DNA of 64,000 nt from an uncultured Paraburkholderia sp. (GTDB taxonomy: Bacteria > Pseudomonadota > Gammaproteobacteria > Burkholderiales > Burkholderiaceae), in NCBI GenBank assembly GCA_966421005.1, contig CBJLAJ010000011.1:10202-74201 (forward strand), in the 5' to 3' direction. This document shows positions 1 to 64,000 of this stretch, in pieces (the stretch's first letter is position 1; every line of letters starts with the position of its first letter). Below the pieces are notes generated by a model, which was given only the letters and a program-made list of their open reading frames with translations, did not search any database and was not told the origin of the DNA. Both the position numbers and the translations under genes were made by a program.

Positions 1-322
1 CCGGTGGGGGATCGGGCATGGCGAGCAACGTGCTCGGATAGGCGGGATCGGCAAGTGTGACCAGCGCGTTGCCCGGCTGTGCGCACCACGTGGCGACGCC
101 GGCGACTTCGGCTTCGAAACCCGCGGGCAATGGCGCGAGGACCGCGTGGGCTGCCGCCTCGCCCGCGACCTCCGCGAGCGCGTCGAACGGTTGGCTTCGC
201 AGGGCCTGCGGCATGCCGAAGGCGGCAAGCAGTGCCCGCAGCGCAGCGGGCGTGAGACTGCGCGCGCTTGCCAAAGCCAGCCACGCGGCACGTTCATCGT
301 CGGTCATGGGCAGCGTTTTCAT
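1..322 (-). CDS. dprA: DNA-processing protein DprA (5' part; runs off window start)
   Basis: Manual translation from ATG at 322: [36 protein letters not shown]...[21 protein letters not shown], a typical DprA N-terminus; divergent from def as in the usual dprA-def-fmt synteny. Confidence 0.85.
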
Positions 323-587
323 CGTATGCGGCTCGACTGCCAGCGGACACACCCGCGGCATGTTAAAATTTTCACCATCCGAAAAGTCCCCCGTGCCCTC
401 ACCGATAACGCGCGAGCCCTCGCCCATTCAGGCTTCCCGGGCAAAGCTCCCCGCGACGTTGAGCTATCTTCGGTGTGCGGCCACGGCGGCACAAGCCAGC
501 CGATCGGCCTATCGCCGCATACGGCAATCGTTGATTCGCGCGGCACCACCCTGGCGTGGCTGCTCGAGCGCCAGTAACTTTCCGACC

Positions 588-1091
588 ATGGCATTACTGA
601 ACATCCTGCATTACCCCGATAAACGCCTGCACAAGATCGCGAAGCCCGTCGCAACCGTGGACGACCGCATCCGCAAGCTCGTCGCCGATATGGCGGAAAC
701 GATGTATGCCGCGCCCGGCGTAGGGTTGGCGGCGACTCAGGTCGACGTTCACGAGCGCGTCATCGTCATCGACGTCTCGGAAACGCACGACGAGCTGCGC
801 GCGTTCATCAACCCCGAGATCGTCTGGTCCAGCGATGAGCGCAAGCTCGCCGAAGAGGGGTGTCTCTCCGTGCCGGGCATCTATGACAGCGTCGAGCGGG
901 CCGAGAAGGTTCGCGTGCGTGCGCTCAACGAGCGCGGCGAGCCATTCGAGCTCGATTGCGAGGGCCTGTTGGCCGTCTGCATTCAGCACGAGATGGATCA
1001 CTTGATGGGACGGGTTTTCGTCGAGTATCTTTCGCCGCTCAAGCAGACGCGAATCAAGACAAAGATGAAAAAGCTCGCCCACGCGATGTGA
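588..1091 (+). CDS. def: Peptide deformylase
   Basis: [14 protein letters not shown]; motifs [13 protein letters not shown] and HEMDH; start placed at ATG 588 inside the longer track ORF 57..1091. Confidence 0.97.
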
Positions 1092-1116
1092 GCGCACAAG
1101 TCATTCGTTCGAATCC

Positions 1117-2106
1117 ATGACACATTCGCTGCGCATCATCTTTGCCGGTACGCCCGAATTCGCGGCCGCCGCGCTTGCCGCCATCGATGCGGCGGGGTTC
1201 CCCATCGCGCTCGTTCTTACGCAGCCCGATCGCCCGGCCGGACGCGGAATGAAGCTGCAGGCGAGCGCAGTGAAGCGTTATGCGCTCGAGCACGGCTTGG
1301 CCGTGGCGCAGCCGCCTTCGCTGCGACGCAACGGCAAATATCCCGCCGAAGCGGGCGCGGCCATCGATACGTTGCGGGCAACGCCGCACGATGTGATGGT
1401 CGTGGCTGCATACGGGTTGCTGCTGCCGCAGGAAGTGCTCGATATCCCGCGCCACGGCTGCATCACTATCCCTCTTTCGCTATTTCCACGCTGGCACGCC
1501 GCCCCTCCGATCCATCGGGCGCTGGAAGCGGGCGATACGCAAACGGGCATCACGCTCATGCAGATGGACGCGGGGCTCGATACGGGGGCCATGCTGCGCA
1601 CCGCAAGTGTGGCAATCGATCCGCAAGACACGACGGCGACGCTTCACGACAAGCTCGCCGCGCTGGGTGCGAGTTCGATCGTCGAAGCGCTCGGCGAACT
1701 GGAGCGCAACGGCACGCTTGCCGCGACGCCCCAGCCCGAAGCCGGCGTCACCTATGCCGAGAAGATCGGCAAGCACGAAGCCGCGCTCGACTGGCGTCGG
1801 CCGGCCGAGGCCCTCGCCCGGCAAATCCGCGCGTTCGACCCATTTCCGGGCGGCGCGGCGACGCTCGAAGATGGCGCCACACTGAAGATCTGGGCCGCGC
1901 AGCCCGTCGCCGCGAGCGCATCCGAGGCCGCGCCAGGCGTGATCGTCGAGGTGGTGCCGGACGCCGTCGTCGTCGCCTGCGGCGAAGGCGCATTACGATT
2001 GACGCAGTTGCAAAAGCCGGGCGGTAAGCGCTTGCCGGTGCGTGAATTTCTCGCGGGCAGCGCGCTCGCTGCCGGGCAGCGGTTCGCGTTGCCGCCCCAA
2101 AGCTGA
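1117..2106 (+). CDS. fmt: Methionyl-tRNA formyltransferase (catalytic N-x-H motif altered in this sequence; see findings)
   Basis: [44 protein letters not shown]; directly follows def. Confidence 0.95.
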
Positions 2107-2184
2107 CTGCATGGCCGCGGGGCATGTTTCCGGCAGGGTGTCGCATCACAGGTTTTCGAAGTTTGAGCTCAGGAGGTCCCGCGC

Positions 2185-2835
2185 ATGTTCGGCATCGTTC
2201 ATTTCCCGTTTTTCCTTGCCGCCGTTTTCTTGCTCAATGTGACGCCCGGCCCCGACACGGCGTATATCGTCGGCCGCAGCGTGGCGCAGGGGCGCAGTGC
2301 CGGGCTGGTTTCCGCGCTCGGCATTTCGGCGGGCTGCTGTGTGCACTCGCTGGCCTGCGCGTTCGGCTTGACCGCGCTGCTTGCCGCATCGGCCACCGCA
2401 TTCACCGTCATCAAGCTGGCGGGTGCGGTTTATCTGATCTATCTCGGCGCGCGATTGTTGTTCGCCTCGCGCAGCCAGCCCCAGCAGGCGGCGGCGAGCC
2501 AGCCGGTGCGAGCATCCGATGGCGAGAAGCCGCTTGGCCAGCTTTTCGTGCAAGGGTTCTGGACCAACGTGCTGAACCCGAAGGTCGTGCTCTTTTTCGT
2601 TTCGTTCTTTCCGCAATTCGTGTCGGCCGATAGCGATGCCAAGGCGCTGGCGTTCCTTTTTCTCGGCCTCGTTTTCGTCGCGATGAGTACGGTCTGGAAC
2701 AGTTTCGTTGCCTGGGTTGCGGGTAGCGTGACCGAGCGGCTCGGTGGCAAGCCGGGCGTGAAAAAGTGGCTCGACCGCGTCGTCGGTAGCGCGTTCGTCG
2801 GGCTTGGGCTCAAGCTCGCCACGGCTCAGCGTTGA
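2185..2835 (+). CDS. LysE/RhtB family amino-acid efflux translocator
   Basis: LLNVTPGPDTAYIVGRSVAQG and TNVLNPKVVLFF motifs; hydrophobic. Confidence 0.9.
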   Translation: MFGIVHFPFFLAAVFLLNVTPGPDTAYIVGRSVAQGRSAGLVSALGISAGCCVHSLACAFGLTALLAASATAFTVIKLAGAVYLIYLGARLLFASRSQPQQAAASQPVRASDGEKPLGQLFVQGFWTNVLNPKVVLFFVSFFPQFVSADSDAKALAFLFLGLVFVAMSTVWNSFVAWVAGSVTERLGGKPGVKKWLDRVVGSAFVGLGLKLATAQR

Positions 2836-2991
2836 TTGGGGGCGGCAGGCGATCCTGCGGCCGGTGCGCACGGGGTTGAATTTTTTGCCCGCGCCGCAAA
2901 CTAACGAATAGCTTACAATCGATCGTGCCACTGCGGGCGTATCGGCGCTCGGCAGTTCCCGGGCTTGAAAGGAAACGAGAAAGGAGATCTC

Positions 2992-3849
2992 ATGTTCAAC
3001 TGGGTCAAAACCGCAATGCTGATGGCGGCGATCACGGCCCTGTTCGTCGTGATCGGCGGAATGATAGGCGGCTCGCGCGGGATGACGATCGCGCTTGTCA
3101 TCGCACTCGCGATGAATTTCTTTTCGTACTGGTTCTCCGACAAAATGGTCCTCAGCATGTACAACGCTCAGGAAGTCGACGAGACCAGTGCGCCGCAGTT
3201 TTACCGAATGGTGCGCGAGCTCGCGACACGCGGAAATCTGCCGATGCCGCGCGTTTATCTGATCAACGAAGACGCGCCGAACGCTTTTGCGACGGGACGC
3301 AACCCCGAGCACGCGGCCGTGGCCGCGACGACAGGTATCCTGCGCATCCTCTCGGAGCGGGAGATGCGCGGTGTGATGGCCCACGAGCTTTCGCACGTGA
3401 AGCATCGCGACATCCTGATTTCGACTATTTCGGCGACGATGGCCGGCGCGATATCGGCGCTAGCGAACTTCGCCATGTTCTTCGGCGGGCGCGACGAGCA
3501 AGGGCGTCCCGCCAATCCGATCGCGAGCATCGCCGTTGCTCTGCTCGCGCCGATCGCGGCGGCCATGATTCAGATGGCGATCTCTCGCGCGCGCGAATTC
3601 GAAGCCGATCGCGGCGGCGCGGAGCTTTCGGGCGATCCGCAGGCGCTGGCTTCCGCGCTCGACAAAATTCACCGTTATGCCGCTGGAATCCCGTTTGCGG
3701 CGGCAGAGGCCCATCCAACCACCGCTCAGATGATGATCCTCAATCCGCTGTCGGGCGGCGGCATCGCGAATTTGTTCTCGACGCACCCGGCCACAGAGGA
3801 GCGCATCGCGCGCCTCATGGAAATGGCGCGCACAGGCCGCTACGACTGA
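2992..3849 (+). CDS. htpX: Membrane zinc metalloprotease HtpX (M48)
   Basis: [15 protein letters not shown]; [15 protein letters not shown] zinc motif, [14 protein letters not shown]; AAGGAG RBS before ATG 2992. Confidence 0.96.
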
Positions 3850-3876
3850 CGCCCTTCGAGAGGACTTCCTCCGAAA

Positions 3877-3898
3877 AGTCCCCTGAACGGGGACTCTT
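3877..3898 (+). terminator. Probable intrinsic terminator after htpX
   Basis: AGTCCCC-TGAAC-GGGGACT hairpin followed by CTT; weak U-tract. Confidence 0.5.
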
Positions 3899-4002
3899 CG
3901 CTCGGGGCGCGCCGGGATCGCCGGGCAAGCGCGCTAAAATGCGGCGTTTGTCCTGGCCCTGCCGAGGGCGCCGCGAGGCGCCCTCGCTCCACCGTCGTTC
4001 CC

Positions 4003-5439
4003 ATGACCCGATCTTCTTCAGCGCACCGGCGGCATGCCTCTCCCCGAGCCGTGCGCGAAACGCCCCTGCCGACGCTGTCGCTCGTGCCCGATTCCCTCGG
4101 CTTCGCGCTCGATGCGGCCGCTCAGGCTATTGGCGCAGTGCGCGCCGGCCGCGCGCTGCCTGCCGCGCTGGCCGCCATTCGCGCGAGTGCGCCGCCGGCA
4201 TCGGCCGAGGTTTCCCGCCAAGCGGTCCAGGACATCGCCTATAGGACGCTGCGCCGTCTCGGCACCGCGGATTGGCTCGTTGCCCGCCTCGTGCGCAAGG
4301 CGCCGCCGCCACATGTCGGCAATCTGCTCGTGTGCGCGTTGGCCTTGTTGATCGACGACGCCGCAAACGCCGCGTATTCCGCGCATACGGTCGTCGATCA
4401 GGCCGTGCGTGCCGTCGGTGCACGACGCGATCTCGCGTTTGCGAAGGCGCTCGTCAATGCGGTGCTGCGGACGTTCCTGCGCGAGCGCGAGGCGCTCATC
4501 GAAAGCGCACAGGCCGATCCGGTCGCGCGCTGGAACTATCCCCTCTGGTGGATCGACGCGCTTCGGCATAGCTGGCCTGAGCGATGGGAAGACATCCTCG
4601 CGAGCGGAAACGCTCCGGGCCCGCTGACGTTGCGCGTGAATGCGCGCCGCACTTCGGTCGACGGTTATCTTCAAACGCTGCGTGAGGCGGGTATCGAGGC
4701 CGACGCCATTGGACGATATGCGGTACGGCTTGCGACGCCCATGCCGGTCGAACGTATTCCCGGCTTTGCCGACGGAGTGGTCTCGGTACAGGATGCGGGT
4801 GCCCAACTGGCGGCCGAATGGCTCGGCGTGCGCGACGGTATGCGCGTGCTCGATGCCTGCGCCGCGCCGGGCGGCAAGACGGGCCACATACTCGAGCTGG
4901 CGGATGTGGCGCTTGTCGCGCTCGAAAGCGACGCGGCGCGCGCCGAGCGCATCGTCGAGAACCTCGAGAGGCTGCGCCTTGCGGCCGAGGTGCGGATCGG
5001 CGATGCGGGCTCGCCCGATACGTGGCACGACGGGCGGCCGTTCGACCGGATTCTCGCCGATGTCCCCTGCTCGGCTTCGGGTATCGTGCGGCGTCATCCC
5101 GACATTCGCTGGCTGCGCCGGCCCGGCGATATCGCCACGCTCGCGGCCGAGCAAACGCGGATCGTCGATGCATTGTGGCCCCTCCTGGCGCCCGGTGGCG
5201 AGCTGCTCTACGTGACATGCTCGATCTTTCCGGAAGAAGGCGAGGCGCAGGCCGCGCGGTTTGAACGCGTCCATCAAGATGCGGTACGATTGGACGCGCC
5301 AGGGCAGCTGGCGCCGGTTTCGGCCGGCGCGGCGCATCCATCCGGCGCTCTCGTATCGGCCGGAATCCGCGCCGCCGGGCGCGCCGGGTCTGACATCGAC
5401 CACGACGGTTTTTTCTACGCGCGCTTTCAGAAACGGTGA
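4003..5439 (+). CDS. rsmB: 16S rRNA m5C967 methyltransferase RsmB (exact start uncertain)
   Basis: NusB-like N-terminus (LVNAVLR), VQDAGAQ, LDACAAPGGKT, DVPCSASG, YVTCS, DGFFYA. Confidence 0.95.
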   Translation: MTRSSSAHRRHASPRAVRETPLPTLSLVPDSLGFALDAAAQAIGAVRAGRALPAALAAIRASAPPASAEVSRQAVQDIAYRTLRRLGTADWLVARLVRKAPPPHVGNLLVCALALLIDDAANAAYSAHTVVDQAVRAVGARRDLAFAKALVNAVLRTFLREREALIESAQADPVARWNYPLWWIDALRHSWPERWEDILASGNAPGPLTLRVNARRTSVDGYLQTLREAGIEADAIGRYAVRLATPMPVERIPGFADGVVSVQDAGAQLAAEWLGVRDGMRVLDACAAPGGKTGHILELADVALVALESDAARAERIVENLERLRLAAEVRIGDAGSPDTWHDGRPFDRILADVPCSASGIVRRHPDIRWLRRPGDIATLAAEQTRIVDALWPLLAPGGELLYVTCSIFPEEGEAQAARFERVHQDAVRLDAPGQLAPVSAGAAHPSGALVSAGIRAAGRAGSDIDHDGFFYARFQKR

Positions 5440-6029
5440 CGATCAGCAAACGCTTTTTTCCGCTTCGGCTCGTGGCCGTGCTCCTGACCGGGCTGACCCT
5501 TTGCCTTGCCGCAGCGGCGCCGGCGCTCGCCGATTCCATCGCCGTGCAGCGCGCGTCGCTACAGGCGGATGGCTCGGGATGGAGTCTGGACGCGCGTTTC
5601 GAGTTCGAGCTCAACAATAGCCTCGAGGATGCCGTCAACAAGGGCGTTCCGCTTTACTTCACGACCGAGTTCGATCTCACGCGTGCCCGCTGGTATTGGT
5701 TCGACGAACAGCCTGTGTCGGCATCGCAGACATTGCGTCTGTCGTTTCAGCCGCTCACGCGCGAATATCGCGTCTCGAGCGGTGGGTTGCAGCTCGGCTT
5801 CGCATCGCTCAGCGATGCGCTCGCCGTGATCAAACACGTGAGCTCCTGGCACGTGATCGATCGCGCGCAGGTGCGGCCGGGCGAAACGTACACGGCATCG
5901 GTGCGCATGCAGCTCGACACCGCATTGATGCCGAAGCCGTTTCAGGTCGACGCGGTGAACAATCGCGACTGGGCGCTGGCGTCGGACTGGAAGCGGTTTA
6001 CTTTCACGGTGAACGAACATGCTAAGTAG
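5436..6029 (+). CDS. DUF4390 exported protein
   Basis: Signal peptide; LEDAVNKGVPLYF, RARWYWFDE, MPKPFQVDA; conserved position between rsmB and the NtrY-like kinase. Confidence 0.85.
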   Translation: MTISKRFFPLRLVAVLLTGLTLCLAAAAPALADSIAVQRASLQADGSGWSLDARFEFELNNSLEDAVNKGVPLYFTTEFDLTRARWYWFDEQPVSASQTLRLSFQPLTREYRVSSGGLQLGFASLSDALAVIKHVSSWHVIDRAQVRPGETYTASVRMQLDTALMPKPFQVDAVNNRDWALASDWKRFTFTVNEHAK

Positions 6030-8427
6030 CGTGCGCCGCATAGCGAATGTGAAGAGCATCGTCTTGCGCGTGCTCGTGGCGACGGTCGCCGTCGCCGCGC
6101 TGCTGCTGCTCGTGCTGCTCGCGGCGGCGAGCGCGAACACCGAATTCTTCGATCGGTATTACTCGTGGCTCTATGCGGCCAATATCGCGGTCGCGCTCGT
6201 GTTCCTGCTGGTCGTCATTGCGCTCGTCGCGATGATTCTCGCGCGCTTGCGCAAAGGCAAATTCGGCACGCGGCTCCTCGCGAAGCTCGCAATCTTCTTT
6301 GCGCTCGTCGGCGTCGTGCCGGGTGCGATCATTTATGTCGTGTCGTATCAGTTCGTCTCGCGCAGTATCGAATCCTGGTTCGATGTGAACATCGAAACCG
6401 CGCTGACGTCGGGCCTCAATCTCGGGCGCGGCATGCTCGACGCATCGCTCTCGGACTTGCAGACGAAGGCGCGGCTCATGTCCGAGCAACTCGCAAGCGC
6501 GAATCCGGCCAACACCACGATCACGCTGCTGCGGCTGCGCGATCAGTTCGGTGTGCAAGAGGCGATGCTGATCGAGACGACGCGCGGCGTGGGCGCCTCG
6601 CCCGATCTGCACGTGCTGGCGCAGGCGTCGAACAATATCGCCAAGCTCGTGCCCGATGACCTGCCGTCACAGCTCATGATCGATCAGGCGCGCGGTCGCG
6701 GTTTTGCGGCCATCGAGGGCGAGATCGACGGCGATCCGCATGCGACGGGCAACAAGGGCACGCTGCGCTTGCGCGTCGTCGAGCGCGTGCCTGATGCGAC
6801 GACCTCGCTGTTGCAGCCGACCGAGCGCTTCTTGCAGATCACCCAGCCGGTCTCGCCAACGCTTGCGCGTAACGCCGACGCAGTGCAGCGCGCCTATCGC
6901 GAGTATCAGGAAAAGGCGCTCGGGCGCACCGGTTTGCGCAAGATGTACATCGGCACGCTGACGCTCGCGCTTTTCCTCGCCACGTTCATTGCGATGATGC
7001 TGGCGCTGGCACTCGGCAACCAGCTTGCCCGGCCGCTGTTTCTGCTCGCGCAGGGCACGAAGGAGGTCGCCGAGGGCGATTACACGCCGAAGCGAGAGAT
7101 CAAAACGCGGGACGAACTCGGTTTTCTGACGCAATCGTTCAACGCGATGACGCGCCAGCTTTCGGAGGCGCGCGCGGCCGTCGAGCGAAATCGCATCGCG
7201 CTCGAGCATTCGAAGGCCTATCTCGAACGCATTCTCGCGAACCTCACGGCGGGGGTGTTCGTGCTCGACCGGCAATTCCGCCTGACGACGGCCAATCGCG
7301 GCGCCGAGCGCATTTTCAGGCAACCGTTCCAGTCGATGCTCGGTGCCTCGCTCGAGCATATCGGTGTCGCGGCTGAATTCGGCGCCATGGTGCGCAAGGC
7401 TTTCGCGGACCGTGATGCCGCCGACCACGGCGAACTCGACGATGGCCATTGGCAGCAGCAGTTCGCGGTCCAACTGCCGGGCGAAAGCGAGCCGCTGACG
7501 CTGCTCGTGCGCGGTTCGCGCCTGATGTCGGGCGCGGTCGACAGCGTGCCCGAGGAAGTGCGCACGGCTGGCTATGTGGTGGTATTCGACGATATCTCCG
7601 ACGTGATCTCGGCGCAGCGTTCGGCGGCCTGGGGCGAAGTCGCGCGGCGGCTCGCTCACGAGATCAAGAACCCGTTGACGCCGATCCAGCTATCGGCCGA
7701 ACGTTTGCAGATGAAGCTCGCGGACAAGCTGTCCCCGCACGATGCGGATGTGCTCAAGCGCGGTGCAACGACGATCGTCAACCAGGTGGCGGCGATGAAG
7801 CAGATGGTCGACAATTTCCGCGACTACGCGCGCACGCCGCCCGCGGTGTTGGTCAACCTGCAGCTCAACGATCTCGTTGCAGAAGTACTCGCGTTATACG
7901 GTATCGAAGAAGGCAAGAGTCCGATCGTCGTGAACCTGCATGAGTTGCCGGTCATCAAGGGCGATGCGACGCAGTTGCGCCAGGTCATACACAATCTGCT
8001 GCAAAACGCGCAGGATGCGGTGGCCGAGCTTGAAAATCCTCGTGTCGTGCTCGAAACCAAGACAGTAGAATATGGCGATCCCGACGCGCAGGGCAAAGTG
8101 CGCGTCGCCGTGCGCCTCACGGTGTCGGACAACGGGCCGGGCTTCCCCGCGCGCATCTTGACGCGCGCGTTCGAACCTTACGTGACGACAAAGGCAAAAG
8201 GCACGGGGCTCGGGCTCGCCATGGTCAAGAAGATCGTCGACGAGCACGGGGCACGCATCGACATTCGCAATCGCGGCAAGGACGCGGCGGTCGAAGGTGC
8301 GCAGATCTCGATTTTGTTCCTGCAAATGGCGGACGACAGCGCCCCGCTCGAATCGGGGCAGGCGGCAACGCGTTCGGGCGCCTCGCCGGGAACGACAAAA
8401 GCAATAGCGCAGACAAGGGCAGCATAA
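6019..8427 (+). CDS. NtrY-like (EsaS-like) PAS/HAMP sensor histidine kinase
   Basis: TM helices, HAMP (RDELGFLTQSFNAM), H-box LAHEIKNPLTP, N-box HNLLQNA, G-boxes DNGPGF and GTGLGL. Confidence 0.93.
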   Translation: MLSSVRRIANVKSIVLRVLVATVAVAALLLLVLLAAASANTEFFDRYYSWLYAANIAVALVFLLVVIALVAMILARLRKGKFGTRLLAKLAIFFALVGVVPGAIIYVVSYQFVSRSIESWFDVNIETALTSGLNLGRGMLDASLSDLQTKARLMSEQLASANPANTTITLLRLRDQFGVQEAMLIETTRGVGASPDLHVLAQASNNIAKLVPDDLPSQLMIDQARGRGFAAIEGEIDGDPHATGNKGTLRLRVVERVPDATTSLLQPTERFLQITQPVSPTLARNADAVQRAYREYQEKALGRTGLRKMYIGTLTLALFLATFIAMMLALALGNQLARPLFLLAQGTKEVAEGDYTPKREIKTRDELGFLTQSFNAMTRQLSEARAAVERNRIALEHSKAYLERILANLTAGVFVLDRQFRLTTANRGAERIFRQPFQSMLGASLEHIGVAAEFGAMVRKAFADRDAADHGELDDGHWQQQFAVQLPGESEPLTLLVRGSRLMSGAVDSVPEEVRTAGYVVVFDDISDVISAQRSAAWGEVARRLAHEIKNPLTPIQLSAERLQMKLADKLSPHDADVLKRGATTIVNQVAAMKQMVDNFRDYARTPPAVLVNLQLNDLVAEVLALYGIEEGKSPIVVNLHELPVIKGDATQLRQVIHNLLQNAQDAVAELENPRVVLETKTVEYGDPDAQGKVRVAVRLTVSDNGPGFPARILTRAFEPYVTTKAKGTGLGLAMVKKIVDEHGARIDIRNRGKDAAVEGAQISILFLQMADDSAPLESGQAATRSGASPGTTKAIAQTRAA

Positions 8428-9117
8428 ATGGCAACCATCCTGGTGGTAGACGACGAAATGGGTATTCGGGAATTGCTCTCGGAGATCCTGAGCGACGAGG
8501 GACATGCCGTGGAAGTCGCGGAAAACGCGCAGCACGCGCGCGATTACCGCTTGCGTCAGGCGCCTGACCTGGTGCTGCTCGATATCTGGATGCCGGACAC
8601 AGACGGCGTCACCTTGCTCAAGGAATGGGCCGCGCAGGGCTTGTTGACGATGCCGGTCATCATGATGTCGGGACATGCGACGATCGATACGGCCGTCGAG
8701 GCGACCAAGATCGGCGCGCTGAATTTCCTCGAAAAGCCGATCGCGTTGCAAAAGCTGCTCAAGGCCGTCGAGCAGGGCCTCGCGCGCGGCACCGCGTTGC
8801 CGGCCGCGGCCGTGGCGGCGGCAAAGGTGGCCTCGCCGGGCACGGCGAACACGCTCGCCGCGGCTGTCGCGTTGCCCGTCCTCGCGTCGGACAACATGGC
8901 AGGCACCGCCGCTCTGGCGCAAACGGCATCCATCTCGTTCGATATTCCGCTGCGCGATGCGCGCGACGCGTTCGAGCGGGCCTACTTCGAATATCATCTG
9001 GCGCGCGAGAACGGCAGCATGACGCGCGTTGCCGAGAAGACAGGTCTCGAGCGCACGCACCTCTATCGGAAGCTCAAGCAGCTCGGAGTCGACCTCGGCA
9101 AGAACAAGGGCGAGTGA
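8428..9117 (+). CDS. NtrX-like (EsaR-like) response regulator: receiver plus Fis-type HTH, no AAA+ domain
   Basis: ILVVDDE, LLDIWMP, FLEKP; C-terminal VAEKTGLERTHLYRKLK. Confidence 0.92.
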   Translation: MATILVVDDEMGIRELLSEILSDEGHAVEVAENAQHARDYRLRQAPDLVLLDIWMPDTDGVTLLKEWAAQGLLTMPVIMMSGHATIDTAVEATKIGALNFLEKPIALQKLLKAVEQGLARGTALPAAAVAAAKVASPGTANTLAAAVALPVLASDNMAGTAALAQTASISFDIPLRDARDAFERAYFEYHLARENGSMTRVAEKTGLERTHLYRKLKQLGVDLGKNKGE

Positions 9118-9167
9118 GCGAACGAGGCAGGTTCCTGACACCCACCCGCGAAGACACCCAAAAGCAC

Positions 9168-9196
9168 TTGAGCACCTCGTGAGTCCCTGATATACT
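9168..9196 (+). promoter_or_regulatory. sigma70 promoter of tRNA-Phe
   Basis: TTGAGC (9168-9173), 17-nt spacer, TATACT (9191-9196), 13 nt before the tRNA. Confidence 0.75.
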
Positions 9197-9209
9197 CTCG
9201 CTTCTTCGT

Positions 9210-9285
9210 GGCCCGGTAGCTCAGTTGGTAGAGCAGCGGATTGAAAATCCGCGTGTCGGTGGTTCGATTCCGCCCCAGGCCACCA
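9210..9285 (+). tRNA. tRNA-Phe (GAA)
   Basis: 76-nt cloverleaf GGCCCGGTAGCTCAGTTGGTAGAGC...; anticodon arm GCGGA-TTGAAAA-TCCGC; T-loop TTCGATT; encoded CCA. Confidence 0.98.
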
Positions 9286-9294
9286 GCAGTATCG

Positions 9295-9329
9295 AACCCC
9301 AAGAACCGAAAGGTCCTTGGGGTTTTTCT
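9295..9329 (+). terminator. Intrinsic terminator after tRNA-Phe
   Basis: AACCCCAAG-A-ACC-GAAA-GGT-C-CTTGGGGTT stem followed by a T-run. Confidence 0.8.
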
Positions 9330-9472
9330 CATGGCGCCGGCATCCCTATGCGTTACGCCGGGTACCGTGTATAAGCGCTGCCGCGCCTGTCCCCGAAAGG
9401 CGAGGCATATACTGCACGGGTGGCGCGACGCGTGCGTTCGTGCCCATATCCTGGTTCACGGAGTTTCTAACG

Positions 9473-10207
9473 GTGGTTCAGACAGACGCTAAGAATGGCG
9501 CGCTCGTGTTGTTTTCGGGCGGCCAGGATTCGGCCACGTGTCTCGCGTGGGCCCTCGATCGCTACGACACCGTGGAAACGATCGGCTTCGATTACGGCCA
9601 ACGCCATCGTGTCGAGCTCGAATGCCGCGAGGGCGTGCGCAGCCAGCTTGTACGCGAGTTTCCGGCATGGGCGCCCCGTCTCGGGGAGGACCACACGATT
9701 GACCTGTCGGTGCTGGGTGCCATCAGTGATACCGCGATGACGCGCGAGATCGAGATCGAGGCGGCGGCGAACGGGTTGCCGAACACCTTCGTACCCGGGC
9801 GCAATCTGATGTTCATGACGATTGCGGCGGCGCTCGCCTACCGGCGGGGCCTGCGAGTGCTCGTCGGCGGGATGTGCGAGACCGATTTCTCGGGCTACCC
9901 GGATTGCCGCGACGATACGATGAAGGCGCTGCAGGTCACGCTCAATCTCGGTATGGCCAGCCGGTTCGTGCTCGAGACACCGCTCATGTGGCTCGACAAG
10001 GCCGATACCTGGCGGCTTGCCGAATCGCTGGGCGGCGAGGCGCTCGTCGAGCTGATCCGCGTCGAGACCCACACCTGTTACGTCGGCGAACGCTCCGAGC
10101 TGCACGACTGGGGCTTCGGCTGCGGCGAGTGTCCGGCATGCCGCCTGCGAAAGCGTGGCTATGAGGCGTTTCGCGCGGGCGAAAAAGTGACGCAGCAGCC
10201 GGCTTAG
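9473..10207 (+). CDS. queC: 7-cyano-7-deazaguanine synthase QueC
   Basis: [35 protein letters not shown]; GTG start at 9473 chosen. Confidence 0.95.
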
Positions 10208-10287
10208 CGCGGCTATGCGATGGCCGGTATCGATATGGACGACGACTTTCGCCGCCGCCGGCCTATCGAGATAGACAGAAAGAGATC

Positions 10288-10920
10288 ATGACGTACGCGG
10301 TCAAGGAAATTTTTTACACGCTGCAGGGCGAAGGTGCGAACGCCGGCCGGCCTGCCGTGTTTTGCCGGTTCGCCGGCTGCAATCTATGGTCGGGCCGGGA
10401 AGAAGACCGCGCGCAAGCCGTTTGCCGCTTTTGCGATACGGACTTCGTCGGCACCGACGGCGAGAACGGCGGCAAGTATCGCGACGCGGCTGCTCTCGTG
10501 GAGACCATCGCTTCGCTGTGGCCGGCCGGCGAAGCGCACCGCTTTGTCGTGTGCACCGGTGGCGAGCCGATGCTGCAAATCGATGCCGCATTCGTGGATG
10601 CGCTGCACGCGGCGGACTTCGAAGTGGCTATCGAAACGAATGGCACGCTGCCCGTGCTCGAATCGATCGATTGGGTGTGCGTGAGCCCGAAGGCGGATGC
10701 ACCGCTCGTGGTGACGAAAGGTAACGAGTTGAAGGTCGTGATTCCGCAGGACAATCAACGCCTCGCGGAGTACGCTTTGCTCGATTTCGAGCATTTTCTC
10801 GTTCAACCGATGGACGGGCCCGCGCGCGAACTCAATACGCGGCTCGCGATCGACTGGTGCAAACGCCATCCGTTGTGGCGGCTGTCGATGCAAACCCACA
10901 AGTATTTGAATATTCCCTGA
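10288..10920 (+). CDS. queE: 7-carboxy-7-deazaguanine synthase QueE (radical SAM, Burkholderia-type Cx14Cx2C)
   Basis: EIFYTLQGEG, RFAGCNLWSGREEDRAQAVCRFCDT, TGGEP, ETNG, RLSMQTHK. Confidence 0.95.
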   Translation: MTYAVKEIFYTLQGEGANAGRPAVFCRFAGCNLWSGREEDRAQAVCRFCDTDFVGTDGENGGKYRDAAALVETIASLWPAGEAHRFVVCTGGEPMLQIDAAFVDALHAADFEVAIETNGTLPVLESIDWVCVSPKADAPLVVTKGNELKVVIPQDNQRLAEYALLDFEHFLVQPMDGPARELNTRLAIDWCKRHPLWRLSMQTHKYLNIP

Positions 10921-10927
10921 GCTTGCT

Positions 10928-11377
10928 GTGCTGACGATTACCCGAAAACTTGAGTTCGATGCGGGGCACCGCATTCCCGATCACCGCAGTCAATGCCGCA
11001 ATCTGCACGGGCACCGCTATGTGCTGGAGATCACGCTGCAAGGCGATATCGTGGAGACGGAAGGCGCGCCCGATCGCGGCATGGTGATGGATTTCGCCGA
11101 TGTGAAATCGCTGGCGATGGAGCATCTCGTGAACCGCTGGGATCACGCGTTTCTCGTCTATGCCGGGGATACGCCAGTGCGCACGTTTCTCGAATCGATG
11201 CCCGGACACAAGACAGTCGTACTCGAGCGCATCCCGACCGTCGAGAATCTGGCGGCCATTGCGTTCGAGACGCTGGCCGCGGTCTACGACGCCCACTATG
11301 GCGTGAACCTGCGCCTCGCGCGCGTGCGGCTCTACGAAACGCCGAACTGCTGGGCCGATTTCACGCGCGACGCTTAG
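10928..11377 (+). CDS. queD: 6-carboxy-5,6,7,8-tetrahydropterin synthase QueD
   Basis: FDAGHRIP, CRNLHGHRY, DFADVK, PTVENLA, LYETPNC; in operon with queC and queE. Confidence 0.92.
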   Translation: MLTITRKLEFDAGHRIPDHRSQCRNLHGHRYVLEITLQGDIVETEGAPDRGMVMDFADVKSLAMEHLVNRWDHAFLVYAGDTPVRTFLESMPGHKTVVLERIPTVENLAAIAFETLAAVYDAHYGVNLRLARVRLYETPNCWADFTRDA

Positions 11378-11431
11378 GTCCCCTTGTCGCGGTATGATCG
11401 TGACGACCCGGTTGGCGCGAGGAGATGCACC

Positions 11432-12166
11432 ATGAGCCCGTTCACGAATCCTCTGAAAGCGTTGGCGGCGCTTGTGCTGGCTCTAGCCGCGACCGGTCTG
11501 GCCGAGTTCGCGCGTGCCGAAGGCCCCACTACACTCCCCGGTGTACCGCAGGCGGCGGCCGACGCCGAGACGCAAAGTGCGGTGGCCGATTACAACGCCG
11601 GCGCATTCGATGCCGCGCTCAAAGGGTTTCGCCATGCTGCCGAGCATGGCAGCAGGCTTGCCGAGTTCGATTACGCGATGATGCTGCTCAATGGCGAAGG
11701 CGGGCCGGCGAACGTCGAAGAGGGCCGCAAGTGGTTGCGCAAAGCGGCCGACGCGGACATGTCGCACGCACAGTACGTCTACGGCAGGATGTATGACGAT
11801 GGCGAGTTCGTCGCGCGCGACCCGGCCGAAGCACACCGCTGGTTTCTCAAGGCGGCGCGGCAAGGTCATGTGCAAGCGCAGCTTTCGCTGGCGAATCAGT
11901 TTCTCGACGGGCGCGGCACCCCGCGCGACAACCAGCAGGCGTTCTATTGGTATAAAAAAGCCGCGGAGGGCGGCGATGCCACGGCGCAATACGTGGCGGG
12001 TTCGTTTTACGAACGCGGTGGGGACGGCGTAATGCGCAATCTGAATATCGCCCGTGCGTACTACGCGGCGGCCGCGGCGCAGGGCGATCCGGCGGCACGG
12101 CTCAAATTCAAGGAACTGAGCCTCGAATTGCAACGCGAGGCGAAGAGCGCGCCGAAACCGAACTAG
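11432..12166 (+). CDS. Exported Sel1-repeat protein
   Basis: Signal peptide followed by Sel1 repeats (WLRKAADAD, WFLKAARQGHVQAQ, WYKKAAEGGDATAQ). Confidence 0.88.
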   Translation: MSPFTNPLKALAALVLALAATGLAEFARAEGPTTLPGVPQAAADAETQSAVADYNAGAFDAALKGFRHAAEHGSRLAEFDYAMMLLNGEGGPANVEEGRKWLRKAADADMSHAQYVYGRMYDDGEFVARDPAEAHRWFLKAARQGHVQAQLSLANQFLDGRGTPRDNQQAFYWYKKAAEGGDATAQYVAGSFYERGGDGVMRNLNIARAYYAAAAAQGDPAARLKFKELSLELQREAKSAPKPN

Positions 12167-12185
12167 CGCCAGACCCTGTGCGGGG

Positions 12186-13334
12186 TCAGCTCTTCATCAG
12201 TCGTTTATGCCGTCCAACGCTCATGATGAGCCCCACGGCGATGCCGAGCGTCGTCAGCGCGGTGCCGCCGTAGCTCATGAACGGCAGGGGTACGCCCACG
12301 ACGGGCAGCACTCCGCTCACCATTCCAATGTTGACGAACGCGTAGGTGAAAAACGCCATCGTCAGCGAACCGGCCAGCAATCGCCCAAACAACGTCGCGC
12401 CATTCGCGGCGATAAACAATCCGCGCGCGATCAGCGCCGTATAGAGCAATAGCAGGACCACCTCGCCGATCAGCCCGAATTCCTCCGAGAAGACGGCAAA
12501 GATGAAGTCCGTGTGTTTTTCGGGGATGAAGTCTAGATGAGCCTGCGTGCCCTTGAGCCAGCCCTTGCCGAGCGGGCCGCCCGAGCCGATCGCAATGACC
12601 GCCTGGATCGTGTGGAACCCCTTGCCGAGCGGATCGGATGTCGGATCGAGCAGCGTGCAGATGCGGTGCTTCTGATAATCGTGCATGAGCGGCCATTGCA
12701 CTTCGGGCTGACAGATCCGGTCCTGAAATACGGCGATCGAGCCGGCGGCGACGACGACGGCGATGAGCACGGGCGCGATCAATTTGAACGAGAGTCCCGC
12801 AAAGTAAATAACGAAGAAACCCGCCGCGAACACGAGCATGGCCGTGCCGAGATCGGGCTGCTTGGCGATCAGACCGACCGGCAGCAGCAATAATGCGAAG
12901 CCCACGATGAAGTCGTACCACCGCAGGCCGGCTTCGCGTTTTTGGTAATACCAGGCCAGCATCAGCGGCGTGGCAATTTTGAGGATTTCGGAAGGTTGAA
13001 TGACGACGCCGACGTTGATCCAGCGTTTGGCGCCTTTTTTCGTGATGCCAAAGGCCGCCACGCCGATGAGCAACGCGATACCGAACGTATAAAGCGGTAC
13101 CGCGAAGCGCATCAGCGTGGTGGGCGGCACAGTGGCGAGCACCCACATCAGAAAGAACGTGAGCACGATGTTGCGCATTTGATCTTCCACGCGGCCCGGA
13201 ACGTCGAGGCTCGCGCTGTACAGCGTGACGATACCGACGCACAGCAGCAGAAAGACCGTCAGCGCGAGCGGGCGATCGAAGCCGGTGAACATGCTCTTGA
13301 GCCGTTCGAGCCAGACGCGTTTATCGAAATTCAA
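12186..13334 (-). CDS. rodA: Rod shape-determining SEDS protein RodA
   Basis: GAKRWI, QPSEILK, QPDLGT, IPEKHTDFIFAV, PLPFMSYGG; TTG start. Confidence 0.96.
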   Translation of the reverse strand: MNFDKRVWLERLKSMFTGFDRPLALTVFLLLCVGIVTLYSASLDVPGRVEDQMRNIVLTFFLMWVLATVPPTTLMRFAVPLYTFGIALLIGVAAFGITKKGAKRWINVGVVIQPSEILKIATPLMLAWYYQKREAGLRWYDFIVGFALLLLPVGLIAKQPDLGTAMLVFAAGFFVIYFAGLSFKLIAPVLIAVVVAAGSIAVFQDRICQPEVQWPLMHDYQKHRICTLLDPTSDPLGKGFHTIQAVIAIGSGGPLGKGWLKGTQAHLDFIPEKHTDFIFAVFSEEFGLIGEVVLLLLYTALIARGLFIAANGATLFGRLLAGSLTMAFFTYAFVNIGMVSGVLPVVGVPLPFMSYGGTALTTLGIAVGLIMSVGRHKRLMKS

Positions 13335-13345
13335 GTGGCCCTCCG

Positions 13346-15601
13346 TTAATCGTCGGCGCCGGCCGAGGCCGGCATCGCGCTCGCCGTCCCCGAGGTCCGC
13401 ATTGCGCGATTCTCGCGCGCGGGTGCCACGGCATCGACCGATCCGGTGTGTGGCTTGGGCGGTGTCGGTGTGGGCGCAGACGCCGACGCAGACGGGGCCG
13501 CTAACGAAGCCGACGCCGGAGCCGGCGCGGCGGTGGCCGAGGCCGGAACGTCGGGCAGCGGCAGCGGTTTGAAGCCCGGCGCGACGGTGACAGCCGCGAC
13601 CCCGCTCGCTGGCTGCGCAGCGGTGGTTTGCCCGATCGCGGGCTCCGACGCTGCCTCCGTCGCCGAGGCCGCGGTCGCCACCGCGGCTTGCAGCACGCCG
13701 GGCTTGTTGCGTTGAAGCAGGTAATAGTCGAGCACGTTGCGCACGATCGGCGCGGCGACGCTCGCCCCCCAGCCGCCGTTCTCGACGATGACGGCGACGG
13801 CGATCTGCGGATGATCGGCCGGTGCGAACGCGATGAAAAGCGAGTGATCGCGTAAATGTTCGGCCAGCGCGCCGCCATGATATTTCTGGCCTTGCAGCGA
13901 AAACACCTGCGCGGTCCCCGTCTTGCCGCCGACGAGATACGGCGAATTGCGGAAAACCTGATACGCCGTGCCCGATGGGTTGCTCGTGACGGCAACCATC
14001 GCTCGCTTCACGAGATCGAGATCGGACTGGGTAACTGATGTAATGCGCCCGCTTTCGTGCGGCACGGTGAGCCGCATTTGATGCGAGATCGGATTCTCGA
14101 TTTCCTTGACGAGGTGGGGACGCATGATGACGCCGTCGTTGGCCAGCGTTGCCGTCGCGTGTGCAAGCTGCAGCATCGTGAACGAGTTGTAACCCTGGCC
14201 GATGCCAAGGCTGATCGTTTCGCCTTCATACCAGCGCTGCTGCTCGGGCTTGCGATACGCCTTTTTCTTCCAGTCCGTCGACGGCAGAATGCCGCGCGCC
14301 TCGCCCGCGATGTCGATACCCGTGATCTGACCGAAGCCCCACGGCTTCATGAAGTTCGCGATGTTGTTGACGCCGAGGTCGTGCGCGAGCATGTAGAAGT
14401 AGGTGTCGTTCGACACCATGATCGCGCGGTTCATGTCGATCCAGCCCTGCCCCTGTGGCACGTCGTTGCGAAACGTGTGGCCGGCGAACGTATAAAAGCC
14501 CGGATCGTGGAACCCCCATTCCGGCGTGCGCTTTTTCAGCGCGAGCGCGGCCAGCGCCATGAACGGCTTGTAGGTCGAACCCGGCGGATAAGCGCTGTGA
14601 AGCGGCCGATTCAAGAGCGGATGGTCGGGTGAATTGTTCAGTGCATCCCAGGTCGGCTGATCGATGCCGTCGACGAACGCGTTCGGATCGAAGCTCGGTG
14701 CCGAGACGAACGCGAGCACGTCGCCTGTCGCGGGCTCGATGGCCACGAGCGCGCCGCGTTTTCCCGCAAACGCCTGTTCCGCCACTTGCTGCAGCCCGAT
14801 ATCGAGCGACAGCACCAGATTGTTGCCCGGCGTCGCCTGGGTTCGCGAGAGCGTGCGCACCGGGCGGCCGCCTGCCGTGACTTCGACTTCCTCGAAACCG
14901 GTCAGGCCGTGCAGCTCGGTCTCATAGCTCTGCTCGACCCCGATCTTGCCGATGTAGTCGGTGCCTTTGTAATTGTTTGCGTCGAGCCGCGGATCGTAAT
15001 GGTCCGGGTCGCTGTCGTTTTCCTCGCTGGCCGCGTCGATGCGCTCCTGATCGCGCTGCGAAATCCGCCCGATATAACCGATCACGTGGGCCGCCGTCAC
15101 CCCGAGCGGATATTGACGGAAGAGCCGCGCGCGTACGTCGACACCCGGAAAACGAAAGCGCTGTGCCGTGAAGCGTGCGACTTCCTCGTCGGTGAGCCGG
15201 GTACGGATCGGCAGACTCTCGAAGTTCTTCGAGTCTTCCAACAGTTTCTTGAAGCGGCGCCGGTCGACAGCATCGATGTTGACGACGGTGGCGAGCTTGT
15301 CGATGACATGGTCGAGCGAGTCGTCGAGCTTCGATGGTGTGATTTCGAGCGTGTACGCCGAGTAGTTGCGCGCGAGCACGACGCCGTTACGATCGGTGAT
15401 GACGCCGCGGTTTGGCACGATCGGCGCGACCGAGATCCGATTTTCGTCCGCCTGCAGCGAGTACTTGCTGTAATGCCAGACCTGCAGAAAGAGAAAACGG
15501 AAGACGAGCAGCCCGAAGCACACCAGCACGAATATGCCCGCGGCGGCAACGCGCACGCGAAACCGCGAGAGCTGCTGCTGAGTGTTCTTGAATTCGGTCA
15601 T
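13346..15601 (-). CDS. mrdA: Penicillin-binding protein 2
   Basis: N-terminal TM, RGVITDRNG, STYK (SxxK), SND, KTG; Ala/Pro-rich C-terminal tail. Confidence 0.96.
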   Translation of the reverse strand: MTEFKNTQQQLSRFRVRVAAAGIFVLVCFGLLVFRFLFLQVWHYSKYSLQADENRISVAPIVPNRGVITDRNGVVLARNYSAYTLEITPSKLDDSLDHVIDKLATVVNIDAVDRRRFKKLLEDSKNFESLPIRTRLTDEEVARFTAQRFRFPGVDVRARLFRQYPLGVTAAHVIGYIGRISQRDQERIDAASEENDSDPDHYDPRLDANNYKGTDYIGKIGVEQSYETELHGLTGFEEVEVTAGGRPVRTLSRTQATPGNNLVLSLDIGLQQVAEQAFAGKRGALVAIEPATGDVLAFVSAPSFDPNAFVDGIDQPTWDALNNSPDHPLLNRPLHSAYPPGSTYKPFMALAALALKKRTPEWGFHDPGFYTFAGHTFRNDVPQGQGWIDMNRAIMVSNDTYFYMLAHDLGVNNIANFMKPWGFGQITGIDIAGEARGILPSTDWKKKAYRKPEQQRWYEGETISLGIGQGYNSFTMLQLAHATATLANDGVIMRPHLVKEIENPISHQMRLTVPHESGRITSVTQSDLDLVKRAMVAVTSNPSGTAYQVFRNSPYLVGGKTGTAQVFSLQGQKYHGGALAEHLRDHSLFIAFAPADHPQIAVAVIVENGGWGASVAAPIVRNVLDYYLLQRNKPGVLQAAVATAASATEAASEPAIGQTTAAQPASGVAAVTVAPGFKPLPLPDVPASATAAPAPASASLAAPSASASAPTPTPPKPHTGSVDAVAPARENRAMRTSGTASAMPASAGADD

Positions 15602-15620
15602 GCTTGCGGGCTCGCTTCTC

Positions 15621-16133
15621 TCAGATCGGCCGCGTGTCGTCCGGATCGGCCGGACGGCGTTGCGGCATCAAGAGCAGCGTGCAAGCGAGCGGCCAGAGCG
15701 CCGCTTCGACGAAACCGTGCACGAGATAACCCCAGCCCGGGAATGCCGCGCCCATCACGAGCCGTGTAATGAACGGCACGAGCTGAGCAATGACGAGCAG
15801 CGGCGCCACAGCGAACACTTGCAGACCGCGCGGCATCCAGAGCACGCGGCGGTGGATCGTGATCGCGCCGTATGAAAGCAACGTGTAGGCGAGCGCGTGT
15901 TCGCCGAGCAGGCTTGCATCGTGTACGTCCATCAGCAAGCCGAGAAAAAATGCGATGCCCATGCCGACCTTGCGCGGCTGATGCACATTCCAGAACAGCA
16001 CGACGAGCGCGACGAAATCGGGCACGCCGATCAGATGGCCCCACGGCATCAGATTCAGCAGGAACGCCGCCGCGAGACTGAACGCGATGAAGTACGGATT
16101 GACGGGCAGCAGGATGTATTGCGGGCGGTTCAT
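15621..16133 (-). CDS. mreD: Rod shape-determining protein MreD
   Basis: PDFVALVVLFWNVHQPRKVG, GLLMDVH, LGEHALAY; operon position. Confidence 0.93.
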   Translation of the reverse strand: MNRPQYILLPVNPYFIAFSLAAAFLLNLMPWGHLIGVPDFVALVVLFWNVHQPRKVGMGIAFFLGLLMDVHDASLLGEHALAYTLLSYGAITIHRRVLWMPRGLQVFAVAPLLVIAQLVPFITRLVMGAAFPGWGYLVHGFVEAALWPLACTLLLMPQRRPADPDDTRPI

Positions 16134-17206
16134 CGATGTGCTCCCGCCGGCACCGCGGCCTGCGTTGTCGGGCGATCGGCGGGCTTTGCCGCGGGCGGCT
16201 GCGCGCCCGCTGGCTTCTCGCCTGTTTTCGGTGCGGCGTTCGGGGAGCCTTTTTCCGCGCCGGGTTCTGCGCCTTTCTCACCCTTTGGTCCTTTATCCGC
16301 GGCTTTGCCGGCTTTTTTGCCCTTTGCGTCCTTGGCGTTCGTGTCCGGCTGCGGCTCCGGGCGTGGCGGCAGATTGCTCTGGTAATGGAGAACGAGGACG
16401 TCGCGCGCGCCGCGCACTTTGGCGACGGGCACGCAGAGGACGCGCGCGAACGCCGTATCGGCCAGCTTGTCGACGCGCGCAACCTTCGCGACGGGCAGCC
16501 CTGGCGGATAGACGCCATCGAGCCCGCTCGTGACGAGTTCGTCGCCCACGACGATATCGGCGCTGATCGGCACGAACCGCAGCTCCAACGCATTGCCCGC
16601 CTGGGTGCCGTAGACGACGCCTCGCAGCCCCGTACGAACGATCTGCACGGGCACAGCCTGGTCCTTGTCCGTGAGCAGCGTCACTTCGGCCTGCATCGGA
16701 AACACGCGCGTGACCTGGCCGACCATGCCGTCCTCACTGACGACAGGCGAGCCGTTTTGAATGCCTTGTTGCGAACCACGGCCGATCACGACCTTTTGCG
16801 TGAACGGATCGCGCGTATCGTATTGAATCTCAGCGGGTGTCGTTTGCGTGCCGATTTCGCGGGTGAGATCGAGCAGTGCCCGCAGGTGAGCGTTTTCCGC
16901 CGCAAGCGAGGCATTCCGATTGGCTTCGGTCGACAGCTGCAGGTTTTTCGCGGCGAGCTTCTGGTTGTCGCTGCGCAATGTCACCGTCGATACGGCAAAG
17001 CTCGTGGCACCGAGCGCGAGATCGCGCGGGACCAATGCCGCGCGCTGCAGCGGATAGAGCCCGACATCGAGCACGCCGCGCACGACATCCAGCGTCTTGA
17101 AACGAGCGTCCGAGATCAGCAGCGCGAGTGCGAGCGCAACGAAAAAAATGAGCCGCGCAAGTGCGGAGGGGCCTTGCTTGAAGAGAGGCGGCGGACTGTA
17201 TTCCAT
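16130..17206 (-). CDS. mreC: Rod shape-determining protein MreC
   Basis: MEYSPPPLFKQG, coiled coil, GMVGQVTRV, LVTSGLDGVYPPGLPVA; Lys/Pro-rich tail. Confidence 0.95.
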   Translation of the reverse strand: MEYSPPPLFKQGPSALARLIFFVALALALLISDARFKTLDVVRGVLDVGLYPLQRAALVPRDLALGATSFAVSTVTLRSDNQKLAAKNLQLSTEANRNASLAAENAHLRALLDLTREIGTQTTPAEIQYDTRDPFTQKVVIGRGSQQGIQNGSPVVSEDGMVGQVTRVFPMQAEVTLLTDKDQAVPVQIVRTGLRGVVYGTQAGNALELRFVPISADIVVGDELVTSGLDGVYPPGLPVAKVARVDKLADTAFARVLCVPVAKVRGARDVLVLHYQSNLPPRPEPQPDTNAKDAKGKKAGKAADKGPKGEKGAEPGAEKGSPNAAPKTGEKPAGAQPPAAKPADRPTTQAAVPAGAHR

Positions 17207-17305
17207 GGTCGACGCCGAGGGCGTGATTGTTGGCGGGCGGCGGCGCAGTGCTTCAGCGCACCGGAAGATCCGGCGACGCCGTATGCGCCGCGCCCGCGAA
17301 GCTCA

Positions 17306-18538
<1,233 letters not shown>

Positions 18539-18741
18539 TCAGCGCCAAAAACCCCTGCGAGGGACGGTCCGGGTTTGGTTCGAACGCGTAATGATACCTT
18601 ATAATTTCGACCTATTTGTAGTAAACGGACGGTCCTTTTTGCCGTTCCCGGCCCGCCATTCGGGGGTCGGAAACGACACTCCCCCGGCTTGCCCGGCACC
18701 GCTTCGCGCGCCGCGCATGGCCCTTTTTTCCGGTGAGACGC

Positions 18742-19041
18742 ATGGCTTTGACCCTGACCGATGTGAAACGCATCGCCCATCTCGCGCGGCTCGAGCTGCC
18801 CGATGCCGACGCCGAAACGACGCTCGCCCAGCTCAACGAGTTTTTCGGGCTCGTCGAGCAGATGCAGGCAGTCGACACGGCCGGCATCGCTCCGCTCGCG
18901 CACCCGATCGAGCAGATCGAGGATGTCGCGTTGCGGCTAAGGGATGATGCCGTCACGGAGACCGTCGCGCGCGAGTCCAATCAGCGCTGCGCGCCGGCCG
19001 TCCAGGACGGCCTTTACCTCGTACCCAAGGTGATCGAGTAA
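18742..19041 (+). CDS. gatC: Asp/Glu-tRNA amidotransferase subunit C
   Basis: [17 protein letters not shown]...LRDDAV...YLVPKVIE. Confidence 0.95.
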
Positions 19042-19074
19042 CCGAACCGGCTTCAAGACAGGAACGAATCAGAC

Positions 19075-20562
19075 ATGCACGCCAACAGTTTGACCGAGCT
19101 CTCCCGCGCGCTCGCGACGCGGCAGATCTCGGCAGTCGAGCTCGCGCAGCTCTTTCTCGCGCGCATCGAATCCGCGCGCGACTTGAACGCCTTCATCGAA
19201 GTCGCACCCGAGCGGACGCTCGAAGCGGCGCGCGCGGCCGATGCCCGCATCGCCGCGGGCGACGCCGGCCCGCTGACCGGCGTGCCGGTGGCCCACAAGG
19301 ACGTGTTCGTGACGCGCGACTGGCACTCGACGGCCGGCTCGAAAATGCTCGCCGGCTACGAGAGCCCGTTCGATGCGACCGTCGTCGAGCGGCTCGCGCG
19401 CGCCGGCATGGTGACGCTCGGCAAGACCAACATGGACGAGTTCGCCATGGGCTCGTCGAACGAAAACTCCGCGTTCGGGCCCGTGCGCAATCCGTGGGAT
19501 ACGCGGGCCGTACCGGGGGGCTCGTCGGGCGGTTCCGCCGCGGCTGTCGCCGCTCGGCTCGCACCCGCTGCGACGGCCACCGATACGGGCGGCTCGATCC
19601 GCCAGCCCGCGTCGTTTTCGGGTGTGACGGGCATCAAGCCGACTTACGGTCGTGTGTCGCGTTACGGCATGATCGCGTTCGCCTCGTCGCTGGATCAGGG
19701 CGGTCCGATGGCGAAGAGCGCCGAAGACTGCGCGCTCCTGCTCAATGCGATGGCCGGCTTCGACGAGCGCGATTCCACGAGTCTCGAACGCGAGGATGAG
19801 GATTTCGGCCGCTATCTCGGCAAGCCCTGGCATGCCGACGGCAATGCGGACAAGCCGCTCGCCGGCTTGCGCATCGGCTTGCCGAACGAGTATTTCGGCG
19901 CCGGTCTGGCGGATGACGTCCGCGCGGCCGTGGATGCCGCGCTCAAGGAATACGAGGCGCTCGGCGCGACGCTCGTGCCCGTTTCGCTGCCGAAGACCGA
20001 GTTGTCGATCCCGGTCTATTACGTGATCGCGCCGGCCGAGGCATCGTCGAATCTTTCGCGTTTCGACGGCGTGCGCTACGGTCACCGCGCGGCTCAGTAT
20101 CGCGATCTGCTCGACATGTACAAGAAGTCGCGCGCCGAAGGGTTCGGTCCCGAGGTCAAGCGCCGGATTCTCGTCGGCACCTATGTGCTTTCGCACGGCT
20201 ACTACGATGCCTATTACCTGCAGGCGCAGAAGATTCGCCGCATCATCGCGCAGGATTTCCAGGAAGCTTTCCGCCAGTGCGATGTCATCATGGGGCCCGT
20301 CGCGCCCACGGTGGCATGGGATATCGGCGCAAAAGGCGACGATCCCGTGCAGATGTACCTGGCGGATGTCTACACACTCTCGGTGAGCCTCGCCGGCCTG
20401 CCCGGCATGAGCGTGCCGTGCGGCTTCGGCGCAGGTGCGGGCGCAAAGCGCCCCGTGGGCTTGCAGATCGTCGGCAATTACTTCAACGAGGCCCGGATGT
20501 TGCAGATCGCTCACGCGTTTCAGCGAGCGACCGCCTGGCACCAACAAGCGCCGGAGGCATGA
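19075..20562 (+). CDS. gatA: Asp/Glu-tRNA amidotransferase subunit A
   Basis: Amidase signature [31 protein letters not shown]. Confidence 0.97.
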
Positions 20563-22034
20563 TCATGCAGTGGGAAGTCGTAATCGGCATCGAGACGCAC
20601 GCACAGCTCTCGACAGCCTCGAAGATCTTTTCGGGCGCTTCGACGCGCTTCGGCGCCGAGCCCAACACACAGGCATGCGCCGTCGATCTGGCATTGCCGG
20701 GCGTATTGCCGGTCATGAACAAGGGGGCGGTCGAGCGGGCGATCCGCCTCGGGTTGGCCGTGGGAGCGACGGTCGCGCCGCGCAGCATCTTCGCGCGCAA
20801 GAACTACTTCTACCCCGATCTGCCGAAGGGCTACCAGATCAGCCAGTACGAAATACCTGTCGTGCAGGGCGGCAATATCACGATCCAGGTGCCCGCCAAC
20901 GAGAAGTCGGGTGCCGCCGCCTATGAAAAGACGATCCGGTTGACGCGCGCGCACCTCGAGGAGGACGCCGGCAAATCGCTGCACGAGGATTTCGCGGGCA
21001 TGACGGGGATCGATCTGAATCGAGCCGGCACGCCGCTGCTCGAGATCGTGACCGAGCCCGACATGCGCAGCGCGGCAGAGGCCGTCGCTTACGCCAAGTC
21101 GCTGCACGCGCTCGTCGTGTGGCTGGGCATTTGCGACGGCAACATGCAGGAAGGATCGTTCCGTTGCGACGCCAACGTCTCGGTGCGGCCGGTAGGACAG
21201 GAGCAGTTCGGTACGCGTGCCGAGATCAAGAACCTCAATTCATTCCGTTTTCTCGAAGAAGCGATTCAGTACGAGGTGCGCCGGCAGATCGAATTGATCG
21301 AGGATGGCGGCACCGTGGTGCAGGAGACGCGCCTTTACGATCCGGACAAACGCGAAACGCGTTCGATGCGCAGCAAGGAAGACGCGCACGACTATCGCTA
21401 TTTCCCGGACCCGGACCTGATGCCGCTCATGATCGATGCGGGCTGGATCGAGCGCGTGAAGCGCGAGATGCCCGAGTTGCCGGCGGCCATGCAGGAACGG
21501 TTCGTGCAGCAGTATGGGTTGACGCCGTACGACGCGGCCGTGCTGACTTCGAGCAAGGCGATGGCGGCCTACTTCGAAGCGGTCGTCGCAAAGCTCGGCG
21601 CCGCGCAGGCGAAGACGGCGGCGAACTGGTTGATGGGCGAAGTCTCGTCGCAACTCAATCGCGACGGTCTCGACATCGAAGCGTGCCCGGTCTCGGCGGC
21701 GCAGCTGGCGCTCGTGCTGCAACGGATTGCCGACGGCACGATATCGAACAAGATCGCCAAGGAAATTTTCCTGGGCATCTGGGACGAGAAGGCGACCGAT
21801 GAAGCCGCCGCGGACCGCATCATCGAGGCGAAGGGCTTGAAGCAGATCTCCGATACCGGAGCGCTCGAGGCGATCATCGATGAAGTGCTCGCGGCCAATC
21901 CGAAATCTGTCGACGAATACCGGGCAGGCAAGGAAAAGGCGTTCAACGCATTGATCGGGCAAGCGATGAAGGCGACCAAAGGTAAAGCCAACCCGCAGCA
22001 GGTCAACGAGCTCTTGAAGAAGAAGCTCTCGTGA
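20559..22034 (+). CDS. gatB: Asp/Glu-tRNA amidotransferase subunit B
   Basis: [40 protein letters not shown]; C-terminal YqeY-like domain. Confidence 0.97.
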
Positions 22035-22074
22035 AGCGGCACGGCGGCCGAGTTCGAAACGTGTGAATGACGGT

Positions 22075-22914
22075 ATGGCAAAACGAGCGCATCTGGACGA
22101 CTTTCGGGTCCCGTTTTTCGATGGCGGCAAGAAGAGCGGCGCCTTCCATCTGACGGACTTCGACTCGGCGGCCAAGCCGTTCTCGGCCGGCACCAAAGAG
22201 GCCGATCGGGAACGTCTGGCGGCGCTCGCCGTCAGGCTCGACGAAATGCAGGAGCGCTTGCACGCGCAACGCCGCGAGCGTGTCCTGCTCATTCTGCAAG
22301 GCATGGATACGAGCGGCAAGGACGGGACGATTCGCGCGGTGTTTCATGAGGTCGACCCGCTCGGCCTGCGCATCGTCCAGTTCCGTGCGCCGACACCGGA
22401 CGAAGCCGCCCATGACTTCCTGTGGCGGGTGCACGTTCATGCTCCTGCGGCCGGCGAGTTGACGATCTTCAATCGAAGCCATTATGAAGACGTGCTCGTG
22501 CCGCGCGTGCATGGCCAATTGAGCGACGAAGCATTCGCGGCCCGCGTGGGCCACATCCGTCACTTCGAAGCGCTGCTTGCGGACTCGGGAACGGCCATTC
22601 TCAAGTGTTTCCTGCATATTTCGAAGGAAGAGCAGCGCGGCCGCCTGCAGGCGCGCATCGACGATCCGACGAAGCACTGGAAGTTCGATGTCTCCGATCT
22701 CGATGCGCGCAAACAATGGGATGACTACCAGGCCGCTTACCGCGATACGTTGGCCGCCACATCGACCGACTATGCGCCCTGGTATGTCGTGCCAGCGGAT
22801 TCGAAATCGCATCGCAATGTGATGGTGGCGGCATTGCTGCTGCGCGTATTCGAAAGCCTTGCACTCGAGTACCCGCCGGCCAAGGAGTCCCTCACCGGTG
22901 TCACCGTCGTCTGA
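22075..22914 (+). CDS. Polyphosphate kinase 2 family (polyP:nucleotide phosphotransferase, class III-like)
   Basis: LQGMDTSGKDG Walker A, FNRSHYEDVL, FLHISKEEQ, PWYVVPAD. Confidence 0.9.
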   Translation: MAKRAHLDDFRVPFFDGGKKSGAFHLTDFDSAAKPFSAGTKEADRERLAALAVRLDEMQERLHAQRRERVLLILQGMDTSGKDGTIRAVFHEVDPLGLRIVQFRAPTPDEAAHDFLWRVHVHAPAAGELTIFNRSHYEDVLVPRVHGQLSDEAFAARVGHIRHFEALLADSGTAILKCFLHISKEEQRGRLQARIDDPTKHWKFDVSDLDARKQWDDYQAAYRDTLAATSTDYAPWYVVPADSKSHRNVMVAALLLRVFESLALEYPPAKESLTGVTVV

Positions 22915-22983
22915 GCGGTGCCTTCGGGATATCGAGCCGCAGTCGAAAACAACCAACAACGAACAACGAACAAGGAAACGAGC

Positions 22984-23757
22984 ATGCTGCGCGTGATTAC
23001 CGCTAACCTGAACGGCATTCGGTCTGCCGCGAAGAAAGGTTTCTTCGAATGGTTCGGCACACAGGAGGCCGACATTCTGTGCGTTCAGGAAGTCAAATGC
23101 TCGCAGGAGGACATGACGCCCGAGTTTCTCGCGCCGCACGACTTCACGGGCTACTTCCAGCACGCGGTCAAAAAGGGCTATAGCGGTGCTGGCCTCTACA
23201 CGCGCCGCCAGCCCGACGATGTCATCATCGGGTTCGGTAGCGCCGAATTCGATCCCGAAGGCCGCTATGTCGAAGCGCGTTTCGGCGAGCTCTCGATCGT
23301 TTCCGTGTATGTGCCGTCCGGTTCGAGCGGCGAAGAGCGTCAGCAGGCCAAGTACCGCTTCATGGGCGAATTCATGCCGCATCTCGCGAAGCTGCGCGAG
23401 ACGCGCGAGGTCATCCTCTGCGGTGACGTGAATATCGTGCACAAGGAAATCGACATCAAGAACTGGAAGAGCAATCAAAAGAATTCCGGCTGTCTGCCCG
23501 AGGAGCGGGCATGGCTCACCCAGCTCTTCGACGAAGTCGGCTATGTCGACGTCTTTCGCACGCTCGACACGCGGCCCGAGCAGTACACATGGTGGAGCAA
23601 CCGGGGACAGGCTTATGCCAAGAACGTCGGGTGGCGGATCGACTATCAGATCGCGACACCCGGCATCGCCGCGAAGGCAAAACGCACATCCATTTTCCGG
23701 GACATCAAGTTCAGCGATCACGCGCCGCTCACGGTCGATTACGATCACTGGGCGTAA
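22984..23757 (+). CDS. xth: Exodeoxyribonuclease III / AP endonuclease
   Basis: TANLNGIRSA, CVQE, GDVNIVH, YTWWSNRG, GWRIDY, SDHAP. Confidence 0.94.
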   Translation: MLRVITANLNGIRSAAKKGFFEWFGTQEADILCVQEVKCSQEDMTPEFLAPHDFTGYFQHAVKKGYSGAGLYTRRQPDDVIIGFGSAEFDPEGRYVEARFGELSIVSVYVPSGSSGEERQQAKYRFMGEFMPHLAKLRETREVILCGDVNIVHKEIDIKNWKSNQKNSGCLPEERAWLTQLFDEVGYVDVFRTLDTRPEQYTWWSNRGQAYAKNVGWRIDYQIATPGIAAKAKRTSIFRDIKFSDHAPLTVDYDHWA

Positions 23758-23834
23758 AACGCGGCGAGCGCCAACATGCGGCGCTCGTGTCTTGGGGCTG
23801 ACGTCCGGAGCTTCGCGGCACGGTTGCCGCGTGT

Positions 23835-25523
23835 TCAGTCGTCCCTCAGCCGCTCTTCGTAGAATCCCTGCATGAACGCGTGCCGCGCGGCATCGTGAAC
23901 CCGTTCCGTGGCTGTCTGCACGCCGATCGATTGCCGGGGAACCCCGTTGGTCTGGTCCCGCGCGGAGGGCCAGTATGGCAGCGCGGCGCCGCCCGAGCCG
24001 TTGTTGTTCGCGATGCGGCCTGGCAAGCCGCCGTCATTCGATCGATTCGGATCGCCCGTTTTGACGAAGCGTTCGATATAGCCCGAAAACGTAGTCGCGA
24101 CTTCTCGGTCGTCCGACGTCCAGGCATATCGAGGCTCGTTGTCCAGATTGCCGAGCACATATTCGACTTCGACGCCGTGTTCCGCGCCCGATGCCTTTGG
24201 CTGCCTGTCTGTTCGATCCGCCGACACCCGCCCCGGATGCGGATGCGTGTATCGATACAAATAGATTGGCGCGTCGCTCGTCGCCCGATGCAGCTGCATC
24301 CACTGCCAGACACTGTGGCCGACGAACACATCCGATGCGAGCGCGAAGCCCGAACGCACGACCTGTTCCCGATCGTTGCCCGGATAGTGCGTGAGCGCCT
24401 CATTGGCGCGTTCGAGAAAGATCGAACCGATCGCATGCCGCCAGTTTTCGGGCGTGGGCTCGGCGTCGCCGAGCACCAGGCTCAACGGGCGCTCGTGCGA
24501 ATTCGCGCCAGTCAGCAGCGGTACCTTCGCCTGCATGCCGTGGCGAAAGACCGACTCGGGCGTCACATTGAGGAAGTAGCCGTCGATGTTCGGCCAGAAC
24601 GGAAAGCGCGGCTTATCCGCGGGGCCGGTCGCGTCGAGCAGGACTTGAGCGGGTATCGCGCGTAGCGCGTCGATCGTAGGCGCGTTCATTTCCTGCGCGA
24701 AATGCCTGGCCGCTGTATCGGCTTCGCCGCGGCTCCAGAATTTGATGGGTTTGAAAGCGGCACCGCTTTCGCCAATGGCGCGCGCGAAAAGTCCCTTCGA
24801 AAGCGGCGATGCCATGTGAGCGCTCACGGAAATCGCGCCGGCCGACATTCCACCGATCGTCACTTTCGACGGGTCGCCGCCAAAACGCGCGATGTTCTCG
24901 CGCACCCAACGCAGCGCCGCGTATTGATCGAGCAGACCATAATTGCCTGCCGAGCCGTGGCTCGACTCGCGCGCCGCGTCCGGGTGCGCGAGGAAACCGA
25001 ACACGCCGAGCCGATAATTGACGGTGACCGTGACGATGTCGCGCGATGCGAGATTCGCCCCATCGTAGCGGCCTTTCGAAGCATCGCCTGCCTGGAAGCC
25101 GCCGCCGTGAAAATAGACGAGTACCGGTAGCTTTGCGTTTGTGTTGCGCGCCGGCGCCCAGACGTTCAGATAGAGGCAATCTTCGGACATCGCGGGGGAC
25201 CGGAACGATGTCGATTCCTCCGAAAACTGCATGCAGCGCGGCGCGAACCGAGTAGCTTGCCGCACGCCGGCCCAGCGCGCGACGGGCTGCGGCTCCCGCC
25301 AGCGATAGCTACCCATCGGCGGCGCGGCGTACGGGATGCCGCGAAAGACGCGCAGCTCGGTATCGTTCGTACGCATGTGCAATCCTTCGATCTCGCCATG
25401 AGGGAGTTGCACGCGCGGCGCAGCTGGGGGGTGCGCAGCGCGGCTTGTGCCCGGCAGCAGCGTCGCGAGCGATATCGCGGCCGCGGCAAGAACGTGGGGT
25501 GACGAACGAGTGAGCGATTTCAT
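23835..25523 (-). CDS. Secreted type-B carboxylesterase/lipase (paralog 1, nucleophile intact)
   Basis: Signal peptide; FRGIPYAAPP, SEDCLYLNVW, HGGGF, GNYGLLDQ, G-M-S-A-G nucleophile elbow, GAEHGVE catalytic His; start ATG 25523 chosen (25595 possible). Confidence 0.92.
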   Translation of the reverse strand: MKSLTRSSPHVLAAAAISLATLLPGTSRAAHPPAAPRVQLPHGEIEGLHMRTNDTELRVFRGIPYAAPPMGSYRWREPQPVARWAGVRQATRFAPRCMQFSEESTSFRSPAMSEDCLYLNVWAPARNTNAKLPVLVYFHGGGFQAGDASKGRYDGANLASRDIVTVTVNYRLGVFGFLAHPDAARESSHGSAGNYGLLDQYAALRWVRENIARFGGDPSKVTIGGMSAGAISVSAHMASPLSKGLFARAIGESGAAFKPIKFWSRGEADTAARHFAQEMNAPTIDALRAIPAQVLLDATGPADKPRFPFWPNIDGYFLNVTPESVFRHGMQAKVPLLTGANSHERPLSLVLGDAEPTPENWRHAIGSIFLERANEALTHYPGNDREQVVRSGFALASDVFVGHSVWQWMQLHRATSDAPIYLYRYTHPHPGRVSADRTDRQPKASGAEHGVEVEYVLGNLDNEPRYAWTSDDREVATTFSGYIERFVKTGDPNRSNDGGLPGRIANNNGSGGAALPYWPSARDQTNGVPRQSIGVQTATERVHDAARHAFMQGFYEERLRDD

Positions 25524-25610
25524 GATGTTTTTCCTCCGTGCGATTCGACGCAACACGACGGGGCGTCGAGGGTCGAGCGGGGAAATCATCGCCACGCACG
25601 GATTCGAGAT

Positions 25611-25636
25611 CGTCTCTTTATTCGAAATAGGACGAA
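25611..25636 (-). promoter_or_regulatory. Upstream motif shared with esterase paralog 2 (TTCGTCC-TAT-TTCGAA-TAAA-GAGACG, sense strand)
   Basis: 19/26 ungapped identity to 36994-37019; about 88 nt upstream of the start codon. Confidence 0.55.
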
Positions 25637-25699
25637 CGCACGCACGTGCACGCAGCGGCCGGGATCAGCGCCGCCCAGATTTGGGAAACCGTGTCTCGA

Positions 25700-26719
25700 T
25701 CAACGATTGCGCGTGGGCCGCGCTTTGGGCGATTTGACGCCCGGATAGTCAGGCAACCGGTCTGCCTCGACGCCGCGGGCTTTGGCGTATTGCGCGAGCA
25801 TGTCGGGCAGGCGCTTGATGATGTCGAGCCTGCGTGCTTCGCTGTAGGGATGAATGTGGATGAAGCCTGCGCCACGGTCGCCGCGTGTCGCGTCGGCCAG
25901 TTTGTCCCATAGCGAGAGCGCGGCGCGAGGATCGAAGCCGGCGCGCGCCGCGATGTCCGCGCCGATCACATCGGCCTCGGTTTCGTCGGTCGCATCGTAG
26001 CGCATGGCCAGAATCGGACCGCCAAGACCCGGCGCCTGGGGCGAGGCGCCGTCGAGCTCCGTTACACCGAAGAGCTGCGGCAGTGCTTCGGTGCCGAACG
26101 GCGCCGCTTGCTGCGCGCTGAGCCGGTCCCGCACCTGCTCGCGCAGCGCATGAGCGATCATGTGGCCGAACAACACGCCGAGCTCGTCGTCCTTGAGCCG
26201 CATGCGATCGAGAAGCCCGCTATAGACGACGAGCTTGCCGCCCGGCAGACAGAACATGCCAATCTCGCGCGAGCGCACGACATTGACCTCCCATCGCCAA
26301 TCCTTGACGCGCTCGCTCCACTTATCGGCGAAAGGCGCCACGCGCATGACGATCGAGCGTATCCGCTCGACTCTCGGATCGCTCGACGGCAGCAGCCGGC
26401 CCTCGTTGCGCGCCCGCTCGATCAACTGCATGTACTCGACGGCGGATTGCGCTTCGACGAGCGGCGACGGAATGAGATTGCGGAACGTCGGGCCGTTGCC
26501 GAAACGCACGGCCGCGTTCGGCGCAAGCGCTGCCGGCGCCGGAGCGGATGCGGCAGACGGCTGGCTTGTGGCCGCGCCTGTACCGGCATTGGCGGCGGCT
26601 AGCGCTGGCGGGACCGCCAGCAATAGCAAAAGTCCGGCACCCGATGCGAGCGCGCAGACGATGAGCTGTGTCGGCATCGTGCGACGGGCCGAACGGCGCG
26701 CGGCAAGCCCGCTCCTCAT
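25700..26719 (-). CDS. M48 family metallopeptidase (exported)
   Basis: WEVNVVRS, FCLPGGKLVVYSGL, ETEADVIG, AGFDP. The zinc motif reads HMIAH rather than HExxH. ATG overlaps the ampG stop. Confidence 0.85.
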   Translation of the reverse strand: MRSGLAARRSARRTMPTQLIVCALASGAGLLLLLAVPPALAAANAGTGAATSQPSAASAPAPAALAPNAAVRFGNGPTFRNLIPSPLVEAQSAVEYMQLIERARNEGRLLPSSDPRVERIRSIVMRVAPFADKWSERVKDWRWEVNVVRSREIGMFCLPGGKLVVYSGLLDRMRLKDDELGVLFGHMIAHALREQVRDRLSAQQAAPFGTEALPQLFGVTELDGASPQAPGLGGPILAMRYDATDETEADVIGADIAARAGFDPRAALSLWDKLADATRGDRGAGFIHIHPYSEARRLDIIKRLPDMLAQYAKARGVEADRLPDYPGVKSPKARPTRNR

Positions 26720-28002
26720 GCGCGCGAACTCCATGGCGCGACTTTCGGCAATAGCAGCATGCCGGGCACCGCAAGCAGCGCGCAAAGAAAGAAATAGTCG
26801 AACCAGCCGATTTTCGTGACGATGAAGCCGCTCGCCGCCGAGGCGAGCGTCCGGGGAACCGAGGCAAGGCTCGTGAACAGCGCGAACTGCGTTGCGGTAT
26901 AGCGCGGATCGGTGGTGCTCGCGATATAGGCGGTGAAGGCTGCGAGCGTCAAGCCGGTGGCGAATGTCTCGAAGCCATAGATGAGCGCGAGCGCGGCGGG
27001 CGACGGGCCGATCTTCGCAAGCCAGGCGAAGCCGAGCGTCGACACGATCTGCACCACGCCGAATACCCAGAGTCCGCGGGCGATACCGACTTTCACGAGC
27101 CACGCGCCGCCGATGATGCCGCCCGCAAGGCTGGCCCAGAACGCTGTCGTTTTGGCGATCACCCCAATCTCGGTCTTGTCGAAGCCGATGTCGAGAAAGA
27201 AAGAGGTGGACAGCGTGGTCGCCATCACATCCCCGAGCTTGTATAGGAAGATGAAGGCGAGAATCAGCAGGGCCGCGCTCCAGCCATCGCGCGAGACGAA
27301 CTCGGTAAAGGGTTGCACGATAGCGGCGCGCAGGTCCTTCGGCGTCTCGCCGCTGACCCGCGGCTCGCGCACGACGAGCGTCAATACGATGCCGGGCAGC
27401 ATGAAAGCGGCCGTGGCAGCGAAGACGACGGTCCACGGCAGGTGATCGGAGAGGATCAGCGAAAGCGAGCCCGGGATCAACGCCGCGACCTTGTACGCAT
27501 TCACATGTACCGCGTTGCCGAGCCCCTGCTCGGTATCGGCCAGCAATTCACGGCGATAGGCATCGATGACGATGTCCTGGCTCGCGCCGAAAAATGCGAC
27601 GAGCGCAGTGAGTGCGGCGACGGTCCAGATGTCCTCGCGCGGCGAAACGAAGCCCAGCCCCGCGATGGCTCCGCCGACGAGCAATTGCGTGGCCAGCATC
27701 CAGCCGCGTCGGCGGCCCGGACGCCAGCCGGGCAGCCGGGGAACGTACCGGTCCATCAGTGGCGCCCAGACGAACTTCCAGGTGTACGGGAACTGGATCA
27801 GTGCAAAAAGACCGATTTCCTTGAGGTTGACCCCTTCGGAGCGCAGCCAGGCTTGCACGAGATAGACGAGCGTAAAAAGCGGCAGCCCCGACGTGAAGCC
27901 GAGAAAGACGCAGATCAGCATGTGCCGGTTGAGGAATGCCCGCCAGCCGGGATGGTCCTCGTGAGCGCCCAGCGCGGCGTGCTCGTGCGGCGGGTTCGGC
28001 AT
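26716..28002 (-). CDS. ampG: Muropeptide MFS permease AmpG
   Basis: LGFTSGLP, KFVWAPLMD, GRRRGW, SQDIVIDAYR, YKLGD, TATQFAL. Confidence 0.94.
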   Translation of the reverse strand: MPNPPHEHAALGAHEDHPGWRAFLNRHMLICVFLGFTSGLPLFTLVYLVQAWLRSEGVNLKEIGLFALIQFPYTWKFVWAPLMDRYVPRLPGWRPGRRRGWMLATQLLVGGAIAGLGFVSPREDIWTVAALTALVAFFGASQDIVIDAYRRELLADTEQGLGNAVHVNAYKVAALIPGSLSLILSDHLPWTVVFAATAAFMLPGIVLTLVVREPRVSGETPKDLRAAIVQPFTEFVSRDGWSAALLILAFIFLYKLGDVMATTLSTSFFLDIGFDKTEIGVIAKTTAFWASLAGGIIGGAWLVKVGIARGLWVFGVVQIVSTLGFAWLAKIGPSPAALALIYGFETFATGLTLAAFTAYIASTTDPRYTATQFALFTSLASVPRTLASAASGFIVTKIGWFDYFFLCALLAVPGMLLLPKVAPWSSRA

Positions 28003-28042
28003 ATCTCGTTTGATAAGTGGCCTCTTGGAATAGTGTGCGGCG

Positions 28043-28675
28043 TCAGCCCGGGGACGGAACGCCCGGCGCGCCGCGCTTCACGCGATAGACCGCAAGACTA
28101 CCACGCCAGTTTCGGCCCCAGCGCACGGCGCGGCCTCCATGCAGCACGACGCGATCGAGGATCTCGATACCCACTTCTGGCGCGAGCGCTTCGAAGTCTT
28201 CGATCGTCAGTACGCGTACGTTCGGCGTGTTGTGCCACTGATAAGGTAGCGAACGGGAAACCGGCATGCGCCCGCGCAGCACCGACAGCCGATGCGGCCA
28301 GTAACCGAAATTCGGAAACGAGACGATGCATTGCTTGCCGACGCGCACCGTTTCGCGCAGGATCGCGGCCGTTTGGTGAATCGTCTGCAGCGTTTGAGAG
28401 AGGATCGCGAAGTCGAAGCTGTCGTCTTCGAACAGCCGCAGGCCATCTTCGAGGTTCTGCTGAATGACGTTCACGCCGTGTTTGACGCACGCGAGCACGC
28501 CCGCATCGTTGATCTCGATGCCGTAGCCGCGCACGTCGAGTTCTTCACCGAGCAGCGCGAGCAGCGCACCATCGCCGCAGCCGAGATCGAGCACGCTCGA
28601 GCGGGGCTCGACCCAGCGCGCGATGGCACGAAAATCGGCTCGTGTGGAGAGCGAATCGATAGCGGTCTGATTCAT
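28043..28675 (-). CDS. metW: Methionine biosynthesis protein MetW
   Basis: [29 protein letters not shown]; follows metX. Confidence 0.94.
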
Positions 28676-29850
28676 GCGCCAACCTCCTCGGCAATGCGCG
28701 TGTAATAGGCGCGCAGCAGATTGTGATAGCGCGCATCGTCGAGCAGAAACGCGTCGTGGCCGTGCGGCGCGTCGATTTCCGCGTAAGTGACCTGCCGCTT
28801 GTGGTCTAGCAGCGCTTTGACGATCTCGCGCGAGCGCGCGGGCGCGAAGCGCCAGTCGGTGCTGAAGCTGACGACCAGATATTTCGCGCTCGTCATGGCG
28901 AGCGCGGCAGTCAGATCGCCGCCGAACGCGCGGGCCGGGTCGAAGTAGTCGAGCGCGCGCGTGATGAGCAGGTAAGTATTCGCATCGAAGTAATCGGCGA
29001 ACTTGTCGCCCTGGTAGCGCAGATACGACTCGACTTCGAATTCGACGTCGAAATTGAAATTGTAGGCAGCGGCATCAGTGGCGCCGCCCTCGCCGTTTCC
29101 ACCGTTTATACGGTTTTCACGGCGCAGCGCACGGCCGAATTTCGTGGCCATGTCGTCGTCGGACAAGTAGGTGATATGGCCGATCATGCGCGCGACACGC
29201 AGGCCGCGCCTCGGTTTGACACCGTGCGCGTAGTAGTCGCCGCCGTGAAAATCCGGATCGGAGAGAATCGCCGAGCGTGCCACTTCGTTGAACGCGATGT
29301 TCTGCGCCGAGAGCTTCGGTGTCGAGGCGATGTCGATGCAGTGGGCCACCCGCTCCGGGTACATCGTGCTCCAGGCAAGCGCCTGCATGCCGCCGAGGCT
29401 GCCACCCATCACCGCGGCGAAACGCTCGATGCCGAACGCATCGGCTACGCGCGCCTGGGCATTGACCCAGTCCTCGACGGTGACGACTGGAAAGCTCGCG
29501 CCATACGGGCGGCCGGTCGCGGGATTGATGCTCATCGGCCCTGTCGAGCCGAAGCACGAACCGAGGTTGTTCACGCCGATGACGAAGAACCGCTCGGTGT
29601 CGAGCGGCTTGCCCGGGCCGACGAGGTTATCCCACCAGCCGACGTTTTTCGGTTGATCCGCGTAGACCCCGGCTACATGATGCGAGGCATTGAGCGCATG
29701 GCAGACGAGTACGGCGTTCGAGCGTGCGGCATTGAGCGTGCCGTACGTTTCGATCATGAGATCGTAGCCCGCGAGCGTGCTGCCGTTTTGCAGCGCGAGC
29801 GGCTCATTGAACTGCATCCGTTGTGGCGTGACGATACCGATCGATTCCAT
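28672..29850 (-). CDS. metX: Homoserine O-acyltransferase MetX
   Basis: [32 protein letters not shown]. Confidence 0.96.
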
Positions 29851-29920
29851 TCATTCCGCCTCATGACAGGGCGGCTAAACGGTGTCGGCGATGCGCGGCG
29901 GAAAAGACGTGCGCGGCTGA

Positions 29921-30001
29921 CGACCTCTTTAGCCGCATTTATAGTGAACCCCTCTTTCGTGGGATTCGCGCGCCCGCAATCGAGTCGACAAATCGGCGCG
30001 C
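29921..30001 (-). ncRNA. SAM-II (SAM-alpha type) riboswitch aptamer upstream of metX, with a hairpin inserted in L3
   Basis: Sense strand GCGCGCC-GAUUU-GUCGACUCGA-UUGC-G-GGCGCGC...AUAAAUGCG-GCUAAAGAG-GUCG: P1 stem, GAUUU loop, UUGC/GC(U)AA pseudoknot; upstream of a Met biosynthesis gene. Confidence 0.88.
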
Positions 30002-30100
30002 AGCTTGCACTCGAAGCTCGAGTTACCCGGCGCGGCGCCCCTATCGAGGGCCGCGTTCGGCAAGCAGACGGCAAAGGATAGCGGAAATCCGGCGCACGCG

Positions 30101-30784
30101 CTATTGGAGAATCAGCCGCAATTCGGCGTCGGCATGCTCGGCCGGCGCCCGGGCAAAGCCGCTTCGCGCGTAGCGGTGCCAGCGGCCGAGCACATAGCTG
30201 ACGAGCAGACTGGCGCGCAGCGCGGGATCGTACTCGGGCGGCAGCGGGGCCGCTGCGCCAGGTGCGCCCTGGTTCGCCTCCATCAGCGCGATGCGCAGGC
30301 ATTGCTTCACCGACGCCTCCACGCGTTCCAGCATCTGCGTGACGCGCGAGCTCAGGCGCTCGTGCTCGCCGACGAGCGCCTCGCCCGTCAGCACGCGCGT
30401 CATACCGGGGTTCGTTGCCGCGAAATTCAGCAACATGACGCCAATCGCGCGCGCCTGCAGCACGCCGTTCGGCTCCTTCGCCGCGATCTGGTTGATGAGC
30501 CCGAAAAACGTGCTTTCGATGAACTCGATCAGCGCCTCGAACATCTGCGCCTTGCTCGCGAATTGCCGGTAGAGCGCGGCTTCGGAGACGCCGAGTCGGG
30601 CGGCGAGCGCGGCTGTCGTGATTTTCTCGCCTTTCGGCGCTTCGAGCATTGCGGCGAGCGTGCGCAGGATGTGCAGGCGCCGCTCGCCCGGTTTCATGCG
30701 CGGCGCCTTGCCGGCGCCCGTGCCGGTCGCTATACCTTCGGCCTCGGCATCGAGGGTCGCTGCTTGCGGTTCAGTCGAGCGCAT
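30101..30784 (-). CDS. slmA: Nucleoid occlusion factor SlmA (TetR family)
   Basis: KITTAALAARLGVSEAALYRQFASKAQMFEALIEFIE, NPGMTRVLTGEAL. Confidence 0.9.
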   Translation of the reverse strand: MRSTEPQAATLDAEAEGIATGTGAGKAPRMKPGERRLHILRTLAAMLEAPKGEKITTAALAARLGVSEAALYRQFASKAQMFEALIEFIESTFFGLINQIAAKEPNGVLQARAIGVMLLNFAATNPGMTRVLTGEALVGEHERLSSRVTQMLERVEASVKQCLRIALMEANQGAPGAAAPLPPEYDPALRASLLVSYVLGRWHRYARSGFARAPAEHADAELRLILQ

Positions 30785-31526
30785 GGGAGCTCCGCGAGAT
30801 GACTCGTCGGAGCGATTTTAGCGAACGAATGCGGCTATCGACATAGTGGGGGCGTCCCGTACCCGGCATCCGGGGCGTGCCGCGTTCGTCGCGCACCGGC
30901 GCGATCAGGTGCCCGACGATCCAGACGGTGCCGATCCCGAGGCGCCGGTAGCGCTTCAAATGGGAGCGCGTGTCCTCGACCAGCACGGCTTCGGCTAGCC
31001 GCACCCGCGCGGCGCGCAATACGTGGCGCAGCATCGCGAGGTCGGGTTTCGCGTGCCACTGGCCCCTGCGGCGCATATGTTCGATGGCGACGACCCGCTC
31101 GAAAAGGCGCTCGATGCCGAGTTCGCCAAGCACGGCGCGTGCGTAGCGCTCGGGCGCATTGGTCAGCACGATCTTGCGGCCCGGCAGGGCGGCGATCAGC
31201 CGCGCCAACCCCCGCTCCGCGTGCAGCATCTGGCGCAGCTCGGGCATCGCATGGGCGACACGCAGGAACTCGTGCGGATCGATCGGATGGTGACGCGCCA
31301 GGCCGAGCAGTGTCGCGCCGTAGCGCCGTACGTAGCCGATCCGCAATTGATCCGCTTCGGCGCGCCCGATGCCGAGCGCGTCGATGATATAGCGCGTCAT
31401 CCCCTCGTTGATGGCGGGAAAGATGGCGTGCGACGCGCGATGCAGCGTGTTGTCGAGATCGAAGAGCCAGACCGGGCCGCTGCCACGATGAGGCGGACGG
31501 CGCCGGCGGGGAACGGGAATGGGCAT
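30771..31526 (-). CDS. HAD-family pyrimidine 5'-nucleotidase-like hydrolase
   Basis: WLFDLDNTL, VLTNAP, AKPD, LVEDT; argB-HAD-slmA synteny. Confidence 0.88.
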   Translation of the reverse strand: MPIPVPRRRRPPHRGSGPVWLFDLDNTLHRASHAIFPAINEGMTRYIIDALGIGRAEADQLRIGYVRRYGATLLGLARHHPIDPHEFLRVAHAMPELRQMLHAERGLARLIAALPGRKIVLTNAPERYARAVLGELGIERLFERVVAIEHMRRRGQWHAKPDLAMLRHVLRAARVRLAEAVLVEDTRSHLKRYRRLGIGTVWIVGHLIAPVRDERGTPRMPGTGRPHYVDSRIRSLKSLRRVISRSSHALD

Positions 31527-31599
31527 GGCGTTCAGGCTAAGCGGCGGCGCGGCGCGCCGTGGCCGGCGAGAGCCGTGCCGCGCTTCTTGCCCCTTGAGC

Positions 31600-34232
<2,633 letters not shown>

Positions 34233-34236
<4 letters not shown>

Positions 34237-34775
34237 GCGACACCTCTTTTCTCGTCATCGACGACGACGAGGTCTTTTCAGGCATTCTTGCGCGCGGCCT
34301 GACGCGCCGTGGCTACGACGTCCATCAGGCGCACAGCGCCCAGGAGGCGATTCGGCTTGCCAACGAGCATAAATTCGAGCTGATCACGGTCGATTTGCAT
34401 CTCGGCGGCGATTCGGGCCTGAACCTCGTTGCGCCGCTGCGCGACCTTCAGCCCGATGCGCGCATGCTGGTGCTGACCGGTTACGCGAGCATCGCGACGG
34501 CCGTGCAGGCGGTGAAGGACGGTGCGGACAACTACCTCGCGAAGCCGGCCAACATCGAGACGATCCTGAGCGCGCTGAAGGAAGAGGCGAGCGCTGAGCA
34601 AGCGGAGGCCGCACTTGAAAGCCCCGCGCTGCTTTCCGTGGCGCGGCTCGAATGGGAGCACATCCAGCGCGCGCTGGCCGAGAATGGCGGCAATATTTCG
34701 GCCACGGCGAGAGCGCTCAATATGCATCGGCGGACGCTGCAAAGGAAGCTGGCGAAGCGGCCGGTGAAGCAGTAA
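34233..34775 (+). CDS. regA: RegA/PrrA-type response regulator
   Basis: VIDDDE, TVDLHL, TGYASIATAV, NYLAKP, EWEHIQR, NISATARALNMHRRTLQRKL. Confidence 0.93.
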
Positions 34776-34806
34776 TACTTCGGCGAACGATCTGCCGGTC
34801 AATCTC

Positions 34807-35040
34807 ATGGAACGTTACGGCAATCTGAGCGGCCGATCGGGCGTTGTGTCCTATGAGATTGGCCGAGGAAGCATCGCGGTGGAGTTCACGGACGGCTGGA
34901 TCTATCTGTACACGGTACAAGTCACAGGCGCTGACGATGTGGCCGAAATGCGGCGCTTGGCGCGCGCGGGCTCAGGGCTGAGCACTTATATCAGCCGCTT
35001 CGTCAGAGAGCGCTATGCGCGCAAGTATCGCCGCGATTGA
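34807..35040 (+). CDS. Small hypothetical protein (KTSC-like by eye)
   Basis: 77 aa MERYGNLSGRSGVVSYEIGRGSIAVEFTDGWIYLY...GSGLSTYISR; compact, non-shadow ORF. Confidence 0.7.
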   Translation: MERYGNLSGRSGVVSYEIGRGSIAVEFTDGWIYLYTVQVTGADDVAEMRRLARAGSGLSTYISRFVRERYARKYRRD

Positions 35041-35161
35041 ACGCGTCATCTGAAAACACGAGTGGCTGGAATTCCAGGATGGGAGGCATCGAGTGCCGAC
35101 GCGGGCACGCCGGCGCTCAATGCCTCCCGGCCGTCAACGGACGACGGCCGGCGAACACAGG

Positions 35162-36904
35162 TTATTGAGCGACGGGCAGGGCAAAACCGTTCAATTGCCC
35201 GCTTTCGACGAGACGTTGGATCAACCCTTGCCGCGGTGCGCTACGGTCCCACGAAGCATGGGTGTTTTCTCCGATGACGAGCTGTGACATCCCCCGATTG
35301 TCGGCAAGAACGGCAGGCCAATTGGGAACGGCGCCCGCGGCTGTTGCTGTCACGCCGTTTTCCGATGACGCCGCCCCATCGCCTGACGTTGCCCCATTCG
35401 GATTGCCCGTCTTCACGAACTGCTCGATGTAGCGCGAGAACATGCGCGAGACGTCGTAGTCCGCGGCTGTCCACGCGTACTGTCGCAGGTGGTCCAGATT
35501 GCCGAGCGAGTAGGCGACTTGCGCGTTGTGCGTCGCGCCGGGCGCGGGTTGGTCGGGCTGCACTGCCTCCGTCGATGCTTTCAGCTCCACTGGCAGCGGC
35601 TGCGTGTAGCGGTAGTAGAAAACGGGCGATTGTCCGGTTTGCCGATGGTGGTCCATCCACCGCCATGTGCTGTGGTTGATGAATAGATCTCCGGCCAGCG
35701 CGGCAGCCGCGTGCTTGACCTCCTCCGTATCGTTGCCGGGATAATGCGCGAGCACTTCTTGAGCGTGGTCCTTGAAGTCCGTTTGAATCGTCTCGCGCCA
35801 GTTTTCCGGCGTTGGGGCCGCTTTGCCAAGCAGGGCGGTGAATGGCTGTTCTTGTGCGTTGGAGCCCACGAGGAGGGGCACCTGCGCCTGGCCACCGCTG
35901 GCGAACGTCTGCTCCGGTGAGGCAGGAAGGAAGTGGCCGTCGACATGCGGCCAGAAAACGGGCGAGCCGGGCGCGAACTTGAGCTGTGTGGACGCCGTGA
36001 GCAACGTGCGCGCCGGCAACGAGCGCAGCTGCTGCAGCGACGCCGCGCCGACGCGCGTCGAGAACTGTGCCGCGGCCTCGACCGCCTGCTCGCGCGTCCA
36101 GACACGATTCGGCGCGAACGCGCCACCGCTCTCGCCGATTGCCCTCGCGAAGAGTCCGCGCGAGAGCGGCGAAACCATGTGAGTGCTCACCGCGACCGAT
36201 CCGGCCGCATTGCCGGCGATCGTGACTTGCGACGGATCGCCGCCGAACTGGGCGATGTTGTCTCGTACCCAGCGCAGCGCGGCGACTTGATCCAGCAGGC
36301 CGTAGTTGCCGGTTGTACCGTTCGGCGATTCCTTTGCCGCATCGGATGAGGCGAGGAATCCGAATACGCCCAGCCGGTAGTTGACCGTCACCGCGATGAC
36401 CCCGCGCGAGGCCATATTCGCACCATCATAGCGAGGCTCCGAGCCATCCCCCGAGACGAACCCGCCACCGTGGAAATAGACGAGCACGGGCAATTTGGCC
36501 TCCGCGTTGCTCGCCGGTGTCCACACGTTCAGGTAGAGGCAGTCCTCGCTCATTTCTTTCGACCGGAAATCCGGCTTGACGGCGCCGGCGGGCGTGGTCT
36601 GCATACAGCGAGGCGCGAACTGGCGAGCTTTCAGCACGCCGGCCCAGCGGGCGACGGGTTGCGGCTCGCGAAAGCGGAAGTCGCCGACGGGCGGCGCGGC
36701 ATAGGGAATGCCGCGAAAGACGCGCACATCCTTGTGTTGACCGCGCATTTTGATGCCCTCGACGACGCCGTCCGCAAGCCGGACTTCGGGCGCCAGTGGC
36801 GCGCGGATGGCATGGGCGCTGGGCGCGATGCACAAGAGGGAACCGCTGGCGGCGAGCGCCGCTACGACGGTACGTTGGGTGACACGATTGATCGAAACTC
36901 TCAC
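35162..36904 (-). CDS. Secreted type-B carboxylesterase-like protein (paralog 2, nucleophile Ser replaced: GNAAG)
   Basis: AAAGGAGG RBS then GTG at 36904; signal peptide; FRGIPYAAPP, SEDCLYLNVW, HGGGF, GNYGLLDQ, TIAGNAAGS, GATHNAQ. Confidence 0.9.
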   Translation of the reverse strand: MRVSINRVTQRTVVAALAASGSLLCIAPSAHAIRAPLAPEVRLADGVVEGIKMRGQHKDVRVFRGIPYAAPPVGDFRFREPQPVARWAGVLKARQFAPRCMQTTPAGAVKPDFRSKEMSEDCLYLNVWTPASNAEAKLPVLVYFHGGGFVSGDGSEPRYDGANMASRGVIAVTVNYRLGVFGFLASSDAAKESPNGTTGNYGLLDQVAALRWVRDNIAQFGGDPSQVTIAGNAAGSVAVSTHMVSPLSRGLFARAIGESGGAFAPNRVWTREQAVEAAAQFSTRVGAASLQQLRSLPARTLLTASTQLKFAPGSPVFWPHVDGHFLPASPEQTFASGGQAQVPLLVGSNAQEQPFTALLGKAAPTPENWRETIQTDFKDHAQEVLAHYPGNDTEEVKHAAAALAGDLFINHSTWRWMDHHRQTGQSPVFYYRYTQPLPVELKASTEAVQPDQPAPGATHNAQVAYSLGNLDHLRQYAWTAADYDVSRMFSRYIEQFVKTGNPNGATSGDGAASSENGVTATAAGAVPNWPAVLADNRGMSQLVIGENTHASWDRSAPRQGLIQRLVESGQLNGFALPVAQ

Positions 36905-36993
36905 TGTCTTGCCTCCTTTGTGGTTGAACAGTGGGTCCATGACCCCACCGTCGGGTGGGAGGCTCGATCATTGGCGTCGAAAAAATCGGGGCG

Positions 36994-37019
36994 CGTCTCG
37001 ATTTTTCGAATCGGACGAA
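36994..37019 (-). promoter_or_regulatory. Upstream motif shared with esterase paralog 1 (TTCGTCC-GA-TTCGAA-AAATC-GAGACG, sense strand)
   Basis: 19/26 ungapped identity to 25611-25636; about 90 nt upstream of the start codon. Confidence 0.55.
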
Positions 37020-37114
37020 GTAACGTGTCATCAGTTTGGCTTTTGGCGCGAACCAGTGGTCAGTGGGCTGGCCCGTCGCTCGCCGATGGTCGGCCTTGCG
37101 GGAGGATCGCTCGT

Positions 37115-37132
37115 TGTAGTAACATCACTACA
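37115..37132 (+). promoter_or_regulatory. Probable TA autoregulatory operator
   Basis: Perfect inverted repeat TGTAGT-N6-ACTACA 27 nt before the antitoxin start. Confidence 0.6.
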
Positions 37133-37159
37133 TTCTGTTGATCCGACGGGAGACCTTCC

Positions 37160-37414
37160 GTGACAATCACCACGTTATCGAGCCGTGAGCTTAATCAAGA
37201 CGTGACGCGCGCGAAGAAGGCGACGAAAGACGGTCCCGTATTCATTACGGATCGGGGGCGACCGGCCCATGTGCTCTTGAGTTTCGAGGAATATCAAAAG
37301 CTAATCGGGCGGCATCGCAACATCGCTGACGCTCTTTCTATGCCAGGAGTCGAAGATATCGAATTCGAGCCGCCGCGAGCTCGGATCGAATCAAAACCGG
37401 CGGACTTCAAATGA
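37160..37414 (+). CDS. Phd/YefM family antitoxin
   Basis: SSRELNQD..RAKKAT..GPVFITDRGRPAHVLLSFEEYQ; overlaps the PIN toxin start (ATGA). Confidence 0.9.
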   Translation: MTITTLSSRELNQDVTRAKKATKDGPVFITDRGRPAHVLLSFEEYQKLIGRHRNIADALSMPGVEDIEFEPPRARIESKPADFK

Positions 37415-37833
37415 TGTTCGTGCTCGACACCAATGTCGTTTCGGAATTGCGGAAAGTCAAAGCAGGCAAGGCGGATGTCAATGTAACGGCGTGGGTGGCA
37501 AGCGTTGACGCAGCTTGGTTGTTTATTTCAGCCATCACCGTCATGGAACTCGAGACGGGGGTTCTTCAGGTTGAGCGGAAGGACGCGAGCCAGGGCGCGC
37601 TGCTGAGAAACTGGCTCGATCACCATGTGTTGCCTGAGTTTGCCAGCCGCGTTTTGCCCATCGATATGTCCGTCGCGCAGCGATGTGCTCGATTGCATGT
37701 ACCGGATCGGCGATCGGAACGCGATGCCCTTATTGCAGCGACGGCGCTTGTGCATGGGATGGCGGTCGTTACGCGCAATGTATCCGACTTCGCACCGACG
37801 GGCGTCGAAATCGTGAATCCGTGGATGGTGTGA
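37411..37833 (+). CDS. vapC: PIN-domain (VapC family) toxin
   Basis: VLDTNVVSE, ELETG, RDALIAATALVH, VTRNVSDF. Confidence 0.93.
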   Translation: MMFVLDTNVVSELRKVKAGKADVNVTAWVASVDAAWLFISAITVMELETGVLQVERKDASQGALLRNWLDHHVLPEFASRVLPIDMSVAQRCARLHVPDRRSERDALIAATALVHGMAVVTRNVSDFAPTGVEIVNPWMV

Positions 37834-37867
37834 CGGGGCGACCGGTACAGCCGCCCCGCTCTTCATT

Positions 37868-39208
37868 TCACAGCACGTAACGCGACAAATCCTCACTTTG
37901 CGCGACGTCGCCGAGCGCCTTATCGACGTACGCGGCATCGATGCGCACCTTCTTGCCCGAGTGATTCCCGGCGGAGAAAGACACTTCCTCGAGCAGCTTT
38001 TCGATGACGGTATAAAGCCGCCGCGCGCCGATGTTCTCCGTACGTTCGTTCACGGAGTACGCGATTTCCGCCATGCGCCGGATACCGTCTTCACCAAATT
38101 CGAGCTCGACTGCCTCCGTTGCCAGCAGTGCCTGGTATTGCTTCACGAGGCTGGCGTCGGTTGCCACGAGAATCGATTCGAAATCCTCCACCGACAGCGA
38201 ATCGAGTTCGACGCGAATCGGGAAACGCCCCTGCAGTTCAGGAATGAGATCGCTCGGCTTCGAAAGATGAAATGCCCCGCTTGCGATGAAAAGGATATGG
38301 TCCGTCTTCACCATGCCATAACGGGTGTTGATCGTCGTGCCTTCCACCAGCGGAAGCAGGTCGCGCTGTACACCCTGGCGCGATACTTCGCCACCGCCGC
38401 CCTCGCTGTTACGCGATGCGATCTTGTCGATCTCGTCGAGAAACACGATGCCGTTTTGCTCGACGTTCTGAACTGCCTTCGCCTTGACCTCCTCCTCGTT
38501 GAGCATCTTCGATGCTTCTTCGTCAGTCAGCACCTTCAGCGCTTCCTTGACCTTCAGCTTGCGTCGCGTCTTCTTTCCGCCGCCAAGGTTGGCGAACATC
38601 GAGCGGATCTGCTCGGTCATGTCCTCCATGCCGGGCGGGCCCATGATGTCCATGCCGACTTGCGGCAGCTCGACATCGAGCTCGATTTCCTTGTCATCGA
38701 GCAGGCCCTCGCGCAGGCGTTTGCGAAAGGTCTGACGCGTTGCATTGTCTTCGCCCGCCTCATTCGAGTGCGAACCGAAACCTACGGGGCGCGCGCTCGG
38801 CAGCAGAATGTCGAGGATGCGATCCTCGGCTTGATCCTGTGCCTTCGAACGCACCTTGCGCATCTCGAATTCGCGTGTCTGCTTCAGCGAAATTTCGATG
38901 AGATCTCGCACGATGCTGTCGACGTCCCGGCCGACATAGCCCACCTCGGTGAACTTCGTAGCTTCGATCTTGATGAAGGGCGCATCTGCGAGCTTCGCGA
39001 GGCGTCGCGCGATCTCGGTCTTGCCGACGCCCGTCGGCCCGATCATCAGAATGTTTTTTGGCGTGATTTCCTGGCGCAACGGCTCCGCAACCTGCTGACG
39101 GCGCCAGCGATTGCGCAGTGCAACAGCCACTGCCTTTTTCGCCTTGTGCTGTCCGATGATGTGCTTGTCGAGTTCCGAGACGATCTCGGCCGGTGTCATG
39201 GTGCTCAT
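37868..39208 (-). CDS. hslU: ATP-dependent protease ATPase subunit HslU
   Basis: [44 protein letters not shown]. Confidence 0.97.
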
Positions 39209-39215
39209 CGTGTCC

Positions 39216-39752
39216 TCACTCGATCGTCTCGATGACGCGGTTGTGGTTGGTGTAAATGCACATGTCGCCGGCGATGGAGAGCGATTTTTCGACGATATCG
39301 CGCGGGGACAGATCGGTGTTCTCGGCCAGCGCGCGGGCCGCGGCCTGCGCATAGGCGCCGCCCGAGCCGATTGCGCAAATGCCGCCCTCGGGATCGAGGA
39401 CATCTCCGTTGCCGGTGATCACGAGCGTCGTCTGCGCGTCGGCCGTGATCAGCATGGCTTCGAGGCGGCGCAGCATGCGGTCGGTTCGCCAGTCCTTGGC
39501 GAGCTCTACGGCCGCGCGAGTCAAGTTTCCCTGGTGTTTTTCGAGCTTCGCTTCGAAGCGATCGAGCAGAGAAAATGCATCCGCCGTGCCGCCGGCGAAG
39601 CCGACGAGCACTTTGTCGTTGTAAATGCGCCGGACCTTCCTCGCACCGCCTTTCATGACGATGTTGCCAAGCGTGACCTGGCCGTCCCCGCCTAGCGCGA
39701 CCTGGCTGCCGCGCCGCACGGAAACGATCGTCGTGCCGTGAAATTGCTCCAT
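39216..39752 (-). CDS. hslV: ATP-dependent protease subunit HslV
   Basis: [34 protein letters not shown]. Confidence 0.97.
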
Positions 39753-39872
39753 TCTCGTTCCTTGAAAAACGTCGAAAACGCCGCCGGCCATGGTCGCCGG
39801 ACGGAGGAATCGGGTGGTGGACGAGCGGCGGCGGGCGTCCGACCGCCGCTCATGCGACGCACATCGGATTCA

Positions 39873-39899
39873 TTTTAGGGCGAGTGCGGGTTTATCAAG
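39873..39899 (-). promoter_or_regulatory. Possible sigma32 promoter of hslVU
   Basis: Sense CTTGAT-N13-CCCTAAAA resembles CTTGAA-N13/14-CCCCATNT, but the -10 match is imperfect. Confidence 0.35.
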
Positions 39900-40047
39900 G
39901 GCCGAGCGCAACACGCATGCGGCGGCCACGGCTGAAGGGGCCAGAGTGCGCATCGAAGCCACAAACAAAAAGCGCGCGGAATACCGCGCGCCTCCTGAAA
40001 AGCAGCGTCAAGACGCGCGGCCTGCATCGCCGCGCGGGTGCGGCAGC

Positions 40048-40467
40048 TCAGTCGCCGAAAAGCTTTTGGCGCAATTCGCGGCGCTCCTGCGCCTCGAGCG
40101 ACAGCGTGGCCGTGGGGCGCGCAAGCAACCGCGGAATACCGATCGGTTCGCCCGTTTCCTCACACCAGCCATAATCGCCCGCGTCGATGCGCGCGAGCGA
40201 TTGCTGCACCTTCTTCAGCAGCTTGCGCTCGCGATCGCGCGTACGCAGCTCGAGCGCATGCTCTTCTTCGATCGTCGCGCGATCGGCCGGATCGGGCACG
40301 ATCACCGTTTCGCGCAGGTTCTCGGTAGTTTGGCCGGCATTGCGCAGAATTTCTGCCTGCAGCTGTTCGAGCCGGTTCTTGAAGAAGGCGAGCTGATCTT
40401 CATTCATGTAATCCTTGTCGCTCATCTTCAGGATTTCGGCTTCGGTCAAGAGTCGTTTCGTCGTCAT
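40048..40467 (-). CDS. dksA: RNA polymerase-binding factor DksA (one-Cys, non-zinc type)
   Basis: PDPADRAT coiled-coil tip; C-terminal CEETGEPIGIPRLLARPTATLS. Confidence 0.95.
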   Translation of the reverse strand: MTTKRLLTEAEILKMSDKDYMNEDQLAFFKNRLEQLQAEILRNAGQTTENLRETVIVPDPADRATIEEEHALELRTRDRERKLLKKVQQSLARIDAGDYGWCEETGEPIGIPRLLARPTATLSLEAQERRELRQKLFGD

Positions 40468-40972
40468 CTGCGTGCTTCTTCAATGTGAGGCAAAACCCAT
40501 ACATATTGCCCGCACTTTCGTGTTGCCCGCAAGCGGCGCACATTGCGCCACTCGGCTCGTCTGGCAGTCGTGACGGCCAGCGCCCATGCGGGGCCGAACT
40601 CCTCTGGAAACCGATCCTCGGATGCACTCCCGTTTCGATGAGGTGTCCCGATCCGGGCGTTTCGCTCTGAGGCCAAACCGGCATGAAGCACGGTTTCGCC
40701 CAGCGTTGCGCCCGGCCGTCCGCCTTGTCTTTTTCGTTCGGCGTTGCCCGGATCAGGTTTTCCGGCGCCGTTCGCCGCGCCCCGCGCGTATGGGGCGCGG
40801 GCTTCGCTGCATTCCTGGTCATTCTCCAGCGGGCACGTATTGTAACTGAATCGCCCTTCGGCACCGCAACAGAGAAAACCCTGCCGCGGGGCCCTATTAG
40901 CACGAAAATATAACGCGTGAAATTATAAAAAGCGAACTCCCGTTACCTGCCGACGAGCGGCATCGTACACGC

Positions 40973-42052
40973 TCAAGCCAAACAGGCGTCAAGACCATCG
41001 GTAATCAGATCCTGCGGCAGATCGATGCCGATGAAGACCATCTTGTTGGTCTTCTTCTCGGCCGGCAGCCATTTGGCGGCCAGATCGCTGCCCATCATCT
41101 GATGGACGCCCTGGAATACGACTTTGCGATCCACTCCTTTCATATAGAGCACGCCCTTGTAGCGCAAGAGCCGCTCACCGTAGATTTGCAGCACGCCGCC
41201 GAGAAAATCTTCGAGCTTGTTCGGATCGAAAGGACGGTCGTTGCGATAGACGAACGATTTGATCCTGTCGTCGTGATGGGCGTGATGATGGTGATGCGCA
41301 TGTCCGTGCTCGCCATGCTCGCATTGACCGTGGTCGTGATCGCAATGGGCATGATCGTGCTCGTCGTGGCCATGATCGCGATGAGCGTGATCGTGGTCGT
41401 CTTCAGCCAGGAAATCCGGATCGATTTCGAGTTTGGCGTTCAGATTGAAGCCGCGCAGATCGAATATTTCCTTGATATCGGCATCTCCGAAATTGACGGT
41501 TTTGATCGTCGCCTTCGGATTCATATGAACGAGCCGGTGGCGCAGGTCGGCCAATGTCGCTTCGTCGACGAGATCGGACTTCGTAATGAAGAGGCGATCG
41601 GCGAAGCCGACCTGGCGTTGCACGACCTCGTGTTCGTCGAGTTGGGCGTTGGCGTGCTTCGCATCGACGAGCGTGATGATCGCGTCGAGCATGAATTCGT
41701 CGGCGATCTGCGTATCGATGAAGAACGTCTGGGCAACCGGGCCGGGATTGGCGAGACCCGTAGTCTCGATGACGACGCGGTCGAACGAAATCTCGCCCGA
41801 ACGTTTGCGCTCGCCCAGATCGCCCAGCGCGCGCGCCAAGTCGCCGCGAATCGTGCAGCAGATACAGCCATTGCTCATCTGCACGATCTGCTCGGCTTCG
41901 TTCTGTACGAGGATTTCGTTGTCGATGTTCTCTTCGCCGAACTCGTTTTCGATCACGGCGATCTTCATACCGTGTTTTTCGCTCAGGATGCGCTTGAGCA
42001 GCGTGGTTTTGCCGCTGCCGAGAAAGCCCGTCAGGATGGTGACTGGAATCAT
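40973..42052 (-). CDS. COG0523/CobW family metallochaperone GTPase
   Basis: TGFLGSGKTT, NEFGE, GCICC, ETTGLA; His-rich linker; CobW_C (RYKGVL). Confidence 0.93.
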   Translation of the reverse strand: MIPVTILTGFLGSGKTTLLKRILSEKHGMKIAVIENEFGEENIDNEILVQNEAEQIVQMSNGCICCTIRGDLARALGDLGERKRSGEISFDRVVIETTGLANPGPVAQTFFIDTQIADEFMLDAIITLVDAKHANAQLDEHEVVQRQVGFADRLFITKSDLVDEATLADLRHRLVHMNPKATIKTVNFGDADIKEIFDLRGFNLNAKLEIDPDFLAEDDHDHAHRDHGHDEHDHAHCDHDHGQCEHGEHGHAHHHHHAHHDDRIKSFVYRNDRPFDPNKLEDFLGGVLQIYGERLLRYKGVLYMKGVDRKVVFQGVHQMMGSDLAAKWLPAEKKTNKMVFIGIDLPQDLITDGLDACLA

Positions 42053-42183
42053 TGTGAATCGCCTGTTGTTCGATGAAATCGGGGCCGGTACAGCCCGGCG
42101 CCATAGCCTCGGAAATAGTGAAGCATACCTGTCAAGCGGGTCCTTCCGCTCGGGGCCTCCCTCGCGCGGGAAAATGCGGGCGC

Positions 42184-43470
42184 TCAAGGAATTTGCAACA
42201 GCAGCCCCTTCAGATATTCGCCCTCCGGAAACGACGCCAGCAACGGGTGATCGAGGCCCGTGCCGAGCCGCTTGAGGATGCGCGCATCCACGCGCGCATC
42301 CGACGCGGCGCCGGCCACGATCTTCTGAAACAGCTCAGCATCGATCGCGCCCGAACACGAGTAGGTGAAAAGCAGCCCGCCCGGGCGCAGTAAGCGGAAT
42401 CCGGACAGATTGATGTCCTTGTAGGCGCGCGCCGCCCGGTCCACGTGCTCGCGGGCCGGCGCGAACTTCGGCGGATCGAGCACGACCAGATCGAAGCGCT
42501 CGCCTTCGTCCGCGAGGCGTCGCAGTGTGCGAAACGCGTCGGCATCGAGCCATTCGGCGCGCTCGGCGTCAAAGCCGTTCGCCTGGACGTTCGCGCGTGC
42601 GAGCGCGAGCGCTTCTCCCGACGAATCGATCGACACCACACGCCGTGCGCCGCCCTTCAACGCCGCCAGCGAAAACCCGCCCGTGTAGCAAAAGCAGTTG
42701 AGCACATCGCGCTCGGCCGCGTAGTCCTGCACGAGCGCGCGGTTTTCACGCTGGTCGACATAAAAGCCGGTCTTGTGACCGTTGCGGACATCGACGCGAT
42801 AACGCACACCGTTTTCGCTGACGATGAGCTCATCGTCCGGCGCGGCCCCGGCCAGCACGCCCGTCGTTTGCGCGAGCCCTTCCTTTTCGCGGATCGAGAC
42901 GTCCGAGCGCTCGTAGACGTTCGGGCAGCCCGTCGCACCGACGAGGGCCGCAACGATCGCGTCTTTCCATGCTTCCACGCCCGCTGCCATGAACTGGCAG
43001 ACGATCTGTCCATGCGCCGCGGCTTCATCGCCGGAAAGCGGCAGGCGGTTCGCCGGCGTATGGGTGGCTGCGCGGGAGTCTATCGACGCTTGGGCGGCCG
43101 CCGTTGCGACATCGGGAACGTAATAGTCGACAACGAGCCCCGGCAGGCCGTCCGCTTCGCCGAAGACGAGCCTCACGGCGCCGGTGTCGCGCACGAACGA
43201 CCGGCGATGGGCGAGCGCATGCTGCACGCGGCGTTTGAAGAAGGCATGATCGATGGGCTCGGCCTCGTCGAAGCTCCAGGCGCGCAGACGGATCTGCGAG
43301 TGGGGGCTGTAGGCGGCACGCGCGAGAAAGCGTCCATCGTGCGCGCGCACGACGACGGTCGCGCCCGAGGCGGGTTTGCCGTCGATTCGTTCGATTGCGT
43401 TCGCGTACACCCACGGGTGCCGGCGCAGCAGCGATTTTTCCTTCGACGGTTTCAGCGTTACTGTATTCAT
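42184..43470 (-). CDS. rlmI: 23S rRNA m5C1962 methyltransferase RlmI-like
   Basis: PUA domain RRHPWVY, GEADGLPGL, HKTGFYVDQR, FCYTGGFS, VLDPPKF, YSCSG. Confidence 0.88.
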   Translation of the reverse strand: MNTVTLKPSKEKSLLRRHPWVYANAIERIDGKPASGATVVVRAHDGRFLARAAYSPHSQIRLRAWSFDEAEPIDHAFFKRRVQHALAHRRSFVRDTGAVRLVFGEADGLPGLVVDYYVPDVATAAAQASIDSRAATHTPANRLPLSGDEAAAHGQIVCQFMAAGVEAWKDAIVAALVGATGCPNVYERSDVSIREKEGLAQTTGVLAGAAPDDELIVSENGVRYRVDVRNGHKTGFYVDQRENRALVQDYAAERDVLNCFCYTGGFSLAALKGGARRVVSIDSSGEALALARANVQANGFDAERAEWLDADAFRTLRRLADEGERFDLVVLDPPKFAPAREHVDRAARAYKDINLSGFRLLRPGGLLFTYSCSGAIDAELFQKIVAGAASDARVDARILKRLGTGLDHPLLASFPEGEYLKGLLLQIP

Positions 43471-43479
43471 GAATCGCAA

Positions 43480-44409
43480 TTAATCGCGCTTTTTCGCGCG
43501 GGGATGAGCGGTGTCGTAGACCTGCGCGAGATGCTGAAAATCGAGCGACGTGTAAATTTGCGTCGCCGCCACGCTTGCATGGCCGAGCAGCTCCTGCACG
43601 GCCCGCAAGTCGCCGCTCGATTGAAGCAGGTGCGTCGCAAACGAGTGGCGCAGAACGTGCGGATGGACATTCGCCGGAATGCCTGCCGCCAACGCCATGC
43701 GCTTGATGCGCTCGCGCACGACATTCGGCGACATGCGCGCGCCACGCGAAGAGAGAAAGAGCGGATGCGGATCGAGCCTGACGAGCTGCCCACGCACGGC
43801 GAGCCATGCCTCGAGCGCCGCTATCGCTTTCTTGCCGACCGGTACGGAGCGTTGCCGCTTGCCTTTGCCGAGCACCGTGACTTCAGCGGTATCGAGGCTA
43901 AGCCAGCCCGCGGAGCGATATCCATCGCCTTCGGCGAACACCGCATCGAGCCCGACGAGTTCCGCCAAGCGCAATCCCGACGAATAAAAAAGCTCGAGGA
44001 TCGCCTGGTCGCGCAGCTCTTCGGCACTTTCGGCGGTGCCGGCTTCCATCAGCGCATTGGCGTCGTCGACGGACAACGCTTTGGGCAGGCGCTTCGGCTG
44101 TTTGGGCGCGCGCACCGCGGCGACCGGGTTGGCCGGCAATTCGATGCGTTCGGCGAGCCATCGATAAAACGCACGCCAGGCCGACAGCCGGTGGGCGATC
44201 GAGCGCGCGGATAACCCGCTGCTATGCGCGCGCGCAACCGCCGAGCGGATATCTGTCGCCGAGAGGCTCGCCAGTGCGCGCCCATTGGCGAGCGCGGTCA
44301 ACGTCTCGAGTTCATGTGCATAGCTGCGTAGCGTGTGCTCGGATAGGCGCCGCCCGTGGGCGAGGCTCTCGAGATACGCGGCGATCAGTGCGGTGTCGGC
44401 CGGCTGCAT
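43480..44409 (-). CDS. xerC: Chromosomal tyrosine recombinase XerC
   Basis: SSGLRLAEL, GKGKRQR, HVLRHSFATH, LGH, TQIY; dapF-DUF484-xerC synteny. Confidence 0.95.
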   Translation of the reverse strand: MQPADTALIAAYLESLAHGRRLSEHTLRSYAHELETLTALANGRALASLSATDIRSAVARAHSSGLSARSIAHRLSAWRAFYRWLAERIELPANPVAAVRAPKQPKRLPKALSVDDANALMEAGTAESAEELRDQAILELFYSSGLRLAELVGLDAVFAEGDGYRSAGWLSLDTAEVTVLGKGKRQRSVPVGKKAIAALEAWLAVRGQLVRLDPHPLFLSSRGARMSPNVVRERIKRMALAAGIPANVHPHVLRHSFATHLLQSSGDLRAVQELLGHASVAATQIYTSLDFQHLAQVYDTAHPRAKKRD

Positions 44410-44449
44410 GGCATTCGCGCGGATTGTCTCGATGCGGCCGGCAGCCGGC

Positions 44450-45181
44450 TCAGCGTGCAAGCAGGCGGCTCGTCGCGGCGCTCGCGAGCGTGCCGATCTG
44501 CATCAGGAAGTCCGTCGCCATGCCTTCGTGAAAGCGGCGCGGATCGGGCGAGCCCATGACGAGCAGTCCGAACGCGGGGGCGCTTTCTTCCGCCTGCGGA
44601 TCGCGCAGCGCAAGCAGCACGACGGACTGGATGCCGCCTCCTTCGCCCGAACCCGCCGCGGTGCCGGCCTCGTCAGCCGCGGTGGCGGCGCTTGCCTGCG
44701 CGCCGGCGCCAAGCCATTGCGCGGCTTCAAAGCCGGTGTTCGCGCCGCAGTAAGGGGCGCCGAGGCTATTGGCGAAGATGCGGACTTCTTCCCCGACCTG
44801 ACGCGCGAACTCGGCCTGCGCATAGGCATCGGCTACGTCCCAGAGGCGCAAGGCCGCATGCGGCACGTCGAAGACTTCTGTCAGGCCGTGCGTGACGGTA
44901 CGCGGCAGCGCGTGGGTATCGCGTTCGGCAATGACGCGCGCCGTCCAGCGGTTGAACTTCGCGGCGATGCTGTCGTTCTCGTGCCCATAGCGCAGCAGTT
45001 CGGCGAGACGCCTTTCGAGCAGCTTGTTCTTTTCGCGCAACATTTCCATTTGCCGCTCTTGCAGCGACACGGCGGCTTTGCCGTGAGGATTCGCGAGTCG
45101 CACGGCCGCAAGCAGCTCGGCGTGTTGCACGAAGAATTCGGGGTTGGCGAGCAGATATTCGGCGACTTCGCGATCGTTCAT
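44450..45181 (-). CDS. DUF484 (YigA-like) protein
   Basis: VAEYLLANPEFF, VSLQERQ, GSPDPRRFHEGMATDFL. Confidence 0.9.
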   Translation of the reverse strand: MNDREVAEYLLANPEFFVQHAELLAAVRLANPHGKAAVSLQERQMEMLREKNKLLERRLAELLRYGHENDSIAAKFNRWTARVIAERDTHALPRTVTHGLTEVFDVPHAALRLWDVADAYAQAEFARQVGEEVRIFANSLGAPYCGANTGFEAAQWLGAGAQASAATAADEAGTAAGSGEGGGIQSVVLLALRDPQAEESAPAFGLLVMGSPDPRRFHEGMATDFLMQIGTLASAATSRLLAR

Positions 45182-45227
45182 GGTGTAGATGTTTGGCGGA
45201 TGGTAAGCGCGTGGGCGGCGGGGCGGG

Positions 45228-46097
45228 TTATCGGTCGGCCAGCTCGATCTCGCCGCGAAAGACGGTCACGGCCGGGCCGGCCATCGTGAGCGCCGAGGTT
45301 TCGTCATGCGCTCCGTCCCATGCGATGGTCAGCTCTCCACCGTGCGTGCGTACGATGACCGGGGAGTCGAGCCGGCGGCGGCGAATGCCGGCGGCAACCG
45401 CCGCGCATGCACCCGTGCCACAGGCGAGGGTTTCGCCTGCGCCGCGCTCGAACACGCGCAGCGCGATTTCGTGGCGGGACACGATCTGCATGAAGCCGGC
45501 ATTGACGCGCTGCGCAAAGCGCGTGTGCGCCTCGAGCGCAGGCCCGACGGTGGCGACGGGATAAGCCTCCACGTCATCGACGATCGTGACCGCATGCGGA
45601 TTGCCCATCGAGACGACGGAGACTTCGAGCGATTGCCCGGCCGCCTCGACAGGCCACAGTGCGTCCGCACCTTCGGCGCGCGCCGCGAGGCCGCTCGTAT
45701 CGAACGGCACGCGCGCCGGATCGAACACGGGGCGGCCCATGTCGACGACCACCTCGCCGTTGTCCTGCATCGTCAGTGTGATGATCCCGCCATGGACTTC
45801 CACGCGCACGCTGCGCTTATCCGTGAGGCCTGTGTCGCGCACGAACTTGACGAAGCAGCGCGCGCCGTTGCCGCAGTGTTCGACTTCGCCGCCGTCGCAA
45901 TTGAAGATGCGGTACTTGAAATCGGCCTCTGCCGTGTCGGGCCGCTCGACGAGCAGGAGCTGATCGGCGCCGACGCCGAAATGGCGGTCGGCCAGCGCGC
46001 GTACCTGCTCGCTCGTCAGCGAGAGCGGGCGGCTGTAGCCGTCGAGCACGACGAAGTCGTTGCCCGCGCCCTGCATCTTGGTGAATTGAAGTCTCAT
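45228..46097 (-). CDS. dapF: Diaminopimelate epimerase
   Basis: [36 protein letters not shown]. Confidence 0.97.
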
Positions 46098-46146
46098 GAT
46101 GGGCGTTATTGTAAGCGACGCGCCGCGCGGATCGGGCAACGCCGCG

Positions 46147-47031
46147 TCAGTAGAGACTCGGCATGCCGGGTGGACGTGTCTTGAAGCGTTTGTGGACCCA
46201 GTAGTATTGCTCGGGCATCAGCGGAATCTGCTCCTCGAGGAACGCGTTCATGCGACGCGCATCGGCGTCGTCATCGCCGCTCGGGTAGTCCTGCCACGGC
46301 TCGAAGACCTTCAGTCTGTATCCCTTGTAGTTCGGCAACACTTCGCCGATGAAAGGCACCACCTGGGCATGGCCGACCTTGGCGAACCGGCCGACGGCGG
46401 TCAGCGTGCAGGCCGGCACCCCGAAAAACGGCACGAAGGTCGAATTGCGCAGGCCGTAATCCATGTCGGCGCCGAGCATGACAGGTTTGCGATCGCGCAG
46501 CCAGCGCAGTACCACGCGGGCGCTGTCGGCGCGGCTTGCCATGTCGGCGCCGAAGCGTCCGCGCGCGGCTTTCGCGACGGCCTCGAGTTCGGGGTTCGAC
46601 ATCGGCTGATAGAGCGAGCCGCAACGGCGCCCGAGTGCATGGTTGAGGAAGATCGAGCCCGCTTCGATCCCGACGAAGTGCAGGCCGAGAAAGAGCGTGG
46701 GGGGCAGATCGGGGTCGGTCAGATCGACGGCGCTGTCGACTTGCACGAGCTTTTCGAGCTTGCTTTGCGAGCCGAACCATTGAACGCTGCGCTCGACGTA
46801 GCTGCGAATCGCGTGGCGGAAATGGCGTTGCGCGATCCGCTCGCGCTCGTTATCGCTCCATTGCGGAAAGCAGAGCGACAGATTGGTGTGAACGATGCGG
46901 CGGCGCCGGCTGGGAATCTGATAGAGCAGCCAGCCGAGGCCGTCGCCGAAGCGCGCGACGAGACCGTAGGGCAGAATCGCGAGAAACTTGAGTAAGCCGA
47001 TGGCGAGCTTCGTGCCGGCGCTCTTCAGCAT
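46147..47031 (-). CDS. lpxL: Lipid A biosynthesis lauroyl acyltransferase (LpxL/HtrB family)
   Basis: HFVGIE (HxxxxE), [26 protein letters not shown]. Confidence 0.9.
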
Positions 47032-47190
47032 ACGCGCGCTCCGGTCGACAACGGGCGAAACGTATGTCGAGCCGGCGCGATGGACGGCGCGATGCCTGAA
47101 ATGAACGACGGGACCGGTATGGGCGCGCAATGCGGCAAACAAAAGGCACAAGACACGGCAGTTCACTCTGTGACAGGATCGAGAAGTCGC

Positions 47191-47196
47191 TATAAT
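47191..47196 (+). promoter_or_regulatory. -10 element for the metK transcript
   Basis: Perfect TATAAT 5 nt before the riboswitch-like fold; no good -35. Confidence 0.55.
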
Positions 47197-47201
47197 ACGG
47201 A

Positions 47202-47291
47202 CTTCGCCGAGTTAATAGACAACTTGCGGGGCGAAGCCGCGAAGAGGCATCAAAAGGCCCACTCGCGGTAAGGGAAATCCGCTAAAGCGTC
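47202..47291 (+). ncRNA. Variant SAM-II-like riboswitch candidate upstream of metK
   Basis: CUUCGCC/GGCGAAG P1, GAGUU loop, UUGCGG/CCGC(U)AA pseudoknot, GAC/GUC outer pairs, L3 hairpin GCCGCGA/UCGCGGU; same architecture as the metX aptamer. Confidence 0.65.
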
Positions 47292-47354
47292 GCCGCTTCA
47301 GGCTCCCGGAGCTGGCTACGTGAAATCAACAACCGTAACCATGGAGTCTGCAAC

Positions 47355-48542
47355 GTGGCAAACGACTATCTCTTTACGTCCGAATCCGTTTCCGAAGGTC
47401 ATCCCGACAAGGTCGCCGATCAAATTTCGGACGCGATCCTCGACGCCATTTTCACCCAGGACAAATACTCCCGCGTTGCTGCCGAAACGCTTTGCAACAC
47501 GGGTCTCGTCGTGCTGGCTGGCGAAATCACCACGACGGCCAACGTCGATTACATCCAAGTGGCGCGCGATACGATCAAACGTATCGGCTACGACAACACG
47601 GACTACGGAATCGACTATCGCGGCTGCGCGGTGCTGGTCGCGTATGACAAGCAATCCCCCGATATCGCGCAGGGTGTCGATCGTGCGCACGATGACAACC
47701 TCGATCAGGGCGCGGGCGATCAAGGCCTGATGTTTGGCTACGCGTGCGACGAAACGCCCGAACTGATGCCGTTGCCGATCCATTTGTCGCACCGTCTCGT
47801 CGAGCGTCAGGCTAGCCTGCGTCGCGATGGCCGGTTGCCCTGGCTGCGCCCCGATGCGAAATCGCAGGTGACCGTGCGCTATGTCGACGGCAAGCCGCAT
47901 TCGATCGACACCGTCGTCCTCTCGACGCAGCATGCGCCCGATATCGATCTGTCGGTGCTGCGCGAATCGGTGATCGAAGAAGTCATCAAGCCGACGCTGC
48001 CGGCGGAACTCATCAAGGGCGATATCAAATTCCTCGTGAACCCGACGGGCCGGTTCGTAATCGGCGGCCCGCAGGGCGACTGCGGCCTCACGGGCCGCAA
48101 GATCATCGTCGATACCTATGGCGGCGCGGCGCCGCATGGCGGCGGTGCGTTCTCGGGCAAGGACCCGTCGAAGGTGGATCGTTCGGCTGCTTATGCCGGC
48201 CGGTATGTCGCGAAGAACATCGTGGCGGCGGGGCTTGCCTCGCGCTGCCTGATCCAGGTGTCGTACGCGATTGGCGTGGCGCAGCCGACGTCGGTGATGG
48301 TCAATACGTTCGGCACGGGCCGCGTGTCGGACGCGACGATCACGCAGCTCGTGCGCGAGCATTTCGATCTGCGTCCGAAGGGCATCATTCAAATGCTCGA
48401 TTTGCTGCGCCCGATCTACGAAAAGACGGCGGCGTACGGCCACTTCGGTCGCGAGGAACCCGAGTTCACGTGGGAAAGCACCGACAAGGCGCTCGCGCTG
48501 GCCCAGGCGGCTGGCACGGAGGCTGTCGCGGCGGTGGCGTAA
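47355..48542 (+). CDS. metK: S-adenosylmethionine synthetase
   Basis: [28 protein letters not shown]. Confidence 0.98.
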
Positions 48543-48573
48543 CGCCTGGCGACTTGCGGTAGCTCGATGTGAA

Positions 48574-48597
48574 AAACCCCGACTTCGGTCGGGGTTT
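48574..48597. terminator. Probable bidirectional terminator between metK and hipA
   Basis: AAACCCCGAC-TTCG-GTCGGGGTTT perfect 10-bp stem with a cUUCGg loop; A-run on the 5' side and T-rich 3' side. Confidence 0.8.
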
Positions 48598-48647
48598 GTT
48601 CGATGGGCGGGCAGCGCTAGGGGCGTTGACCGGTTCGATAGGGATGC

Positions 48648-49994
48648 TCACGGTAACTGTCTGCGCAATTCTGGCGTCGAGACATCATCGATGTGGCGAA
48701 ACGCAGGTGCGATTGCATCCATCTCGGCGGTGTCGACGCCGAATTCCTCGAAGTACACCTGCCATTCTCGCGTCACGCGCCAGACATCTGCGATCGATTG
48801 GGCTGCCGCAGCTCGAGAAAGCGTGAATCGCTCATGCCAGCTGAGGGCGTTGTCCAGCGTGGCAAGCCGCCCATTTTTGCCGATGCCTAGATGGAGAAAA
48901 CGCTCGCTGGCATGACTGGGACGCGGCAACACGTCATAGAGCGGGCTTAACCGCCAGCCCGGCAGCGTGTCGTCCCATATGAATCCATGATTGCGCAGGT
49001 GGTCGTCGTCATTGCTCACGAGGATGTTGTAGACCATGCGCTTGAACAACTCCGCATTGTCTTCGCGAATCGCGCTCGGATGGCAGTACCTTCTGACAGC
49101 GTCAGCCAGTTCAGCATATGATTTGTCGCGTGACTCCATCTCATCGCAGCCAACGAGTGTGAGGCCACTGACAAACGCCGATCGATGCTCCACTCGCCCG
49201 TCGCCAAACCCGACAGTCAATCGGGCTGCATACGTTGGCCCTTCGCTGCCCGGCTCTTTCCAGTAGCGATCAAATCGCCGGATGAGCATGACGCGGCGAT
49301 CGCCCAGTTCGACCGTTTCCACGGGGGGAACGGTGAGGCCGGCTTTCTGAGCCATTCGGAGCGCAGCGCACTCGATGACGGGAATATCGAAGTTGTCGTT
49401 GCGGCTGCCAAACTTGGCCAGCCACAGTACCCCTTGCTCGTCGCGAACGGATGCCTTGGGGCGGGCGCCACCCAGGGCGGTACCCTCCACGAAAATGGCT
49501 TCGAGTCGGGCGGGGACGGGCAAACCCGCTTCGATACGCTCGGCGGCTTCCATCAAGTGATTCAAGCTATGCCAAGTGCTCGCGCCTGCTATCGGCACAT
49601 CGTTGTGGCCGCCCCGGATATCGAGTGCTCCGACACGCTCGCTTCCGGCATGCAGGAGGTATTGCGATTCGGCCAAGCTGTTCGGCGGCACCTTAAGCTT
49701 GGCCTCGATAACGCGTCGTCCCCATGAATCAGGGGCGGCGTCGCGCAGGCCGCCAAAAAACCGTAGGGCATTGACCGGCAGCAAGTACTTGCCCGAAATT
49801 GCAGCCCTGTCCGCAATGCTCAGGCTCACCGGATCCACCTCCAGCGCGTCGTTGCGCTTTAGATAATTCAGGCCGTAAGCGAACTTCGATGCGACCAGGT
49901 TTGAACCTTCCTCGGTCAACGCGAGTTGACCGCACGGTGCCCATTGCGCGTCGATATTGGCAAAGACGATGAGTTTGCGGTCTCGGATTGTCAT
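48648..49994 (-). CDS. hipA: HipA-family Ser/Thr kinase toxin
   Basis: N-terminal couple domain (DAAPDSWGR), P-loop GTALGGARPK, WLAKF, RRFDR, catalytic NDDDHLRN, LSPLYD. Confidence 0.92.
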   Translation of the reverse strand: MTIRDRKLIVFANIDAQWAPCGQLALTEEGSNLVASKFAYGLNYLKRNDALEVDPVSLSIADRAAISGKYLLPVNALRFFGGLRDAAPDSWGRRVIEAKLKVPPNSLAESQYLLHAGSERVGALDIRGGHNDVPIAGASTWHSLNHLMEAAERIEAGLPVPARLEAIFVEGTALGGARPKASVRDEQGVLWLAKFGSRNDNFDIPVIECAALRMAQKAGLTVPPVETVELGDRRVMLIRRFDRYWKEPGSEGPTYAARLTVGFGDGRVEHRSAFVSGLTLVGCDEMESRDKSYAELADAVRRYCHPSAIREDNAELFKRMVYNILVSNDDDHLRNHGFIWDDTLPGWRLSPLYDVLPRPSHASERFLHLGIGKNGRLATLDNALSWHERFTLSRAAAAQSIADVWRVTREWQVYFEEFGVDTAEMDAIAPAFRHIDDVSTPELRRQLP

Positions 49995-50029
49995 TGGGGG
50001 ACGTCGGCAAAAAGCGGGCGAAACGCAAG

Positions 50030-50371
50030 TTAGAAATTCAGTTCGTCGCGCTCGGACGCGCTCATCTCTCGAACCCGAAGTTTGCGTTCGCGCGCCGCCA
50101 TTGCGGCCAAAGCGGGATCATTTTCCGCATACAGCGCCGCTAGTGACGCGCCGGGCGCAATGGCATCCAGATACCGCAGCAATTGGCCGACGGCCAGTCC
50201 CGGGTCTCCATGCTCGATACGGTAGGCTGTATTGCGCGACAGTCCGGCTCGCAGAGCTGCATCGGCCTGCTTGACGCCTCGTGCGACGCGCAGGCGGGCC
50301 AACAGGGCGCCGAGATGCCGGCTTTGCTCATGAAGTTGGGGTGTGAGGATGGATGCTTGGGAGACCTTCAT
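50030..50371 (-). CDS. XRE/HTH regulator, HipB-like antitoxin
   Basis: LARLRVARGVKQADAALRAGLSRNTAYRIEHG; directly upstream of hipA in the same orientation; start 50371 supported by promoter position. Confidence 0.85.
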   Translation of the reverse strand: MKVSQASILTPQLHEQSRHLGALLARLRVARGVKQADAALRAGLSRNTAYRIEHGDPGLAVGQLLRYLDAIAPGASLAALYAENDPALAAMAARERKLRVREMSASERDELNF

Positions 50372-50492
50372 GCTCGTCAAAACGCGCGTTGCGCGCTTAA
50401 TGCTCGATATAACGAACACGGTAGCGCGTTATCAGATGCGCGTCAAAGCCAATCCCCATAATGTTCGTAAAATCGAGCATTATGGGGATTGG
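50371..50492 (-). promoter_or_regulatory. hipB-hipA promoter with palindromic operators TGYTCG-N6-CGARCA
   Basis: Sense -35 TTGACG (50441-50446), 17 nt, -10 TACCGT (50418-50423); operator copies at 50401-50418 and 50462-50479, with a degenerate one at 50371-50388. Confidence 0.6.
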
Positions 50493-50540
50493 GCTCGGTT
50501 TTACGAGCATGAATCGAGGCGAGCGCTTCCGGCTCTTGCT

Positions 50541-51173
50541 TTACGCAGTGTGCCGGCGGTAAACCGCCAGCGAGCCCGCAAGACCGATGAGCATCCCGCC
50601 GCAGGCGCGTTCGAGCCACCGCGCGCCGGAACGCTTGAGCACGGCGATGGCGCGCGCGCCCAGCAGCGCATAGCCAAACATGATCGCCAAATCGAGTCCG
50701 GCAAAGACGAGAGCGAGCACGGCATACTGCGGCGCCAGCGGTGCCGAAGGCGCGATGAATTGCGGCAAAAAGGCGGAAAAGAACAGATAGCCCTTCGGAT
50801 TCGTCACAGCTGTCAGGAAGCTTTTCATGAAGATGGCCCGGTTGCGCTGGCGGGCACCGGGTACTTGTGCCTCATCGAGCTCGAGCGACCCCTTCGACAT
50901 GAGAAGGCGCAGACCCACATAGGCGAGGTACGCCGCGCCGACCCATTTGACGACGGAAAACCAGAACGTCGAGGCCGCGAGCAATGCCCCCAGCCCGACC
51001 GCCACGGCCGAGATCAGGACGAAATCGGATGCAACGGCCCCGGCGAAGCCATAGGCCGCGCGGCGAAGGCCATAGCGCGAGCCGTTCGTGAGCGCGAGCA
51101 GCGTCGTCGGGCCCGGCGTGGCGATACCGATAAATGCGACGGCGGCGAAAACAGCTAGCGTGGTTTGGTGCAT
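50541..51173 (-). CDS. LysE/RhtB family translocator
   Basis: GIATPGPTTLLALTNG, FLTAVTNPKGYLFFSAFLPQF. Confidence 0.9.
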   Translation of the reverse strand: MHQTTLAVFAAVAFIGIATPGPTTLLALTNGSRYGLRRAAYGFAGAVASDFVLISAVAVGLGALLAASTFWFSVVKWVGAAYLAYVGLRLLMSKGSLELDEAQVPGARQRNRAIFMKSFLTAVTNPKGYLFFSAFLPQFIAPSAPLAPQYAVLALVFAGLDLAIMFGYALLGARAIAVLKRSGARWLERACGGMLIGLAGSLAVYRRHTA

Positions 51174-51310
51174 GATGCGGGCGCCTTCCGATGCGGGGAG
51201 CGAACAAGTATAGGCGTTGCGGCGCGAAACACGGCCCGCCGATACGGCACCCGCCAGCACCCGTCGTAGCCCCGACTACGAGAGAGGGCAAGCTCTGGAA
51301 AACAGCACCG

Positions 51311-51493
51311 TCATCCGTCTTCGCCCACTTCGGCGGGATCGGGCAACTCGGGTTGCGTCGGATGATCCCGTTCTTCCTCGGGGGTCTCAGGTGGCTGTGG
51401 CGGTGGAATCGGCTCTCCGTTTTCGCTGCCGCCTCCCGTGTGCGCACGGTCCGGCACGGCGGCGCTGCAAGCGTCCAATTCGATGATCGGCAT
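51311..51493 (-). CDS. Small acidic Pro-rich hypothetical protein (60 aa)
   Basis: GAGGAG RBS upstream; MPIIELDACS...PIPPPQPPETPEEERDHPTQPELPDPAEVGEDG. Confidence 0.55.
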   Translation of the reverse strand: MPIIELDACSAAVPDRAHTGGGSENGEPIPPPQPPETPEEERDHPTQPELPDPAEVGEDG

Positions 51494-51575
51494 ATCGAAC
51501 TCCTCGAACGATAGGTGTATGCCGATCTTCCGCAACGCACGTGCCTTTTCCCGCAAAAATCGCGGAGATCGCAAT

Positions 51576-52235
51576 TCAATCGCGATCGGGCGCGCCAAGC
51601 GGAAAGAACGATCGATAGCGCCGCGCCTCGTCGACCGCGCGAGCAAACGAGGGGCGGGCGAGCAATCGCTTGCGGTAGGCAACGACGTGCGAAAACGATG
51701 GGTCGATGCGGTGCGTCCAGTCCGCGTAAAAGAGAAACGGGGCGGCCGCGCAATCGGCCAGACTGAAGCTGTCGCCGGCGGCCCACTCTCTTTCGGCCAT
51801 GACTTTGTCGAGCCACGCATAGGCCGTCTCCAGCATCTGCCTGGCTTCTTGCACCCCATAGGCATCGTGAAGACCCTCGGGACGCATCGCATCGAAGACG
51901 ACTTTCTGCTGCGGTGTGGAAATGTAATTGTCGAAGAAGCGGTCCATACTGCGCGCCTCCAGCGCTGCGCGCGGATCGGCAGGCAAGAGTGCCACGGGCC
52001 CAGGGTGGTAGAGGCCGAGATATTCGATGATGATCGTCGACTCTCTCACCACCCGCGTACCGTCGACCAACAGCGGAAAGCGCTTGATTGGCCAAAGCGC
52101 AGAGAACTCGGCGAGCACCTCGGGGTTTTCGGGCGTGATCTCCCGCCACTCGAAGGGCGTGCCGTTCTCGTAGAGCGCGATCAGCACCTTTTGCGAGTAG
52201 GAGGAAAACGGGTGTGCGTAGAGTATCAATGACAT
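51576..52235 (-). CDS. Glutathione S-transferase family protein
   Basis: LYAHPFSSYSQKVLIALYE, RFPLLVD, ESTIIIEYL, FSLADCAAAP. Confidence 0.93.
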   Translation of the reverse strand: MSLILYAHPFSSYSQKVLIALYENGTPFEWREITPENPEVLAEFSALWPIKRFPLLVDGTRVVRESTIIIEYLGLYHPGPVALLPADPRAALEARSMDRFFDNYISTPQQKVVFDAMRPEGLHDAYGVQEARQMLETAYAWLDKVMAEREWAAGDSFSLADCAAAPFLFYADWTHRIDPSFSHVVAYRKRLLARPSFARAVDEARRYRSFFPLGAPDRD

Positions 52236-52389
52236 TCGGAGCCTCGTTCGTCGAATAGCAGCGTGTGATCGCTGGAACGACCACGTGCCGTTCAACTTGA
52301 CGACGAACGAGTGCGCGCGAAATCGACACCTTCGACGCGCGACTCGTAGCGGCGCATTCGCGAGATCGTCGACGGCGCGACGGGCCGCG

Positions 52390-52617
52390 CTAGTCCCAGC
52401 AATTACGAAACGCGACAGCGACGATGACAGGCACCGTGAGAACGAGTGGAATGGCGAAGTAAGGCACTTCCCGGTCGACGATCCAGCTGTACACGAGCCA
52501 GGCGATGCCGAGGCCGAGCGTCGCGAACCCGATGAGGAACGTCAGCGCCGTGAGCATCCGTTTCGACGGGCCCTTGTGCGGATGAGGATCGGGGTTGCCC
52601 CGAGATGGCGTATTCAT
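52390..52617 (-). CDS. Small two-TM membrane protein
   Basis: 75 aa with two hydrophobic helices. Confidence 0.7.
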   Translation of the reverse strand: MNTPSRGNPDPHPHKGPSKRMLTALTFLIGFATLGLGIAWLVYSWIVDREVPYFAIPLVLTVPVIVAVAFRNCWD

Positions 52618-52736
52618 ATCGACATTAAACCGCTATCGCAGCACGCACGCCAGCGGCGCCGCGGGAATCAGGCGACGGGACGCGCATCCCCGTTCGACGC
52701 AGCTCGATTCTCGGTTGCCTCGGTTGCCGGCCCGCT

Positions 52737-53234
52737 TCAACGCCCGGCGAACGCGAACCACCCGGCGCTGGCCGCGAGCCTGCGCGGTCGCCGATTCTTT
52801 GCCTGGTGTACAAAGCGCGCCTGCGCCGCTTGCACGCGGCGTACGGCTGGTTTCACCAGCAGCGCGCGCAACGAGAAACGTCGCGCCGCGCGACGCGTGC
52901 GCAGCACGGAAACCAGGGCCCGCAACCAGGAGCGCAAAAGGCCGGCGCTTGCCTGATTATCTAAAGGACGGTGCGTCCGGCCGGCGCGCACGGCATGATG
53001 GCGCAGCGCGCGAACGATACCGCGCCGCGCGGGACGTGCGGCTTTGAGCGCGGCGTGCTTGAGGCGGATGGCGATTCGTCTGTGCATGGGGGTCGAAACA
53101 GAAACGGTGTCGCGATCGACGGGGGACGTTGCGTGCGATGCAGCAACCGTGCCATCGCGAAATGGAGAGGCGAAACCGGGGGGAAGCGCTGCGGCTACGC
53201 GTGTGCGCAGCAGGTGTTGTGTTGCAATCGACAT
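52737..53234 (-). CDS. Arg/Ala-rich hypothetical protein (uncertain)
   Basis: Fills a ~750-nt gap, divergent from the PhyH gene; no recognisable motif. Confidence 0.3.
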   Translation of the reverse strand: MSIATQHLLRTRVAAALPPGFASPFRDGTVAASHATSPVDRDTVSVSTPMHRRIAIRLKHAALKAARPARRGIVRALRHHAVRAGRTHRPLDNQASAGLLRSWLRALVSVLRTRRAARRFSLRALLVKPAVRRVQAAQARFVHQAKNRRPRRLAASAGWFAFAGR

Positions 53235-53383
53235 GCGAGCAGCCTACACGCGAATCGTGACGCGCGTAAGTCGGGGTCCACCCGAGCGCATTCGTGCACA
53301 ATACCGGTGCGTCTGCACGCTGGCGGCGCGCGTTTTAAAATAAATCGTTTCCGACCAACCGCCATGGGCGAACGGACCGTTTC

Positions 53384-54145
53384 ATGTCAGAGCATTCGAA
53401 AAAAGAACAGGTGCAGGCGCTGCGGGAACGCGGTTTCGTGGTCGTGCCGGGTCTCGTATCGCCCGAGCGTTGCGCCGCGATCAAGGCTCGCGCGGCGCAA
53501 CAACTGAGCGAAGCCACGCAGCCGGTCGAATACGAGGCCGATTTGCGCTATCCCGGCGCGCCGGATTCGAAGCATGCGCCCGGCGGCCACACGGTCCGAC
53601 GGCTGCTCGATGCGTATGGGCGCGACGCGCTGATGCGCGAGTGGGCGAGTTCGCCCGAGGTCCGCGGCTGGATGGAGCTGTACTTCGGCGAGACGCCGCA
53701 TCTGTCGCGCGCGCATCATAACTGCATGATGACGAAGCATCCGGCGTATGGCAGCCTGACCGGATGGCATCGCGATGCGCGTTACTGGTCGTTCGAGCGC
53801 GACGATCTCGTCTCGACGTGGCTCGCGCTCGGTCCCGAGTTCGTCGAGAACGGCTCACTGTGGTTCGTGCCGGGCTCGCACAGCATGACTTTCACGTCGG
53901 AGCGTTTCGACGCCGAGAAATTCTTCCGTGCCGATTTGCCGGAAAACAAGGCGATCATCGATACGGCAATCTCTCCGAAGTTGCAGACGGGCGACGTCGT
54001 CTTCTTTCACTGCAACACGCTGCATTCAGCCGGGCGCAACCAGACCGACGAAGTCAAGTTCTCACTGGTTTTCACGTACCATGGGGCGAGCAACGTGCCG
54101 CTGCCGGGCACGCGTTCAGCGTCGAAACCGGAGGTCGTGTTATAG
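53384..54145 (+). CDS. Phytanoyl-CoA dioxygenase (PhyH) family Fe(II)/2OG oxygenase
   Basis: GWHRD (HxD), STWLAL, GDVVFFHCNTLHSAG. Confidence 0.92.
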   Translation: MSEHSKKEQVQALRERGFVVVPGLVSPERCAAIKARAAQQLSEATQPVEYEADLRYPGAPDSKHAPGGHTVRRLLDAYGRDALMREWASSPEVRGWMELYFGETPHLSRAHHNCMMTKHPAYGSLTGWHRDARYWSFERDDLVSTWLALGPEFVENGSLWFVPGSHSMTFTSERFDAEKFFRADLPENKAIIDTAISPKLQTGDVVFFHCNTLHSAGRNQTDEVKFSLVFTYHGASNVPLPGTRSASKPEVVL

Positions 54146-54168
54146 GTCAGGCCCGCAAGGCCTGCGAG

Positions 54169-54381
54169 TCAGCCCCTGCGGCCCTGGCTCGAGGAGATCA
54201 ATCCGATGAGACCCGCGAGCGTCGCGATGATGCCGCCCGCAATGAGCCAGATCGTTTTATTCGTCGGCGCGCCGGTGAACATGCGCGACATGTCGTTGGC
54301 GAACGAATGGAACGATTGGCCGCCGAAATAGAGCAGCACGACGCCGCCCGCGAGTAACGCAATCGAGATCGCTTTGATCAT
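54169..54381 (-). CDS. DUF3185-like small membrane protein
   Basis: GVVLLYFG...SRMFTGAPTNKTIWLIAGG pattern. Confidence 0.75.
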   Translation of the reverse strand: MIKAISIALLAGGVVLLYFGGQSFHSFANDMSRMFTGAPTNKTIWLIAGGIIATLAGLIGLISSSQGRRG

Positions 54382-54543
54382 GGAGAAGTTTCCGTCATTG
54401 ACACACTAACGGCGCAGTGTATGAAAGTTGCACCGTCGATGTCCACCGTCGGCTTGTCCGGCTACCGATTTTTGCTGCGAAATCGGCAAGCAACATCAGC
54501 AGCGCCGCATTTCATTTGTCGACCCGGCACGAAAGGACCTCTT

Positions 54544-55590
54544 ATGGGCTATGAAGCTGCTTCGCAACGCTATTCGGATATGCAGTACCGCACCTGCGGC
54601 AAATCGGGCCTGAAATTGCCCGCCTTGTCGCTCGGGCTATGGCACAACTTCGGCGATACGACACCGCTATCGACGCAACGCGACATCCTTCGCACGGCAT
54701 TCGATCTCGGCATCACGCACTTCGATCTGGCCAACAACTACGGTCCGCCCTACGGCACCGCCGAAACGAATTTCGGGCGCCTCTTCAAGGACGATTTCCG
54801 TCCTTATCGCGATGAACTGCTGATTTCGACCAAGGCCGGCTGGGACATGTGGCCGGGACCGTACGGCCAGGGCGGGGGCTCGCGCAAGTACGTACTCGCC
54901 AGCCTCGACCAGAGCCTCGCCCGAATGGGTCTCGACTATGTCGATATTTTCTATTCGCATCGCTTCGACGCCGATACGCCGCTCGAGGAAACGGCGGGCG
55001 CATTGGCAAGCGCCGTGCAGCAAGGCAAGGCGCTCTATATCGGCATTTCGTCGTATTCGGCCGCTAAAACGCGCGAGATGGCGCGTTTGCTCGGCGAGTA
55101 CAAGGTGCCGCTATTGATTCACCAGCCCGCGTACAACATGCTCAACCGCTGGATCGAGCACGAACTGCTCGATACGCTGGGAGACATTGGAACCGGTTGC
55201 ATCGCCTTTACGCCGCTGGCGCAGGGGCTGCTGACTTCCAAATATCTGAACGGTATCCCGGCCGATGCGCGCGTGAACAAACCGGGTGGCGGCTCACTCC
55301 AGCAAAGTCATCTGAGCGCCGAGAACATCGAGCACGTGCGCAAGCTCAACGCGATTGCCGAACGCCGCGGCCAAAGTCTCGCGCAAATGGCGCTGGCCTG
55401 GGCACTGCGCGATGCGCGTGTCACCTCGGTGCTCATCGGCGCCAGCCGGGCCGAGCAGGTGCGGGAGAACGTCGGCGCACTCGCGAAGCTCGCGTTTGCC
55501 GCCGAAGAGCTGGCGGAAATCGATCGCTATGCGACGGAGGGCGGCATCAATCTCTGGGAAAAGCCCTCGACCGACCAGCCGATCCGCTAG
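54544..55590 (+). CDS. Aldo/keto reductase (L-glyceraldehyde-3-phosphate reductase YghZ/MgrA-like)
   Basis: LSLGLWHNFG, FDLANNYGPPYG, STKAG, YVDIFYSHR, FTPLAQGLLT. Confidence 0.92.
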   Translation: MGYEAASQRYSDMQYRTCGKSGLKLPALSLGLWHNFGDTTPLSTQRDILRTAFDLGITHFDLANNYGPPYGTAETNFGRLFKDDFRPYRDELLISTKAGWDMWPGPYGQGGGSRKYVLASLDQSLARMGLDYVDIFYSHRFDADTPLEETAGALASAVQQGKALYIGISSYSAAKTREMARLLGEYKVPLLIHQPAYNMLNRWIEHELLDTLGDIGTGCIAFTPLAQGLLTSKYLNGIPADARVNKPGGGSLQQSHLSAENIEHVRKLNAIAERRGQSLAQMALAWALRDARVTSVLIGASRAEQVRENVGALAKLAFAAEELAEIDRYATEGGINLWEKPSTDQPIR

Positions 55591-55618
55591 GGCACGCGGC
55601 CCGCGGTCGTGGCCGACG

Positions 55619-55801
55619 CTATACGAGCGCGGGCAACCCTTCCACGAGCACCACGGCGAAAACGACGCCGAGCAGTGCGCCCAGCACACGTAGTACGTTG
55701 TGGACGAACGTCGACGAGGTGGGCAACGCGCCGAGGAACAGCGCGCCCGCGAGCGCCATCGGGATCATGAGAATGAAGTCGCTGACCGTGAACGTCGCCA
55801 T
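55619..55801 (-). CDS. Small two-TM membrane protein (60 aa)
   Basis: GGAGG RBS; MATFTVSDFILMIPMALAGALFLG...VLGALLGVVFAVVLVEGLPALV. Confidence 0.65.
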   Translation of the reverse strand: MATFTVSDFILMIPMALAGALFLGALPTSSTFVHNVLRVLGALLGVVFAVVLVEGLPALV

Positions 55802-55937
55802 GCCCGCCTCCTTGCCTCGCAGCCCGCGGCAGCATCGACTGCGGGTGCAAGTTGTAATCGTCGCGCCGGCGAAAGCGCGGCACGTTGATCGAGTATAGGA
55901 GATGGCGCCGCCAATGGCGGTTATATCCTGTACCTCG

Positions 55938-56150
55938 TCATACGGGCGAGCGGCCGGCCGCGGGCGCGGGCGTGTTGGAAGGCTGCGCCTGCTGGGCACC
56001 CGATGCGGGTCGGGCCGGCGCGGCCTCGGACGCCTTGGCCGTGGTCGATGTCGGCTTGACGTAGTCGGGACCGTGCGCGCAAGCGCCGAGGGTGGCCACT
56101 ACCGCGCCGCCGCATATGACGGCAATCGCGTATGGCAGCAATCTGTTCAT
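55938..56150 (-). CDS. Small putative lipoprotein
   Basis: MNRLLPYAIAVICGGAVVATLGAC lipobox followed by an Ala/Pro/Thr-rich disordered tail. Confidence 0.65.
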   Translation of the reverse strand: MNRLLPYAIAVICGGAVVATLGACAHGPDYVKPTSTTAKASEAAPARPASGAQQAQPSNTPAPAAGRSPV

Positions 56151-56500
56151 CGAGGATCTCCTTGTTCCGAGCGGTCGATCGGCGCGCGCTCGCATGCGAC
56201 GCAAAGCGCGCGTTTTCGATTCCGCGCACAGCCGAACCCGGCTTACAGCACCAATCGTACCCCCGGCACGAGCCGCCGACAGGGCAAGATTCGACAGTCA
56301 TTTGTAAGGGTGATCGTGGGAAATGACGCCAGATAGCCCGTTACATTCTGCTTTGCACTGCGGCCGGTTCCGGCAACAATGCGTGCATGTGCCAAGGTGT
56401 CATCGAATGTGCGTTTTGCCCCGCCATCCGGTTGTCTGCCGGCTCGGGCGCGTTGTTCTCGCGCATTTTCATTACCCACCACTGACACGGGGGAAACATC

Positions 56501-56716
56501 ATGCAAGTCGGTTCGATCGTCAGGTCCGTGCATATGGCCGTGCCCACGGGCGCGCGCGGTATCGTCATGCGCATACTCGGCGATATGGCGATGGTCGTCT
56601 GGTATGCCGGGGAGCCCGGCGCATCGCTGCAACTGAACACGGAGCCTTTCTTCCTCGAAGACCTCATCGATACGGGTGAACTCGTCGCCCGTCCGGCTGG
56701 CGCACTCGTCCACTGA
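56501..56716 (+). CDS. Small hypothetical protein (beta-barrel-like pattern)
   Basis: GGGGAAA RBS; MQVGSIVRS...GIVMRILGDMAMVVWY...FFLEDL. Confidence 0.7.
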   Translation: MQVGSIVRSVHMAVPTGARGIVMRILGDMAMVVWYAGEPGASLQLNTEPFFLEDLIDTGELVARPAGALVH

Positions 56717-56793
56717 GCGCGCCGGTCGTCTGAAATCCAACGCCTTTTTCAAGAGGCGAGCCGAAGGGCATGCCGTTGCGGCACAATGCCGGC

Positions 56794-57828
56794 ATGAACG
56801 ATCACTTTTCCGATGTTTCCGGCATGGACGATTCGTCGTCCGCGCATCCTTTCACGCGGCTCACGCCCGAGTGCGTGCTCGACGCGCTCGACAGCGTGCT
56901 GGCCGCCACAGGCGTGCGTACCGATGGGCGGTTGCTGCCGCTCAACAGCTATGAAAACCGCGTCTATCAGATCGGCGTCGAAGATGGCCCGCCTGTCATC
57001 GCGAAGTTCTATCGTCCCGAGCGCTGGTCCGATGAGGCGATTCTCGAAGAACATGCCTTCGTCGCCGAACTCGTCGAGCACGAGATTCCGGCCGTGCCCG
57101 CACGGGTCGTCGATTCCCGTACGCTGCACACCTTCGACGGTTTCCGTTTCGCGGTATTCGAGCGGCGCGGCGGCCGCGCGCCCGATCTCGACAGGCGCGA
57201 CACGCTGGAATGGATGGGGCGCTTCATCGGGCGGATTCACGCGCGCGGTCGGCGCATACCCTACGCCGCGCGTCCGACGCTCGACATTGCGTCGTTCGGC
57301 TACGAGCCGCGCGATTATCTGCTGAGTCACGGATTCATTCCGACCGAGCTGCGCGATGCTTATGCCGCGGCGGTTGCGATGGCGCTCGAAGCGGTGGAGC
57401 ACGCGTTCGAGGCGGCTGGCGAAGTGACCTATCTGCGGCTGCATGGCGACTGTCATGCGAGCAATGTTCTCTGGACGGATGCCGGTCCGCATTTCGTCGA
57501 TTTCGACGATTCCCGCATGGGTCCGGCGGTGCAGGACCTTTGGTTGCTGTTGCCCGCCGAACGGGCCGACGCGTCGCGGGCGTTGACCGATCTGCTTGCG
57601 GGCTACGAGGATTTCTGCGAATTCGAGCCGCGCGAGCTTCATCTCGTGGAGGCGTTGCGTACGCTGCGGCTCATCCATTACGCGGCGTGGCTGGCGCGTC
57701 GTTGGGACGATCCGGCATTTCCGGCCGCGTTTCCGTGGTTCAACACGCAGCGTTATTGGGAGGCGCGTGTGCTCGAATTGCGCGAGCAGATCGGGGCGAT
57801 GCAGGAAGGGCCGCTTTGGCCGGTCTGA
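56794..57828 (+). CDS. srkA: Stress response Ser/Thr kinase SrkA/RdoA (YihE)
   Basis: LNSYENRVYQ, AKFYRPERWS, RLHGDCH.SN, DFDD, LRTLRLIHYAAWLARRWDDPAFP. Confidence 0.93.
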   Translation: MNDHFSDVSGMDDSSSAHPFTRLTPECVLDALDSVLAATGVRTDGRLLPLNSYENRVYQIGVEDGPPVIAKFYRPERWSDEAILEEHAFVAELVEHEIPAVPARVVDSRTLHTFDGFRFAVFERRGGRAPDLDRRDTLEWMGRFIGRIHARGRRIPYAARPTLDIASFGYEPRDYLLSHGFIPTELRDAYAAAVAMALEAVEHAFEAAGEVTYLRLHGDCHASNVLWTDAGPHFVDFDDSRMGPAVQDLWLLLPAERADASRALTDLLAGYEDFCEFEPRELHLVEALRTLRLIHYAAWLARRWDDPAFPAAFPWFNTQRYWEARVLELREQIGAMQEGPLWPV

Positions 57829-57899
57829 TCGTTCGCCTTTGGGCGCGATGGCGCCGGCCGTTTCGCTAGAATGGCCGCTACACCAACGAGCCGATTCCC

Positions 57900-58862
57900 A
57901 TGCAGCACCAAACCTTCCGCATTACCTACGACGGCCCAGCTCTCGATTCCAGTGAAATGGAGGTGCGGGAGCTTGCCCCAGCGCTTCACGCAATGGGAGA
58001 TTTGCTCGAGCATGCCAATCGTGTGCTGAACGGTGAATCGGCCAAGGTGGCTGTCAATGTCAAAGGTTCGTTCAAGACCGGCAGCTTTGGCATCGATTTG
58101 GCGCTTTACCAGTCGCTCGCGTCTCACATCGTTGATTTTTTCTCGAGCAAAGAAGTTCAAGCGGTCGGTACGCTGCTCGGCTTACTCGGGCTGAACGCGA
58201 TCAGCGGTGCGTCGGCATGCCGAAACGGGCTGATTCAGGTGCTGAAATGGATACGCGGGCGGCCCATTCAAAAGGTCCGAACAACTGAATCGACCGCGAT
58301 TCTGACCGTCGATGGCGAAACACTCGAAATCGAGTTGGCCGTGCTCGCACTCTTGCAGGATGTAAAAACGCGCGAAGCGCTGGAGGGCGTCATTACTCGG
58401 CCGCTCGCGAGGGAGGGAATCGATACATTCGCCACGGGCTCGGATTCCCACATTCACGAATCGATTTTAAAGGCCGAAGCGGCGTGGTTCGTGGTGCCTG
58501 CGGAAACTGACGAACAACTCGGCGAAGCGACATTCACTGCAACGGTGCAGATCGTCAGAATCGAATTCAACCAGGATAACAAGTGGCGATTCACCGATGG
58601 CAACTTGTCGTTCTATGCGGCGATCATGGACGAAGACTTTCTGCGCAAGATCGCGCACAACGAAGTCTCGTTTTCCAGCGGCGACGTCCTGAGAGTCGAG
58701 GTTCGTCAGCGCCAGAGCATAAGTGGTGGACAGATCAAATCCGAATACTTTATCGATAAAGTGGTCGAGCATCGCGCAGCGTATCGCCAGATTCGCCTCC
58801 CGTTCTCGAACGAGGCTACGATCGCGCCGTCTGAGCTGCGTGACGATTCCACGCAATCGTGA
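57900..58862 (+). CDS. Uncharacterised 320-aa accessory protein
   Basis: Clean ORF with globular, non-shadow composition; visibly less GC-biased codons than its neighbours; TAGAAT -10 at 57867-57872; no family recognised with confidence. Confidence 0.85.
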   Translation: MQHQTFRITYDGPALDSSEMEVRELAPALHAMGDLLEHANRVLNGESAKVAVNVKGSFKTGSFGIDLALYQSLASHIVDFFSSKEVQAVGTLLGLLGLNAISGASACRNGLIQVLKWIRGRPIQKVRTTESTAILTVDGETLEIELAVLALLQDVKTREALEGVITRPLAREGIDTFATGSDSHIHESILKAEAAWFVVPAETDEQLGEATFTATVQIVRIEFNQDNKWRFTDGNLSFYAAIMDEDFLRKIAHNEVSFSSGDVLRVEVRQRQSISGGQIKSEYFIDKVVEHRAAYRQIRLPFSNEATIAPSELRDDSTQS

Positions 58863-58914
58863 GATCTAGCCGGCACGCAAGACAAACGTCCGCGCCCCAA
58901 CTGAGGCTCGACGA

Positions 58915-60333
58915 TCACAGTCTCAACATCATGGCGATGATGGCCTGAAAGCGCCGGCCATACGGTGGCAGCAACAGCGATCGCGCGTTCAGCCGCGCCT
59001 GCATGAACACGGGCTTCAGGTTCGAGAAAGTCAGGAATCCTTCATAACCGTGATACGCGCCCATTCCGCTTGCCCCCACGCCGCCGAACGGCAGGCCCTC
59101 GCAGGCGATCTGCAGTAGCGTCTCGTTGATGGCAACCCCTCCGGAAACGGTACTGCGCAAGACGCGTTCGATGTTCGAGCGATCTTCGTCGAACAGATAC
59201 AGTGCAAGCGGTCGTTCGCGTGCATTGATGTAGCCAATGGCCTCATCGAGCGTGTCGTAGGGCACGAGCGGCAGCAGCGGCCCGAAAATTTCTTCCCGCA
59301 TGACGGCGGTATGCTCGGGCGCGTCGGTGACGATGCACGGCGCGAAAATGCGGCGTGCGGCGTCGTTCGGTGCATCGGTCAGCGGATGAAGTCGCGCGCC
59401 GGCGCGGGCGGCCTCGTCGGCCAGCCGAACGAGCCGCTCATAGTGACGCTCGGCCACGATCGACGTGTAATCGCGGTTCCCGCTGAGGCCGGGATACAGT
59501 TTGCCCACCTGCGCACGGGCGCGCTCGATGAACGCGTCAACGCGTTCTCGCGGCACGAGGACGTAGTCGGGCGCGATGCAGGTCTGGCCCGCGTTCAGTG
59601 TCTTGCCCGCGACGATGCTATCGACCGCCTTGTCAAAACGTGCCTGCGGGCCGACGATTGCGGGCGATTTGCCGCCTAGTTCCAGGGTGACCGGTGTCAG
59701 ATTGCCGGCGGCTGCGCGCATGACTTCGCGGCCCACGGCCGTCGAGCCGGTGAACAGCAGACGATCGAATGCAAGTGCGCAGAACGACGCACCGACGGCC
59801 GCGTCGCCAGTCACGACGCTGACATGATCGCGCGCGAACGTCTGCGCGATCAATCGTGCGAGCAGCACGGACGTACGTGGCGTGAGTTCCGGCAGTTTGA
59901 TCATTGCGCGGTTGCCGGCCGCAAGCGCGCAGACGAGCGGACCGATGGACAGCAGAAGCGGATAGTTCCACGGTGCGACGATGCCGACGACGCCAAGCGG
60001 CTGGGGCATCACTTTCGCGCGCGCCGGTCTGAGCCAGATTCCCGTTGCCCGGTGGCGCGCGCGCATCCAGCGCTTGCCGTGCCTCAGTGCCGCATCGATC
60101 TCGTTTTTGACGAGCCAGAGCTCGGAGAGCAGGACCTCGGCCTTTGCGCGTTGGCCGAAATCCGCGTCGATCGCCTCGGCCAGTGCCTCGCGGTGATCGA
60201 GCAGCATCGCGCGCAGCGATGACAGATGTGCGGCGCGCTGCGCCCAGTCGGGGTACGGTGTGCGCAAAAACGCCGCGCGCTGAGCGTGCAGCAAGTCCCG
60301 GAGCGCCGCGGCGTCCGGCAAGTCGTTTTTCAT
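58915..60333 (-). CDS. Aldehyde dehydrogenase (coniferyl-aldehyde/ALDH3-like)
   Basis: APWNYP, FTGSTAVG, TLELGGKSP, NAGQTCIAPDY, EEIFGP, PFGGVGASG. Confidence 0.95.
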   Translation of the reverse strand: MKNDLPDAAALRDLLHAQRAAFLRTPYPDWAQRAAHLSSLRAMLLDHREALAEAIDADFGQRAKAEVLLSELWLVKNEIDAALRHGKRWMRARHRATGIWLRPARAKVMPQPLGVVGIVAPWNYPLLLSIGPLVCALAAGNRAMIKLPELTPRTSVLLARLIAQTFARDHVSVVTGDAAVGASFCALAFDRLLFTGSTAVGREVMRAAAGNLTPVTLELGGKSPAIVGPQARFDKAVDSIVAGKTLNAGQTCIAPDYVLVPRERVDAFIERARAQVGKLYPGLSGNRDYTSIVAERHYERLVRLADEAARAGARLHPLTDAPNDAARRIFAPCIVTDAPEHTAVMREEIFGPLLPLVPYDTLDEAIGYINARERPLALYLFDEDRSNIERVLRSTVSGGVAINETLLQIACEGLPFGGVGASGMGAYHGYEGFLTFSNLKPVFMQARLNARSLLLPPYGRRFQAIIAMMLRL

Positions 60334-60368
60334 GGTCTTGTCTCTCCCTGTGCGATTCAACGTCTCGT

Positions 60369-62060
60369 TCAGGGCTCGAATGCGCGAGCAATGACGGCCG
60401 CGTGATCGAACGACGCGGGCAGCGTACCGTAGACGCGGCCGCAACGGCCGGCGCGTTGCCCCAACCGTGTCGCAATGAACGCATCGGCACTTGCCGCGGG
60501 TGCTGCTTCGAGCATCAAAGCAGCTTGTGCGCAGAGTACGAGGTGCTGCGCGAGCCGGCGTCCCAGGATTTCGCGCGCCTCGGGCGGCGCGCCCAGCAAG
60601 GCCTCGAGTTCCGCAAGGGCGCTGCCGAGCTCGGCATGTTCGTCCGCACGATGGCGCCATTGCACGATGAGCGCCTGGGCACCCACCGGGTCGCGTTCCA
60701 GCGCGCGCAACACATCGAGACACATGACATTGCCCGACCCTTCCCAGATCGAATTGACCGGGGCCTCGCGGTAAAAGCGCGCCATGGGGCTCTCCTCGAC
60801 GTAGCCATTGCCGCCGAGCACTTCCATGGCCTCGCCGGTGAATTCGAGCGCGCGCTTGCATATCCAGAATTTCGCCGCCGGTGTGACGATGCGTCGCCAG
60901 GCGCGCTCGGCATCGCTCTCGGCCGTTGCCTCGCCAGCGTCGGCGGCGAGGTGCGCATCGAACGCCCGAGCAAGCCGCATGAAGAGTAGCGTCGCGGCTT
61001 CGGATTCGAGCGCGAGGTCGGCGAGAACATTGCGCATCAGCGGCTGCTCGGCGAGCCGCTTGCCGAACGCCATCCGATGGCGCGCATGATGGATGGCGTG
61101 CACGAGTGCGGCGCGCATCAGCGCGGCACTGCCGATCACGCAGTCGAGCCGCGTGTAGTTGGCCATCTCGATGATCGTTGGGACACCCCTGCCCGGCTCG
61201 CCGATCATGATGCCGAACGCATCGAGGAATTCCACCTCGCTGCTGGCGTTCGAGCGGTTGCCGAGCTTGTCCTTGAGCCGCTGTACTTGAATCGCGTTGC
61301 GCGCGCCATCGGCGGTATAGCGCGGGACGTAAAAGCACGAGATGCCTTCGCCGTCATCGGTACGCGCAAGCACGAGATGTGCATCGGATTGCGGCACTGA
61401 GAAAAACCACTTGTGGCCCACGAGCCGGTAGGCTTCGCCGCGCCCGCCCCGATCGAGCGGGAAAGCCCGCGTGCGATTGGCGCGTACGTCCGAGCCGCCT
61501 TGTTTCTCCGTCATGCCCATGCCGATCATCATCGAGCGTTTGTCGGCGAGTGGCACGTCGCGCGGATCGTGCTCGCGCGAATAAAGCTTGTCTGCCAGCC
61601 CGGCGAAGAGCGCCGGCTCGCGGCGCAGCACCGGAATGCTGGCGAACGTCATGGTCAGCGGGCACAGCGAGCCCGATTCGAGCTGAGCATGCAGGAAGTA
61701 GCCTGCGCATCGCGCCACCATGGCGCCGGGGCGTGGCTCGGAAAATGGCAGCGCATGGAGGCCTTCGGCGCGCAGCAGCTCGAGCAGGCGGTGCCAACTG
61801 GGATGAAATTCGAGCGTGTCGATGCGCTCGCCGCGCGGGCTGTACGTGAACAGTTCAGGCACGTGGCGATTGGCGAGCTCAGCAAGCGCCAAGACCTCGG
61901 GCGTGCCGATGCGCGCGCCATCGCGCACGAGTGCCTCGCTATGCCATTGCGCACCTTCGCGTTCGACAGCGGCTATGAGAGCCGGATCGCTCGCGAAGAG
62001 GTTGTAGCCCTCGAGCGGCGGCGTTTGATTCGTGACTTCGTGCGTGGCCTGCCGTTTCAT
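60369..62060 (-). CDS. aidB: Acyl-CoA dehydrogenase, AidB-like
   Basis: THEVTNQ, CPLTMT, GMTEKQGGSD, GHKWFFS, KDKLGNRS, GGNGYVEE, NSIWEGSGN. Confidence 0.85.
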   Translation of the reverse strand: MKRQATHEVTNQTPPLEGYNLFASDPALIAAVEREGAQWHSEALVRDGARIGTPEVLALAELANRHVPELFTYSPRGERIDTLEFHPSWHRLLELLRAEGLHALPFSEPRPGAMVARCAGYFLHAQLESGSLCPLTMTFASIPVLRREPALFAGLADKLYSREHDPRDVPLADKRSMMIGMGMTEKQGGSDVRANRTRAFPLDRGGRGEAYRLVGHKWFFSVPQSDAHLVLARTDDGEGISCFYVPRYTADGARNAIQVQRLKDKLGNRSNASSEVEFLDAFGIMIGEPGRGVPTIIEMANYTRLDCVIGSAALMRAALVHAIHHARHRMAFGKRLAEQPLMRNVLADLALESEAATLLFMRLARAFDAHLAADAGEATAESDAERAWRRIVTPAAKFWICKRALEFTGEAMEVLGGNGYVEESPMARFYREAPVNSIWEGSGNVMCLDVLRALERDPVGAQALIVQWRHRADEHAELGSALAELEALLGAPPEAREILGRRLAQHLVLCAQAALMLEAAPAASADAFIATRLGQRAGRCGRVYGTLPASFDHAAVIARAFEP

Positions 62061-62295
62061 GGTGTGTCTCCGTTGTCGCGACCGCCGCACGTTCCCGCTC
62101 GTGCCGTTCGAACTGCGGCTCCAATCTCATATGCTGTCTTGCCGCCAGCATCCGGTGGACGTTTGAATGCCCGCGACGCAACCCGCTGGCGCCCGTGCAG
62201 CGCACTTGCATGATAGGTTGTGCCCACTGCCAACGAGTAGAGGAAGGGCTCGCCGGATCGACGCCATGCGGCGGTCTCGTGCTCACCGGCAGGGC

Positions 62296-63240
62296 TCACC
62301 AGACCTCCGTGCCTCCCGAGGGCCTGTCCGAGCGGGCATAGACGAAATCGTCGCCGGGCTGGCCCGGCAGCGTTTGGCGCGCCACGTCCAGCCAGGCGCG
62401 CGCGGCGTGCGAGAGATAGCCGTTGCGCCGCCAGCCGATTGCCATCTCCCAGGGTATTTCGGGCTCGGCGAGCGGGCGGCAGGTGAACTGCGCCGGATCG
62501 AGGCGCCCGCAATAGGGTGCCGGTAACAACGCAATGCCGAGCCCCGCGTGCACGAGCGCGGCCATGAAATCCCAATGGCTGCTGCGTGCGACGATCGTGG
62601 GCGTAAAGCCCGATTGCCGGCAGGCGCGGGTGACCACGTCGTTCAATGCGAGGCTCTCGCCATAAAAAACGAATGGCTCGCCGGCAAGATCGGCGAGCTC
62701 GACTTGGGCCGCGTTGTCCCAGCGCGTGCCGGTGCGCGCGACGAGCCACAGCAGCTGCCGCGACATCGGAAGGACATCGAAGAGCTCGGCATCGACAGGC
62801 AGTAGCAGGCCGCCAAGCTCGAGCTCACCGGCCGCGAGCGCGGCTTCGATACCCCGCGAGCCTTGCTCGAAAAGCTTCAGCTCGATTTTGGGATAGCGGC
62901 GCTTGAATTCGGCGATGGCCGGCGTAAACAGTGAGCCGCCCATCGGCGGAATGCCGATGGTGAGTTCTCCTCGCCCCAGTGTGCCGATATCGTCGAGCTC
63001 GGCCTGTAGCCGCGTGTGCGCGGCCAACAGCTCCTGGCCCCGCTGAAAAACGATACGGCCTTCATCCGTGAGCACCATTTGCCGCCCTTCACGCAACAGG
63101 AGCGGTGCGCCGACCTCTTCTTCGAGGGCCTTGACCATCTTGCTGATAGTGGGTTGTGTCACGAATAGCTGCTCGGCAGCGAGCGTGAAGCTGCGTTGCC
63201 GCACCACTTCGACGAAATAGCGCAATGCGCGTAACTCCAT
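62296..63240 (-). CDS. LysR family regulator (CidR-like)
   Basis: MELRALRYFVEVV...FTLAAEQLFVTQPTISKMVK; divergent from cidA-lrgB. Confidence 0.95.
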   Translation of the reverse strand: MELRALRYFVEVVRQRSFTLAAEQLFVTQPTISKMVKALEEEVGAPLLLREGRQMVLTDEGRIVFQRGQELLAAHTRLQAELDDIGTLGRGELTIGIPPMGGSLFTPAIAEFKRRYPKIELKLFEQGSRGIEAALAAGELELGGLLLPVDAELFDVLPMSRQLLWLVARTGTRWDNAAQVELADLAGEPFVFYGESLALNDVVTRACRQSGFTPTIVARSSHWDFMAALVHAGLGIALLPAPYCGRLDPAQFTCRPLAEPEIPWEMAIGWRRNGYLSHAARAWLDVARQTLPGQPGDDFVYARSDRPSGGTEVW

Positions 63241-63274
63241 GGGTCTGCCCTCCCCGCTGCCCTGACGGCATAAG

Positions 63275-63287
63275 TTCCAAATTGGAA
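63275..63287. promoter_or_regulatory. LysR-type recognition site (T-N11-A with dyad)
   Basis: TTCCA-AAT-TGGAA in the divergent LysR/cidA intergenic region. Confidence 0.6.
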
Positions 63288-63369
63288 TGGAACGGATGAT
63301 TTTAAGTCATTTTATTTATGAAATGCAGGTGACTACAATCGCTTCATGAAGTCAATAGGGAGTTGTGCC

Positions 63370-63780
63370 ATGAGCGTGAAGCGTATGGGGTGCCTGATGC
63401 AAATCGTCGCGCAAAGCGCCTTGCTGGCCGCGCTGTGGTTTGTCGCCGACTTTGCCGCGCGGCGCCTGAATCTGCCCGTGCCCGGAAGCGTGGTCGGTCT
63501 GGCGATACTGCTCATCCTCCTGCTCACCGGAGGCGTCGCGCCCAAGTGGGTGAAGGCCGGCGCGGACTGGCTCTTGTCGAACATGCTGCTCTTTTTCATT
63601 CCGGCGGCCGTGGCGGTGGTGCAGTACGGGGGGCTTTTCAAGTCCGACGGCTGGCGGCTCGCGTTGGTTGTAGTGGCCGGTACGCTGACTGTGATGATTG
63701 CCGTGGCCTTTACGGTCGATCAGGCCGCGCGTCTCGAACGCCGATTGGCGCTGCGCCGCGCGCGCCTCGCCCGCGGGTGA
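63370..63780 (+). CDS. CidA/LrgA family holin-like protein
   Basis: PVPGSVVGL, GADWLLSNMLLFFIPAAV. Confidence 0.92.
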   Translation: MSVKRMGCLMQIVAQSALLAALWFVADFAARRLNLPVPGSVVGLAILLILLLTGGVAPKWVKAGADWLLSNMLLFFIPAAVAVVQYGGLFKSDGWRLALVVVAGTLTVMIAVAFTVDQAARLERRLALRRARLARG

Positions 63781-63807
63781 GACGGACCTGACCTTCTGGG
63801 AATATCG

Positions 63808-64000
63808 ATGCTCCCCTCGCTCATCTCATCGCCGGTGACCGCGTTCGGCCCGCGAGCCATCGCCGCCGTCTGCTTCGCGCTGACGATCGCGCTCTACGCC
63901 GCGGGTAAGCGCTTGTATGCACGCTTTACGCGTCCGTGGCTGACGCCGCTCGTGGTCGTGCCCGCGTTGCTCGCGGCGCTGGTGATCATCGCGCATATCC
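63808..64000 (+). CDS. LrgB/CidB family protein (runs off window end)
   Basis: Manual translation MLPSLISS...CFALTIALYAAGKRLYARFTRPWLTPLVVVP; follows cidA. Confidence 0.85.
   Translation, partial: MLPSLISSPVTAFGPRAIAAVCFALTIALYAAGKRLYARFTRPWLTPLVVVPALLAALVIIAHI

Follow-up and report, generated by a model that had tools for sequence, protein, structure and literature searches.

The window analysed here, a 64,000-nucleotide stretch of DNA from an uncultured Paraburkholderia sp., contains two genes for proteins of the carboxylesterase family, located 10 kb apart (paralogues 1 and 2; Table 1). Both proteins have a signal-peptide-like N-terminus and a low-complexity insert after a G(D/N)PN sequence, and both genes are on the minus strand, as stated in the preliminary description of this locus; that description also called the two closely similar, which is an overstatement because they share only a moderate 53% identity. 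Paralogue 1 indeed retains the nucleophile elbow G-M-S-A-G. In paralogue 2, the reading around the elbow is VTIAGNAAGSVAV, with alanine (Ala233) at the nucleophile position, and the alanine codon, the intact frame, the strong ribosome-binding site, the HGGG loop and the histidine previously reported for this gene were all recovered. The GTG at 36904 is the conserved start of paralogue 2; the ATG at 36940 that was selected by gene callers is not conserved among the orthologues. The upstream DNA from -120 to the start, including the leader and the ribosome-binding site, is conserved among orthologues as well, and the motif TTCGTCCGATTCGAAAAATCGAGACG at -115 is partly present upstream of paralogue 1 and of a third paralogue described below. 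A scan for sigma-70 promoters and terminators found none, and an Rfam search in and around the gene produced no credible match. In the databases, paralogue 2 and its relatives are named "para-nitrobenzyl esterase" or "carboxylesterase".

Table 1. Coordinates of the two carboxylesterase-fold genes in the window and of the sequence features of paralogue 2
Feature	Coordinates	Strand	Remarks
Paralogue 2, CDS, 580 aa, PF00135 carboxylesterase fold	35162..36904	-	intact ORF
Upstream motif TTCGTCCGATTCGAAAAATCGAGACG at -115 of paralogue 2	36994..37019	-	kept in paralogue-2 orthologues
Shine-Dalgarno sequence AGGAGG	36912-36917	-	7 nt before the paralogue 2 GTG (36904)
Putative Sec-type signal peptide, residues 1-32	36809..36904	-	read from sequence
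Thr103-Thr104-Pro105, loop between Cys100 and Cys122	36590..36598	-	APV in Ser-bearing orthologues
HGGG oxyanion-hole loop, His145-Gly148	36461-36472	-	identical to Ser-bearing orthologues
Ala233 codon GCG, nucleophile position of G-N-A-A-G	36206-36208	-	Ser (TCG) in orthologues
Triad acid Glu352 in GSNAQE	35849-35851	-	kept (alignment)
Triad histidine His459 in GATHNAQ	35528-35530	-	kept (alignment)
Low-complexity Gly/Ala/Ser/Thr insert, residues 506-523, predicted disordered	35336..35389	-	pLDDT below 50
Paralogue 1, GMSAG, complete Ser/Glu/His triad	23835..25523	-	53% identical to paralogue 2

The PF00135 (COesterase) profile matches residues 39-532 of paralogue 2 with 397 bits (cut-off 27; E-value 2e-118); the only other Pfam matches are to PF07859 and PF20434, and the search of NCBIfam revealed no equivalog and only sub-threshold matches to lipases. 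The AlphaFold2 model (pTM 0.83) yields Foldseek TM-scores of 0.73-0.86 against AChE, CES1, FumD and bacterial carboxylesterases, so that the protein is predicted to adopt the cholinesterase-type alpha/beta-hydrolase fold. It appears to consist of this single domain: its sequence shows no other Pfam domain, no anchor, repeat or adhesion domain, and no hydrophobic segment at the C-terminus. Ala233 aligns with the serine of the GESAG elbow in the solved structures 8s6d and 1c7i, and Glu352 and His459 align with their acid and histidine; in the model, Ala233 is placed between a strand (residues 222-232) and a helix (residues 234-244). Judged from its sequence, paralogue 2 is a member of the PF00135 fold family and not of the enzyme class that is defined by the catalytic triad. 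The serine directly after the elbow (GNAAG-S) was considered as a shifted nucleophile and rejected, given that Ser-bearing orthologues carry the same residue (GNSAG-S). Likewise, the H-N-A-Q sequence that follows the histidine is no sign of decay because the Ser-bearing orthologues also have it. The N-terminus, examined by eye, has a basic n-region, a hydrophobic core and AHA before Ile33, and the model has pLDDT below 50 for residues 1-34; paralogue 2 is therefore a candidate for Sec-type export. Export as a lipoprotein or through the Tat pathway was discarded, as neither a lipobox nor a twin-arginine motif could be seen in residues 1-32.

Among proteins of solved structure, the best sequence matches are the fumonisin B1 esterase FumD (8s6d; E-value 1e-73) and the p-nitrobenzyl esterase PnbA of B. 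subtilis (1c7i, 1qe3; E-value 2e-69 for 1c7i), and 8s6d is also among the best matches by fold, with a TM-score of 0.86 normalised to the target. These enzymes share with paralogue 2 the bacterial PF00135 fold, the HGGG-type oxyanion loop and the positions of the acidic glutamate and the histidine. FumD is an exported enzyme. At about 30-35% identity, the differences include GESAG with a catalytic serine instead of GNAAG, H-G-x-E instead of H-N-A-Q after the histidine, and the additional disordered Gly/Ala/Ser insert in paralogue 2.

The serine-to-alanine replacement (S233A) is fixed in a clade of orthologues. All 13 distinct members of the 90% cluster of paralogue 2, which come from independent assemblies, contain GNAAG in open frames, and the contigs of independent DNA runs confirm the alanine codon; it was seen also in one run labelled RNA-Seq, the RNA status of which is uncertain. 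Base-call or assembly error is ruled out by these 13 sequences, by the agreeing contigs and by a later synonymous change of the same codon from GCG to GCC. The flanking DNA of two members of the clade, lineages L021 and L022, shares no more than about 88-89% identity with the window, so the Ala clade comprises several species-level lineages. The expectation that serine would be absent from close relatives was only half borne out: the nearest syntenic orthologues, from sister lineages with 88-90% amino acid identity to paralogue 2, keep the serine (TCG), which indicates that S233A is young and confined to one small clade, even if it is fixed in several lineages of species rank. The Ala and Ser lineages agree in their gene order, hslVU - esterase - small ORF - response regulator/kinase - argB. 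In the phylogenetic tree, the sequences with alanine form a single clade (93/94 support) that branches from within the Ser-bearing orthologues. At the nucleophile position, the Ser lineages have the codon TCG; two of the Ala lineages have GCG and the remaining two GCC. As reconstructed from these codons, S233A is a single T>G transversion (TCG>GCG) on one stem branch at the base of the clade. On the same branch, APV at residues 103-105 was replaced by TTP, in a loop that is poorly modelled (pLDDT 54-60). The clade consists of soil Burkholderiaceae, and all its named relatives belong to Trinickia.

Since the replacement, the Ala clade has evolved under purifying selection stronger than that on the Ser-bearing orthologues. 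Pairwise dN/dS values inside the clade are 0.06-0.09, at dS of 0.23-0.70. In a codon branch model (our own implementation, applied to 9 sequences), omega is 0.071 for the Ala clade compared to 0.120 for the Ser-bearing background (p = 5e-4), with 0.23 on the stem and 0.063 in the crown, and omega = 1 for the clade is rejected (2dlnL = 669). Strain-specific decay is ruled out by these values, and the preliminary view of paralogue 2 as a nucleophile-less cholinesterase-fold protein maintained by selection holds. Pieces of the gene (at least 97% identity) were detected in three soil metatranscriptomic runs from two studies, in the form of patchy contig coverage that does not amount to quantification.

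Loss of the triad is not limited to this clade. The third paralogue of the same genome, on another contig (G000:C21), has glycine at the nucleophile position (GQGAG) and an HEGD oxyanion loop, so two of the three paralogues in this genome lack the serine. Across the genus, a complete triad is absent in 30 of the 71 copies, compared to 5 of the 86 background representatives of the family, and in 24 of the 25 genomes the defective copies are accompanied by one or more copies with the complete triad. Other lineages of the subfamily have independently lost the serine, the histidine or the acid, with open frames and dN/dS of 0.15-0.23. A tandem copy in a relative (G004:C61:18179) contains an in-frame stop. 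Paralogues 1 and 2 are old paralogues that split before the genus radiated, and paralogue 2 is not the product of duplication of the active enzyme; instead, an old lineage of orthologues lost its serine. With triad loss rampant throughout the genus, the earlier notion of an active enzyme paired with a dead one proved too narrow. The esterase names of the Ala clade, and of roughly 40% of the copies that the family has in the genus, imply an activity of which the canonical triad is not capable.

Given that several related species have kept S233A under strong selection, paralogue 2 is most likely a non-hydrolysing but working protein. With moderate confidence, we view it as an esterase-fold protein that is exported and functional, cannot form an acyl-enzyme and binds an ester-type ligand without turnover. 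S233A at the base of the clade removed the nucleophile and left the oxyanion loop, the glutamate, the histidine and the whole fold in place, and the APV to TTP replacement altered a putative pocket-side loop. Under this scenario, the protein would bind, unhydrolysed, the ester-type substrate of the Ser-bearing orthologues or a similar ligand, and might act in the periplasm or outside the cell as a binding, sequestering or presenting protein. Engineered mutants of this fold with alanine in place of the serine still bind substrate but do not hydrolyse it. An example with the same substitution at the same position is mouse AChE S203A with acetylthiocholine (2ha5, one of the Foldseek matches), which folds and holds its substrate unhydrolysed; this is a laboratory mutant, whereas the alanine of paralogue 2 is natural and fixed by selection.

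Non-catalytic members of this fold family are known in animals, where neuroligins, neurotactin, gliotactin, glutactin and thyroglobulin's C-terminal domain are extracellular and act by binding. As in paralogue 2, the serine is replaced and elements of the pocket are partly kept. However, the animal proteins are ancient, bind protein partners and in most cases have a membrane anchor or form one part of a larger protein, whereas paralogue 2 is a free-standing, putatively exported bacterial domain with a recent loss of the serine; because its nearest relatives are Ser-bearing bacterial orthologues, this loss is independent of those in the animal clades. In bacteria, the closest analogue is MPT51 (FbpC1) of M. 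tuberculosis, in which the pocket is remodelled, whereas in paralogue 2 only the serine is replaced. MPT51 is reported to be a secreted, catalytically dead alpha/beta-hydrolase paralogue that coexists with the active antigen 85 mycolyltransferases (Wilson et al. 2004, J Mol Biol 335:519, as cited in PMC8875947). It belongs to a family of the antigen 85/esterase D type that is not related to PF00135, so paralogue 2 is analogous to MPT51 but not a member of its family. The earlier remark that no described bacterial pair of this kind was known thus stands for PF00135, where we found none in the papers searched, but not for bacteria at large.

The strict retention of His459, Glu352 and the HGGG loop, which are invariant throughout the Ala clade, would be compatible with a residual catalytic role as well. 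Paralogue 2 could still be an enzyme with a different mechanism, in which a His-Glu dyad and the oxyanion hole activate water or a small molecule, as happens in those alpha/beta-hydrolase enzymes that can dispense with their nucleophile, or in which Thr103 or Thr104 serves as the nucleophile. The omega of the Ala clade, below that of the Ser-bearing orthologues, and the gain of two threonines on the S233A branch are compatible with this possibility, and cofactor-independent dioxygenases that have an alpha/beta-hydrolase fold operate with a His/Asp dyad. According to the ESTHER database, some members of the fold activate HCN, H2O2 or O2, but non-catalytic members often keep the histidine as well. 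With dN inside the clade at about 0.045, three or four unchanged sites do not discriminate between the readings. Furthermore, sister lineages of the subfamily lose the histidine or the acid instead of the serine, an argument that the dyad is dispensable for the function they share. To our knowledge, no PF00135 member functions in the absence of the serine, and altogether such an enzyme seems unlikely.

Still less probable is that paralogue 2 is a decoy for an inhibitor of the active paralogue 1, following the PsXLP1/PsXEG1 paradigm, or a neuroligin-like adhesin, the roles that were originally suggested. The intact triad of paralogue 1, encoded 10 kb away, the presence of complete-triad copies in nearly all genomes of the genus and the upstream motif at about -115 common to the three paralogues, which hints at co-regulation, are compatible with a decoy. 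However, at 53% identity and with a split that predates the radiation of the genus, the surfaces that an inhibitor would recognise have diverged; because sister species have Ser-bearing orthologues at the same locus, this locus has not evolved to be a decoy; and, without the serine, a covalent small-molecule inhibitor could not be trapped. These soil bacteria have no known host or inhibitor, and the absence of an anchor, repeat or adhesion domain speaks against an adhesin; with no inhibitor, partner or anchor found, both roles are left without support.

Finally, that the gene is non-functional, through a recent inactivation drifting toward a pseudogene or through a sequencing or assembly error, is effectively refuted by the 13 open frames with alanine, the later GCG>GCC change, an omega of 0.07, the conserved leader and ribosome-binding site and the agreement of contigs from several runs, even though the nearest orthologues keep the serine and the in-frame stop in the tandem copy of the relative implies that members of the family sometimes decay.

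The preferred reading of paralogue 2 as a non-hydrolysing binding protein makes the Ala clade an unusually clean case of pseudoenzyme birth, with one dated base change relative to Ser-bearing orthologues at the same locus, followed by stronger selection and accompanied on the same branch by a change in a putative pocket loop, so that both states can be compared. If binding is confirmed, this would extend the cholinesterase fold's non-catalytic branch from animals to bacteria and would suggest that soil bacteria have an unrecognised way of handling ester compounds. In the limited open-access set of papers that was searched, we found no report of a bacterial non-catalytic PF00135 protein and no study of a Trinickia esterase, which is not a proof of novelty.

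A broader and rather doubtful extension is that, throughout the genus, non-hydrolysing members of an exported carboxylesterase-fold family arise repeatedly, are kept by selection beside at least one active copy and act together as a set. The non-hydrolysing members would be those in which the nucleophile is replaced by Ala, Gly, Leu or Thr, or the histidine by Gln. These dead-pocket binders would capture, present or buffer ester ligands, for example esters from fungi or plants, and might pair with the active esterases as heterodimers via the dimer interface that is usual for the fold. If true, the animal non-catalytic cholinesterase-like proteins would have their first counterpart in bacteria. 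One conserved clade has threonine at the nucleophile position (GET[T/A]G) and could represent a natural form of the fold in which threonine is the nucleophile.

Paralogue 2 is, as the preliminary description had it, an esterase-like protein devoid of the catalytic serine: the reading frame is intact and preceded by a ribosome-binding site, the HGGG motif (145-148) and the histidine are in place, and the nucleophile elbow reads GNAAG (see the table). In public annotations, the genes of the Ala clade (the window protein and its GNAAG relatives) begin instead at ATG 36940, which yields 592 aa and lacks a ribosome-binding site. Because this ATG is not kept in the orthologues, where the position is CTG, GTA or GTG and where one sequence has a 1-nt insertion before GTG, GTG 36904 is the conserved start. 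By inspection, residues 1-32 comprise a basic n-region, a hydrophobic core and A-H-A ahead of Ile33, with neither a lipobox nor a twin-arginine motif; read by eye, this segment is a putative Sec signal peptide. Both sequence (E 2e-118) and fold assign the protein to PF00135, but it lacks the catalytic feature that defines the enzyme class; among solved structures, FumD and PnbA are the closest to it. HMMER alignments with fumonisin B1 esterase (8s6d, E 1e-73) and pNB esterase (1c7i, E 2e-69) place Ala233 exactly at the serine of GESAG, and the retained Glu352 (GSNAQE) and His459 (GATHNAQ) at the acid and the histidine. In an AlphaFold2 model (48-sequence alignment, mean pLDDT 76, pTM 0.83), Ala233 lies between strand 222-232 and helix 234-244, that is, in the nucleophile elbow, and the insert 506-523 is disordered; Foldseek matches of the model are cholinesterases, liver carboxylesterases, FumD and bacterial carboxylesterases (TM-scores 0.73-0.86). 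The canonical acyl-enzyme mechanism is closed to this protein, in which the esterase-like fold and the remainder of the pocket are intact.

Coordinates of paralogue 2, its surroundings and the homologues discussed in the text (window positions unless a genome and contig are named)
Feature	Coordinates	Strand	Remarks
Paralogue 2 ORF	35162..36904	-	580 aa from GTG, intact
Shine-Dalgarno AGGAGG	36912-36917	-	7 nt 5' of GTG 36904
Ala233 codon GCG	36206-36208	-	elbow V-T-I-A-G-N-A-A-G-S
Conserved leader	36905-37025	-	
Metatranscriptomic contig piece, run X24	35878-36110		
Metatranscriptomic contig piece, run X26	35291-35506		
Metatranscriptomic contig piece, run X28	within 35812-36212		
Phd/YefM antitoxin	37160-37414	+	vapBC-type pair, between hslU and esterase
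PIN toxin, VapC-type	37411-37833	+	vapBC-type pair, between hslU and esterase
77-aa ORF	34807-35040	+	convergent with esterase
Paralogue 1	23835..25523	-	GMSAG
Paralogue 3	G000:C21:3736-5391 (L030 1195..2937)	- (in L030)	same genome, outside the window
Thr-position clade member (L041)	G002:C16:50138-51811		
Tandem copy in a relative (L031)	G004:C61:18179-19822		

The alanine is neither an error nor a peculiarity of one strain. GNAAG is present in all 13 distinct sequences of the 90%-identity cluster of the window protein (90.7-100% identity to it), drawn from ENA, Logan, JGI and NCBI assemblies, and the codon itself stood up to checking, with no difference in contigs from two DNA runs and from a third run, labelled RNA-Seq but of uncertain RNA status. 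The 13-kb syntenic neighbourhoods of two further Ala loci (L021, L022) are only 88-89% identical to the window at the DNA level, well below the usual species boundary of 95%, so that the Ala state is common to several species-level lineages; the named relatives of the window protein are all Trinickia species.

The nearest relatives outside this cluster (P0003, P0136/P0005, P0004 and G001, with 87.7-89.7% amino acid identity, and P0006, with ~79-80%) all carry GNSAG. The order of the locus is the same in these Ser relatives (hslV-hslU, esterase, 77-aa ORF, response regulator and sensor kinase, argB), which makes them true orthologues of paralogue 2. In the maximum-likelihood tree, the four sampled Ala sequences form one clade (support 93/94), followed outward by the sister group P0003+P0136, then P0004+G001, then P0006, all Ser-bearing. 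Every Ser lineage has TCG for the serine; for the alanine, the window and L021 have GCG, whereas L022 and L026 have GCC. A single T>G transversion on the stem and a later synonymous change explain this distribution. Nine residues were fixed on the Ala stem (F5I, A12T, E75D, A103T/P104T/V105P, S233A, E382Q and residue 516), the first two in the putative signal peptide and the 103-105 triplet in the loop flanked by Cys100 and Cys122; Ala and Ser orthologues do not differ in HGGG, Glu352, His459 or the H-N-A-Q signature. The vapBC-type pair is found in the window, L021 and L022 and is absent from the Ser-bearing loci in which that hslU flank is present (L023-L025, L027), indicating insertion on about the same branch as the loss of the serine. 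The 77-aa ORF is called at the same position in the Ala loci L021 and L026 and in the Ser loci of P0003/P0136 (77-78 aa); it is not called in L022 and has no Pfam match.

Pairwise dN/dS (NG86) is 0.060-0.086 in the Ala clade (dS 0.23-0.70) and 0.11-0.21 for the Ser-bearing orthologues. In branch models fitted with our own GY94/F3x4 implementation to 9 sequences and 558 gap-free codons, a single ratio gave omega 0.094; two ratios (background 0.120, Ala clade 0.071) fit better (2dlnL = 12.1, p = 5e-4), and fixing the Ala clade at omega 1 worsened the fit by 2dlnL = 669. Three ratios (stem 0.23, crown 0.063, background 0.117) improve on two (p = 0.008). A brief burst of amino acid change on the branch of serine loss was followed by constraint stronger than that on the catalytic orthologues, and the test initially proposed, whether the S-to-A replacement is fixed under purifying selection, is positive inside the Ala clade.

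The 120 nt before the start hardly vary among paralogue-2 orthologues of both states and include TTCGTCYGATTCGAAAAATCGAGACG at -115; paralogue 3 has a related TTCGTCTGATTT...TTCGAA element at -124, a likeness of motifs that is compatible with common regulation but does not prove it. Pieces of the gene at >=97% identity occur in contigs of three metatranscriptomic-labelled runs from two studies; coverage is patchy, likewise for neighbouring housekeeping genes. We read these pieces, which are no measure of level, as evidence of transcription in soil. The leader (MFE -45.6 kcal/mol, z = -2.4 vs shuffles) has no match in Rfam. One six-mer in it, GCCUCC, is complementary to GGAGGC of the Shine-Dalgarno sequence ~40 nt further downstream, and it also holds a CCCACC/GGUGGG hairpin; translational control through sequestration of the Shine-Dalgarno sequence is possible.

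It is virtually certain that paralogue 2 is functional and is not a canonical esterase. The constrained function would be binding without hydrolysis, the ligand belonging to the class turned over by the Ser-bearing orthologues, a mechanism that we propose with moderate confidence. In the disulphide-bounded loop, replacement of APV by TTP would retune the entrance to the pocket; to judge from the cholinesterase omega loop and the PnbA 66-74 loop, the loop with TTP presumably borders the gorge. A laboratory Ser-to-Ala replacement in the same fold, AChE S203A with acetylthiocholine (PDB 2ha5, among the Foldseek matches), gives a stable substrate complex. Most likely, to judge by analogy, paralogue 2 works like the non-catalytic cholinesterase-like proteins of animals (listed in ESTHER and the Marchot reviews) without being one, given its independent origin, bacterial source and free-standing single domain. 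Our searches of the open-access literature retrieved neither a bacterial non-catalytic PF00135 protein nor a study of a Trinickia esterase. The initial statement that no bacterial pair of this kind had been described was too broad: at the superfamily level there is a precedent in MPT51 of M. tuberculosis, a secreted dead paralogue beside active ones (Wilson et al. 2004, cited in PMC8875947). Catalysis of another kind, through the His-Glu dyad or a new Thr, is rather unlikely. A selected pseudoenzyme, as in the preliminary description, is supported. Still more doubtful is the decoy or adhesin model of that description: there is no evidence for a dedicated decoy pair and no inhibitor, partner or anchor, paralogues 1 and 2 share only 53% identity, and an active enzyme occupies the same locus in sister species. 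Decay or error is highly improbable; close relatives do keep the serine, but the decay that this was expected to signal is excluded.

Paralogue 2 is a clean natural experiment in the birth of a pseudoenzyme, inside a family that, genus-wide, loses the triad unusually often. Paralogue 3 (PF00135, E 7e-115) has Gly at the nucleophile position (G-Q-G-A-G) and a degenerate oxyanion loop (H-E-G-D), so that two of the three copies in the genome lack the nucleophile. Its GQGAG relatives (P0110, P0117, G001:C124) form a clade of their own. In a set of 122 sequences (119 cluster representatives with >=49% identity to paralogue 2 and the three paralogues of this genome), the nucleophile position holds Ser in 84, Thr in 27, Ala in 6, Gly in 4 and Leu in 1, the histidine is replaced in 14, mostly by Gln, and the acid in 11; the Ser/(Glu or Asp)/His triad is complete in 65. 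Fitch parsimony on the family tree requires at least 15 changes between complete and incomplete triads and at least 7 between Ser and not-Ser; the paralogue-2 subfamily by itself has had at least three Ser-to-Ala replacements (in the window clade, in P0016 and in P0047/G010). Across 25 genomes, each representing a species of the genus, a census of every copy with E no worse than 1e-100 yielded 41 complete and 30 defective triads among 71 copies; at least one defective copy is present in 20 genomes and at least one complete copy in 24, the exception being a 64%-complete assembly, and 12 encode the conserved GET[T/A]G...APHRSE type. As a control, the triad is complete in 81 of the 86 single-domain-sized (470-700 aa) 50%-identity cluster representatives among the best 150 matches; the contrast in defective share, ~45% against 6%, is large, with clustering levels that differ and sequences that are not independent. 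Other defective lineages are under purifying selection (dN/dS 0.15-0.23).

The clade with Thr at the nucleophile position (for example L041, L046 and L047; proteins P0070-P0107) is well conserved and sits at a separate locus. Its members have GETTG, GETAG or GETSG, HGGG, the acid Glu in SNSQES, and a His motif, APHRSE, that does not vary; they may represent a natural form of the fold in which Thr is the nucleophile, or a further non-catalytic group. The tandem paralogue-2-like copy in a relative (L031) is interrupted by a single in-frame TAG, is defective at the position of the acid and, unlike the window gene, is probably a true pseudogene. Among the top representative matches, P0137-P0141 (1269-3380 aa) contain 3-7 separate carboxylesterase-like stretches and could represent either proteins with tandem domains or gene models that were fused.
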